A stretch of 64,000 bases of DNA, taken from NCBI GenBank assembly GCA_903813345.2, contig CAIIXF020000001.1:21886001-21950000 (forward strand), given 5' to 3'. The position numbers were made by a program, and so were the translations under genes. The notes under the pieces are model-generated. The model was not told the origin of the DNA. It was given only the letters and a program-made list of their open reading frames with translations, and searched no databases. This document shows positions 1 to 64,000 of this stretch, piece after piece (position 1 is the first letter of the stretch; every line of letters begins with the position of its first letter). Source of the DNA: Owenia fusiformis (taxonomy: Eukaryota).

Positions 1-750
1 AAATGACAGGCAGTAAACAGCCCTCTGATTATGTTTGCTGATAATACGAAACTCTATAGAGAAGTGAATAACTCAGAGGACTGTAACGAACTACAACAAG
101 ATATAATTTCCCTTGAACTGGACTCAAGAATGGCAACTACAGTATAATAGTGAAAAATGTAAAATATCAAGAATAGGAAGATCTCCCAGTATATAACTAT
201 AGCATGGGCAACAGGGTTCTTCAAGAAACAGAAGGTGAGAAGGACCTGGGAGTAATGGTTACCATAATTTGAAAAATAGCACACAAGTACAGACGTTAGT
301 CAAAAAGGCTAATCAAATACTGGGATTATAAGGTTCAAGGACCTTCCAATTTTTAGATTCCTCCAATATGTTGCTACGTTACAAAGCAATGGTACAACCC
401 CATCTGAAATACGGAAATACAGTTTGGTCTCCATATCTAGTCCAAGACACCGAAGCAGTTAAAGCTGTACAAAGAAGAGCCACAAGATGTATACCAAGCC
501 TGAAACATAAGGATATCCCCAAAGACTGAAAGAGTTAAAATTACCAAAACTTGTATTTAGACGTCTTAGAGGCGATATGATCAAAACATGGAAAATCTTG
601 AATGAAAAGTATGACATACCAATAACCAATATCCTTCCCCTCTCCCAGAACATTGGCAGAACTTGTGGCAATAATATGAGAGTTTCAAAGAAAAAAAATA
701 AGACAATACTGAGACAGGGATTTTTCACCCAGAGAATATGGTGAAATAGG
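1..750 (+). mobile_element. Decayed CR1/L2-type LINE, C-terminal part of ORF2 reverse transcriptase
   Basis: Hand translation across frameshifts gives MFADNTKLYR, EKDLGV, YKAMVQPHLKYGNTVWSPY, VQRRATRCIP and RRLRGDMIKTWKIL, which are typical CR1-group ORF2 motifs. Multiple stops and frameshifts. Confidence 0.85.
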
Positions 751-3276
751 CTAAAAGAAAGTATAATCAAAGGAGCGATCCTTACAACTGGTCGACCTAT
801 ACCGAGCTTGCTGAACAGTTCTCCCAGAAGGCCCAACAAGCCGAATCTGAGTATTGGGATGAGCTGTTCAAGGAGCATGATACACACAGACCAGATAACA
901 TTTGGCAAACTATAAACAAATCTCAAAACAAAAGAAACAAAAAAATAGTCCAGCCTATAATATCTAAAGATGGCAATACCATCTATTCTACATACTAGGG
1001 ACATAGCTCAAGCAATGGTAGCTCAGTATGGAAAACAACAACAACTGGTCCAACAGTTTAGCACATGGTTTGCATTTGTAACCAACAAAGCTACTGAAAT
1101 CATAAATAAAGAAATGGATATCATTGCATCTCCGGATTATAACAACTCATGTGCTCCGGAAAATAAAGACATTGACCTCACTGAGGTAATCTCGGCCATT
1201 CAACAGATTCTACTAAAACGACCCCCAGCCCAAGGGAAAAGATTTTGAGTATTTTCATTAAAAAAGGCGGGAGTACACTTCACAAAGCTCTTTGGTTCTT
1301 ATCCCAAAAATGCTGGGAACAGGGGAGGCTACCATCAGAGTATAAAATAGACCCCAAGATTATGCTCAATAAACCAAACAAACCCAACTACAACTCAGAC
1401 CGAGCCTACCGCCCTATCACACTTGAAACCCTCATAGGGAAAATACTCCAAAGGATCATAAACCCCCGTCTCTCTTAGAAAAATGAAATAACCAATTCAT
1501 ATTCCATTTTCCAGGACGCCTTCAGAGAACATCACTCCTGCTCCCAAACAGTGCTCTGACTAATACAATCCATCCAACAAGCCTGGGGAAGAGGAGAAAC
1601 CATGATTGCCGTAGTCCTGGATTATGAAAGTTGTTTTGAACGAATTTGGCGAGAGGGACTCATATACAAACTGTTTAACAAAGGCATCAAAGGCAGGATG
1701 CTTGTGTATTTACATGAATACCTTAACAACCGACAATTCTCAATCACAACCAATGACTTTACCACACCACTAATGACATCAAAGGTGGGTATTCCTCAGG
1801 GGTCAATTCTCAGTCCATCCCTCTGTAACCTCTACACTGAAGACTCTATGACCTTTGTGAAATCCGCTACAGCAGGATTCGCAGATGATAATATCATGGG
1901 CACATGGTAAAGACATTGATTAGTTATCATCACAAATCAACGAAGACCTTAACCAAATAGCTGTTTCTTGGTGTGGAAAATGGAACATGGAAATTGCCCC
2001 TGAAAAAACTGAAGTTCTAATTTTCACCTCACCAAACAGACCCTCCCCGGTAGTTAACATCCACATCGGCAGAAAAAAGTTGGACATAGTGACACATAAG
2101 GAAATACTTGGATGCACTATCGACACTGAATTAACCTTTAACCAACATATAGACTTGAAAACAAAAGCGGCCTACAAGGCACTTAGAAGTATCTCAAACT
2201 TCACATCTAGCAAGGGAGGATGCAGCCAAGAAGTCTTTACAATGCTCTATAGAGCACTAGTAATGCCTCACTTTGAATCTGGCATCAGCGCTGTCGCATC
2301 AGTAACAGATAAAGCCATAACAGCATTCTCCCCTATACACAGATCAGCACTACTGAAAGGAAAGCCATTGGCTGCATACCATCTACCAGCACTGATACTT
2401 TAGAAATTTTAGCTGGAGTTCCCCCCCCTTGACATAATCCTAAGGGCACGCCAAGCTCAAGAAGCTGTAAGAATTCTTACCCATCACAGATCAGACCCAA
2501 TTACTGACAAATATGAACAATGGGCCCAGTCATCCACGCTAGAACGTAAACCCTCCTGCTTTAACATCCTAGCAGCAAGATTACGACTGTATAACTGCCC
2601 AACCTCTCAGGAGAGTTATTATAAACACATCTACCACAATGAAAACATGGAAACTTTTAATCTACCACCTGTCGAAGTCCATGTTGAGGACTTCAAGAAC
2701 TCTTAACAAACACAGAGTGACAATATTATAGCCACCATACTTTCCTCAAAACCAGATAAAGACACTATAGTATTCACAGATGGTTCATCACTGGGGAACC
2801 CAGGGCCAACAGGGGCAGCAGCAATCATCTACCAACAAGGTCTGTCTTCCTCCCCAATATGCATCAAATCACCAACCTCTAAAATTGGCAACAACTATAT
2901 TGGCGAAATTCATGCATTCATCCACCACAAGCCCCGATATTACACTACTATCAGATAGTCAACCGACAATAATATCAGCCTTCTTAACCACTAACTTAAA
3001 AGGAATTACAACTGATAAACTCGAAATTCGCAAAGCCTGTAAAACCCTTATACATAAACATAAGACCATCAAAGTCTACTGGGTACCTGGACACCAGGGC
3101 ACAGAAGGCAACGAACTTGCAGATAAGATGGCCAAGCAGGCAGCTGAAAATGCCAAACAGCTCACGGAGATCAACATCACAAAGGCTACAGCTTATGATA
3201 AGATTAAAAATGGCTGCACCCACAAATGGCAGTCCAGATTTAAGAACTCTAGTAAAGTGAGAACAATTACAGAAGC

Positions 3277-3874
3277 TGTAAAAAAACGGGTGACCAGGTA
3301 ACTGGGTAGCCGGGTGACCATGTACCTAACAATCCCAGCAGGGTTGGGAATTTGATTTTTTTCATTGAATGGCCTAAAACGTGCCACTGAAAAATCCAAG
3401 CAACCAACCATCCTTGTCCTCCTTTAACTCAATGGACAAGCCATCCAACCAATCAAGCAAACGACTAAATAACCAAGCAACAACTTAATCTACCAATAAG
3501 CCAACCGACCAGCAAACAAATCATCAACAATACCCTGTCAATCACTCAGGCAATAAAACAAGCAACCAACATCATAAGTCATACATCGTACGTCAATTGA
3601 CAGATAAAAACATTCAATTATTAAAATTTCAAGATACGTGCGTATATCTTCCAGATTTGTTTAATATCTAGTAGAAATCGCCATCATAGGAAACAATCAT
3701 CAACATCTTGTCAATCACTCACTTGTAGGCAATAAAGTATGTGGCAACTAACATGACTAACGTCATATTATATTAAATGATAAACGGCAGTAAATGTTTC
3801 AATATATGCGTGGGCAAATTCTGCAAGGAACGTTAGGTACCCGGTCACCCGGCTAGCTACCCGTTTTTTTTACA
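3277..3874. mobile_element. Non-autonomous TIR element (MITE) inside the LINE
   Basis: Ends TGTAAAAAAAACGGGT ... ACCCGTTTTTTTTACA, with inverted subterminal CCGGGTGACC / GGTCACCCGG. No clear TSD. Confidence 0.7.
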
Positions 3875-3956
3875 CAAACCCAGCGCTGCATCGCTATCTG
3901 CAAAATACCAAAAGATTTTAAGCAAACAAAATAAGAAAGAGACAGTGACTTTATAC

Positions 3957-4737
3957 TAGAGTCCATTTCACTGCTTCATTTCGTCAGTAGAACGGCAAAA
4001 ATAAGAAATTGGGAGACCATTGTGTAATAATATATGGAAAAGTATATTCATAATGTACATGAATGACATTTGTATATTTCAGATTTTTTAGTTTTTTGTG
4101 CAATAAGCCTGTGCCGTCTTGTAATTTGAAGAATTTCAGCCATGTTAATCTTATTGAAAATAACATGGCAGAGAAACATCCAAATATAAGAGGCCACACA
4201 ATTTATAAGCCAAACTAGAAGCAATCTACCCTTTGCATTCGTTTGACTTCACTTCTTAAAAGAGAGCTTCGTCTTCACTCTTTCAAACTAAAATAAACCT
4301 GTGAACTCACCGCGCCAATCAGTGTTCGTCGGCCAAATTTGACCGACGTTCTATATATGGTCATTCCTTCTGACGTCATCGTTGAGCCCGGAATTGACCA
4401 ATGACACGCGCATATTTAATTAGAACGCATTTGGCTTATGTTTCTTCAAGCTCGCTGATTGGTGGTAGAAAGTCAGCGCTTAGGTCAGAAGTGATTTATT
4501 ACCCAAACTGTCACCGGTACCCGTCGTGGGGGCGGGGCTACTAAACTGTAACATGGTCTCTACTAGGCAGAGTGTAGTTTAACTAGACTCTGCACGCAGG
4601 GTAGAAGCAATCCAAGATATACAAATGTCATTCATGTACATTATGAATATACTTTTCCATATATTATTGCACAATGGTCTCCCAATTTCTTATTTTTGCC
4701 GTTCTACTGACGAAATGAAGCAGTGAAATGGACTCTA
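3957..4737. mobile_element. MITE with ~120-bp near-perfect TIRs, TA-flanked
   Basis: 3957-4078 (TAGAGTCCATTTCACTGCTTCATTTCGTCAG...) is the reverse complement of ~4617-4737 with very few mismatches. Confidence 0.85.
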
Positions 4738-5553
4738 AACTCATGAGATAGTGACTCTTCTACAACCTAATACTGGATTTAACTACCAGGTGAAATAATT
4801 TGTTCTTAGCGCTCTCTCTCCAACTTAGTAAAGTATAAGTGAAAAGTACCCAAAGGCAGCATTATAGTGCCAATAGTGTCACACGGACACTAAAAGGATC
4901 AAGAAGAAGAAACCGAGCACACATTATGGGGGTACTGTGTATGTAGCTTGGCCAATCACAAGTGAAAGTCCATCAAGCCATTACAAGTGTTTTTGTCTTG
5001 ATAGATCTAATTGGTTAATTACGAAGCATAAATATGAAATGAGCGTGTGAAATTCGAATCAGTGACTGTCCAAAATTGGAAAATGAAATCGACTTCTAAA
5101 GATGCAAATAATATAAAGTATTTGGTTATGGTGTTTCTGTAGTTTGAGTATCATCGGAAAAAATGCATAAACTTAGTTTTACCTCAATATTAATCGTTAC
5201 TTACGCTCTGCTTTCGATATATTCTTGACATCAAAAGTTTTCAAAAATCCAAATGTGTAGTTTCTCTTTTAGAACATTTAGATTACACTAGATTATATTT
5301 CGCTATAGCGAGTTGATGGACCGATCATTCTGTAACATGCCTTTGGTTTTCAAAATTGTAGGCAGAATTCCCACTACATTTTTATCACAAACATTTGTCA
5401 GTAACATAATTGAGTGCAGTACCGCTACCAGTGTTCATGTAATACGTGTTTTTGAAACTAAGAACTGATCATATTGATAACCAAAACATTTAAAAATCAT
5501 TTGAATAATACATGAATTGATAATATAACATTAAATTACTCAAACATGCCAAA

Positions 5554-5755
5554 GGATGAGTTGTCCAGGGGATGAGTTGTCTTGGGGATGAGTTGTCCAG
5601 GGGATGAGTTGCCTAGAGGATGAGTTGTCTAGGGGATGAGTTGTCCAGGGGATGAGTTGTCTAGGGGATGAGTTGTCCAGGGGATGAGTTGTCCAGGGGA
5701 TGAGTTGTCCAGGGGATGAGTTGCAGGGATGAGTCTTCTAGGGGATGAGTTGTCC
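5554..5755. repeat. 16-bp minisatellite (GGATGAGTTGTCCAGG), about 13 copies
   Basis: Directly visible tandem units with few variants and no spacers. Confidence 0.95.
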
Positions 5756-7225
5756 GATTACCATATTTTTTAGTGTGAAGAAATGCCCAAAAATCTCTTT
5801 AAAAATGCACTGATGGATCTAGAAGCTAACAAGGGGGATGGGAGGCACGTTTTAGGTCAGAAATTTTTGCACATTTGTGCCCTGATTACCTAAATTAAAA
5901 TATGACTCAAAAAAGCCAAGTTATGCCCAAAAAGGCTCACTTATTAAGGCCCTGCAAAATATCTTACCCCATTAAAATATCTTTGATCTCTGTACAAATG
6001 TCTGAAGGCATCTCAATACTTCCCTATTTGTTTTATAATCCAGGCTTGTGAGGTCCTATTCCACAATGTATCATCTCAGCATTTTTTATCTTTATTGATT
6101 GGGTGCCTCCAATAATCAAGGTTAAATTTATTCTAGATTCTTTACATATTGAACTCTGCATAGTTGTGGTCTATGCTGATATATTTGAATCATAAATGGT
6201 AGGGATCATACATGTATTTATCAGATTTGAATTGCTGATTCAATGTAACAACTAAGAATTGATAAAAACATGACATACTACTAGATAATGTGGTGGCATT
6301 AAGGCTCTTTGGTGTTCTTTTGGGGCGATCTGAGGAGGTTGTCATTGCCAATTGTCTCAGTTCTCAAAGTAGATGTTTTGTTCACCACATCTGATTCACA
6401 CATATGGGCAGGACATTCTGACATTAGACTTTGATTGAAGAGTAAGGTCCAACTTACATGACTTATATGATAGTTGCTGCATTAATATTCCTTCAAAGAA
6501 ATAATATTAATTACTGTAGGTTCCCATTTGATCAAATGGTTTGCCCCTATCCTTACCAATAATCTATAGCATGTCACTCTCCTGGAGTTGATCTCATATT
6601 GATTTGAGTGGAATATAAATAACATGATAAATATAAACTGTATATAAACAATAATTTATTGCTTTTTCAACTGCACCAACCTTTGGTCAGCATTCATAAC
6701 ATTTTCATTCAGATATCAAATAACATCCTCATGCATCTATTAAACCCTAATCCAACTAAAAATATCACCTCATTATGTGAATGTTTTATAGAACTTTCTG
6801 ATTTAACCATAGGCCTACCCTCTATCTTACTTCAGATTCCAGTATTAGCCATGTTGTTAACAAAATTGAAAAGTTCAAATTGGCCAAAAAAGGTGGCAAG
6901 ATATGTAGTATGATTCATAACTCAACATGACCATTGAATTTTACATCATCATAGTTAAAATTCCAAACTCAGTTGGAGATGAGGTTTTGGTAAAATTATA
7001 GGTGATGCATATGCCGTAAAGGCATGTTTTTCTCAATAATATATGAACAGTACATAATTCTCAATTAAAGTCTTCTTTATACATGTATTTTTCCTACATG
7101 TAGCTGGTACGACATCATGAAAGGTTCTCCACTGGAAATTGTAAACATTAGTAGTACTTTACTAATACACCATTTTCACGTATTTCCCTCATCTCATTCA
7201 CATCCACTTGTAAGTTAACTATTCA

Positions 7226-10200
7226 CTAGAAATCATCATCATTGGTATATTTTCCTTTCTTTCCTTTCTTTTTTCCTTTTTTAGTCTTAGGAGCCTCAGC
7301 AACTGGTGCTGGTTCATTGTCAAGTCTTAAAGCATGCCCAGTTTGCTTGAGGTGTTGGAATAGTTTACTTTTAGAGGGAAATGTACGTTTACATGTGTTA
7401 CAGTTTGCAGGTACTCCCTTCATCTCCTGCAAAATAGATTGGAAACACTGATCAATTTCACTGCAAGTCGTGACCTGTTTGTATACTGCAGTAGTAAACC
7501 GCAAGTTGTATTATAATAGCTCATTCTTTGTATCATGTTTGTAAATGAATGAGTGAATGGTATTTTTGCAAGAATGTGATGGTGTGATAACAAATAATTT
7601 GAAATATAGTTTTACATTGTAACAGATATACATAAACAATATCAGTAGATAGTAGAAACATACAATCGAAGAAACTTGGATAAATACTTGTACGTGATAT
7701 TGTATTTACAATTTTAACATTTGAATTTTGCATTACAGATTAAAAACCCATTTGGCTAAGTATTAGTAATAATTATGTTATTTGTTTTTATTTGTCTGTT
7801 ACTGGTTTATCGGTTGAAAGTCAGATGTTGATAAGGTACTTTCAAAAATATACTAAACAATGCAATTAGACAAACAGAGTGTCTTATGCATTTCTAGGGG
7901 TAAGGTATAGTAGAGTGGAGACCATTCTGATTATCAGCACATGTTTGTGAAGGATGTGACATGATTTAACATAACAGATAATAACAATTAAACAAACATA
8001 AGAGTCAGGAATTATACAACAACCTGAAGCAACTCACCTGATTTTGTGACTGCTTTTTATTTTTACTTTTTGGTATATCAGTTTTATCATTTGTGTTATC
8101 TTCTTTTGATGCTATATCTTCATCTTTTGTATTCTTTTGAGTAGTATCTGTTGTTTCAGATGCTTCAGTGTTTATTTCTGGAGATTCCACTTCAGTTCCT
8201 TTACTTTCCTACAATTGTTGAGTTTGATATTATTCAAAGCATAACGCATTAAATCAGATTATCTTATACAAGACATACAAAATGTCACCACTTGCCATTT
8301 GTTACAGATGCCGAACGATGACTGCAGTACACCATCAACAAAAAAGTTGGAGACTATAACAATATGTCACCACTTCTGCCGACAATTCTCTGACAAATGT
8401 TAGTTGAAAAATGCATCTTTTTATTCTAATGATCTGAGACATATTAATATGTTTAATCCATAAAACAAACTATTAGTCAATGCTGTACCAAGTGATATAC
8501 ATGTACAAGTTGTATGTAATACTTTAAGACTGTGTAAAATACAGGCACACGCACATACCTCTAGATTTTCATTAAGATCTCCATTAATAACAGCTTGTGT
8601 AACATCAGGAGTGACTCTATCATTATCTGCATCATTGCTATCTTTGGTGGTTGGTTTCACTTCAGAATGGCTCTCTTCTAGACTAACAGATTCAATACCG
8701 TTCACTACTTCTTCATCAGACTCCTCCTTCTACAATACAATATCTTCATCAATAACTTAACTATTTCAACTCATGCGGTTGCTTTATCTTACCACAACAC
8801 AATTTCACCTCCTTGTTTCAAATACAAAAAAATGTTTCTTTTGATTGAAAAAACACTTTACAGAGTTATGGCTTTTTTTACTAATTTGATTATAAGTTCA
8901 ATTAATTTATCTCAGAATTTCTATATAATGTGCAGTAAGCCTGTATATTCCTAAACCTCTCTTATCTGAACACCTCTCAATGTGAATACTTTTTTTCATT
9001 CCCATTTTTTTATCTGCCATACACACTGTCATAAAAACCTCAAAATGTGAACATTTTTTGCCAGTCCCAGTGGGGCTAAGATCAAATCCAACAAATCCCT
9101 ATTAGTGTTTAAAACACCCAGAGGGCATGTGTTGCAGTGAGACAGAAATGATTAATATCTCTAACGACATCTTGACATTCCTTCCAACTGCTTTATTGGT
9201 GTTTTGAAGGAGCTACTTGTCAAAAATCCCAAACTTCAGTTTACCTGTTGTGCAAACTTTGCCATTTGCTTTTGCTTCTTCTTTTGTTTCTTAGACTTTC
9301 TGAAACATAAAATAAAACAAATAAACACCAATCAAGAAAAATAATTGTTTATAGTTGAATGGCCTCACTCATGTATCTTGCAAATCACAAATTCAAAATG
9401 TGCAATTATGTTATTATTGATATCAATGACTGATATTTATAAATAAAAATACACAGATAATACAGAATGCATGGAGTTTAAATACTATACTATGAATCAA
9501 AGAATTCAGAATGTACTTACTTCGATTTAGATGGTGTCTGTTGAACTGTTGTCTCATCTTCACTGGAGCCTATAGCAAAGTCGACATTGTCTGTTGCATC
9601 CAGATCATCACCTAGTGCATCATCTATATCATCATCTTCATTAGCACCTAGCTGATTTTCCTCCTCTGCCATATGAGCTTTAAGGAATGCTATGTTTTCT
9701 TTATGTTTCTTAGATCGCTCATGGTTTGCAAACCTGGAGTAACAAGACAGGGTAAACAATATAGAAGCAAACAAGTTATTAACGTGCAAATCTCACTACA
9801 TGCCATTTGTTACAGACACCTTCCTTCATTGCGTCATCAGCAGGCATCTCAGATCATACACATTTCACCCCTTAACCTGAATGCATAATTTGAGTGGGGC
9901 AGTGATGGTTTGAACTTTGGCATCACTCGCTGAAGGAATCAACTTGTCTTTCCTCTTGAACTTTTTAGTGTTCTTTGGTAAAATAAAGACTTACTTTTTA
10001 ACAGCCTAATATTTTCAATGCATTGATAAGTACTCAATCGTTCATTTAATATCAAATGTAGAAGCATACAATGTGCTGAGAAAACTACAATTTTCTTAGA
10101 GATACTATAATGTGTTGAGAAAAACAACAATATTCCGAGAGAATCTGGAATATTGCAATACACTTACGCTTTGTCTGATTTGAATGCTTTATTACATGCC

Positions 10201-13200
10201 ACACAGAACAGGTCATCAAGCACTTCTTCCTCTTCTTCTTCCTCACTATCTGAAATGTCATGTGACTTCAAATGTAATGATGAAATCAAAAACAGAAGAC
10301 ACAATTTACAATATTTTTAAGATTTGTGATTTATTTGTATAATGATTCAAAAAAGTACTTGTATAGTAATTCATAGTGCAAACCATGTAGAATATAATAT
10401 GAAATATACAAATATTTAATAGAAATAATGTGATTGCCATGTGACTCAAATAAACCAATATAACAGAAACACTAACAGAATATTACATATGCATAACACA
10501 TTAATGTGACATCTAATATTGATAATATGACATCGCACAAAAAACAGGATGTCACATTTTGGTAACGACAACAAAAATATAAACATAATCACACGTCACA
10601 ACATACCATATTCTGGCGTTTCATCCCCATGAGTGTCAACTAACTGAGCCTCTAACTTCTCAAGGTCATTTTCGGATGTTGCGCTCCAATCTGCTTGCTT
10701 AAATGATTTCATATTCCTGCAGAATAATATAGTATTTACTGAATGTCTTACTAAGTTGTGATTTTATCAATATTTATAAAATAGATAACAGCAAGTCATA
10801 GCAAATTCCATCATACATTTTTTAAATGGTACTCCCAGCATACTCATGTTTAGGTAATTTGATGATTTGTATTAGTATACAAATAATGTTTTATGAAGAC
10901 TTTACAAGTTCTTATTTACTCTCCTGAAAATAGCACCCAATTTATTGGTGCACTGTTAAACTGAAATCCCCAGAGGACTTTTAATAATTCACAGTAAGGA
11001 CTCACTCAAGTCTTTCTCTCTTGTCTCTCTGCCTTTTCTCTTCTGCCAATTTCTTAACCTCTTCTGCTCTGGCCTCTAACCTTTTCTGCAGGGAGAAGAC
11101 AAAAAAGGAATACATAATAATGTTTTATTAAAGGTGGTGTGAAATGCCCTATTTAGGGTTTAACAGTGCTTTAAGTAAATAAGTATTATATACCAGAACA
11201 TCAAGATATTGACAAATATGGCATCTCTCATTTCCACTTGATCATCAAGTGCTTTATTCTCTAGTATGTCAGAATACATGTAGAAACGAGTTACAATATA
11301 ATACTGTACTCCGGGTAAATTTCAACGCTATAAAATTTCGCGATTTTTCAAAATTGCAATTTCGCGGCTGTTTAATTTCGCGGATTGAAGTTCATGACAT
11401 TTCGCAGATTGCACAAGTTGAATTTTTTTCCGATTACCGTGAATCAATGCGGGCTATTTTAGCCCATTCAGAATCCAAATAATGTTTGTATTTCCCACGT
11501 TTAGAGCATTTATTTGAATATTCTTGAATGGCTTTTTCAACTTCAATTAGTAAGATATCATTGTCGTCAACAGTTCTTACCTTTGTTGGCCTAATAAGCC
11601 AATTCAAAATGTTTTTAGGCCTTCGCCCAACAACACTGGAAGAAACGTTTCACACTGAAAAAAACATATCAAAAGGCCCGGGTCAAAGCCCGGGGATTTA
11701 AGACAAATTTTGCGACGATAAATGTTCGCAATTTTATTACATTCGCGAACAAAGCGAAATTAAATCGCACGCGAACATTACCCGGAGTACAGTAGTACAA
11801 TTTAGTGTACACAGGAGAGAAAATTGGCCCATGTAGGGCGTAGGCAATGCACCACCTAAAATTAGTCTATTCTTGAGATTTTGATTAATATATTAGTGTA
11901 AAAAAGGTTGACCAACATACCCTATGCGCTTGAACTCTTTTGTCTCTCTTCCTCACAAATGCAACAAGTGCCTAAAATGGTAAGACCAAAAGGAATAATG
12001 TACAATGTACATCAATATTTCAGTGTACAACTAAAACATACATGTTATGTACCTGGCTTGAACATCAGAACTTTTCACAAAGGGATAACAAATGTGTTTT
12101 TAAGTGATTTATAATGAGTAAATGAATTTTTTCTTGAAATACTTTATCAAGAAATGGGTTGTACCTCCCTTTATTCATACTGTAGAGCATAACTTGCATT
12201 TTCTATTCCTGAATGTATTTTACAACTGATAATTTCTAAATCAAATTTTCATCATGATTCTATCTTTAATCATTCTTCACCTCTCATCTGTATATTTGCA
12301 ACACTTACTCGAACTTCTTCATTTCTCTCCTTCTTGGCTGCATCTCTAAGTTTTTTATTCTCCGCCTCAGAAGCTCTACGACTCCATCTATCTGGTGCCT
12401 CTCTGGTGTCGTATTTCTCCTTCCAAACATAGGACTTTGCCGTACAATAGGATTCCCAATAACCATAGAATGGTCCAACCACCTGAAACATATTAATGAT
12501 ATGATATTAGAGAAAATGAATAATAAGTAAAAACTAGGATTTAGATAAGAGGTCCTCATGTCTTAAACCCTAGTTTTTAGTCCTCAGAGGACTAAACAGA
12601 TTTCACATATAAACCCACATTTTTGTTTTCTAGAGAACATTTTGTGAACTGTCTGTCTAATATTATATTCAACTTTGACTAAATATAACATTTACAAATG
12701 GAGTAAAAATAGGTTATCAACCTACTGTTAGCAAAAAGTGAGAAAATATGATCCATTAGGCAAAAAAGTATATGAATATTAATTAAACAGATGATACCTC
12801 TTCATAAGAGCTGAGATTGTCCCCAAAGCCAGGCAGTTCTGATATACTGTTTCTGTCATCTCCCATAAAGGCATAATCTTCTTCAGCAATCTGTGCAAAC
12901 ACTTCACGATAGACAGCATAGAAGCCACTGTCATCATCCCCATATCCTTGGTAGCAAGCTGTGTTGAAGTATTGATAGACATCCACCTTCTTATCTTGAT
13001 AATCCTCACCATGTCCCATACCTAGAAAGTTAAATATGGAATTCATATGAGAAATAGTTCAAACTTACTCTTATTAAGAAATAGACCAAATGTGACTAGA
13101 TCAACCATCACAGTTTTAATTAATTTAAAAAAAATAAGTCTGTAAAGTTGAGTTTACTTCCATACTGTAATACCGGTGTATTAATTTTAAGAAGGGGTAA

Positions 13201-15645
13201 TGCAAATTTTGATAGATATGATTTCTAATATATTGTTCGAGTAGATTCGATAAAGAGAGAATTTGATAAAAGATGAGAATGTTTCTAAAAAAATTTTTTG
13301 CTATCATATATTCTTTTTGTTATTGAATCTAAGTAGATACTGTACTCCGGATAAATTTCGAAGCTATAAAATTTAGCGATTTTTCAAAATTGCAATTGAG
13401 TTGATGACATTTCATCCGGTAATTTTAGTCCGTTCAGAATCCGAATCATGTTTGTATTTCCCACGTTTAGGGCATTTATTTGAATATTTTTGAATAGCTT
13501 TTTCAACTTAAATTTGTAGGATATCATTGTCGTCAACAGTTCTTGCCTTTGTTGGCCTAATAAGCCAATTCAAAATGTTAGACATTTTAGGCCTTTTTTT
13601 GAATTATCGCCCAACAACACTGGACGAATGTTTTACACCGAACGAAAATTATCAAATGTCCCGGGTCATATCCCCCGGGATTTAAAACACAAATGTTCGC
13701 GACGATAAATGTTCGCGATTTTACTACATTCGCGAACAAGGCAAAATCAAATCGCACGCGAACAATACCTGGAGTACAATATAGACTTATACCAGATCTT
13801 TTGTGAAGCCAAGGTGAGACATTCTGCAGGTTTTGAAAAATAAAGTCAGGATTATTACAGGCTTTTCACAACCATAATCAATGAATGCCATGGTATATTT
13901 CTGCAACTTACCTCCATTAAGAATAGCTTCTCTGTGTTTGTCATACCAGGCTCTTTCTTGGGGGTCACTGAGTACATCATAGGCTTGCTGTATGACACGG
14001 AACACCTCGGTAGCCTCTTGAAGATTTGCTAGATTCTTATCTGAAACATGTAGAAATGGACAAATGGTATTTCTTCATTCAATTAACATCATCTGAGCAA
14101 ATAATATGCCTTCTTGAGGAAGTGAAAATTTAAATCGAACTGTATGTGGCCTCCATCGAACTTAGATGTAGTCTATTTGGGTCACTTCATCCTGAGGCTA
14201 CATGGACTTATTTCGACCATCAAAAATTCAAATTTCCAGATTGCCAGCTTAGATTAGACCTGAAATTACTCCTTGTTGCGTGTTAAAAAAGACAAGAACT
14301 TAACTTTGACACATGAGTGTTACCTGATGAATGGACCCTCACGTGCCTTCCAAATGGTAGTAAACGAACTCCAATGTAACTACATCAGCTTATCTTATCT
14401 TATCAACAATAAGTACAGTTATACAAGAAATGTAAACAAATCGCATTTTATTTAGCTCTCGTAAAATGAATGAACAAACATTCCATTTTCACATATGTTG
14501 GGTAATATAATTTATCCTATGCCAAGTAGAGTTTTAGGGAGATAAGATGGTAAAATATATCCCGTATCCTGATTTTGAGGTTTCCATATCCAGAACCTCC
14601 ATATCTCCCGCCATATCTCCCGCTTCGGTGCATATCTTCCCGCTTCCGGTGCATATCTTCCCGCTTCCGGTGCATATCTTCCCGCTTCCGGTAATGCAAT
14701 AAAATGACTTTGCATATGAATGATTTGTTTATTTTTACACCGTGTACTATTGAAATGGCCATATGCCCCTGAAAACTCTACTTGGTATAGGATAAAGCAG
14801 TTATGTACCATCGGTTTGGATATTGGGTTCATCCCTCGTGAGATATGCATATCTACCTGAGGGACCGTAGGGACCGAAGGACCCGCTGGATAAACCCCAT
14901 ATCCAAAACCTCCCAGTACATAACCCTTATGTATCAGAACTTTCGGAAATGACAAGCCAGTCAGAACATTTTTGGAAATTTTTTCAGTTCGTTTACATTT
15001 CTTGTATAACTGTACTTATTGTTGATCGGACGGAAAGATAAGCTGATGTAGTTACATTGAAGTTCGTTTACTACCATTTAGAAGGCACGTGAGGGTAACA
15101 CTTATACAGTATGTCGAAGTTAAGTTCTTGCCTTTTTAACACTGTAACAAAGAGTATAAGTCATTGTTAAAGCAGCCACATGATAAAGTAACTATATGAA
15201 AGTAAACCATGAGGCGAACTTCGACAGAAGAGGTGAGGACCTTAGATGGGGATGCTCCACTCTGATGAGTTGGACTATTGGAGTTTTGACGTACATCACC
15301 TTCTATATCAGATTTATAAATAAAGACCCTACGGCTACAGGTCATCTTTGCATCTGTACATTACAAGGACTCCTACATTTAGGAAAATACATCCACATCT
15401 TAGATACATAGCTAAATTATATTTGAGATAATGAATTTAAGTGTAATTTAGCGAGTTCCAGTGATGATAATAATCTGCTGAAGTGAATGAAATTCAGTGA
15501 TAAAAACACATTTTACCTTATTATCGCCCACCAATAAAAATCACAAACCTGGATGCCATTTTAAGGCTAACTTTCTGTACGATTTCTTTAGGTCATCGTC
15601 TGTAGCGTTCCTTTGTACACCCAGAACTTCATAATGACACTTCAT
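7226..15645 (-). CDS. DNAJC21: DnaJ homolog subfamily C member 21 (multi-exon)
   Basis: Exon 1 (15549-15645) [33 protein letters not shown] (J domain HPD). Further exons encode [52 protein letters not shown], zinc finger [25 protein letters not shown] and terminal zinc finger [23 protein letters not shown]. Stop at 7226-7228. GT-AG introns. Confidence 0.95.
8280..8375. repeat. Short interspersed repeat fragment; related copies at ~17866-17975, ~31604-31678 and partial ~9801
   Basis: Shared blocks (TGC)CATTTGTTACAGA and GAGACT(AT/TC)AACAATATG(TCACCA) recur in introns of three genes. Confidence 0.6.
11302..11794. mobile_element. TA-flanked MITE, family A copy 1 (DNAJC21 intron)
   Basis: TACTGTACTCCGGGTAA ... 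TTACCCGGAGTACAGTA. Internal sequence colinear with the copy at 13338-13781. Confidence 0.85.
13338..13781. mobile_element. TA-flanked MITE, family A copy 2 (DNAJC21 intron)
   Basis: TACTGTACTCCGGATAA ... CCTGGAGTACAATA. Highly similar to 11302-11794. Confidence 0.85.
14267..15156. mobile_element. MITE with ~170-bp imperfect TIRs and internal 21-bp tandem repeat
   Basis: 14267-14440 is reverse-complementary to ~14990-15156 (e.g. CCCTCACGTGCCTTC / GAAGGCACGTGAGGG). Internal TCCCGCTTCCGGTGCATATCT repeats at ~14600-14695. Confidence 0.8.
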
Positions 15646-16702
15646 TTTGTCTACTGTACTCAGGTAGGGTAAGAAAACCAATTTTAGCGTAGAAAAAATG
15701 TTTCAGAAAATTTTGCAATTCTTTTATTAGCGCCACCTATAAAATCCTGGACGAAAAGACAAACATGTTTTCCCGGGTAATTGTTACTTCAGTCGTACTT
15801 TCTGCCAACCAATGGTAGAAGCGTCATTATGCTTGACCATATGGCCTTATCACAGTATTGAGAGTATGAAACAAAAATAATGTCATAACAGATAATTATA
15901 CGAAAATGTCCTGAGTGTCAAAATCCCATTCCCTATTGATGCAAAACATTCTTTATCCTAGTACAAAACCTGATTTAGTCAAATTAATAGAATTTTCCAG
16001 GATTTTACATTTCTCTAATTCACAACTGGTGATATATAGTAAAAGTTTTTCTGTAATATAAACAGTCCATCTTCTACATTACCTTTACCTAGTTAATTAA
16101 TGACATTGCTGATTTTATAAATTGATTCTTTATTTTGATAGTATGGCTTATTGAATATTTTCAGTTCCATATGTTTGTATATACATGTGTAAAGCAGTGA
16201 AGGCTCACAACTAACATTATTACATTTCTAAAGTAAAGAATTTTTTTATTTAAGTTTAACTTTGAAAAAGTTCATGTAAAACATAATATTAGCCTAGTAT
16301 ATATTCTTTTAGTAAGATTATTATATGTCATGATTCATTGTGCCAATAATCATTGCGAACCCACATTACAAGGGTTAGGCCTATTTTAATGTTTGTTTAT
16401 GTTATGATAATGATAACGATGAGGGATGTAGCCATTAGTCAAGATATAGAAAAAGGTGATTCAAAATGCTGAGGCAAAAAGGCGAGGCAAAAATTGAGTC
16501 AATGGCAATACAGAAATGTATCCAAGTTTTATTTAATTTTCATGGTTTTAATTACAAAACAATTCATTGACATTTCTCTGTAAGAACTTGGATAGGCAAT
16601 TGCCTCACCCACTTAATGCCTCATGTACTCCTATCACAATGGTAGGCCTAATGTCATTTATCAGAGTTAGTTTCATGACTGCTTATCAGACTAAAGGCCT
16701 GC

Positions 16703-19700
16703 TTATAGCCATTCTCCATATCTGAGTTTATTTGGTAAGTACACTTCAGTCAAATAATTTGGTGACAGAGACGTTAAACATTGTATTTCTCCTTTGTAGC
16801 CTGAATCTAGCATCAACTGTAACTGAAACAAAGCAAACAAAAAATCATAATGAAAATTGTATTCAATAATCAATACCACCAGAGATCACAGAAATTCAAA
16901 ATTTCAGGTTATAGTAATGTCAGAATTACAGCATAAGCATATTTTAAATATATGTAGACTGTTCCTTTGGTTATTTACCTTAGCCTAGTTTCACAATAAT
17001 TTTAGAATAAAATGTATAAGACATTCAGCGATGGATACACTACATGCTCTTAATCCCCTACTTTACAATACTCCAACATGGGGCCTTAAAGTGTTTAATA
17101 ACTTTAAATAAAAATAAAAAAGAATCCCAGTTCTCTTTTTACCTCTTTCTTCCACTGTAGTTGAGAGGAAAAGAATGGTCTACTTAGCAGTTCCTGTGCC
17201 TTTCTTATATCTAGAGTTGATAGACTAATCAAGCTTTCCTCAGGAATATGTAACCTGAAACATACAATACAAGGATAATTCAATGCAAGTAAGGCTGGCA
17301 CCAAGTGCTTTCATTCCTCCTTGCAACCTATTAGTAGGCAGGCTCGTTGACAGGGGGGGGGGGGTTGTTTTTAGAAAAATTCCAGAGGGGTTCAATTTTG
17401 CTCAAAATGGTGAAAAACCACATGATTTTGAAAGAACTTTTGGCCAGTGGGGGAAGGTGTTGCACCCCCAAAACCTGAATAGGTTTAAAATATATTAATG
17501 GGAGACAAGCTGCCAATAATCTGAATTGTTCATAAAAACTTGACATTTGACAGTTTGTATGATCATTGTTAATAATATTAAATTAAGTGCCATTAAGTGC
17601 TAATATGTAGTCATGCAATCAAAGTTGAGGATGATTAAAATAATCTGCAACAGTTTGTCAAAAATTAAATAGTTCATCAGATGCAATTATTCCTTGATTG
17701 ATGTGTTTTGATCTTGGATCATGAATATTACTGGAAGTGAAGACTAGACTCACTGTTGAATATCAGATGGTAGAACTCCAACCCAACGCATGGTAGGAAC
17801 TGTCAGACTTGGTGCTTCAAAGGACAATGACTAAAATAAATAATAAACAAGGCATTAATATATAAAATGTCTCCACCTGCCATTTGTTACAGACTTCAAC
17901 CACCAAACACCAGCTTCCTAACACCAACTGCCTAACACAAACCAAATGTTTGAGACTATAACAATATGTCACCATTTGTGTGGTCTTGGTTGTGACATAA
18001 AAAGATTGAGATAAGGCTAGAAATACAAATATTTCAAAAAAGGAAAATAACATAACTAGTTCAGAATACTTGAATAAGTAATGGAAAATAATTTACAAGC
18101 GAAAAATATTATACAGGGCCTTTAAAACCCATAAATAAGCCCATAATTAGGGAAAATCTAGATGTGTCATATGTGCTGTTGTCATTATTCAAACATTGTA
18201 TAATTTAGCTTTTCTTACCTTTGATCCAAACTTGTAATTGCACATGATTTCCATCCCTAAAAAAGGAACTTTTGATAAATTATTTAACAGTTTAAACAAA
18301 TCTGATCTTTCATTTTGGTTTGAAAACCAGTGAGGAAGCACAAAGGTAAATACTTGAAAAGAAAAGATGAAAGTGTAGAAAATATGTAATATTTTGAAGA
18401 TGTGTTGTAAATTATGAGTGAATTAGGGCTCACCATGAGGGTCAGCATCCACGAGGGCAAATGAAGGTAGATGGAATATTTCCCAGATTTTCCGCACCAT
18501 CAGTCTGGTGTTCATATCTGGGAAGCCTTTGCCCTGGAAAATAAAAATATTTTTCATATAATGGTATTCAATCAATGTCAGATGTTCTCCACTTGAAAAA
18601 TCAGAATTAGTTTCAGTTTCAAAAACATCTGAATAAATAATTTTCCATAAAATTTTGGTGTGCCAGTTTTTCTTCATGTCTAACTATGCCCCAACTTCAT
18701 ATATTTCGAATGCTGAATAAAGGCATGGGCCTTCTAGAGTATAAAGCCATGGTAAAGTTTTAGACAATATGTTACTTTGTGAAATAAATATACAATTTAT
18801 ATTGTACCGTTATTACAATACATGGGCCTAGTTTGTTACAAATATCTTCTTCCATAAGTTTCTGGAAAGTGGCATCCTTCTCTACAACCAGGACAAATCT
18901 TGCATCAGTGTACATGTCTTTCAGGCCCTGAACATGCATTGGAACCATCACTCCAACAGATGACAAGGAACAGTTGGTGGAGCTGCCATCCTCCTCTGTG
19001 AACCTCAGATTTCCAGCAATACAGCCTTTAGATGTCGCAAGCTGGAAATATAAGAGTTATATTGAATAAAAGGATGAAACTAAAACTGGGGTTGAAAAGG
19101 GACTTAAAAGAACTATAGTAGGAGTAACACATGTAATATCTCAATTCTCAAAGATAAACTGTTAACTAATATATACATCCAGTTAATTGCCTTTTTCACA
19201 CCATTAGCATACATGATTGTGGGCATATACATGTAGCCATGCATGTAAGAGGCAGGTCTCACCAAAACTTTACAAAAGAACATCAACTATTCTGATAGTT
19301 TTCTAAAACTGAAATAATCTAATAATGATAGTACCACTGTATCATATTCCCTATAATTCAAATCTGCCTCTTTTTATAACTTTTTAACAACTTTAGATCT
19401 TGGCTACTCCTAAGATGATCAATTGTTTACTTACCACATGTAGTTGCCAGCGTGGCACTTTCAGCATACAAGATATATTGTTAACTACTTCATCAACAAC
19501 TGACTGCCTCCCAAAAGCACCAACATTTTGGTAAAATATATCTCTGAAAAAAATGATACTGATCATAAAATAAAGCTGAATGTATTGTATAGGCCTAACA
19601 TTTTAAACAATGAACTTTATTTTCTTTGGAAAGAAGAACAAAATGAGATTTAATTTCGATTTCAATCTCAATAATCAACAATGGGGGAATTGATATTAGC

Positions 19701-20974
19701 CTACCTTTTAGTAGAAAAAGTGTCACTTTGCACCAGGCGGTAGATGATGGATAACACTTTCAGTGTTGTTGCTGAAAATGAATGATTTAAAAATGCCTAT
19801 ATTTAACTGTTTTTGAAAGAGCTGGAAGAAAAAGTAATAGACTTTTTGTTTTTTTATTTCTTTCGAATTTCCCGCCATTTTAACAATAAAAGTTCAGATC
19901 ATCAAATACTCCACTACAGTCTGACACACATGACAAGAAAAAAAACAAAAAATGAGGAAAGTCACAATATTTCAATCGCTCTCAATCAATTTTTCAAGTT
20001 TTTATGAAGGCATCAAAATTAATAGTGAAGTTATTTTAGGCATTATTTTTCATGAGTAGTTTTGTTTCAGTATAAATACATATTCACCTAATTTGTTGAC
20101 AGAGGCAATTGCATCAAACTTCACAGTAGTACAGTTAGAACCTGATATCATCTCTATCCCTGTATGGTCTTCAAACCTAACAAACAATTGTATTTTAAAA
20201 TCATGATACAAAAAAATTAATCGTTTGCTGGGTTGGTGTACTACATGGTTTATTGGGGTTTAGGATGATGCCCTTTGAGCTCTCAGAGTCCTACTTATTA
20301 ACTGTGCCTAACTGTGTAAGATGTTACAGGAATTTAATTTAATTTAATTTAATTAACAATTAATTAATTCAATTAACACAATTTAATGACTTACATGATG
20401 TTATCCCATGTACTTCTGCTGTCATATGTGAGAGAAGGAGGTTCTCCATTGGAAAGTCCTCTGCATATTTCTAATATTTTACTTTCAATCTTCCCAAGGG
20501 TGTTATCCCTGGAATGTCAAATGTTATTACTGTAAATTGAATATTTTTAATAACAGCATTTTGGTCATAAGTAAATATACAAATGTTAATTGGTAGTCTA
20601 ATTGTTTTTCAAAGCAGAAAGGCAGAAAACAGAAAATACATGTTCATAAAAAATGGTGATGTCATGATGGGAGCTCTGTTAGCACCAGGCCAGAAGCAAG
20701 AGGCAAGGGTTCTTTCAAAGTCAGTTTTTCCTGAGCTCTTTACAAGTGATTTTTGGGCAAAATTTTAAACCTCCCAGAAGTCCCACCTCCATACCACAGG
20801 AACATGTGGCAACAAGTAGCGACATCTATTAAATTACTGTTCTGAGTCTGAAAGTCTCTAATATGGTGACTCAGATTATGAGATAGAGTCAGAACCCCGG
20901 GGTTAGAACAGTACATGTCATTGTGGTCCATACTTCCAAAACAAAGCTTACCTTTTCAGATTTAGATATTCCAT
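16703..20974 (-). CDS. SPO11: Meiotic recombination protein SPO11 (multi-exon; 5' end uncertain)
   Basis: Exons encode DSRSTWDNI, TFSTK/RDIFYQN (catalytic Tyr), LATSKGCIAGNL, VLVVEKDATFQ, GKGFPDMNTR, ALVDADPHG (Toprim DxD), WVGVLPSDI, KGEIQCL and YLPNKLRYGEWL* (stop 16703-16705). Putative first coding exon MEYLNLK at 20952-20974 is phase-compatible with the next exon. Confidence 0.93.
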
Positions 20975-22022
20975 TGATATTGGTCTAGTTGAAAGCCCAT
21001 GGTTTTATTCATTTGACCTGAAGGTGGGGGGGGGGGGGTGAATGACTTTTGTCTGTGTGTGGTGGGGGGGAGGATGGGCTCTGGATTACTTTCATCATCC
21101 AATACATCGATGAATTGGTCCTTTCCATCAAATCAAGGAAGAAGAAGAAGAATGTAGATTTGAATATTTGAAAATCTTAGATTATTTGAAAGTTTGAATT
21201 TTGGCTTAAAAATTTCGAAATTTTTCTAATTCGCGATTATTTCACTCTACCTGGTCGCTGATTCGGTCAAAATCACGGCCTCATCGTTTATCAGGGTAGT
21301 TGGGGTGGCGACAAGCTTATTAATTCGATCATCATCTTCAAGTTTTCTCCTTAATTCATCAACAAAACTCCACATGTGGTCTGTTGACATTTTTGTCGTC
21401 TGAAAATTCTACCAGATTACGCCGGAGATTGCGTTTTCTCAACTTTGGTTGCGCCAGCCGAACCATCATCCCATTTCGAGTCATTTTCAAGCCCCGGGGT
21501 TTCAAGCTGCTTTGAATTACTCTAAATTTAAATCTCAACAGTTTGACCAGGGTTACTCGGGGGATTGATCCGACCAAGCTAACCTTACGCAGTTCACAAT
21601 ATTGTGTTTTGTATGTTGCTCTTTTTCTCGCGCCATGAGCACAGCAGGCAACGAACAACAGAGCAAGATAATAGAAAACACATCTAACATAAGTCATAAA
21701 CCAGAGTAAACATGCAACTGTTTCATCAACAAAGATCATCTGTCAAAATCAACACGGTAAAGCCAAACAATGCCCCCGCTGATGTAGCTGATGATGATTG
21801 GTTGGATCAACCAAACATAGCCAATTACGTAACCCTAGTTGGAGGGTAATGTTTTCATTAGTATTTACCCCACTTCATTCCTAAGCCAATAACTGCTAAT
21901 CAATGGAACATACAAGACGCAATACATTAACAGAAAGAAAACTGTGAAAACTTACTAGGAATAAAAATATAAAATGCTTGCACTATGGAAGAAGAGAAAA
22001 GATAAGAACAAGAACTGACAAG

Positions 22023-25000
22023 ATGAGGACATCTAACATGATAAGGTAAAAACTATTCAAGTTCTATACTATTATGTTGTTTCAAGGGGTTCTGTTCATT
22101 ATTTCTTGAAGCCAAGAAGTTGTTTTACTGAAAAACAACACTGTCATATTTTAAATGAGGTTCAGTATTTAACGATCTAAGATGATTGTGTTCCCAGATA
22201 ACGACTGCCATCGACCTGATTGTGACAAGTTTTTTAAGGGGTGGGGGAGAACGACTTTGATATGCTTTTGAGGTGCACATTTTATTTTTCTATGAGGTAA
22301 TAGATATAAGCATCAACAGAAGAAATTGAAGAGTAGTCTATTTTGATCATTGGCAGGAAAGATCAAAGCAAAGGATCAAAGAATTTAATTAGATAAAGAA
22401 GCCATATCTCTGGTTGTTAATTGAAGTATCTGTCTCATCATGATAGCTAATTATATATTAATATAATATGATCGTAAATATAAGGAATTTTGGCTTCTTA
22501 TATTTGAAATACCTGTTTTTAATATTCAGTCATCATTGAGAAATTACAAAACGATTTGGAGGCATTTGGTACAAAAGCACAATTTTAGCACAATCACGTT
22601 CTTATAATTGTTGAAGTGCATTTGACAACACAGAATCCATGAGACTGATGGTTGTGTTTTGGTGTTTCAGTAGTGTGCTTTGGTTGGTGTTTATTACTGG
22701 AGTCTCAGGACATTCCATAGAGTCTGGAAAGAGGGGACAACATAAGAACCACCCAGAGAAACGTAAGTTTACAAATTTTATTAAGGTACAATGTAGTTAC
22801 AAACAATTACAAAAGTTGAAAAAATGAGGAAAAGTCACTGTAACATTAGATCAAAAAATGTAATTTTGAACTAGGTCTCTTACTATAAAAGGTAAATTTA
22901 TTTTGATGAAAATTACACTTTCTCACTACACACTGGGCTACCAAAAGTTCTTATGCTGTGAAAAATGCAAGATATCTCAACACATACATGTATACCCTAG
23001 GTTGGGCCCTAGGTATACCCAATACTGCAATAGGCTGTAACTTGTATTGAACGCCTCAAGGGCCTCATGGGTGAGTCAATAAGTAAAGTCAATGGCTATT
23101 TACACTTTATTAAGATGTTCTTGTTCATCAAGTATTTGAGTCAACCTAACTATTTTATTTTAATTATTACGTTATTTAAAAGTCTGATTGCTAATGAATG
23201 CAGCTGGTCCACGCGACAACATATTTATAGCGGTACTCATCACCCACTCGAAATGTCACATACCCCTGATCAAACACTCCATGGTCCTCAACGATGTTTA
23301 GCTCTGTAACAACACTAATTGCTATTGTATTTCAAAGTGTGTCTTTAATGGACAGTTTCACAGAAATTTCTAGTATTTAAACTGCTACTCGAGGACCTTT
23401 AATTATTTACATTATAGGTGACAAAACTTGCTTAAAATATTTCAAACAGACTTTCTTGTTTATGGGATTTAGAATTCAAACTGGGTTGATTCAAACTTAG
23501 ATGGGCCACCGTGGATATGGATGTCCTAATGCAAACCATATGGTTAAACTATTTGTGTTCTAAGTCACATCTCTATAACTGGAATGAAAGCTTGCTTACA
23601 TTAACGGATTATCTGATTAATAAGTTAATTCCATATTTGCAAATTGAAGAAATGTAACCATAGCAACTTTGGAAATGTTCCCATAATCCAAGCTGTAATT
23701 ATCCCGTTACCGGCTTAGCGCTTTATATTTCATGAGAAGTTTAACTTTATTCAACTCACTTTCCATTTCATATTGTTCCATACTGTTAATGTTGCTCTAT
23801 ATATGCAACAATTTTCCACAAAAGGCCAATTTCTATTAACCAAACCTGTAGTCTTAAACCAATGATGAGCAATTATCACAGTTGTGTTTCTCTTTATAAT
23901 AATAAACTATTGTAACATGCAATCATAAGGTTGTAATAGTTGTGCTAATTCTCAGTATCAACGCTTTCATCATTAGTTCAGAAACGTGAAAAATAATAAA
24001 TTGTCATGCAATGATTTTACACAAGGAGTGTGGTTTGGGGAATCCTGTAGGCTTGTAAAATGGATATATATTTTTTAATTTACCGCCATCAAAATTTTTA
24101 TTACACTGTACAACTTCAAGTGGTGCAACTGAAACTATAGATATATTATGATTTTAATGCATTTCCAGTAATTTATCATATTGTATGTAACAAAATCATA
24201 AATATTTTGCCATTAATTTCAGGTGATCGTGTAAACGAAGAGATCACGAATGAAATCAGCACCAATCCAGGGAGAAAGCACCATAACCGTGCAAATGGAG
24301 GGACGTCAAAGAAAGTGAAAATAACAAAGAAATCCAAAAAGGATTGCTGCAACGGTAACGGCATCTGTTACCTTGGAAACTTTTGCCATTGTGATCAGTG
24401 AGTACACATTTTTCAATTATATCTCAGATGAAGATATATATTTCGTTTCTTCATCCTAGATTATACTGTATCAAGCTAAAACTAGGTACAGATCGTATCG
24501 GCGAAATTGATTTCTAAAATAGATATCGTTCACACTGGAGAAAATGAGTTCCAGATGAAACCCCGCTGATCAACATTTCGATTTAATTTTGAATCATCGT
24601 ACTCAGTAGTAACTACATTGCAAATTAAGTTTTATTTGTAAAATTAGTTGTCTTCTATTTTTCTCATTATATCTCTTATTTTTAAGACAGAAGAATCATT
24701 CCGAATTTTCGCTATTCCGAATAATTATCTTGAATTCAAACAAAGTTATTCAGTTACTAATTGTAAAGTGTACAAATTGGTGAAATTAACTATTTTAAGA
24801 TAATGATTGAATATGATACATAGGGGTAGCAAAATTTTAGAAGTAATTTTGAAATATATATATTTCTCAAATATTCAAAGTTACTAGGAGTAGCCATATT
24901 TATTATCTTGAAATGATACACACTGGTGAGAAACAACGCATACACATTTCGTAGATTATTCATCAGTCCACTCATTTATTTCCAGTCGCTACTATGGGCG

Positions 25001-25824
25001 TTATTGCGAGTACTACCTAGAGCATGAGTTCTGCGGCCCTGAGATAGAACATGGTACCTGGCACCCAACAGGCTGCTTCATGTGCTTCTGTTTCAACGGG
25101 GAGATGGACTGCATGAGACAGAAACGATTCGATACATGCAGTAAGTACAATTAGAAAACAGTTGATTGGTATTTACTACTTGTTGATTTTTTCTTAATCT
25201 ATAAAAGTTTGAATTTTCGTGACAAGGATGCAGTCATTTTGTCCGGGTAGACTTCAAATGGGATGGATGATACTAATAATAGACAATTGTGCGAGGGAGT
25301 TTTCTTTGGTTCAATCTGTTTTACACACTGATAAAAATCTAGTTCTGATACCACCTTATAAATGTTTCAACTAATTATACTCAATTGTCCAATATATAAT
25401 TTCATAATAAAAAAGAAAGGAAATGGGGGCTCACTCTGAACTCGTACTGCAAGGTTGAGTCCAGTTAACTTACTTGTCTTGTTTTAAGAGCAGTTAACTT
25501 ATATGACTGTCTAAATAACTCTTAAGACACCATGATGCATCATCCAATACCTTTGTAAATAGAATTTCAATTTATTTTTAAGCTATGGAAGAACCTTTCC
25601 CCGTGTTTCCATGGGAGCAAAACTCAGTACAAGACACTGACACAGTGACACATGCCAACAAGAAGACACATCACCATATCAAGAAGACAAATCACCATAA
25701 CAAGAAGACACATCACCATAACAAAGAGACAACTGAATACAACACAGGGACACAACATAGGACACACCATGCGTTGTTTATCACACTCAGTCTCATGGTG
25801 ATACAATTGCTGTATATATTTTAA
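22023..25824 (+). CDS. EGF-CFC family protein (Cripto/Cryptic/one-eyed pinhead-like), 5 exons: 22023-22045, 22671-22762, 24223-24397, 24986-25140, 25583-25824
   Basis: Phase-consistent GT-AG splicing gives a signal peptide (SSVLWLVFITGVSG), truncated EGF CCNGNGICYLGNFCHCDHRYYGRYCE, CFC domain CGPEIEHGTWHPTGCFMCFCFNGEMDCMRQKRFDTC and a hydrophobic C-terminus ALFITLSLMVIQLLYIF* (GPI-signal-like). Alternative start ATG at 22639. Confidence 0.9.
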
Positions 25825-26180
25825 GTGCAATTTTAAATAATAGAAGATGCCATGAACATTAATGGAACTATTTTTAGTATCAATATAAAAATAAATGAGG
25901 GTCATATTGGTCCTGGAATATGCAATACCAGAATTGACTGACTAAATATTGGATATAGATGTACAATTTTAAAGACGAGGAGGATGGGGTATCGTTAAGA
26001 GGAATTTTAGTACTTGCACTTCATGACTCCACTGAAAGTAAACGTAGTCTGAAATGATAACAAATATGATATATCTATGAATAGACATTACTTTATTTTT
26101 ACAAGAATACTAATTGTCCTGTAAACCAGTTAGAATGACTGATTTACATTATATTGCTTTTAGACTACAAGATATTTTCA

Positions 26181-26366
26181 TACAGTAAAACCTGTAACCC
26201 CAAAAGCCTCTGGGACTGGTAAAAAGTGTTTGGATTGGCAGGTGTTCACATATCAAGGTTTTTGACACTGACGCCTATGGCTGATTGAATAAAAAATTGT
26301 ATAAAAAAGTGATCACATCGTGAGGTGATCAGATAAGAGTTGTTCTAATATACAGGTTTTACTGTA
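26181..26366. mobile_element. Short Tc1/mariner/pogo-type MITE
   Basis: TACAGTAAAACCTGTA ... TACAGGTTTTACTGTA termini, TA-flanked. Confidence 0.75.
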
Positions 26367-26665
26367 CATGAAAAGGACCAGTCATATTCAAGTTAACGTA
26401 CACAATGTTCTATCTCATATCATGTAAATAATGGAAGAATCAAATTCTCCTTGTATATACACTCAGACATTAAATGTATTTCTGTATTTTTATACAATAA
26501 ATTTCAGTTTAGCTGCCATAATTCTTTTATTACTTCTCAGTATCTACATATACATAGAGTGTATATTACACTATACAACTCTCAAATTCTCATACGCTTT
26601 CAGATAATGCTTAAAATGAATTGCTGCTTACATCAATTTTATAAAGACCAAGTATAACAAGTAAT

Positions 26666-26909
26666 CTGGAGGCTGTTTCTCGAAAGTTTCGTTATTTACA
26701 AATTGTTAATTCAATTGTTATAACGATTTTTTCCATTTCTCGAAAGTTAATGATTCACAATTACATCATAATTTTTCTCAATTATTGATTTTACGACTAC
26801 GAATGGGGGTCTCGTTATTCCATTAACGATGCAGTGTCCATAGAAACGAATCCATGATTTGCTATTAACGATTTGTTAATAAGATAAGTTTCGAGAAACG
26901 GCCCCCTGG
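26666..26909. mobile_element. Short MITE
   Basis: GGCTGTTTCTCGAAA ... TTTCGAGAAACGGCC inverted ends, with an internal repeat of TTTCTCGAAAGTT. Confidence 0.7.
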
Positions 26910-27844
26910 CTACATGACTTTAACTTTAACAAGTACCAGGTATACTAGATACAATATCCCAAAATCATTCTACTCAGCCTGGCTTATTGCTCAATTCTTC
27001 AATATGTTGGTGAGTAAGCATTATGTCAGATCTAGCTATTAAGATAATACATATTGCAAGGTCATTACATTAATATTAACAGTTTTAAATACTGCAAGTG
27101 TTCTATGCCCACAACCAGGTGGAAAATCGATAAAGCAATACCGAGTGAAGCATTCTCGAAGTTTGGTTTTCTCCATTTTTAAGTGTTGCCAAATATTAAG
27201 AGTATCACAATCTCTTACAGGTTTCCCAATTAACCTCACAGTGGAGGTGTTTTAAAATATATTTTAAGATGGCAACAACATAGCATTTATGAAATGGCCA
27301 ATACAATAACTCCGATTCATTCGGTTACAACAATGTCTCATAATGCTATAGCTTGGTCCTGAGATTACATGATCATAAACTCTTGATACAAAATGTATCA
27401 GATTTGTTCTTACAAGGTTATGAATATCCATTCCAACATTTTAAACATTTGATTTTCCAAGCTCTTCATCAATTCCCCCTGCCTACAGGTATCATGATTA
27501 GGCAATAAAAAACACTGTTCTTCAATTTCTTAAACAGAGAGAGAATCTATATGATTTATATAAAGAGTTGGAAAACATTCATGTTAGCTCCTAAAGGATG
27601 GTGATTAAATTTTGGGAGGGTCTGTCCATTTGTTGAAATCAGAAAACGTTGGGACTTAAATTCCCTATGAAACCCAAAATGTTAATTTTCCCATCAAGCA
27701 TTTTCAGTGTATAAGGATTACCAGACACAGCATACCTATTCTACTTTATTGAATTCAAGCCCAACATATCCTGAAAAGGTGGGGTCCCCAAGATTTAACA
27801 GTCAGTCCCCTAACCTAGTATAAATAGTCCTAAATACACTCTAC

Positions 27845-30800
27845 TTATTTTAAATCAAGAATCATTGATGCAGGGTTTTCTAAATAGGATTTCCATAGAT
27901 TTGAGTAACGACACATGGTAGCGCCATCTATGACTCTGTGATCAGCTGACCAGCTGACTTGCATTATGTGAGCCTTCGCAACATTCCCAGCATCAAATCT
28001 TGGCAGAGTCTGCAATAAAATATGAAGTTGGAGTTTTGAATTGCTACTCAATTAAAATTCACCCTCAATCCATTTAGCCATTCATTCTATGTTAATTTAG
28101 AATTTCTTATGCCATCTTGTCATTGCGAACAGCTATTGATCGTTTTCTATCATTTTGTAAATGGTACAATTACAATGTCATGATAAAACAAAAGTTCTAA
28201 TACTTATTGTTTCATGATGAATAGACTGAACAAAATTGTGAGCCATTTATAAACACTCCACTAGGATTTTGTTAAAAAACACTATCGATCTGGAATCTTC
28301 ACTGTGAAATTATTCACTTTGTTATATGTAACATTAAACTTAGACATTTTCACCAATCCAACACTGGTTCATCATACAGTGATTATACTATTACTCACAT
28401 GTATTCATGTACAGGTATTAAATATAACTCACCTGTATTTTGCCTATTGCACCTATGGCCACCTCAGGAGGTAGCAAGACTGGGGAGGCATATGTTCCTC
28501 CAATCTACAAGCAAATTTTTACAAACATTATATTACCACTTCTTCTTCTCATACTTTAAGAAACATATAGTGACTATGCCAGCAATAACTTTCTGCTTTT
28601 TCACCACCAGATGCAATGATGGCACCAACTGAACAAATATCAAAAAAATATTAATTTTAAAAATTAATCCATCTTTGAAAAAGTGTACAAATCATACTCC
28701 ATGGTTTTAATGGCATCGCAATAACTGCCCGCCTTTGTCTTGTATTGTTCTTTCGCAATTGACAGATAAGAGGGGGTCTGGTGAACAAGAAATTTCCCAA
28801 TGGCATTAGTCACAGATTTAACTTTTAACTTCAACTTTTAAGGTTTAACTTACTGATCCTATATTAGATATACTGAAGGTGCCTCCAGTTAAATCACTGG
28901 GGCCAAGTTTTCCCTTAGTTCCTAGGTCCACAAGTCTTGTTAATTCTGAAGCCACTTCAAATATACTCAGTGCCTGGACATTCTTAATGTTAGGGACCAT
29001 CAAACCATCTGGAGTGTCCATTGCTAGACCTATGTTGTGGCTTGCCTAGAAAAAAATAATAAACACAATATACTTTATCACTTTCATTCAATATCATCTC
29101 AAAAGCTCACAGATAGGTGCATGTATCTCCTCTAAACAAAATGACCTATCATTAGATACAATTATTTCCTCTGAGGATTTTGAAGTCTGCAAAGTGATTG
29201 AGGTCTTTGGCAAAGAACACATCTTCTTGATGACGGCATGGAATGTAAAAGTTTGATATTTGTTTAACATAAATGAACTTGGATGTTGTTTACTTGGAAT
29301 GTATCTGTCACAATATAAGTTTGTACATGTAAATGGTTAGTTCAAATATTAGAGATGTTTCTCTCATTAGTGTAACTTGTTTTTGTTTATGGTTATAGTT
29401 GTACAAAGCATATATTTTATGTTCCGCATATACATATAGATTATTAGATTTTATCAATCAATTCTAATATATCATTCTCATCGGAAACATACCTTATAAG
29501 TAATGTTCTCACACTTGTCATCTACATGTGCATTAAGTGTTGGGTACTGGCCTAGTGCAAGTGAAGCTGCCTGCAAGAGTACATGTAACAGAACATTATG
29601 TAATTCACCATATAAGTCAGTTCAATAAGGTATATCTTGACTTAAGTGTTGGGTACTGGCATAGTGCAAGTGAAGCTGCCTGAAAGAGTACATGTAACAG
29701 AACATTATGTAATTCACCATATAAGTCAGTTTAAAAAGGTACATCTTGACTTAAGTGTTGGGTACTGGCCTAGTGCAAGTGAAGCTGCCTGCAAGAGTAC
29801 ATGTAATAGAACATTATGTAATTCACCATATACACAGCCAATATAATTCGACGCCGTTTCGGCATCAAACAAATTCGGCACTGTTCCAGCACCGTTTCGA
29901 CACCGTTCCGGCACCGAAACCTTTCGACACCAAAATTTGCTACCGGACTAGTCAGTCCATTTGGTGCCGAAACGGCACCGAAATTTGGCACCGAAACGGC
30001 GTCGAAAATCAGATTGCATTTTGGGGGTGTAAGTCAGTTTAATAAGGTACATCTTGACCTAAGTGTTGGGTACTGGCCTAGTGCAAGTGAAGCTGCCTGC
30101 AAGAGTACATGTAATAGAACATTATGTAATTCACCATATAAGTCAGTTTAATAAGGTACATCCTGACCTAAGTGTTGGGTACTGGCCTAGTGCAAGTGAA
30201 GCTGCCTGCAAGAGTACATGTAATAGAACATTATGTAATTCACCATATAAGTCAGTTTAATAAGGTACATCTTGACCTAAGTGTTGGGTACTGGCCTAGT
30301 GCAAGTGAAGCTGCCTGCAAGAGTACATGTAATAGAACATTATGTAATTCACCATATAAGTCAGTTTAATAAGGTACATCTTGACCTAAGTGTTGGGTAC
30401 TGGCCTAGTGCAAGTGAAGCTGCCTGCAAGAGTACATGTAACAGAACATTATGTAATTCACCATTAAAGTCAAGTAAATATTACTACAAGGTACATATTG
30501 ACCCATCAAGGTATTGAGAAAAATTGAAATTTCTTTTGCTCATTGTGTCAATAATTCTACACGATTCATTGAATTTTAATGAATGACCGCATAATAGCGA
30601 AGATATAAAATCAACTACTTTGGAAAGACTCATTATAAAGTGGCTAATTAATTGGAAAGATGTGAATTTCAAAAGCCAAGTTTTTTTATTGTGTACCAAA
30701 ACTGAGACAGACAAACATTTGTTTGACTGAAGGATACATTGATAGAAGAGTATGAATTAACAGGGGCTTTTATATGATGCGTAATCAATCCTTAAATCCA

Positions 30801-33708
30801 GTCACATGTCAACAAGTATTATGTTTTATTTCAAATGAAGACACTCACCTTTAAAATAACAGGCATATATGAGAAATTGATTCCTCGCTCAGCTGCCATC
30901 TTTCTCAAACTGTCCCTAAGGTTAACAAGTGCTGTCATGTCAATTTCATCACAGTAGCCAAAGTGAGGAATGGCATTAGCAATAGTCATAGTTTTCACCA
31001 TAGCTTTACGCACTCCCTTTAGAGGTTCAGTTTTGTCTTTACCAAGGACTACTGGTGCTGGCCTCTTCAGTGGGGGTGGTGGTTTAGCTGCAGAGGGGGT
31101 AGGGGCGGTGGATGGAACAGCAGGTTGAGGTGGAGCACTAGGTTGTACGGCTGGAGTTTCTTGAATTTAAAATGAGAATATTGATCTCGTGGTAAATTAT
31201 CATTGATGCATCAAATAAATCATTTACATTTACAAAGTTATTATTAATAAATCATATGAATTCAATCATACTGTATGGTATTTAAATCCGGTTAACTTTA
31301 ATTCTTCTTTTAAACATTACTATTTTGCATGTATTAACATTACTACATAACATTTACCTTTAGGTGTATCTTCTCCTTGCATAAATCTGAGAATATCCTC
31401 CTTTAAGACACGTCCATCTTTCCCAGTACCAGACACCTCACTTAGTCTTATCTACAATTAAATACGTATTGGTATTGAAATCAAACAATTGTATGCAGTA
31501 CACATGTATTATTGTGAAACATTTATCAGTCACAAATTATGGGAGCACCTTAGATTTCATACAAAGCATTATCATGCAAAATGTCACAACCTTAAATTTG
31601 TTACATTTGTTACAGACGTCAAACTCCAACATCCGACAAAAAAGTTGGAGACTTCAACAATATGTGGTGGTGACATAATAAGGGTTGTTGGAGGATTTTA
31701 AATTAATATGCATCTTGCATGTACGCAAAACCATTTCAAATTGAAATCCATTGTGAATATGATAAACTGATCCCATATCCTCCCTGAATATCAGATACCA
31801 GTATATCTTACTTTATTTTCCATGGCCAATCTCCTGACAGCTGGTGTAGCGAGCACCTTGTGTCCTTTCACCATTTGCATAGAGTGATCAGTACTGGATA
31901 TGGTCATCTCACCCTCTTCTGGGGGGTCATAGGTAGGTGTGTCTGTACTGGATGCTGGAAAGAATTTTAGAAGTCAGTTAGAATTATTACAGAGTTAAGT
32001 ATTTGCACTTCTGTACCACCAGACACTTTATTAGTTTATAAATTCAAAATTTATCTCGATGTGATATTTCATTTGGCACATGTGTTCATTTTTCCACACC
32101 GTTGCCTGAAACTTTGTGTTGGTGTTTTGAGATTTTTGAAATTATTTTGCTTCATAAATCCTATGTGCTCTTACAATCTTCACTCACTTAAACTCATGGA
32201 GGAATTGTATTTCAACCATCTGTTATAAATGTGCATGAATATATTTTACTCAAGTAAAGTGTGAACTCTCTAGAAATATTGATGTAAAAACATGTTTTCC
32301 TCATGTATTTAAAATGCAACAGCAATGGAATTTCAAAAACCAAGTAACAACAAAAATCACAATATCCAAACAGCCCTTAATAGTAAATTATTGTAAATAA
32401 TATATTATTGTAATCCCTGATGTAATAATCCTTACATGGAGAGTCTTCATCTGTCTCTATGTCAACTAAAGGGTCCCCAACTAGAGCTAAATCATCTATT
32501 TCATAATAGAGCTTTTTAACCTTTCCATCATAGCGACTAGTGATGGTAACTGAAGCTTTGTCACTTTGGACCTCACATAAACTGTCAAACTGACTAACAG
32601 TGTCACCTTCTTTCACAAACCTGAAATGCAAATGTAGCAATTTGACTTAGTTACAGTACAGACTTAAAATGGCGCAACATCAATTAAATAATGTCCAGTA
32701 TATTTGACTTCAGAAAAGCTGATATTTTCAGAAAATAGGAAAATATGGCAATTGATTCAATTTGTAACAAAATACTTGAATAAGTTTATAGGGAACCAGT
32801 GTTTAGTTTCCAGTTTAATCTTTCAGGTAATTTGCATTTCCAAGTCAGTGTTAATGTTTTTTGTCAGATGGCAAAGGAACTTGTTTATTTAAATGATGGG
32901 CTTTCAACTAGATCTAATTGAAAGCCCATGAAAATACTCAGTTTTAAAAAGTGTTTTCAATACATCACTTAAATTGTGCATTGTGAAATTAATTTTATTA
33001 AAAATGTCCAAAATTTGTTGACATAAAGGTATATCCACTTACCATTCTTTAACATGGACTTCTCGTATCCCCTCACCAATATCAGAAAGTTTAAAAGGAA
33101 CAATTTTCCCCTGGCTCACTGAAAGAAAATATTCTACATAAATTTGATTGATAGGATAAAATCCAATAACAAATAAACACTGTACACAAACATTTAGTAT
33201 TTATATGTAAATGTATATAGCAAACTAAACGCAAATCTAAAATAATTGTGAAAAATGTAAAATCAATATCAATCCAGGTTTAAGAATGAATTAGAAATGA
33301 TAGAATTTTTATGACACATCATCTGGTAACATAATACTCCGCATAATACTTCTTAAATGGATAAATGATAATGATATATAAACACAAGTGCTTTAAGACC
33401 AAATAATACATTGAAAGATTAAATCTGCTATCATGGCTATGAGGACTTGAAATACAGAGATTATGCTTGCAATAAAGTCTACTGTTGGTGTATGTTACAT
33501 ATCACTATGAATTAAAAACAGTTTGGGTGATAAAGGATAAGAGCTACAGGTATTTCATCTTAAGAGAATAATCATTGCACATACCCAAAGATGCATGGAA
33601 TGCCCTAGAGTGTAGATGATGGGTCCTTTGTTTCACTTTGAGAGGGCTGGGAACCTTTTGGACATTCTTCCTTTCATTGAATTTGCCAACTTCTGTGACT
33701 GCGGAGGA
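27845..33708 (-). CDS. DBT: Dihydrolipoamide branched-chain transacylase E2, exons 2 to last (exon 1 lies upstream, see findings)
   Basis: Exons encode [40 protein letters not shown] (lipoyl Lys), [49 protein letters not shown] and [12 protein letters not shown] (catalytic His). Stop at 27845. Confidence 0.96.
29534..30465. repeat. 109-bp tandem array, 7 copies, each holding a DBT 3' splice site plus the first ~38 nt of the exon
   Basis: Units start near 29534, 29643, 29752, 30060, 30169, 30278, 30387. Near-identical ORFs in the track are offset by 109. Confidence 0.95.
29833..30029. mobile_element. 197-bp MITE inserted at TA in copy 3 of the array
   Basis: TA|CACAGCCAA ... TTGGGGGTG|TA, with inverted TCGACGCCGTTTCGG / CCGAAACGGCGTCGA. 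Neighbouring copies show the empty site CACCATATAAGTCAG. Copy 3 to copy 4 offset is 308 = 109 + 197 + 2. Confidence 0.9.
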
Positions 33709-33817
33709 CTGGAATGTATAATTGGGTACTATAAAACATATTTATCCATGCATATATTCATACATGCAAGTTTCAAGAATTCAGAATTTATAGTTACATG
33801 TACATCAAATATCCTTA

Positions 33818-34171
33818 TTGAATTTTTGACCTACCAGATGCTCGAAAATCAAGGATTCCGAGTCTCATACTACAACGTCTTTCTTCAAACTTATACCATT
33901 AAAAGCAAAACAAAATTGCCTTTCTGTCTGTGCATTACTTTATTGTAAAGAGTCCCTCGTTCTAGCAGCGTTTTGGTCCCCAGCTGTTAGAAGGCCTTCT
34001 TACAGCTGGGGACCAAAATGCCGCTGGAAGTAGGGACTCTGTTTAAGAGAATAATGTACCAACAGAAAGGGATTTTTGTTATGCTTTGAATGGAACAAGT
34101 TTGAAGAAAAACGGTGCAGTATGAGACTCGTAATCCTTGATTTTCAAACATCTGGTAGGTCAAAAATTCAA
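33818..34171. mobile_element. Palindromic (foldback) MITE
   Basis: TTGAATTTTTGACCTACCAGATG ... CATCTGGTAGGTCAAAAATTCAA. Arms pair almost to the centre (TTTTGGTCCCCAGCTGT / ACAGCTGGGGACCAAAA). Confidence 0.85.
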
Positions 34172-34996
34172 ATTAACGGTCGAAGTTTGTACCGCGTGTT
34201 GATGTGTAAAATAACAGATTAGGTTCTTTTACCCATTACGAGATTTATAAAACTAATAGCTAAGACACCTAAATGGTGAGGAACAGGGGTATCAGACTTG
34301 CTTTTTGGTGTGTTTTGAAATATTATTTGGTTTTCCCTTTTGGCACTTGTGGTTACATCTTCTCTATACTATTCAAATTAAAAGTTGCTACATGAGATAA
34401 CCATGGATTTTGTTTAGTATTTTTTATTGTATATAAGGTCATACAATACCAACGTTCATTTTGACACTGTAGGTACCTGCCTATTTTCATTGTATTAGGC
34501 CACAATCTTAAGAACTAACACAAACTAATTTTAACAATAAAGATTTGAAAGGGGGACCTAGACTATTTTATGTCCTTGAGAATGCATTTCATCAAAAGTA
34601 TGATCAAGATGGATAGTTATCTTAACCATAGTGGCAGCAGCAATATGTCCAGCCTGCCTTACACAGTTAATCTACAAAAACAAAACTATTTTATGATGTT
34701 TTTAAGTGTACATATATTTATGTCTTTATGTTATAGATGTTATACATGTATATTTATGTCACCTTGCTTAAACTAAATGTAGACCGTGCATTTATTCCAG
34801 GGGATCCACACTTATTTGACATTTCACTTTTATATGATGACATTTAAAGTTATATGGTAACATTTTAATGAACAAGCTCAATATCAAGGGAAATCAAACA
34901 TCTGCAAGAAAGAAGGCATGATAGCACTGAATGAATTACTTAGAGCCTGAGTTGGGTACTCATGTTGGAACAGGAATTTGATGTTTCCTTATTTGA

Positions 34997-37044
34997 TTAT
35001 CTGTAAATATACTGGTAGTCTGGCGTTGGTTCAGTATCATCCAATGGGTGGTAAACAGGTTGAGGAGATTGACGTTTTGTGATCGAAGAAACTCTTTTTG
35101 CAAGGTAGTTTTCATATGCTCCCTGATTTCCTGATACTGTAGCTGCTTGTACTGGATGGTTATTATCATATGGCAGTTGAGGTCCCGAAACCATGGCAAC
35201 TAGTTTTCGTTGGTTGTCATCAAATGTTAGTTGCGGAGGTCTTTGCATTTTAGGTATAGGTCTTCGAACTGGCAGTTTATGTCCTGTAGGGTTTGTTGGG
35301 GAACTCCAGACATCATCATCTAAATATAATTCATTTGCAGGAAGTTTTGCTGTTCTATTTCTTGAAGTAATGACATTGGAATTTCCACGGAATTTTACAT
35401 CAGGTATTATTTGCCTCCCAGATGTTGATTGTATAGCCTCTTCATTCATATGCTCAGTTGGCACATCTCCTTCATCAAGGTGCTCAGACTCTGGTACACA
35501 TACTCCATAGAGTTTATATCCTTGTAGACTGATTATTAAAACATTCTTAGCTGCGAAAAATATGTTTGTGTATGTGACAATTCTGTAGTGAATGATAGTG
35601 ACAAGTCGGACTATGAGAAAAGGAGCATCATGCATAAATGTGGCGATTAATATACTAGCAACAGTGGCATTCCAGCATTTATGCGTTGTTGTCTGACTCT
35701 GAGTACTTGTGATACTTGGTAATGCAAATGTGAACTGAAATAGACTAACACTATAGACAGCCAAAATAGCATAAACTACTCCATCTTGTCCTTGCTTCCA
35801 ATCACTCGTGAAGATATCCAACAGATCAATGATGTCCGCTGCTACGCCTACATATCCTATAAGTTGTTCTGAGAGTTGTTGGCGGGTCATTGCTTCATGG
35901 TGTGGTAATAACCACTTGCCCAGTAGGATCAACAGCAACATGGATTGTACAATGGCAATTTCAAATGTTTCATCTGATACGGGTATATCTATATCCTGAA
36001 ATAAAAGAAGAAATATTTTAAAATTTGTGAACATATATCATAGGGTGGCTTGATTCAATAATTTTGACATAACATCTTCATAAATCATATTTGCCAGAGA
36101 TTTTAAACATCGCAATAAGGGGTCAGAGATTTGGGTTTGGTTTCAGTTCTTGACTCACTCAGTTCTGTTTTGGTTCAGTTATTCTCCGTTCTCATTGCAC
36201 TATTATATTCTGATATGATAAAGAATATAGAACAAAATTAGCCTGTATGATCACTGATCACTGTATTTTGCAATTTTTATAATGTCAAGACCATCATCAG
36301 CATTTTTTCAATCTAGGTTATTTTAGTAAACATGCATTTACGAACAGTAACTTTCCTAAAATTGATATTGTTACAAAAAAAACGATTTTAACAAATTTTC
36401 TGAAACAAATGAACCATAGAGGCCAATAATGGTCTGACCCCTAATTACCATGTAAATTAACAATTACCTCATAAAAATAAGAAGATTTTGATGAATTGTT
36501 GGATGAGTCATAATTTCCAGCACTGAAAAGAGTCGAAAGCTCTTCCTGGTTCATGCTGAGGCTATGCATCTTAATCATCCATACACAAGGCACTGTCATT
36601 ATCAGGTAGAACAGTACTGTAGGGCATATGCTGAAAATATAAAAATGCATGATTAATATTTTCCATTTGAGGTCTGTAAGAGATTGAGACAAATGTTGGA
36701 ATGTGTTTGGTAAAAAGCTGACAATTGATAATATATGTACTAAAAGGGCAAAACTGGATCACACAATATTTTCAACATAAGGTCAACAAAGGTCAATTGG
36801 TATATCATTTAATAGATATACAAGTATTTACAAAAAAGACTTACCTTTTGCTGATCTCAACTCCTCGTCTTTTGAAAATGACATATGCTCCTTCAACGAA
36901 TATGCCTAGGGTTCCGATACAGAGAATCCATCCATAGACACCATAAAATACTGCTATTTTCCAAACTGCTACTAAGCCATGTATCATGAATAAGAACCTA
37001 CTAAGGCAGGCAAATGATGTACGAAAACACTCCGACAAAGCCAT
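34997..37044 (-). CDS. TMEM26: Transmembrane protein 26-like, 3 coding exons: 36845-37044, 36468-36630, 34997-35995 (~453 aa)
   Basis: SRFLFMIHGLVAVW, CPTVLFYL..VPCVW, LILLGKWLLP, TRQQLSEQLIGYVGVAADIIDL, HDAPFLIVRL and FFAAKNVLIISLQGYKL match TMEM26 family motifs. Exon lengths 200 + 163 + 999 are in frame. Confidence 0.88.
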
Positions 37045-40000
37045 TTTAGAATTACCAAAGTGTATAATATGTAATTATATAGTTTTAGTATAAATTATGT
37101 TTCATAAAGTACAGTGTATTAGAAAGTATTAGCCCCTATGCTAAAGCACAATTATATCTGATATTTCATATTTACTTTGAAGACTTACATAACAGAAAGG
37201 ATGATGGTACAGGATGGAGAAGCAGATGAATCTGTTTAATTATACCATGGTCAGAGAATTTGAGATCGGGACTGATATCGGGATATATTGGAATTAGTGG
37301 GATGATATTAGATTTGATATCCATATGATCCCACTGATTCTGATATTAACCCAGATATATATTCCCGGGGATATCCTTTGAGACTTCAACTGAGGTTGCA
37401 TCAACATTAACATGGCAAAATCAACCAAGACCAAGAACTCGAAAAGACTAATTACTGAGTCTCCGTAGTAGTGAATCTAGTCAAGAACAGCGACAGTCAG
37501 AGACAGATAGTGTTATTTCTATTATTCTGTTTTAATTACATGAAACACACTTCACGTTAATATTCTCATCCAACAGATGATTTTTGAGGTAGATGTTGCT
37601 CTTGAAAATGGTATAAGGTCATTATTCACCTGTCAGGATGATATGGGGAATATCCCTCAGATGACATCTATGTTTCCCTCGGTCACTGAGTTATTAATCA
37701 TTCTGATATACACGCATCTAAAAACCTGTCTGTGTTTAGTTTCTCTGATTTTCCATGCCAATCCCGCTGATCGAGTAGGCGGGGCTTCCCATACAATCTT
37801 AAAATTCCCGGGAAGTTTACCCTAGTGAAAAGTTGGCGAACTTTAAAAAAATTTCTTCATGTTTGCTACCGATAACAATCACCATATTTTATGAGATGTT
37901 TATTTCTAATGTTACAAGAATTCATTTGTACAAAAAATATAAAATAATTCGTAGGAACTGTCAGAAATAACTGAATACTTAGGACTTTACAAGGACCTTT
38001 TGCGATCAGAAATAATTGTTTATTACACAGTTGCTATACACACACCGGAATAGCCTGACAACGGTAAAGTCAGATATGGTTGTCGCAAATGGCGAACATA
38101 ACCTTCGCTTCAACTCTTCAATCACTTGGTCCTCGTTTCATGGGATTTTATTGTCGCTAATTCTGTGCATGTGTTAAGCTTGTGTGATGATGTATTATAT
38201 GAAATCCCAATTAAATGGGGTCGTGAATCGCCACAATATAGCATCTTCGTGGTCATTTATACAGTATCCATTGTCCTGTGTCATATTCTGATTGAAAAAA
38301 TAAAAGCCTTTATTTCGATGGTAGAACATATTTAACTATATGATCAGTAGAAAAACACTTTGAGTGATTGCAGTACCAAAAGAATTTAATCTAGTTGCTC
38401 TTTTAAACATACAGTTCATGAAAATCAAATTGAAGCGACGGTTATATCCGCCATTTGTCATCATACAGGCTATTCCAGTATGATGCAGTTCGTTGAGAAT
38501 TCCTTTTGAGATGTGACGTTTAATCACGTGTTTGTAAAAATGAATTTGATAACACCTTTTTAACACATTTTTATATAAAATTCAAGAGCATTCGGTCTTA
38601 AATGATATGGGACAGACAAAATGAAAACTCAAAGTCCATAAGGGTTATCAAAAAGTTACCATTGTTAATAAAACATACTGATACACAAAAGTCATTAAAA
38701 GTATACTTTAGTTGGTTTTTATCCATTTTCCGCAACCATTACATGCATAAACTGATCAAGAGTCACTACTCCCAGTTTTCATCTACATAACACAGACATA
38801 ATTCGCAATGGCCCACAAAATGAGAGGATCTTGAATTTTGATCAATTTCAGTATAATTTCCTGAGAAATTAACACAGTTCCTGAAAATATGATGAATAAT
38901 CAGCCCTTTCTTAGTAATTGTATTTAGCAGTTCTACTACTTTTACTACTTGATAAGAATTCACTAGAAAATCTCCCAAAATATTTCTGGTTGCTTTTCTT
39001 AAATGTTTTATAGGCAAAAGACTGCAAAAGTACAGTATTTTTAGGAATGAAAATTTTCTTTTATAATATTTTTTGCTATATTACATGTATTAGCCTCATT
39101 TTTGGTCTTAAATAAAAAAGAGAAATCTTGCAAAATTCATGTGGAATCGGTCTTCTCCATTGTAGAATTGATTAGTTCACTTACAGAATTCATCATTTCA
39201 ACTCGTAGAAAAATGGAAGGTCAAGTTTCCTGTTTCTTTAACCACAATAATATTTAACTATGAAAACAAACTGGACAAAGAAAAAAAAGAAAAAAGAAAT
39301 AAAGCGATAAGTTTGTTTACAAGATAACCAAATATCCACAAAATTAAATAAGTATTTCTGATCAGGCATTTTGATCATTGGAATCTTATGTTTTTTAACC
39401 TCAAAGCATTTTTCCTTGTATGATTTCTAAAAAAAGCTACTGAGATTATATATTTTTGTTTATCAATTAGTCTCAGAGATGATTGAAAGTGACAAATTAA
39501 TGTGCAGGAAATCCAATAGAGACTAGCTATGATATAGTTGAAATCTGAAAACATTTGTTTACTTCAATGTCAAGATCGAATGCTGCAATGTCAAACTATG
39601 TATGTGGCCTGATGATGGAAACAACAAACTGAATTGAGATACATATAATCAAAATGACAGATATATCAGAAAAGAAGATGATGGCACTCCTTAAAACTAA
39701 GATGAGGCCTGAGGGGTACCAGCGTCTGAGCGGGCGTCTGAGAAGACAGCACTTATACTCAACGATCAAGATTTATGAAAAGCTTAAATATCATCATAGA
39801 GATTAATCTATTTGTGTTAGAAGAGGCACTATGCAGAAAAAGTTAAAAAAATAATGGAAAAATGTCACATAATCAATAAGATACTGTACAAAGCTTGTTT
39901 TGTGTTAAAATTTAGTGGGAAAAATAACTCAAGTGAGAAAAATAACTCAAGTGGAAAACAGCATTAGAAGTTCAGAGATAGTAAGTGGAGCATGTACACT

Positions 40001-40732
40001 TTTTGCCATAGTGTTTTTAAATAACTTTTGATTGAAAAGATGATGTACATGGTTGACACTTTGATAAAATATTAATAAATCATGTGATACAAATAAATTT
40101 GCCATCTTTCCTTGACACTGATAAACCAATGTCGTTGCATGAGAATAAATGACGATTTCCCTGCTTTATAGAGAGCTGGATAATGTTCATTATGTTCCAA
40201 ACTGGCGCTAGATGTTTATATTTTAATCATGTAAGATCTTGCATTTGCGCGGCATTGATGTGTTGAAATAGATTGGGAAATATATGTGGCTCTGTCCATC
40301 CAGTATGATTGCACATGCAAAGAATTGCAATACCCTGCAGCATTACAGTGCACAACAAACAATTTAGGTTCTCAGCGGGGCAGAAATGTATGCACATTGT
40401 TTATAAAAAGCACTTGCATATAGAACGTCAGGAGTAGATACTGGCTTAACTGGTCAGAATTACTCGAGTCTCTAACCAATTCTTGACTAGAAGTAATTCT
40501 ATCTGGAACACCGTGAACTATTGTAAAATTTCTCGTCAGGGTCCAATAAATTTAAGTAACAATTCTAAAAACCGTCATGTTAATATTTCATGAATTGAAA
40601 TTGAACTCAGCAGGAGATCCAAGACGTCATTTCCATTGTTCTTTCGGCAAAATCGCGTAGTAATCTACGGTGATCAGTCCATTTAAATTTCACGCTTTTG
40701 AACGTCATGGTGTATACATGCATTTCTAATCG

Positions 40733-41600
40733 ATCATATCTCAGTCAATATTTATCATTATATTATAAATTTGATAATTAATGAAAGCTTATAACCAGGG
40801 CATTACGTATGTGAATTTATTATTTTGGTCAGATAAAATACCAACCAGTTACGGGTGCTAAAGTTTTGACATATTTTTCATTAAAAATGCAGAAATGTGT
40901 ATCATTTTCGCGGGTTAAATAGGCTATTAAAACAAGTCGGGTTAAAAAATGTTTTTCACTCATCATTTAGCCCACATCGAGCTCTTTCCAATGGTATAAT
41001 TGTTTTTTTCTGAAACCCCTGAAGACAAATTTCTGCCAACTTTCTGTAACGACGAGTGAAAAATCATGGTTTTTCCCGCAAACCAATGACGTCGTATTTC
41101 TCGATTTTTATACCAAGATTAGATTTGATACGCGTATGATATTTGTTCACGGTCATATCTCGGTCAATATTCGTCATTGAATGATCATTTTTATAGTTAA
41201 TGAAAGCTTATTACAAGGGCAATGCGCATATGGATAAGTTATTTCGACCCGATTAAATACCACCCAGCTACGGGTACAAACGTGTAAAACATTTTTTCAC
41301 AGAAATTCACTGAAAATGCACAAATGTGTATCACATTCGCGCGTTAATTGGGCTATTAAATCTCGTCGAGTTAAAAATGTTTTTCACTCTAAATTTAGCC
41401 CACAATGAGCTCTCTCCAATGGTACGATTGTTTTTTTCTGAAACCTCTGAAGACAAATTTCTGCCAACTTTCTGTAACGACGAGTGAAAAATCATGGTTT
41501 TTACCGCAAACCAATGACGACGTCGTATTTCTCGATTTTTAAACCAAGATTAGATTTGATACGCCTATGTATTTGTTCATGGCCATATCTCGGTCAATAT
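40733..41600. repeat. Two diverged ~430-bp tandem units inside a larger CpG-rich repeat (~40500-42480) related to ~54100-55550
   Basis: GAAGACAAATTTCTGCCAACTTT at ~41021, ~41448 and ~54386. TAAGACCAAAA...AAATGGC block at ~42362, ~55244 and ~55460. Confidence 0.75.
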
Positions 41601-42591
41601 GCATTAATGATTCAGTATGAATCTAATACAACATAAACGAGTATCACAAGCACATCACATTGATGGACGTATTACATATGATCCGATGGAATGCAGCCAA
41701 TAAAACCAGGTTACGTGTTACCGTTCTTCACGCCAAATGCGTAAATGTGACTCGTTTTAGCGCATTAATTGAAGCATGGTTGGACATCAGTAAGAATTCT
41801 TTTCCAACTTTGAACAATGAAAGTCAAAATACCCGGCTTTTAATTTTACGTTGTGAGGTCGGCGGCCGTCTCTATTTCTCGATTTGTCGAATTATTTCGA
41901 AGGCATGTTTTATTCGAAAATGATCAGCTCACGTATACATATTCATTCATAGCATAATGACCCCTGTTTAGTCTCGGATGAGCTGTGAATGCCTTCTATG
42001 CCCGGCTTCAATTCAACAATTCTGCCGACGCCCCTAAGTCAACATGCAATTAAAAATCATCTTATAAAACCGCTATCAGGCTATGCAGATATAAATTTTC
42101 GAAAACACTATCTCGACAGATTGGTAAAACATCGTACTGGTAATTTCAGCATTATGTTCCGAGGAGCCACTCACCTAATAGCCATAATTTGCAAATTGTG
42201 CATCCTCAGTCTGTCAGCCGCTTAGCGTATGGATCAGTGACGCTGACCGCATATTGCACCTTTTATAATTTGTAGCAGTTTGCACAACGTCGACGTGCAA
42301 CTAGTTGGTGCAAGGAGGGTTGACTCCAAGAATTTCAGTTTTGGAATGTTTCGATAGGAAATAAGACCAAAATTCACGATCCAAATGTTGAAGTGAACAA
42401 ATGGCGGCTGTTGGAATTCGAATTTTGAAGCACATTCCCATATGAGACAGAATATGGATATTCCTTGCCCTTAGGAAAATCAATAGTGCATCGACTTTAT
42501 TTATTTAATAATTGAAAGGAAGTGAAGTTAACGAAATATTCGAATACAATACATACTGCCGAAAAAGCACATTTATTTCGTGGGTATTTAA

Positions 42592-42819
42592 AGGACCGCG
42601 AGTTGTTTGTAGAATGAATCTAGGGAGCTTGTTCATGCATTCCACTTGTGTTTTTCATCTAAAAAACATCAATACACTTTAAAACACTATGTAACAATAC
42701 TTGGGTGTTAATCCATAAATAATATTTGAAAATGAGATATTTTTGTGGATTATATGGTGCAATCTTAAAGTCAATTAAATGCTTTAAAGTGTATCATTCT
42801 ACAAACAACTCACGGTCCT
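42592..42819. mobile_element. Short MITE with AGG-starting TIRs (Kolobok-like)
   Basis: TTAA|AGGACCGCGAGTTGTTTGTAGAATGA ... TCATTCTACAAACAACTCACGGTCCT|TTAC. Confidence 0.75.
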
Positions 42820-43664
42820 TTACCCTACAAAACTCCCCTACCCTTCCGTGTTTTCCTGACGTTTTCACGAACCTTCCCTGTTCCACCTAACAAGACTCTT
42901 TTCCCCCATTGCTATACCCGTATACTGGTATACTGCCTATATTCTGTGCACAGGAGTTTCACACGGAAAATGAACTTATTTTAGGAAATATTGTGGAAAA
43001 AATTATACGTAGTAAATAATTTCTCAACAATATAGGCTGACCGTTGAATGCAATTATTCATTTATTTCATTTCATCAATACTAGTAATCATAAAATCATG
43101 ACGCTGACATGCCAGCATGCTGACATGGTTTTAATTCTAAAAATTAAGATAAAGTGCAGTTATATAGTACCAAATAATATTCATTCATAATATGCTAGGC
43201 TATGGAACAAATACTCAGTAATATGTCTTTTGTGGAGATCAATTCTGAAAAAGAGGGGTGGACCCCAAGAGCTTTAGCGATGACTGATGTATTAGTCTCC
43301 TGCCTACCACCTACCATGAGTCTGGGTATCGACTTAGAAAATATTGAAAATTGTAATGTCTGATAAACCAACTCAATCACACATATTATTAAACTTCGAT
43401 ACCTTCTATTCTGAGATTACAAAAATATCAATTTGTATCACAATTGATGAAGAATATTGGCATCAAAGACAAATCAATGGCAAATATTAAATGAATTATT
43501 TATACAAAAACTTTGAAACATATCCTCCAAAATATTGCGTACTTTCTTTGTATAGACATTGAATGGTATTTCTGGATAAGTGAATTGGTGTTTATCTGGG
43601 TAATCAAGGGATCATAGTCACTCAAAGTTACTGAGCATCCAGTTTTGAGACTTCAATTGTGTTA

Positions 43665-44012
43665 GTGAAGGATGATTCTCGGTTTGGAGAACAGTTTCTT
43701 GGGCTAATAATTTTTTTAATGAAAAATATAGAAATATTACCCAAATTAAACTATGAATATTCAAAAGAGGACATTTAAATCTACAAGATGTAAAAATAAC
43801 AAATTGGTCTGAAGGGAAAGAAGTTCATCAGTGTACTGCGATAATATTTTTTTGCGAAAAATCTAGAAATTTTACCCAAATTAAAATATGACTGTTCAAA
43901 AGAGGACATTTAAATCTATATTATGTAAAAAAAAATCAAATTTGTCCGAAGCAGGGATAATGCTCATTTAGATTGATGAACTTCGTTCTCCAAACTGAGA
44001 ATCGTCCTTTAC
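43665..44012. mobile_element. MITE with internal ~120-bp direct repeat
   Basis: AAGGATGATTCTCGGTTTGGAGAAC ... GTTCTCCAAACTGAGAATCGTCCTT. TTCAAAAGAGGACATTTAAATCTA occurs twice inside. Confidence 0.7.
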
Positions 44013-45745
44013 ACATATTTCAGTCAAATTCATGCTGAGCACAACATTTTGGTTTCAATATTATAATCTCTATACATGACCCTGGTGATGAAGATTCAGA
44101 ATCAGTCAAAAAAACCTAAACCGGAAAACTGTGCTCATTGTGCAAAACTAAAAGTGAAGCAACTTTTTTTCTGATATTTCTTACATCAAATGGCAGCCAT
44201 CTTGTTTTTCCCCCTTCAAATTAAACTGGCGGGAAATTCAAAAATTTGAAAAAAATTTTAATCCTAAAATACATTTCAAAAATATGATTTTCTTTTTAAT
44301 TCTTCATGGGTCTTAAGTTATTTCTCCTTTGTATGTCATACATGTTGCCATTGGTGTTTTTTCTATGATAATGACCCTCTTTATTTGTTCAGATACTTAT
44401 TCTGACTCTCAGCAGGGGGTTAATTTTGCATCAAAACTCGTGAAAAAGTAAATATACTTATCAAATATAACTAGGACAGTAATAAAAACCATATTTCACA
44501 TACATTTGACTGAGGGACCAAAAGGGCATATATCCGGACACATCCTTCTCACGAGTTAGTTTTCTAATATTACACGTCGTCGTGATGTTTAAATGGATGT
44601 AAGCATATTCATTACACTTTTCTTTATCTTGATGTGAAAATCCAAGCTACGATGTTATTAGAAAATTTGAATCCGCCATTTTTGTTTATCGATTTGGACC
44701 AATCAGAAGTGTACCAACTGTACGTCATCTCAATACATGTTTACATTATAAATGTAGTCATCTTTGAACTCTGGGGTTAATCCCCCTCCCCCCCCCCCCC
44801 CGATTCTGAAATATCTATGAATGAATACTCAGTAAACATGTGTATGGTAATATTTCTCAAATGTAAAGATTCTATTCTATGTTCTCTCAATGACAAATAA
44901 TGATTTAGACATTCTTATCAGAAGCTTATTCCATGGCTCAAAGGTTCAAACTAGCAATTATGCTATTAGACAGTGTTGTGAATGTAGTACAGTATCACAG
45001 CAGTGTAGTATAGCAGACAGCTCCAAGAGATACCTCAATCTCCCAATTCTTGATGGGCCAAGATTTACTGCATAACATAACACAAATCATTGTAATTTGT
45101 TGAGCTACTCCAGAAGATCATACTACTGCACATATTATCCACTGTCTATTTAAATTTTTCATTGAAATGAATCAGGAAGACTGGCAGTGTCATTTGGAAC
45201 TAATTCTCTTTAGTTCATGTTCATTATAGAATGAACTATATTCAGGTTTTGAATCCATGGAGGGAATTTTAGAACACATTCTGTAGCTTTCCTTCTTTTG
45301 TATCTGCAATTTTGCCGGATGTCAACTTCGTCAGCTTATCTTCAACTCCAGAGAATATGATGGCTACCTGTTCCTCTACTGCCATGGGGACTGCAAAGAT
45401 ATATCATAAACATAAAATTTCAAGGAAATGTGTGACAAATGAGTTGTCAAATTCACCTCTATTCTCTGCTCTGTTTGCCACTTCAATTTTAGTCCTTTTC
45501 TCAATGTTTTCGCCCACTGTGAGTTTTTGAAGTATCTTAAATGAATGCCCATGGGGTTTCACAAAGAGGGAAAAAACGTTTTCATACACCTTTTTCAGAT
45601 AAACGCCCATGGGCCTAAACGTGAGAAACTCTGGTAAATATTTATAACACACATGTGCAATGTGAAATAAGAGCATGTGCAAAACATGAAGTAGGCCAAT
45701 TAATATAATATTTTTGACCACTCTGTCGGACCAATCTTTTATCAA

Positions 45746-47125
45746 AACTACTAGTATGTGTCCTTAATATGTAAAATAATCATATACCATTTCAAATGTT
45801 GACCTTGACCTTAAGTTAAGAAAACATTAACTCAACAAGAAGCAAATCACAGTAAAGAAATTTTTTTTTGATAAATAGTGGTCGTCTTTCTCCTTGAACT
45901 GACCTTTTACCAGTTTACTGGTATTTCAATTTTCAAAAAACATGTTTTCTTGTAAAAAATAATGGCCATTTTGAAACTCAGCTGTCTTCTTGAACCTACC
46001 TATTTCATGGCTTAAATCTGATCCTACACATGATACAGACTTCAGGGACCCACATTGATGGAGGGATCTACTATAGAAGTCATTGATCTTAGGAATCTGG
46101 ATATGTGAATGGAGCTCTGGAAATACCCAAAAAATGTGTAAATTAGTGTAGATTATAACTAGTCTTTGCATCAGGATGCAATAAAGCACATGTTATGGGG
46201 AAAATGTAAGTTTCAAAATGGACGTTCTTTTTGTTTTGTATTTTGTTTACCAGTAATGAGGGTTGGCAAAACCTGTTCTGTATATACAGCATGTCCCCCA
46301 CCCCCCTAGGCAGTATGGGCCCCCCATAAGCAGACATATACCAATGGTTCCATTGCATGTGTCATATATCATTTAAAGCTTTGCACAAGCTTTAAATGTT
46401 GTCATAACATGTTGTCATGGCTTTTTGTACCAGCTAACTACTAGTATGTGTCCTTAATATGTAAAATAATCATATACCATTTCAAATGTTGACCTTGACC
46501 TTAAGTTAAGAAAACATTAACTCAACAAGAAGCAAATCACAGTAAAGAATTTTTTTTTTGATAAATAGTGGTCGTCTTTCTCCTTGAACTGACCTTTTAC
46601 CAGTTTACTGGTATTTCAATTTTCAAAAAACATGTTTTCCTGTAAAAAATAATGGCCATTTTGAAACTCAGCTGTCTTCTTGAACCTACCTATTTCATGG
46701 CTTAAATCTGATCCTACACATGATACAGACTTCAGGGACCCACATTGATGGAGGGATCTACTATAGAAGTCATTGATCTTAGGAATCTGGATATGTGAAT
46801 GGAGCTCTGGAAATACCCAAAAAATGTGTAAATTAGTGTAGATTATAACTAGTCTTTGCATCAGGATGCAATAAAGCACATGTTATGGGGAAAATGTAAG
46901 TTTCAAAATGGACGTTCTTTTTGTTTTGTATTTTGTTTACCAGTAATGAGGGTTGGCAAAACCTGTTCTGTATATACAGCGTGTCCCCCACCCCCCTAGG
47001 CAGTATGGGCCCCCCATAAGCAGACATATACCAATGGTTCCATTGCATGTGTCATATATCATTTAAAGCTTTGCACAAGCTTTAAATGTTGTCATAACAT
47101 GTTGTCATGGCTTTTTGTACCAGCT
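45746..47125. repeat. Near-perfect 690-bp tandem duplication (45746-46435 / 46436-47125)
   Basis: Near-identical ORF pairs offset by 690 in the track. Only about 3 differences seen by eye. Confidence 0.95.
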
Positions 47126-47252
47126 GTGGACCAACGATGCAGTCAAACACCTTGAAGTACTTTTTACAAACAAGCAAATTAAGGGACCCCTGAGCAACCA
47201 CACACCTGCCCATTAAATTGATCACAATATAGCACCTACGGTGCGATAATAA

Positions 47253-47504
47253 TATTGTACTCCCGGTAAGTTTTGCACGCTACTTTATTTTGGGCTTTTC
47301 GCAAAAATTGGAAAATTCGTGAAATTATAAAAGGCGCGAAAATTCCAGCAGTTCTAATTCGGGGATTTCAATGTTGACAATATTTTAATCCAGAGCTGGG
47401 CTATAATAGGTAAAAAAAAGCGAATTAGCGAAATGTAATAGTTGTGAAACAAAATGCCAAAAACGCAAAATATAATTGTGTCAAATATTAGTGGGAGTAC
47501 AGTA
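47253..47504. mobile_element. TA-flanked MITE related to family A
   Basis: TATTGTACTCCC ... GGGAGTACAGTA termini. Confidence 0.7.
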
Positions 47505-47519
47505 TATCATGAACATGTG

Positions 47520-47734
47520 CAGGCCCGTATCCAGGATTTGCCAAGGGGGGGGGGGTTCAATTTTCAAAAATTTCCAGGGGGGGTTCACATTTGACAATTT
47601 TGGCCCAAATTAGGCTAAAATCACTAGAGAAGTGCTAAAAATGGTCAAAAACTGCATGATTTTGAAAGAATTTTTGGCCAGGGGGGGGGGGGTTCGCCCG
47701 AACCTGCGAACCCCCCCCCCTGGCTACGGGCCTG
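47520..47734. mobile_element. MITE with G-runs; partial relative at ~17350-17480
   Basis: CAGGCCCGTATCCAGG ... CCTGGCTACGGGCCTG. Internal CATGATTTTGAAAGAA..TTTGGCCAG also occurs in a SPO11 intron. Confidence 0.75.
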
Positions 47735-48302
47735 ATGTATATCAGAATGTACCTTGACCTGCAAATTTATAATTTGAAAATGAACACTCAACTTAATTCA
47801 TGAAACATACTGTAGATACAGTTAATTATCACACTTAAGAACTGAGATTAAGAACTGAGTTTTAAGTTTTATCATTGATCTGGAAATCAGCATTTCAAAC
47901 TCAGGTGTATAGCATACAGTAAGTCTTGGTATAGCAATGAAATCCAAATAGAAAGGCTTACACAAATGAAATCTTTCAGAGATTTGGAGATTTTCCAAAA
48001 TACACCTGAAAATTGGTGGATTTTTGTTTGGCAGACCTTTTCAATCCGTCAAATTAAACAGTAGCCAAATTAAAGGTGCAACAATTAGTACATAGGGGGC
48101 ATTAAATGATCATTGACCAGTGTCAAAATATATTTAAGTTTGTATATTTCATCAAGACCAAAATTATTTTTTATTATCTCCTAAGAAACCCCCTGGATGA
48201 ACATTAGTTCAGCTGATATTCCTCTTGAAACGTTGTGAATCTTAAAATCTATGAATTGGGACACCCTTTATAGAAGCTTTGAACTGAATTTATACTGCTT
48301 AA

Positions 48303-51188
48303 AGGGAATGCGAAGTTTTGTCCCTTAAACTTGATAATAAGTTAGAATAAAGATATATCTTTCAATCCAACTTAGTTTTATTGTTCTATCATTATCCTTT
48401 TAATTGTTATTGAGCCCCGGGTTTTGCATATGAACTGGACCACGGAGCTGCCATTTCAACCGTAAAGTGGTTCTTTACGACAGTGTTATGACGTCATTGA
48501 TGCCAGATTGATGCCTTGGCATTCCAAAAGTTTTGTGGCGCCATTTTTGAATCAAAAAATGAATGCCGAGTTGTTGCCATTCCAAAACCAAAGAAATCAT
48601 TTCAAATGAACTAAAAGAATACGTTTATACCACCCATAATAAAGAACGATTTTAATAGAATATTAACGCCGGCATTTTTCGGAATTGCTTTTTACCTATC
48701 TAGACATGGAATGCAGGTTAGATTTATTCTTTATTTACACTTGAAACAATCTGGGATTCGTGACTTTTTAACTTTTATTAGGTCTAGCGCTAAATGCGAA
48801 CAGAGAATGCTAATTCTATCAGGCGAATGCAAACTATTTGAATAAAACATAACAAAATTAATTCAACCAACCCATCTTGAATTTCCAAGAATGCAATGGT
48901 TTAATTTGCTAGTCTCATTACAAAAATACGTGTTCGTACTTTAATATTCATTGCATTTCTGTTTATCTTTAACACAGGTATTCAAAGAAATTAAAATTTT
49001 AAAATTAGATTTTAAAACCGTATTCAATTACTATTATGGATTCTTAGCCTCACGTCACCATACGGTCTATCATTTCTGTGGTAAGTAGGATTTCTACGGT
49101 TGCCTAAGTATTTCTGCAGTCAGATAATTTAGCAGTCACATTTGCTAAGATAGCCGTATGGCGTATCTTGATTATGAGGAAAAACTACGATTTTCGTACG
49201 GCTGATAAATGATGACGCACGATCAGCGTAGGGCGGCCCTACGACGTGCGTAGCTTTTCTTGAAGGCATCCAGAAGGGGTTCTATATATGGTTCGGAAAG
49301 GTCAATTGTAACCTATGAAATCCAAGTAGCGCAACCGCAAGTCGACCGTGAACCCGACGTACGGTCGTCGTGAGACCTACGGTTTGGCTGCTGCTTGTTG
49401 ATATCTAAGGTGACCACAGGAAAGAAAAAGTTTGAACTCCGACTCTACGCCTTGTAAAAACTGGATATGTCGTGTACGTAGACAGCAAGGTGACCTTAAG
49501 TCGACTGTAGTTTTCCTGTGTTTGCCGCAGTTTACTGATTTCAGCGAAATACGATCGACGTGTGGTCGCATTGAACAAATGTGACTGAAGCTTTTGAAGT
49601 TCCACTTATTTTCCGATATAGAAAAAACAAAAGGTTGTATGCCATTAAATTTAAAATCATTATTTCGAAAATACTGTAGAACTGTACTTACCACGTTTGT
49701 TATATCATTAAATTCGAGCTCGAAATCAGGAATTGTTTTTAACAAAAAGTTATCAATACGGCAATTGCCTTATCGTCGTTGAAATGAAATATCATACTAC
49801 AATCGACCCCATCGTCTCCCCGCATCACTGAATGTTATGAGCCTTTTCTTGTCATGATCCAAGGTGAAATACCATTGCATTTTGAAAAGCTTTTTTGTCA
49901 TATCGAATGTCGCTACGGTGATATGATGATTGAAATTGGTCGTTTAACAACTGAGAAACATTAGACATTACGTATTATTCTTTGAAAATATGACAGTGGC
50001 ATGTCCTTGTAAAGCTATTGCGCATGCCAATCTTAATATTTAGGAGATTGACATTTACATACGTATCATTTAGACGACATCGATTTTTCGTTTTTTTTTG
50101 TTTGCGTTTTTCATCAGAATTTAAATGGCTAAACACTTTAGGGAGTTACTGTTTCATTGGATTACTACTTTCTGTTTTATTTCTTTCATTCTCCAATATG
50201 CACCTATTCATGCACCTATACATATTTGAATAGAATACTACAGATTGAAGAAATCTACCATTTATGATTAGGTAAGAAAGCAATTGCGACAGTATGCCTA
50301 TTTGCCGACGTATACCTTAAGGTTAATAATGATGTGCCGTAACTGCTCATCAGCGCATTAATGAACATTAGCATAGATTTTGATATTTGAAATGGTATGT
50401 CGTGTATTTACATAAATATGGTAAATGCAACTATTTGTTGGATGCGTTCAGCCGATGATACAACTTACTTATTTTCACCACAAATACGCCAACACATTAG
50501 CCACGTTAATCTTAGTTAAATAAATACCCATTGATGCACAGTAATGCATTTATGTGTAAATGCCATTTTGTATATTTTAATGCATTTACCTCATTTATTG
50601 GTTAAATATACAAGAAAGCATTTACAGGATTTGAACAGATTTATCCTTTTTAACCCAGTGTTATCATTATATAAAATAATTCTAGTGGATATTTTTCAAG
50701 TGGAATATTGCGATGACTTCCGAATCGCGCAGCCGATAAGTTTAGTGATTTTTCTACCTAGCCTATACTATATCACATTGGAGAAAATAAATACAAACAT
50801 TTGAAAAAATACATTGCAACAATTCAATTTCTATGAAGAATATATTGAAACAACTTTTCCAAATATATGATATGATATGGACATGAACATGCAGCAACAA
50901 TGTTAAGCGGACAGAAATAGTTATAAAATATCAGTGAAATGTGTTCTATTTCTGCGATCCGAGTATGACGTGATTATATAGCGATATTTCCCAGGCATCA
51001 ATTTTAAGGCATCAATGACGTCATTGATACATAACAATGGCGGCATCCGCAGCGATCCAGATATGGGTACTTTGAACTTGAATTATATGTTAGTTCAAAC
51101 ACGATATGTCCCATGAGTGAGCTGAAGTGATAGATGATGGTTATAAGTAGCCAGCGTGTAAATTAGAACATGAAACTTCGCATTCCCT
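48303..51188. mobile_element. 2.9-kb TIR element with TTAA TSD (Kolobok-like), within the pseudogene
   Basis: TTAA|AGGGAATGCGAAGTTT ... AAACTTCGCATTCCCT|TTAA (16-bp perfect TIR). Subterminal inverted ATGACGTCATTGATGCC (~48488) / GGCATCAATGACGTCAT (~51008). Confidence 0.85.
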
Positions 51189-52867
51189 TTAATGCTGAAA
51201 TTGATAGTTTATCCATACATTTCAAGAAAATAGATATGTCAAAGAAGATATAAAGCTAAATATTGACCTGATAGCTCAGAAAAAAATAAAAAATTTCGTT
51301 TCTCTCTACAGTCCTTGTTGCCCCTTTAAGTGTATCTACAGTACCCACATAATAGGACTTTCTCACCTGTTTTGCTTATCTCTGAAGTATTCTCACATGA
51401 TGTCACAGCCAAAGTAAGGAGTCAGGTATTAGAGAGGAGCAGCATCAGAAGGCCGTGCCAGATACAACAATGATGATGTACTTTATGGCATCTAAAGAAA
51501 TATTTAAACAAGTTGTTAGAGAAAATTAGTACATAGATGACAGGAAGGTTTATGGTTGTTTCAATACCTAGTATTACTCCAGTATCATCAAGGCAACAAT
51601 AAATATTTTTGAAGCAATCTATAACAAAGCATTAAAATGACAAAATGTAGCCACCTGGATGCTACATCTAATCTGAACACTAATAGTTAAATTTTTTCAA
51701 GTTCTAAGAATTTGTTATAGATGCTGAATGCTAACTGCTGACAACTGGATGCTGTCCACAGAAAATGTGAAGGCTATATAACATTCTAATATGATACGTG
51801 ACGTCACAATAGCTAGACCAATTGATTAACTGGTCTATATTGCAGTATGCATGACTGCTAAAATTCACATATGCAAATAGTTGTGTTTCTTGTCTGTTTA
51901 TCATATTAGAATCGTAACAAAGACCTCGATTTTATGATATATGTCAAATATATGACCTCAAATTTTATTCTGGCCATTGCCAAAGACCTCAATCGCTTCG
52001 CAATTTCGGTCTTTTAACAATGAGCAGAATAAAATTTTCGGTCATATATTACGCCATAAATTATAAAATCTTGGTCTTTATTCCTTAAATATCTCACCAT
52101 TTTAGTAGGTAGTGACATAAAATCAATGTGTGTACAAAAGTGTAACATCTTGAAGTCTCTGACTGCCAACAGCCTAATTTTAGTAACAAAAATGCTTTTA
52201 GCAATATCAAACATTCAGGTTTTTGATCATTTGAACCCACGTGAGCTAATATTATCATGACTTCAACTAATTTTAATGAACAAGGAAACAAACCTGCATC
52301 TTTGAGTTTCTTGAGGAACTGAGTAACCATAGATCATTTCTACTCAAGCAATCTGCATGGGTTCTTTCACTTCATGTTCATATAACACCCAGAGCTTTAG
52401 TACCCACTCTTTGCCTGCCTGAAAATCAAAGTGTGAAGAGCATTTAGTATACAGTCAGTTCTTGGATATGTTATGCATGGAAATAGTCCTTTTGCATCTG
52501 TAAAAAAGCATCTAATATTGAAATTTAGATTCATTCAAATGCTAACTTACCATCCTATTTGGCCAATGCAGTTGTGCTCTCTGGCTAATGACATTTTCAC
52601 TTCATTTTCCCCATAGAATATAAAAAATACCCTTCTCAAAAGTGAAATTGACTGAAAAGGCTATAAATATTGCCTATACCTAACATTAATAAGACAATAC
52701 ATTAAATGCAATGGTGCAAAGATAAAGTGTTTTGCACTGTAAACGGTGAAGTGGACTATTTGATAATTAAAAAAATTCACCTTTTATTGAAAAATGGTTG
52801 GATATTTGAATATTTGAAAAACATTTCTAATATTTTTGCTTATGTCTGTTAATTTTGGACCTTTTGA

Positions 52868-53175
52868 TAGTAAAGGCTTAAGAGATTTTTCTACAGTGAT
52901 GCTTGATCAAAATATGAAAATTTGAAAATGAATTCCACAGATCATCAAAAGCAAGGCTTTTTGGCCAGAGTTCAACTCAGTTCATAACACGAAAAAGTTT
53001 CACACCAACTGTTAAAATTATGAGAAAGCTGCTAGTAAAGGCTTAAGAAGATCTGGAGATATTTCATCAATGATGCTAGATCAAAATATGAAAATGAATT
53101 CCACAGATCAACTTGCTTTTATAAATGTCACTACATGAAAAAGTTTCACACCAACCGTTGAAATTATGTGAAAGC
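52868..53175. repeat. Imperfect ~165-bp direct duplication
   Basis: TAGTAAAGGCTTAAGA, GATCAAAATATGAAAAT, GAATTCCACAGATCA and GAAAAAGTTTCACACCAAC each occur twice in the same order. Confidence 0.75.
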
Positions 53176-55564
53176 ATACTCTGATGCTTTCGCTTGAAAG
53201 ATTAAGTGTAGCTAAATTAAACTGGCTCTCTCTAAAGCTGGCCAGATATAAGTATTAGCAGTATTACCAGGAGCTTTTCTTGCATCAAAATGAGAAAAAT
53301 ATGCCCAATAAACAATAACAATTTCAGTTGATCAAAATAATAAAGACAATACAGAGAAAGAAATGTCATGTCACCCTACACTTGAAGGAAATCACAGACC
53401 TCCGCCAGATTACCTGCTCTGTGTCTATGCTCAATAAATATTTTTTATCCTTTGAGCCTACTACCAATAGGAGCTGGATCTGGCTCTGGATATGTGGTTT
53501 AAACTGTCACTCGGTAGTTTTTCACAATGAAATTCCCAATAAAATTTCCCCGCTCGTCACCCTTATTTCCTGATTTTTGGAAATATGTTTGAGAAACGAT
53601 AAGTCAATGAGGCAAATTAGAAGTCGGTGTCAAATTACTACACAAGTTGATTTTGAACTGTGAAATGCAGACATGACAGCAATCTTAGTTCAACTAGGCT
53701 TAATCATCCTGATGAAAAGTCAAAGAAAGAAAACTTGGTGAGCCTTAGTTATCGCAGTCCACAAGTTGTAGACCGTAATAATGCCTTGGCCCAGAGACAT
53801 GAAAAACAGTTTTCAGGTCTCTGCTTGGCCCTTGGTCTAGATCGGGATTCATAAAAGTCTTAAGTTGATCAAGAATAAGGGTAATATCCCAGGGTAATAT
53901 CGACCATCTAGTTATACCCTAAAAGCACAATAATTCAGATTGGAATGGCAAAACTGGTCATTCAAAATTCAACTTAGAAAATTGGAAGCCATATCTTCTT
54001 GGAATAATTTTAGTGAACTTTTACGACTTGTTCCTTCACTTTTATCGATAGCACCTGTTATATACTTACTTCAATGTTATCTGTTTGTTCCCATATACTT
54101 TATACACCAGACAGCAATACCTCAGGGTCCAATTTATTGTTACTGTCGTCATATTCGGGCATATTCGACAGCAATTTGAAAACTTCCACCTCAAAACTTC
54201 TAAACCGGAATTTACGTCATGAGGTCATGACTCGCCAAAAATACGATTTAGGGTGAAAAATGAGAGTGCACTTTCGATATCATTTTCTCCATGAACTACA
54301 GGTAGGTTAAAAAAGTTAAGCTGACAAAAAGATCAGAAATATCCAAAATAATCGAGAACACCTGAAGGTTAGTGCTGAAAACCCTGAAGACAAATTTCTG
54401 CCAACTTTTTAGCGGAAAAATTTTTTTTTTGGAAAATTCTTCCAAAAGTATTCAAGTCGGGCCTACACCAAATACACTATTTTATCCCTTATGAAACATA
54501 ACGATGGCTTTATATATCGCAACTCTCGTATCTGGCATCCTAAAAATTCAAACAGAATCAAAATTGATAATTTATGGGTTGAGTTATGGCCTCTTGATTT
54601 GAGGTGTCGTATTTTTCTACGAACTCGTGTACCGAGAAATCGGGATTATATCACGCCACGGCGGAGATAGAAATGTCGCTAACCGAAGCACAATTTGCCC
54701 TTTGGATCTCCTGCTGAACTGGCTGGGCTCCTTGATGAGATCTTGCATGATTTTGTCAGGATTTTGTCTAAAATAAAAACAAACGGCTCCAAGAAAAAAG
54801 GCGATATTCGAAAACTGGACGAAATGTAGTTAACGTCTGACATTAGTAACTGGCTGTCAATTCTAAGTTGGCTATCCTTACTCGAGTCTTTAGCCAATAC
54901 TTGGCTAGAGAGGATTTCATCTGGAATACTGTGAACTCCATTTGAAAAAAGCTGGCCGTGGTGTCATAAATTTATTGAATATTTTAAAAATCACCAGATA
55001 AATAAATCATTAATCAAAACGGACCCAGCTCGGCTCCTTGATGAGATATTACATGATTTCTTCAGGATTTCGTCTAAAATTAAAACAAAACGGCTCCAAA
55101 GAAAATGGCGATGTTCGAAAACTGGACGAAATGTCGTTAACAACTGACATTAGTAACTGGCTGTAAATTCTAAGTTAGCGATCCAGAAGATGTGAACTAA
55201 TTCACTGATCACTTTATGTGTTTTGGAATTTTTGGTGAGGTAATAAGACCAAAACTTGCAATTCAAATTGTGATGTGGAAAAATGGCAGACATATGATTT
55301 CAAATTTTATGATTACGACATGACCAGTTGTTCATGCAGGAATATATATTTACTGGAAGGCCACGAGACAGTGGCCTTAGAAGAAGGTAAGGCTATCCAG
55401 AAGATGTGAACTAATACATTGATCACTTCATGTATGTTTTGGAATTTTTGGTGAGGTAAAAAGACCAAAACTCGTAATTCAAATTGTGATGCGAAAAATG
55501 GCGAACATTTGATTTCAAATTTTATGATTACAACATGACCCATATACAGCGACATGACACACAT

Positions 55565-55907
55565 CAGGGGCCGTGAATTCGTACGATCCCCAATCCAATC
55601 CGGATAAATTTTATCTTTTGGGATAAATCTTGGATTACTAATCCGATAAATATTTGGTGAATTCGTACGATCCGAGGATTAGGGGGAATCCCCAAGATTT
55701 ATCCAAATTGCATTGGAATTCGGATAAAATTTATCCAAAAAGTAATCCACCTCAAGAGGTGGATTGATATTTATCCTGAGATTAATCCCAGGATCGTACG
55801 AATTCACCGATTTTTGGATTAATTCTTGGATTAATCCCACAATGCATCATTACCATGACGAAATTTATCCGGATCGGATCGCGGATCGTACGAATTCACC
55901 GGCCCTG
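55565..55907. mobile_element. MITE rich in GGATT/AATCC motifs
   Basis: CAGGGGCCGTGAATTCGTACGATCC ... GGATCGTACGAATTCACCGGCCCTG. The terminal motif is repeated internally in both orientations. Confidence 0.8.
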
Positions 55908-55960
55908 GCAGAGTATAAAACATGCAGGGATTTATCTTTGGACGAAGGCCACGATATAGT

Positions 55961-57266
55961 CACAGGGGCTTGTCTCGAGGCGTCGGGCAAGCCCTCCGAT
56001 GAGTCTACTGCTTATTAATAGTATTAAGGGTGGTCGGTTTTGATGCTACCTGAAATTTGTAGAAAATGATTGTTAGATATATCAAGTAAAAATATATGGA
56101 ATCCTTTCAATAATCGACATGCTGATTCAAACAACACTAAAGAGTAAACTTACCTAAAATGGTAGCAATCCATCCACTTGTTGCTGAGAAATCTGAATAA
56201 TTTGTTAAGAAGTGATTACACTGCAAGTACCGAATTTTTTTGCAGCCAAATTATTACCTCCAGAGTCGATTTCTTCCCCAAGACACGTCCACTGTTAAAA
56301 ATTGGTAGTTCCTAGAGTTCTTTGTTTCCTTAGGTTCATTCCCGTATGTTATTTTTAACGAAGGAGAGCCTATAACGACTGCTATACGCAAAAAGATGCA
56401 TGAAATTAAGTTTCGAAACTGAAAGTTGAAAAATGGCGACTTTCCCGTGTTCTATGCGCATGCGCAAAAATGAAAGTACTTCATTCCCACAATTCAGAAG
56501 GATTCGAATTACTTTTCGGCGGTTGGTTCGGTTATACTTAGATACCAAATGAAAGATTATTGCCAAGGAATGGAAAACGTATTTCGAAGATGAGAGTTAT
56601 TTGTTTTATCACTAAAGGAAAAAATTTCAGCAATATTAGGTGCATCATGGGAAGGGATTGCTGTGAAATAATGAACGCAAGTGACATCTATCTAAAAATA
56701 TATGTGTAGTTATTGCGCATGCGTTCATATAATATGAACTAATCAAATTGCTGGATTGAACGCACCTGCGCATAGAACACGGGAAAGTCGCCATTTTTCA
56801 ACTTTCAGTTTCGAAACTTAATTTCATGCATCTTTTTGCGTATAGCAGTCGTTATAGGCTCTCCTTCGTTAAAAATAACATACGGGAATGAACCTAAGGA
56901 AACAAAGAACTCTAGGAACTACCAATTTTTAACAGTGGACGTGTCTTGGGGAAGAAATCGACTCTGGAGGTAATAATTTGGCTGCAAAAAAATTCGGTAC
57001 TTGCAGTGTAATCACTTCTTAACAAATTATTCAGATTTCTCAGCAACAAGTGGATGGATTGCTACCATTTTAGGTAAGTTTACTCTTTAGTGTTGTTTGA
57101 ATCAGCATGTCGATTATTGAAAGGATTCCATATATTTTTACTTGATATATCTAACAATCATTTTCTACAAATTTCAGGTAGCATCAAAACCGACCACCCT
57201 TAATACTATTAATAAGCAGTAGACTCATCGGAGGGCTTGCCCGACGCCTCGAGACAAGCCCCTGTG
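55961..57266. mobile_element. 1306-bp foldback element with ~500-bp TIRs and 8-bp TSD GATATAGT (P- or hAT-like, non-autonomous)
   Basis: 55961-56460 is the reverse complement of 56767-57266 with no mismatch noticed. TSD at 55953-55960 and 57267-57274. Ends CACAGGGG / CCCCTGTG. Confidence 0.93.
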
Positions 57267-57477
57267 GATATAGTGGCCTTAGAAGAAGGTAAGGTCAGAA
57301 GGTTTGGCTAGGATTTCCAAAAAATCCAAAAAAAGTCTGATCATTGTCACAGGATCTTGTAGCACGTTGGGAAAATCAGACTTTACTAAAAATGCTTCCC
57401 AAATTTGACAGTCATCCCCGTTTGCCATGGTTTTATGAGATATATCTCAAATTATGTATAGTTCAAAACATACTCAC

Positions 57478-57543
57478 GTAAGCTCTTATATGAGTAAAAG
57501 TGCGAATTTTTGCCAAGAGGTTTTTTGAGATTTTTGCAGCCAT
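57478..57543 (-). CDS. Orphan first coding exon MAAKISKNLLAKIRTFTHIRAY (mitochondrial presequence-like), probable DBT exon 1
   Basis: AAACATGGCT start context, phase-0 GTGAGT donor, basic peptide with no acidic residues, head-to-head with ARMC7. Confidence 0.6.
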
Positions 57544-57854
57544 GTTTGTTGCAGTAAAAGTCTAAACGTCACTACGGTTCATTTATAATCTTTAATTTTT
57601 CTATTCAATTTAGTCAGATTGACTAGCTTCCAACCAAAACAAAATAAAATTCTAACGAACAATTGGCTAAAATGTGCTATATTTATTCATTTCCTAAATC
57701 AAAAAGTATAAACTGTTTGTTGTTTGCTTTTGTAGTATTTGCAACTCAACTTCCGGTCGGTCAATATACGTTCGGTAATCTGATGCTTAGTTTCTGAAAT
57801 GCGGGTGATTTGACAAAAATTACTTGTTATTGCTGTTTTATTCAGATTTTGAGT
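57544..57854. promoter_or_regulatory. Probable bidirectional promoter
   Basis: About 310 bp between divergent ATGs, locally CpG-containing, ETS-type ACTTCCGG at ~57749. Confidence 0.55.
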
Positions 57855-60800
57855 ATGTTTAGCACGAAGGAATATCTCGATAAGAAAACCGGACCATATG
57901 GCATCGGACGATTGAGCTATCTGCAAGCCCTAGTGAACGAATTTCAAGAAACAAAGAGTGAAAGTAGATATGCATTTTCTTGTTTGTACAAAATTAAATA
58001 AATCATGGAATTATTTCCTAGTACATCAAAAGCACTACTGAGTGAGTGAGGTATCTTTAGTATGTTTTAAAAATATTTATCTAGGATTAAAAAATCTTTA
58101 GTCTCTAGCAACGTTTATTACACATTTTACCGAAATGAGATGAAATGAAATACAATACAAAACGATACCTGATGCAGACTTGCCAACTTCCCGTTTTTTT
58201 ACGGGAATCTCCCGTAAATTTTTGGTTTTTCCGTAAAAAATACCAAACTCCCGTACCGTTTTCTCCCGTAAAAACTCCCGTAAACTCCCGTACCGTATTT
58301 CTACTAAAAACCCTGTAATTTTTTTAAAAAATATGGCCGTAAAATCTCCCATATTTTTGCTGAAATCTCCCGTAAAATCTCCCGTATTCTGGTTTAACTC
58401 CCGTAAAATCTCCCGTATTCTTGGTATAACTCCTGTAAAATCTCCCGTTTTCTGGTATAGCTCCCGTAAAATCTCCCATATTCTTGGTATAACTCCCGTA
58501 AAATCTCCGTTTTTTTGCTGTCGAAATCTACCGTATTTAAAAGGAATTTGACAAAGGACCTTATACACCCGCCATTGGGATCTCCCCATGGGAAAAAAAT
58601 AATTCATCTGATTTTTCAAAATAAGTATTCTGCTTCAATTATTACATTTATATGCACACTAGTATCTTGTTGACCTATATTCAGCACTGTATTGATGTAT
58701 AGGCCACTTATTAGGGTCATAATTCAATCATGAAGTGTAGAGGCATAGATTCCAAACCAGGAAGTATTTTTGTGTCCGTCAAAATCCATTTACATCCTAG
58801 GCATCCCTGCATCTTATCCAAATATGTTACTACATAATGAAATATAATAGTATAATCTTTGGTTTTACAAACTTGTATGGTATGTGATAAGTGTAAAAGT
58901 TGTTTTTGGAGCATTTTTCTATAGCCATTTTGTAGGGAAAAAAATGATGAAAAAATGTACAATCTTTTAATTTTAAGTATGACCTGAATCGATTGCAAAC
59001 CTCATATTTGCACATTTGATGAGATAAACCATTTGTGTCGTATTGTGAAATTATTAAGTTTGCAATCGATTCAGGTCATAGTGTATTTTTGGTATTTCTG
59101 TGATAATCAATTGAAACCAATGGCCTCTATTGGGATCTGCTGATATCCTCATGTTAAGTCAATGGTGCACAGCCCCATGTAAGTCAATACAACCTTACTG
59201 AACGAAATGATCCCTATCTCAGCTTATGTGTGTCCGAGCACTTTAATATTTTCCAAAGTATTATATGACATTTTATTCTTCATGTTACACCTACGAATGA
59301 TTCATTTTGACCATAGGGATATATGCCAATAATTGCACCTTGTCCTTTGCAGGCACGCTTCTTTCTTTTACTCCAAGAAGGATTGGCTCCCATGGTTCAC
59401 TATCGATACTTTCATAAATAACTTAAAAGTACTTCATTCCCATTGGATTCAAATTGCTTTTCTGCGATCAGTTCGGTATAAGTTTGCACACCAAATGTCC
59501 ACAAACGGGGGCCAGTTCATATTCTGTCATACTTCTGTCGGGAGAATACATTTTGTTTTTATATGGCGCTAAACAAAATATTCCCGCAATATAAGGCGCA
59601 TCTTGGGTAGGGACTGCTGTGAAATAATGAACGTAAGTGAAATCTATCTTAGATTATAAGTTCTAATTTATTTATTAACTGCGCATGCGTCATAATAATT
59701 TCAACCAATTAAATCGCTGGATTTAATGCTCATGCGCGAAAAACCGAACCTAAAAATGGAACCTCATGCAGATTGCCCTTAGCATAATAGTGAACGCCAC
59801 ATATACATTTTACTTAGCTTTGATCAATTCGTTTCTACCGTTTTTTCAGAAATCTACAGTAAAAACTCACGTTTTTTTCAAAATCTACCGTAAAAACACC
59901 CGTTTTTTCAGAAACCTACCGTAAGATCTCCCGTTTTTCCGAAATCTACAGTAAAAACTCCCGTTCTTTCAAAATCTACCGTAAAAACTCCTGTTTTTTT
60001 CAAAATCTAAAGTAAAAACTCCCGTTTTTTTCAAAATCGAAAGTAAAAACTCCTGTTTTTCAGAAATCTACCGTAAAAACTCCAGTTTTCTCGAAATCTA
60101 CCGTAAAAACACCAGTTTTTCAGAAATCTACAGTAAAAACTCCCGTTTTTTCAGAAATCTACCGTAAAAACTCCCGTTTTTTCAGAAATCTACCGTAAAA
60201 ACTTCTGTTTTTTTTAAAAATCTACCGCAAAAACTCCCGTTTTTCAAAACCTACCGTAAAAACTCCCGTTTTTCAGAACCTACCGCAAAAACTCCCGTTT
60301 TTTCTGAAATCTTCCGTAAAAAAGTCACGTTTTTTTAATTTACCGCGAAAAATACCCTTTTTAAAAAATCTCCCGTAAAAACTCCAGTTTTTTCAAAATC
60401 TCCCCTAGAAACTCCTGTTTTTTTCAAAATTTACCGCAAAAGCTCCAATTTTTTTAAATCTCCCGTATTTCGAAAAATCTCCCGTAAAAACTCCCGCTTT
60501 TTCTCAAAAAACTCCCGCAAAAACTACCGGATTTTGAAAAAAACTCCCGTAAAAGTACAGCAATTTTTTTTAAATCTCCCGAAAAATTTTCATTTTAGGT
60601 TGGCAAGTCTGCCTGATGTAACCTCATTCGATCACGCTCTTAATGTACTTCAAAATAAACATGAAGTTGATGTTGGACATTTTGAAACACCTTGGCACTT
60701 CCATGGCACTTCTTAAAAAATGTAAGCCTTATTTTCTAAAAAGAGGATCTTGTTTTTCTCAATTTAAACATATAGAAAGTCTCCTCTACATTATATTAAC

Positions 60801-63733
60801 AATTTCGTCCGTCCGGGCAATAACTCAAATACCATTGGCCCGATTTTGTTCATATTTTGTACACATATACCCAATAGGAGTAGAAGTTCTGCTCGAAAGC
60901 CGATTTTCAAAATGGCCACTTGTTTAAAAATGGCGGCCATTTTAGTGCCGATTTTACAGTAATTTAGGTACTGCATATAAAACTGTAATAGCGATATGTT
61001 TTAAATGTAAAAAAGTTATATAGGACATTGATTAAGCTAGAAATGTAAATATAGAAGAAATACATGGCAGCCATCTTGTAAAATGGCTGCCTTTGCACGT
61101 CATTTAACGATTTTTGCTGTAACTTCAAAAGTAGTGGAGCGATTTTGTTCATATTTGGTATGTGAATATTTTAAGCATGGCACAATGTCTAATGACATTT
61201 TGGGTAGTAGATGGCCGCCATTTTTACGTGTGTTATTTAACATTTTTTACTGTAACTCAAAAAGTAGTGGAGCGGTTTTGTTCAAATTTGGTATGTGAAT
61301 ACTTTAAGCATGGCACAATGTCTAATCACATTTTGGGTACTAGGCAGCCATTTTGAAAAATGGCCGCCATTTTTACATGTGTTATTTTACATTTTTTACT
61401 ATAACTCAAAAAGTAGTAGAGCGATTTTGTTAATATTTAATATGTGAATACTTTAAGCATGGCACATTGTCTAATAAAACTTTGGGGAGTAGTCGGCCGT
61501 TTTGAAAAACAACCACCATTTTTATGTGTGTTATTTTACATTTTCAAAAAGTAGTAGAGCGATTTTGTTCATATTTGATATATGAATACTCATAAGCATT
61601 GCATACTGTCTAATGACATTTTGGGTAGAAGGTGGCCATTTTAAAAAAATGGCGACCATTTACAAGTACATGTGTGTGATTTTTAAATTTTTTTTATAGG
61701 TGGCTACTTAAAAGCATATTACTTTTTCTGAATGGCAACTTGGCTAGTGAGCAACCATTTTGAAAATGGTGGCCTTTCTTATGTGTGTTGTTTTATGATA
61801 TTTGCTATATATTTCGTTTGGAAAAAAGCCAGCCATTTCTGTTTGATGGGATTTGCTACTCTTTGGCGTTGCCGTTGTTCTGGTTTCCTCTTGCCCTCTT
61901 TTGTGGCTACCTGTTGAAAACATTGACCAGTTGGAGGGGTTGGTCTTTTTTGTAAACCATAGGTTTTTCCATATCTTGTTCCGTATCTTGGAATTGGCAT
62001 TTGCAAGTTTTCATACCTATTAGGTCTTGGATAATCTATTGGACTGTGTCACTTATACACATGCATACTGAAAAAATCTTTCTGTTAATATCTTTGGTTA
62101 TTATTTTAGGTGCAAAGGAAGAAGTTCTTGCTAATCTGGCTAATTTCTCATACGACCCCATCAACTATGATTTTCTGAGACGACTGGGAGTGATTGACCT
62201 ATTTTTGGGTATGCATCATCATAAATTTTGTGTAAATTGACATAGATGGATTCCCATATAAATATACCAGTACACGTAGTGGTTTCATTCAATGCAATTT
62301 CTAACAGCATAGGCAAAATGTTGAAAATCTTTTATCTACTCTCTTGAAAGCCCATGAGTAAAAGTAACAATAGATGTAAACACCTTAGTTTGTAATAATT
62401 TTGAAATATATGAAAGCATCTAGGCCTGGAACTGGAATGTCAGCCTATAAATTTCACATTTTATATATTTCATAGAATATTGTTATTTGAATATTTTCTT
62501 TCAGACAATCTCACAGAGAACAATACAAAACTTGTGCAGTTTGCTGCTGGAGGTATATGTAATATTTGTCTTGGTAAGTTAGAGATGATTCCATTTGTCA
62601 TTTGATTGATTATATCAGATCAGTAAAGATTGACCATTTTGACATTTGGTTCCTCAGGTTGATTATATGTAACAATACCAACTGTGATAGTTCTGTGAAA
62701 AGATTAGCTGTAAAGGCTTCAGACTGCAGTTAGAGTCTCGCACTACTTTACAGGGAATCTGTAAAGAGCAAATAGCCTCAACTCATCCTGAAGAAAGTTT
62801 TGATATAATTCTCATAATGTCAGCTGTTCCAGGGGTCTACCAATATCAGATATTCCCATCATGTAGTTATATTGTTACTGTATATAAGGCAGTAGTATTA
62901 CAACTATATTTCCAGATAAAGAAAACAAAGAGTATATCTTAAAGAATGATGGAGTCCACCTTCTGAAGCAGTGTTTGGTCAGGTATTCATGTTCATAACA
63001 ATATTTAATCTTACTTTAGTTATGATGGCTTATATAAAGCTTTTGTGTAATATATGAAAGTTTAATATTATCAATAGTGTTGGAAAATAAAAGAAAGTGA
63101 TCAGACTGTCAAACATACTAGAATTTTGGTTAGACAGAAATATTCTCAATATTTGATATGTTTCAGTGATGATGAAGATACAGTGATGTCAGCGATAACC
63201 TCCCTGATGTATCTCGTGACTCCACAATCAAAACCTGGTAAGACACAAATATTGCATGAAGTGGAGTTGGATATCTGTACATTTTGTAGTTCTCAGAGTA
63301 AGTTGAAAACATAACTCAGGAGTATGTAAAGATACCCAGCATTCACTTTATTCAATATTTTCTTTAGAATTTCCATGTCCCCATTTAACACACTTTATGC
63401 TTTTTGTTCTTAATCATAGTTTGAAGAAGGGAGTTACCCAGAATTCAAAGATGAACCTGTCTTCATGTAAAGATGAATCTCTACATTCATCTTTTCATAC
63501 TGATAGGTTCACCTTTGAATTTTTGGTTATTTCCTCCTCTTCATAGTAGATACAGTATACTGTTGGACATTTTTTCTATTCTGAAAGGAAAAATATTCTA
63601 TATTTATTCTATTGTTTTTCATTAATTTCTATGTTTTTCAGAAATCACAAGTCCTCCTGTAGTGGCTCACATGACTCAGCTATCCACAAGTCCAGATAAG
63701 CGCATCAGTAACCTAGCAACAGTCTTTCTTCAA
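57855..63733 (+). CDS. ARMC7: Armadillo repeat-containing protein 7 (3' end beyond window); exons ~57855-57963, 62110-62208, 62505-62573, 62916-62982, 63166-63237, 63642-63733
   Basis: [92 protein letters not shown] and [11 protein letters not shown] match ARMC7 motifs. Confidence 0.92.
58175..60611. mobile_element. 2.4-kb TIR element in ARMC7 intron 1 with subterminal minisatellite arrays
   Basis: CCTGATG|CAGACTTGCCAAC ... GTTGGCAAGTCTG|CCTGATG (13-bp TIR, 7-bp direct repeat). CTCCCGTAAAA-type arrays at ~58190-58535 and ~59835-60580. Confidence 0.85.
60800..61775. repeat. Repeat with four ~135-150-bp tandem units and many AAAATGGC(G/C)GCCATTTT motifs (HINE/Helentron-like layout)
   Basis: AAAAGTAGT(G/A)GAGCG(A/G)TTTTGTT at ~61127, 61260, 61408 and 61547, preceded by CGTCCGTCC at ~60806. 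Confidence 0.7.
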
Positions 63734-64000
63734 GTAAGCCAACTCTTAAATGTCCAAAATGTATATGAAGATGCACTGTGTCTGTATCATACTTTAACTT
63801 TATGTATGTATGTGTTTGTAAGCATCAAATGCAAATGTCTAAAAAATGTTAACTCAAAAAAAGAAAAAAAGTCCATCATTGTTCATAGCTATAACAGTAT
63901 GTGTACATGTATTAATAAATCACATTTCTTATTCAACTCCATTGCGTTCTATTGGACCAACTTGTGGAAGAAATGGAGGTCAACTCAAAAATCATAATTA

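Follow-up and report, generated by a model that had tools for sequence, protein, structure and literature searches.

EGF-CFC proteins belong to an orthogroup that is bilaterian-wide in the available part of Heger et al. (PMC7535936). In the vertebrate working model, the EGF domain binds Nodal and the CFC domain binds ALK4, with T88 modelled at the Nodal interface (PMC11751877, in the sections available). The available sections of PMC11964751 describe T88A as failing to support Nodal signalling in vertebrate assays and, citing Shi 2007, state that in mammals the Thr itself is required and not its fucose. An earlier note on the DNA studied here spoke of a Nodal-critical, O-fucosylated Thr. In an ES-cell assay, overexpressed mouse T72A still gave 90.3% beating embryoid bodies, and the purified T72A protein was only about 30% less active (PMC2173524, as far as its text was available).

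The closest described systems are those of Truchado-Garcia et al. (PMC9907556), who list an Owenia EGF-CFC mRNA among their sequences. They report that T88 is kept in some deuterostomes only, with Leu or Arg at this position in gastropods, Met or Ile in annelids, Val in brachiopods, and Ile in hemichordates and echinozoans, including sea urchins; G87, F94 and mostly H120/W123 are conserved. The EGF-CFC of the snail Crepidula, which has Leu at the site, did not rescue zebrafish oep, whereas its L56T mutant did, so that the oep rescue test proposed in the earlier note is already in print with the Crepidula gene. In the snail itself, overexpression and L56A gave no phenotype and deletion of the EGF domain radialised the embryos. 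Snail EGF-CFC was symmetric around the blastopore, left-right asymmetry was unaffected, and manipulating the gene did not mimic Nodal gain or loss. The authors concluded that the snail orthologue is Nodal-independent and offered a MAPK link as a hypothesis, not a result. Recomputing the rescue data, we obtained 4/39 oep after L56T vs 21/97 after wild type (Fisher p = 0.15), and p = 0.019 for 4/39 against the expected 25%. Ptychodera is a hemichordate and so belongs to a group with Ile at this site; its cripto expression is apical, and the study describing it brings up the possibility that Nodal signals independently of Cripto (PMC4571091, in its available part).

In a window of 64,000 nt of Owenia fusiformis DNA, we identified a Cripto-like (EGF-CFC) gene of five exons on the + strand, with its ATG at 22023, its TAA at 25822-25824 and GT..AG at all introns. 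Coding exon 1 (22023-22045) carries the start codon and the first 7 residues of a predicted signal peptide, and exon 2, from 22671 (or 22674) to 22762, the hydrophobic core of that peptide and the start of a basic N-domain. Exon 3 (24223-24397) encodes the Lys-rich N-domain and the first part of the EGF-like domain, exon 4 (24986-25140) the end of the EGF-like domain and the whole six-Cys CFC domain, and exon 5 (25583-25824) a His/Lys/Thr-rich stalk, a C-terminal hydrophobic tail that is a predicted GPI signal, and the stop. The boundaries of exons 3-5 are fixed by GT..AG sites and the reading frame. The spliced models match two database proteins letter for letter (P0002, 228 aa, and P0001, 227 aa); the same sequences are recorded for Owenia fusiformis as CAH1773662.1 (228 aa) and CAH1773661.1 (227 aa), labelled merely 'unnamed protein product' or 'uncharacterized'.

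RNA-seq bears out the five-exon gene that the earlier note had placed at 22023-25824, with the start and stop right. All four introns are spliced out in 3/3 raw runs with 391-1264 reads per intron (intron 1: 602/564/391; intron 2: 791/715/1035; intron 3: 1264/1137/1088; intron 4: 1118/970/955). About 8,500-10,000 reads per run align to the gene, out of 11-13 million records; their depth tracks the exons and their strand (first mate on the - strand) is consistent with a + transcript. A fourth run, assembled as Logan contigs and taken for RNA by guess, gave unspliced pieces, with no splice joint among those listed. The 3' untranslated region (25825-26521) has an RNA depth of about 180-660, and transcripts end at 26513-26521. 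Many 5' ends lie at 22009 (134, 124 and 89 molecules), 14 bases ahead of the ATG, and fewer reach up to about 21894; the cluster at 22009 may be a start site or an allelic break.

Exon 2 has a tandem (NAGNAG) acceptor at 22668-22673. Position 22671 is the major acceptor (228 aa) and 22674 the minor one (227 aa), with 602/564/391 vs 30/30/28 reads, a ratio of about 20:1 for two of the runs and 14:1 for the other, and the two isoforms differ by one Ser in the predicted signal peptide. Two other 5' structures, one that splices into exon 2 at 22617 (246 aa) and one that initiates at ATG 22639 (231 aa), have an open frame; neither agrees with a database protein or with any joint among those listed, and both were set aside, as was an acceptor at 22634 that breaks the frame. 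A minor alternative 5' form is possible, given low RNA depth at 22628 and 16 weaker joints beyond those listed. The reads also carry allelic variation, including an in-frame 6-base insertion in exon 3 at 24266 (about a tenth of reads in two runs, none in the third) and many further differences over the whole gene. None of the 40 differences listed (265 more lie beyond that list) falls in 24345-24397, the stretch that contains the Ile codon described below.

Of the 104 frames in the window that reach 75 aa, 48 were searched with Pfam to annotate the surroundings of the gene. On the - strand these gave a DnaJ domain (13790-14074), Spo11/TOP6A exons (18426-19056), a 2-oxoacid dehydrogenase E2 subunit (30834-32646) and Tmem26 (35000-36758); on the + strand, a retroelement reverse transcriptase and RNase H lie in separate frames at 1560-3298.

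The protein is ordered as a hydrophobic N-terminus, a basic N-domain of low confidence, EGF-like and CFC domains, a stalk, and a hydrophobic C-terminus without a tail. Its assignment to the EGF-CFC family, as in the earlier note, is supported by the CFC score, the cysteine pattern and the closest relatives, which are EGF-CFC proteins. The CFC domain, with six cysteines (C113-C148 conserved), matched PF09443 with 32.2 bits for the exon and 27.4 for the whole protein (Pfam cut-off 23.2). Directly ahead of it lies a shortened EGF-like domain with adjacent first two cysteines (C80-C104 conserved). The HMM search that the note suggested succeeds for the CFC half; the EGF half alone passed no Pfam cut-off, its best match being EGF_Teneurin (E 0.57). 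The cysteine spacing is shared by 128 of 150 phmmer matches, query counted, and the named top matches are mollusc and vertebrate cryptic/TDGF-like or CFC-bearing proteins. A word-index protein search returned the Owenia record itself as sole match; the HMMER search yielded the relatives. By sequence, the closest PDB entry is 2J5H, the CFC domain of Cripto (E 1.2e-4), and a Foldseek search against PDB gave no match at E <= 0.001, with EGF and vWC/vWF domains among the weak rows. In the AlphaFold2 model (66-row alignment), EGF plus CFC is confident, with pLDDT of 90-93 by block over residues 81-140.

Hydropathy and the AlphaFold2 model point to a putative signal peptide in the N-terminal hydrophobic stretch (predicted helix 4-20) and to a putative GPI signal at the C-terminus, where the last 17 residues are hydrophobic, with a predicted helix at 210-227 and no cytoplasmic tail. 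The stalk between the CFC domain and the predicted membrane anchor has 12 His and 7 Lys in 42 residues, built by a 21-bp coding tandem repeat of 3.6 copies on the + strand (25657-25731, score 122), and could bind metal or glycosaminoglycans. The ALK4-binding His120 and Trp123 have their equivalents in H119 and W122 of the 228-residue form, encoded in exon 4 at 25050-25052 and 25059-25061 (+ strand), confirming the HGTW motif read by the note; His is found in 59/66 and Trp in 60/66 aligned rows. The equivalents of Gly87 and Phe94 are G85 and F92.

The EGF motif itself reads CCNGNGIC (24345-24368, + strand), with adjacent C1-C2, Gly at the G87 position, and GN replacing the usual NG. The position of human T88 is Ile, with codon ATC at 24363-24365, and no C-x4-S/T-C O-fucose site occurs in the scanned 231-aa model, which has exons 3-5 in common with the spliced forms; Ile in the Thr register and the missing O-fucose acceptor were thus correctly noted before. 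The GNG of the EGF loop (24351-24362) occurs in Owenia alone (1/128 pattern-bearing matches), and NGG in 122/128. Asn stands at the first loop place in 126/128 matches, where Owenia has Gly. Mouse Cripto changed at both the Asn and the Thr of the EGF loop has reportedly been made; a literature search for this double mutant turned up T72A alone. Because the Owenia loop is GNG, changing Ile to Thr alone might not confer Nodal competence, unlike the Leu-to-Thr change in the snail protein.

We tallied the T88 position across the 150 best phmmer matches among 50% cluster representatives. The full EGF-CFC cysteine pattern is present in 128, and the 22 left out are fragments, unrelated EGF-repeat proteins or proteins whose cysteine pattern is altered. 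Thr occupies the position in 100, Leu in 11, Ile in 10 (query included), Arg in 3, Val in 2 and Met in 2. Absence of the Thr, which the earlier note implied to be a surprise, is common in invertebrate orthologues, in this set (Thr absent from 27 of 127 homologues) as in PMC9907556, so that the first half of the note's second refuting observation holds. We looked up names for 20 matches out of the 150, namely the ten ranked highest and ten chosen because they seemed odd; five of the 20 records are nameless. Among the ten named spiralian proteins, Thr is absent from eight (two Nucella, Ruditapes, Solemya, Haliotis, Mytilus, Mactra and Lingula) and present in two, those of Octopus vulgaris and Dreissena polymorpha. 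The Octopus Thr proteins (P0011, P0166, P0167) come from three species, O. vulgaris and its cluster members O. bimaculoides and O. sinensis; in Dreissena (P0022, P0176) one copy has Thr and the second Lys. The five named vertebrates include Ascaphus and Gavialis with Thr, and Callorhinchus milii (P0088, Ile, with NSG), Spea bombifrons (P0142, Ile) and Hyperolius riggenbachi (P0079, Met) without it; these three proteins may be spare paralogues. Three unnamed proteins outside the vertebrate cluster (P0050, P0100, P0124) also carry Thr. Given the Thr of Octopus and Dreissena and the three Thr-less vertebrate proteins, the deuterostome-only account of PMC9907556 does not fit.

A quick tree, weak at 77 columns, has 9 changes of the Thr label, at least 5 of them forced by strongly supported branches. 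Ile and Thr codons are one transition apart (ATC in Owenia), and flips between the two residues would therefore be easy. In the same 77-column tree the Owenia end branch is the longest of 128 rows, at 1.97 changes per column. Together with the unique GNG loop, this branch is what a decaying gene that has lost its function might show; we regard decay as very improbable, however, since the frame is open, all twelve domain cysteines and the G, F, H and W are kept, and about 8,500-10,000 reads per run come from the gene.

We favour, with a probability of roughly 0.55, the reading that the Owenia protein is a predicted GPI-anchored EGF-CFC that likely binds an ALK4/5/7-type receptor through its CFC domain and likely is not a Nodal co-receptor. 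By analogy with vertebrate Cripto, it would be secreted and GPI-anchored at the cell surface, its CFC domain would contact a type I (ALK4/5/7-type) receptor and its EGF domain a ligand. If the snail orthologue is a guide, Nodal would reach its receptors without the Owenia EGF-CFC, which would act in gastrulation or axis formation by Nodal-independent signalling, possibly MAPK/ERK. In our analysis this reading is carried over from one snail study and from vertebrate mutants. It is consistent with a sequence in which the equivalents of G87, F94, H120 and W123 are kept and the Asn held in 126/128 matches is lost. We found no experiment on the Owenia protein in the literature consulted; the earlier note's term 'Nodal-independent' agrees with the conclusion of PMC9907556 for the snail orthologue. 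Several points weigh against the favoured reading: the snail rescue is cross-species and small (39 embryos) and used zebrafish Nodal; T72A keeps much activity, and the residue is more labile than PMC9907556 allows; and Owenia Nodal is expressed in the organiser, with a phenotype after SB431542.

The last point comes from the available part of bioRxiv 10.1101/2025.05.29.656861, which reports that Owenia Nodal is expressed in gastral plate and organiser and that larvae treated with SB431542 are smaller; the main text, as available, contains no mention of cripto, EGF-CFC or cryptic. In the older PMC5104510 (available sections), Owenia nodal was not recovered from RNA-seq. Our search of the genome with a TGF-beta profile gave 15 matches, some being two exons of one gene. 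The earlier note had suggested looking for nodal in the genome, and a Nodal-like locus (L004) is present: in PDB it matches the Nodal/BMP2 chimera 4N1D best (E 2.4e-34, against 1.1e-29 for the runner-up), with close resemblance along the Nodal-derived part. Two other loci, L009 (G000:C8:26740393) and L011 (C12:14683073), encode divergent ligands of the TGF-beta family that resemble each other and have a mature domain interrupted by an insertion. As for paralogues, which the note also raised, a genome search with the CFC profile gave one match, the EGF-CFC gene itself (1/43 candidates scored), and neither this profile nor an exon 4 query found a second EGF-CFC in the genome, both counts being lower bounds.

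The Nodal-like gene allows a different reading, in which the Owenia protein acts as a normal co-receptor suited to the Nodal of its own species and the threonine rule is confined to the ligand-receptor pairs of vertebrates. The ligand reads PNPID where human Nodal has PNPVG, the stretch contacted by the modelled T88. The G87 and F94 positions are kept, the T88 residue is labile (Thr in Octopus and one Dreissena copy; Ile or Met in Callorhinchus, Spea and Hyperolius), T72A is impaired only in part in one assay (PMC2173524, available text), and the snail test was done with zebrafish Nodal. However, snail EGF-CFC is symmetric and its manipulation is unlike Nodal gain or loss, and T88A reportedly does not function in vertebrate assays of Nodal signalling (PMC11964751, available sections), and we consider a matched co-receptor possible and rather unlikely. 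A predicted complex of the EGF-CFC domains with a pair of L004 Nodal-like domains, folded without alignments, scored 0.21 and 0.24 (mark 0.34), and we draw no evidence from it. It is rather unlikely that T88 flipped repeatedly while the Owenia GNG-I protein is still a co-receptor for its own Nodal, which would make the 'single residue' account incomplete; were it so, EGF-CFC-dependent Nodal signalling would either date back to the bilaterian ancestor or have arisen more than once, with Owenia and Octopus as a natural pair for testing.

The protein retains HxxW but has an EGF loop that is changed at three positions, a combination that would also suit a decoy or inhibitor, whose CFC domain occupies the type I receptor or whose EGF domain binds BMP-type ligands, damping TGF-beta family signalling. 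Human Cripto associates with BMP-4 and keeps it from binding ALK3 (PMC11751877, in its available part), and the genome has the 15 TGF-beta domain matches, some of them two exons of one gene. But wild-type snail EGF-CFC, when overexpressed, gave no phenotype in 84/84 snail embryos, and among 97 zebrafish 78.4% stayed wild-type (PMC9907556). A strong decoy would be expected to have more effect, and we judge this explanation improbable. The 'decoy' and the 'co-receptor for another TGF-beta ligand' proposed in the earlier note find no support here above the other readings.

The gene and its Thr-less state are already known (PMC9907556), and since this state is common in invertebrates and published, the finding is an ordinary one. 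The Owenia gene and its missing Thr add little, as the species is already in the paper that models this residue; the Owenia sequence stands in Fig. 1E of PMC9907556 provided that the alignment there covers every S1 entry. A literature search that fell short of most subscription journals turned up no publication of the Octopus and Dreissena Thr or of the Owenia GNG loop; it listed papers on other subjects for Octopus and, from 2023 on, a review of fucosyltransferases. In Owenia, Nodal is in the organiser and embryo experiments are possible, which would allow an own-ligand test of a Thr-less EGF-CFC in the Nodal pathway; for the reverse test, octopus and zebra mussel would supply proteins that carry Thr.

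The Owenia gene and the Owenia EGF-CFC mRNA of PMC9907556 share species and family, and annelids in that paper have Met or Ile at the T88 position; as the genome gave one CFC match, we infer that the two are very likely the same. The available text of PMC9907556 says nothing of the exon structure, nor of the tandem acceptor, the GNG loop or the His-rich repeat. Cfo-EGF_CFC of Crepidula fornicata is, like the Owenia gene, a single spiralian gene with a non-Thr residue (Leu), the G and F kept, and HxxW kept. Unlike Owenia, Crepidula keeps the canonical NGG, and its protein was assayed in snail and zebrafish embryos whereas that of Owenia is known from sequence. Vertebrate Cripto has C-xNGGT-C, an O-fucosylated Thr and a Nodal co-receptor role, while Owenia has C-NGNGI-C and no O-fucose site. 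With vertebrate Cripto, Cryptic and Oep, the Owenia protein shares a predicted signal peptide, a shortened EGF domain with adjacent C1-C2, a six-Cys CFC domain with HxxW, and a hydrophobic C-terminus.
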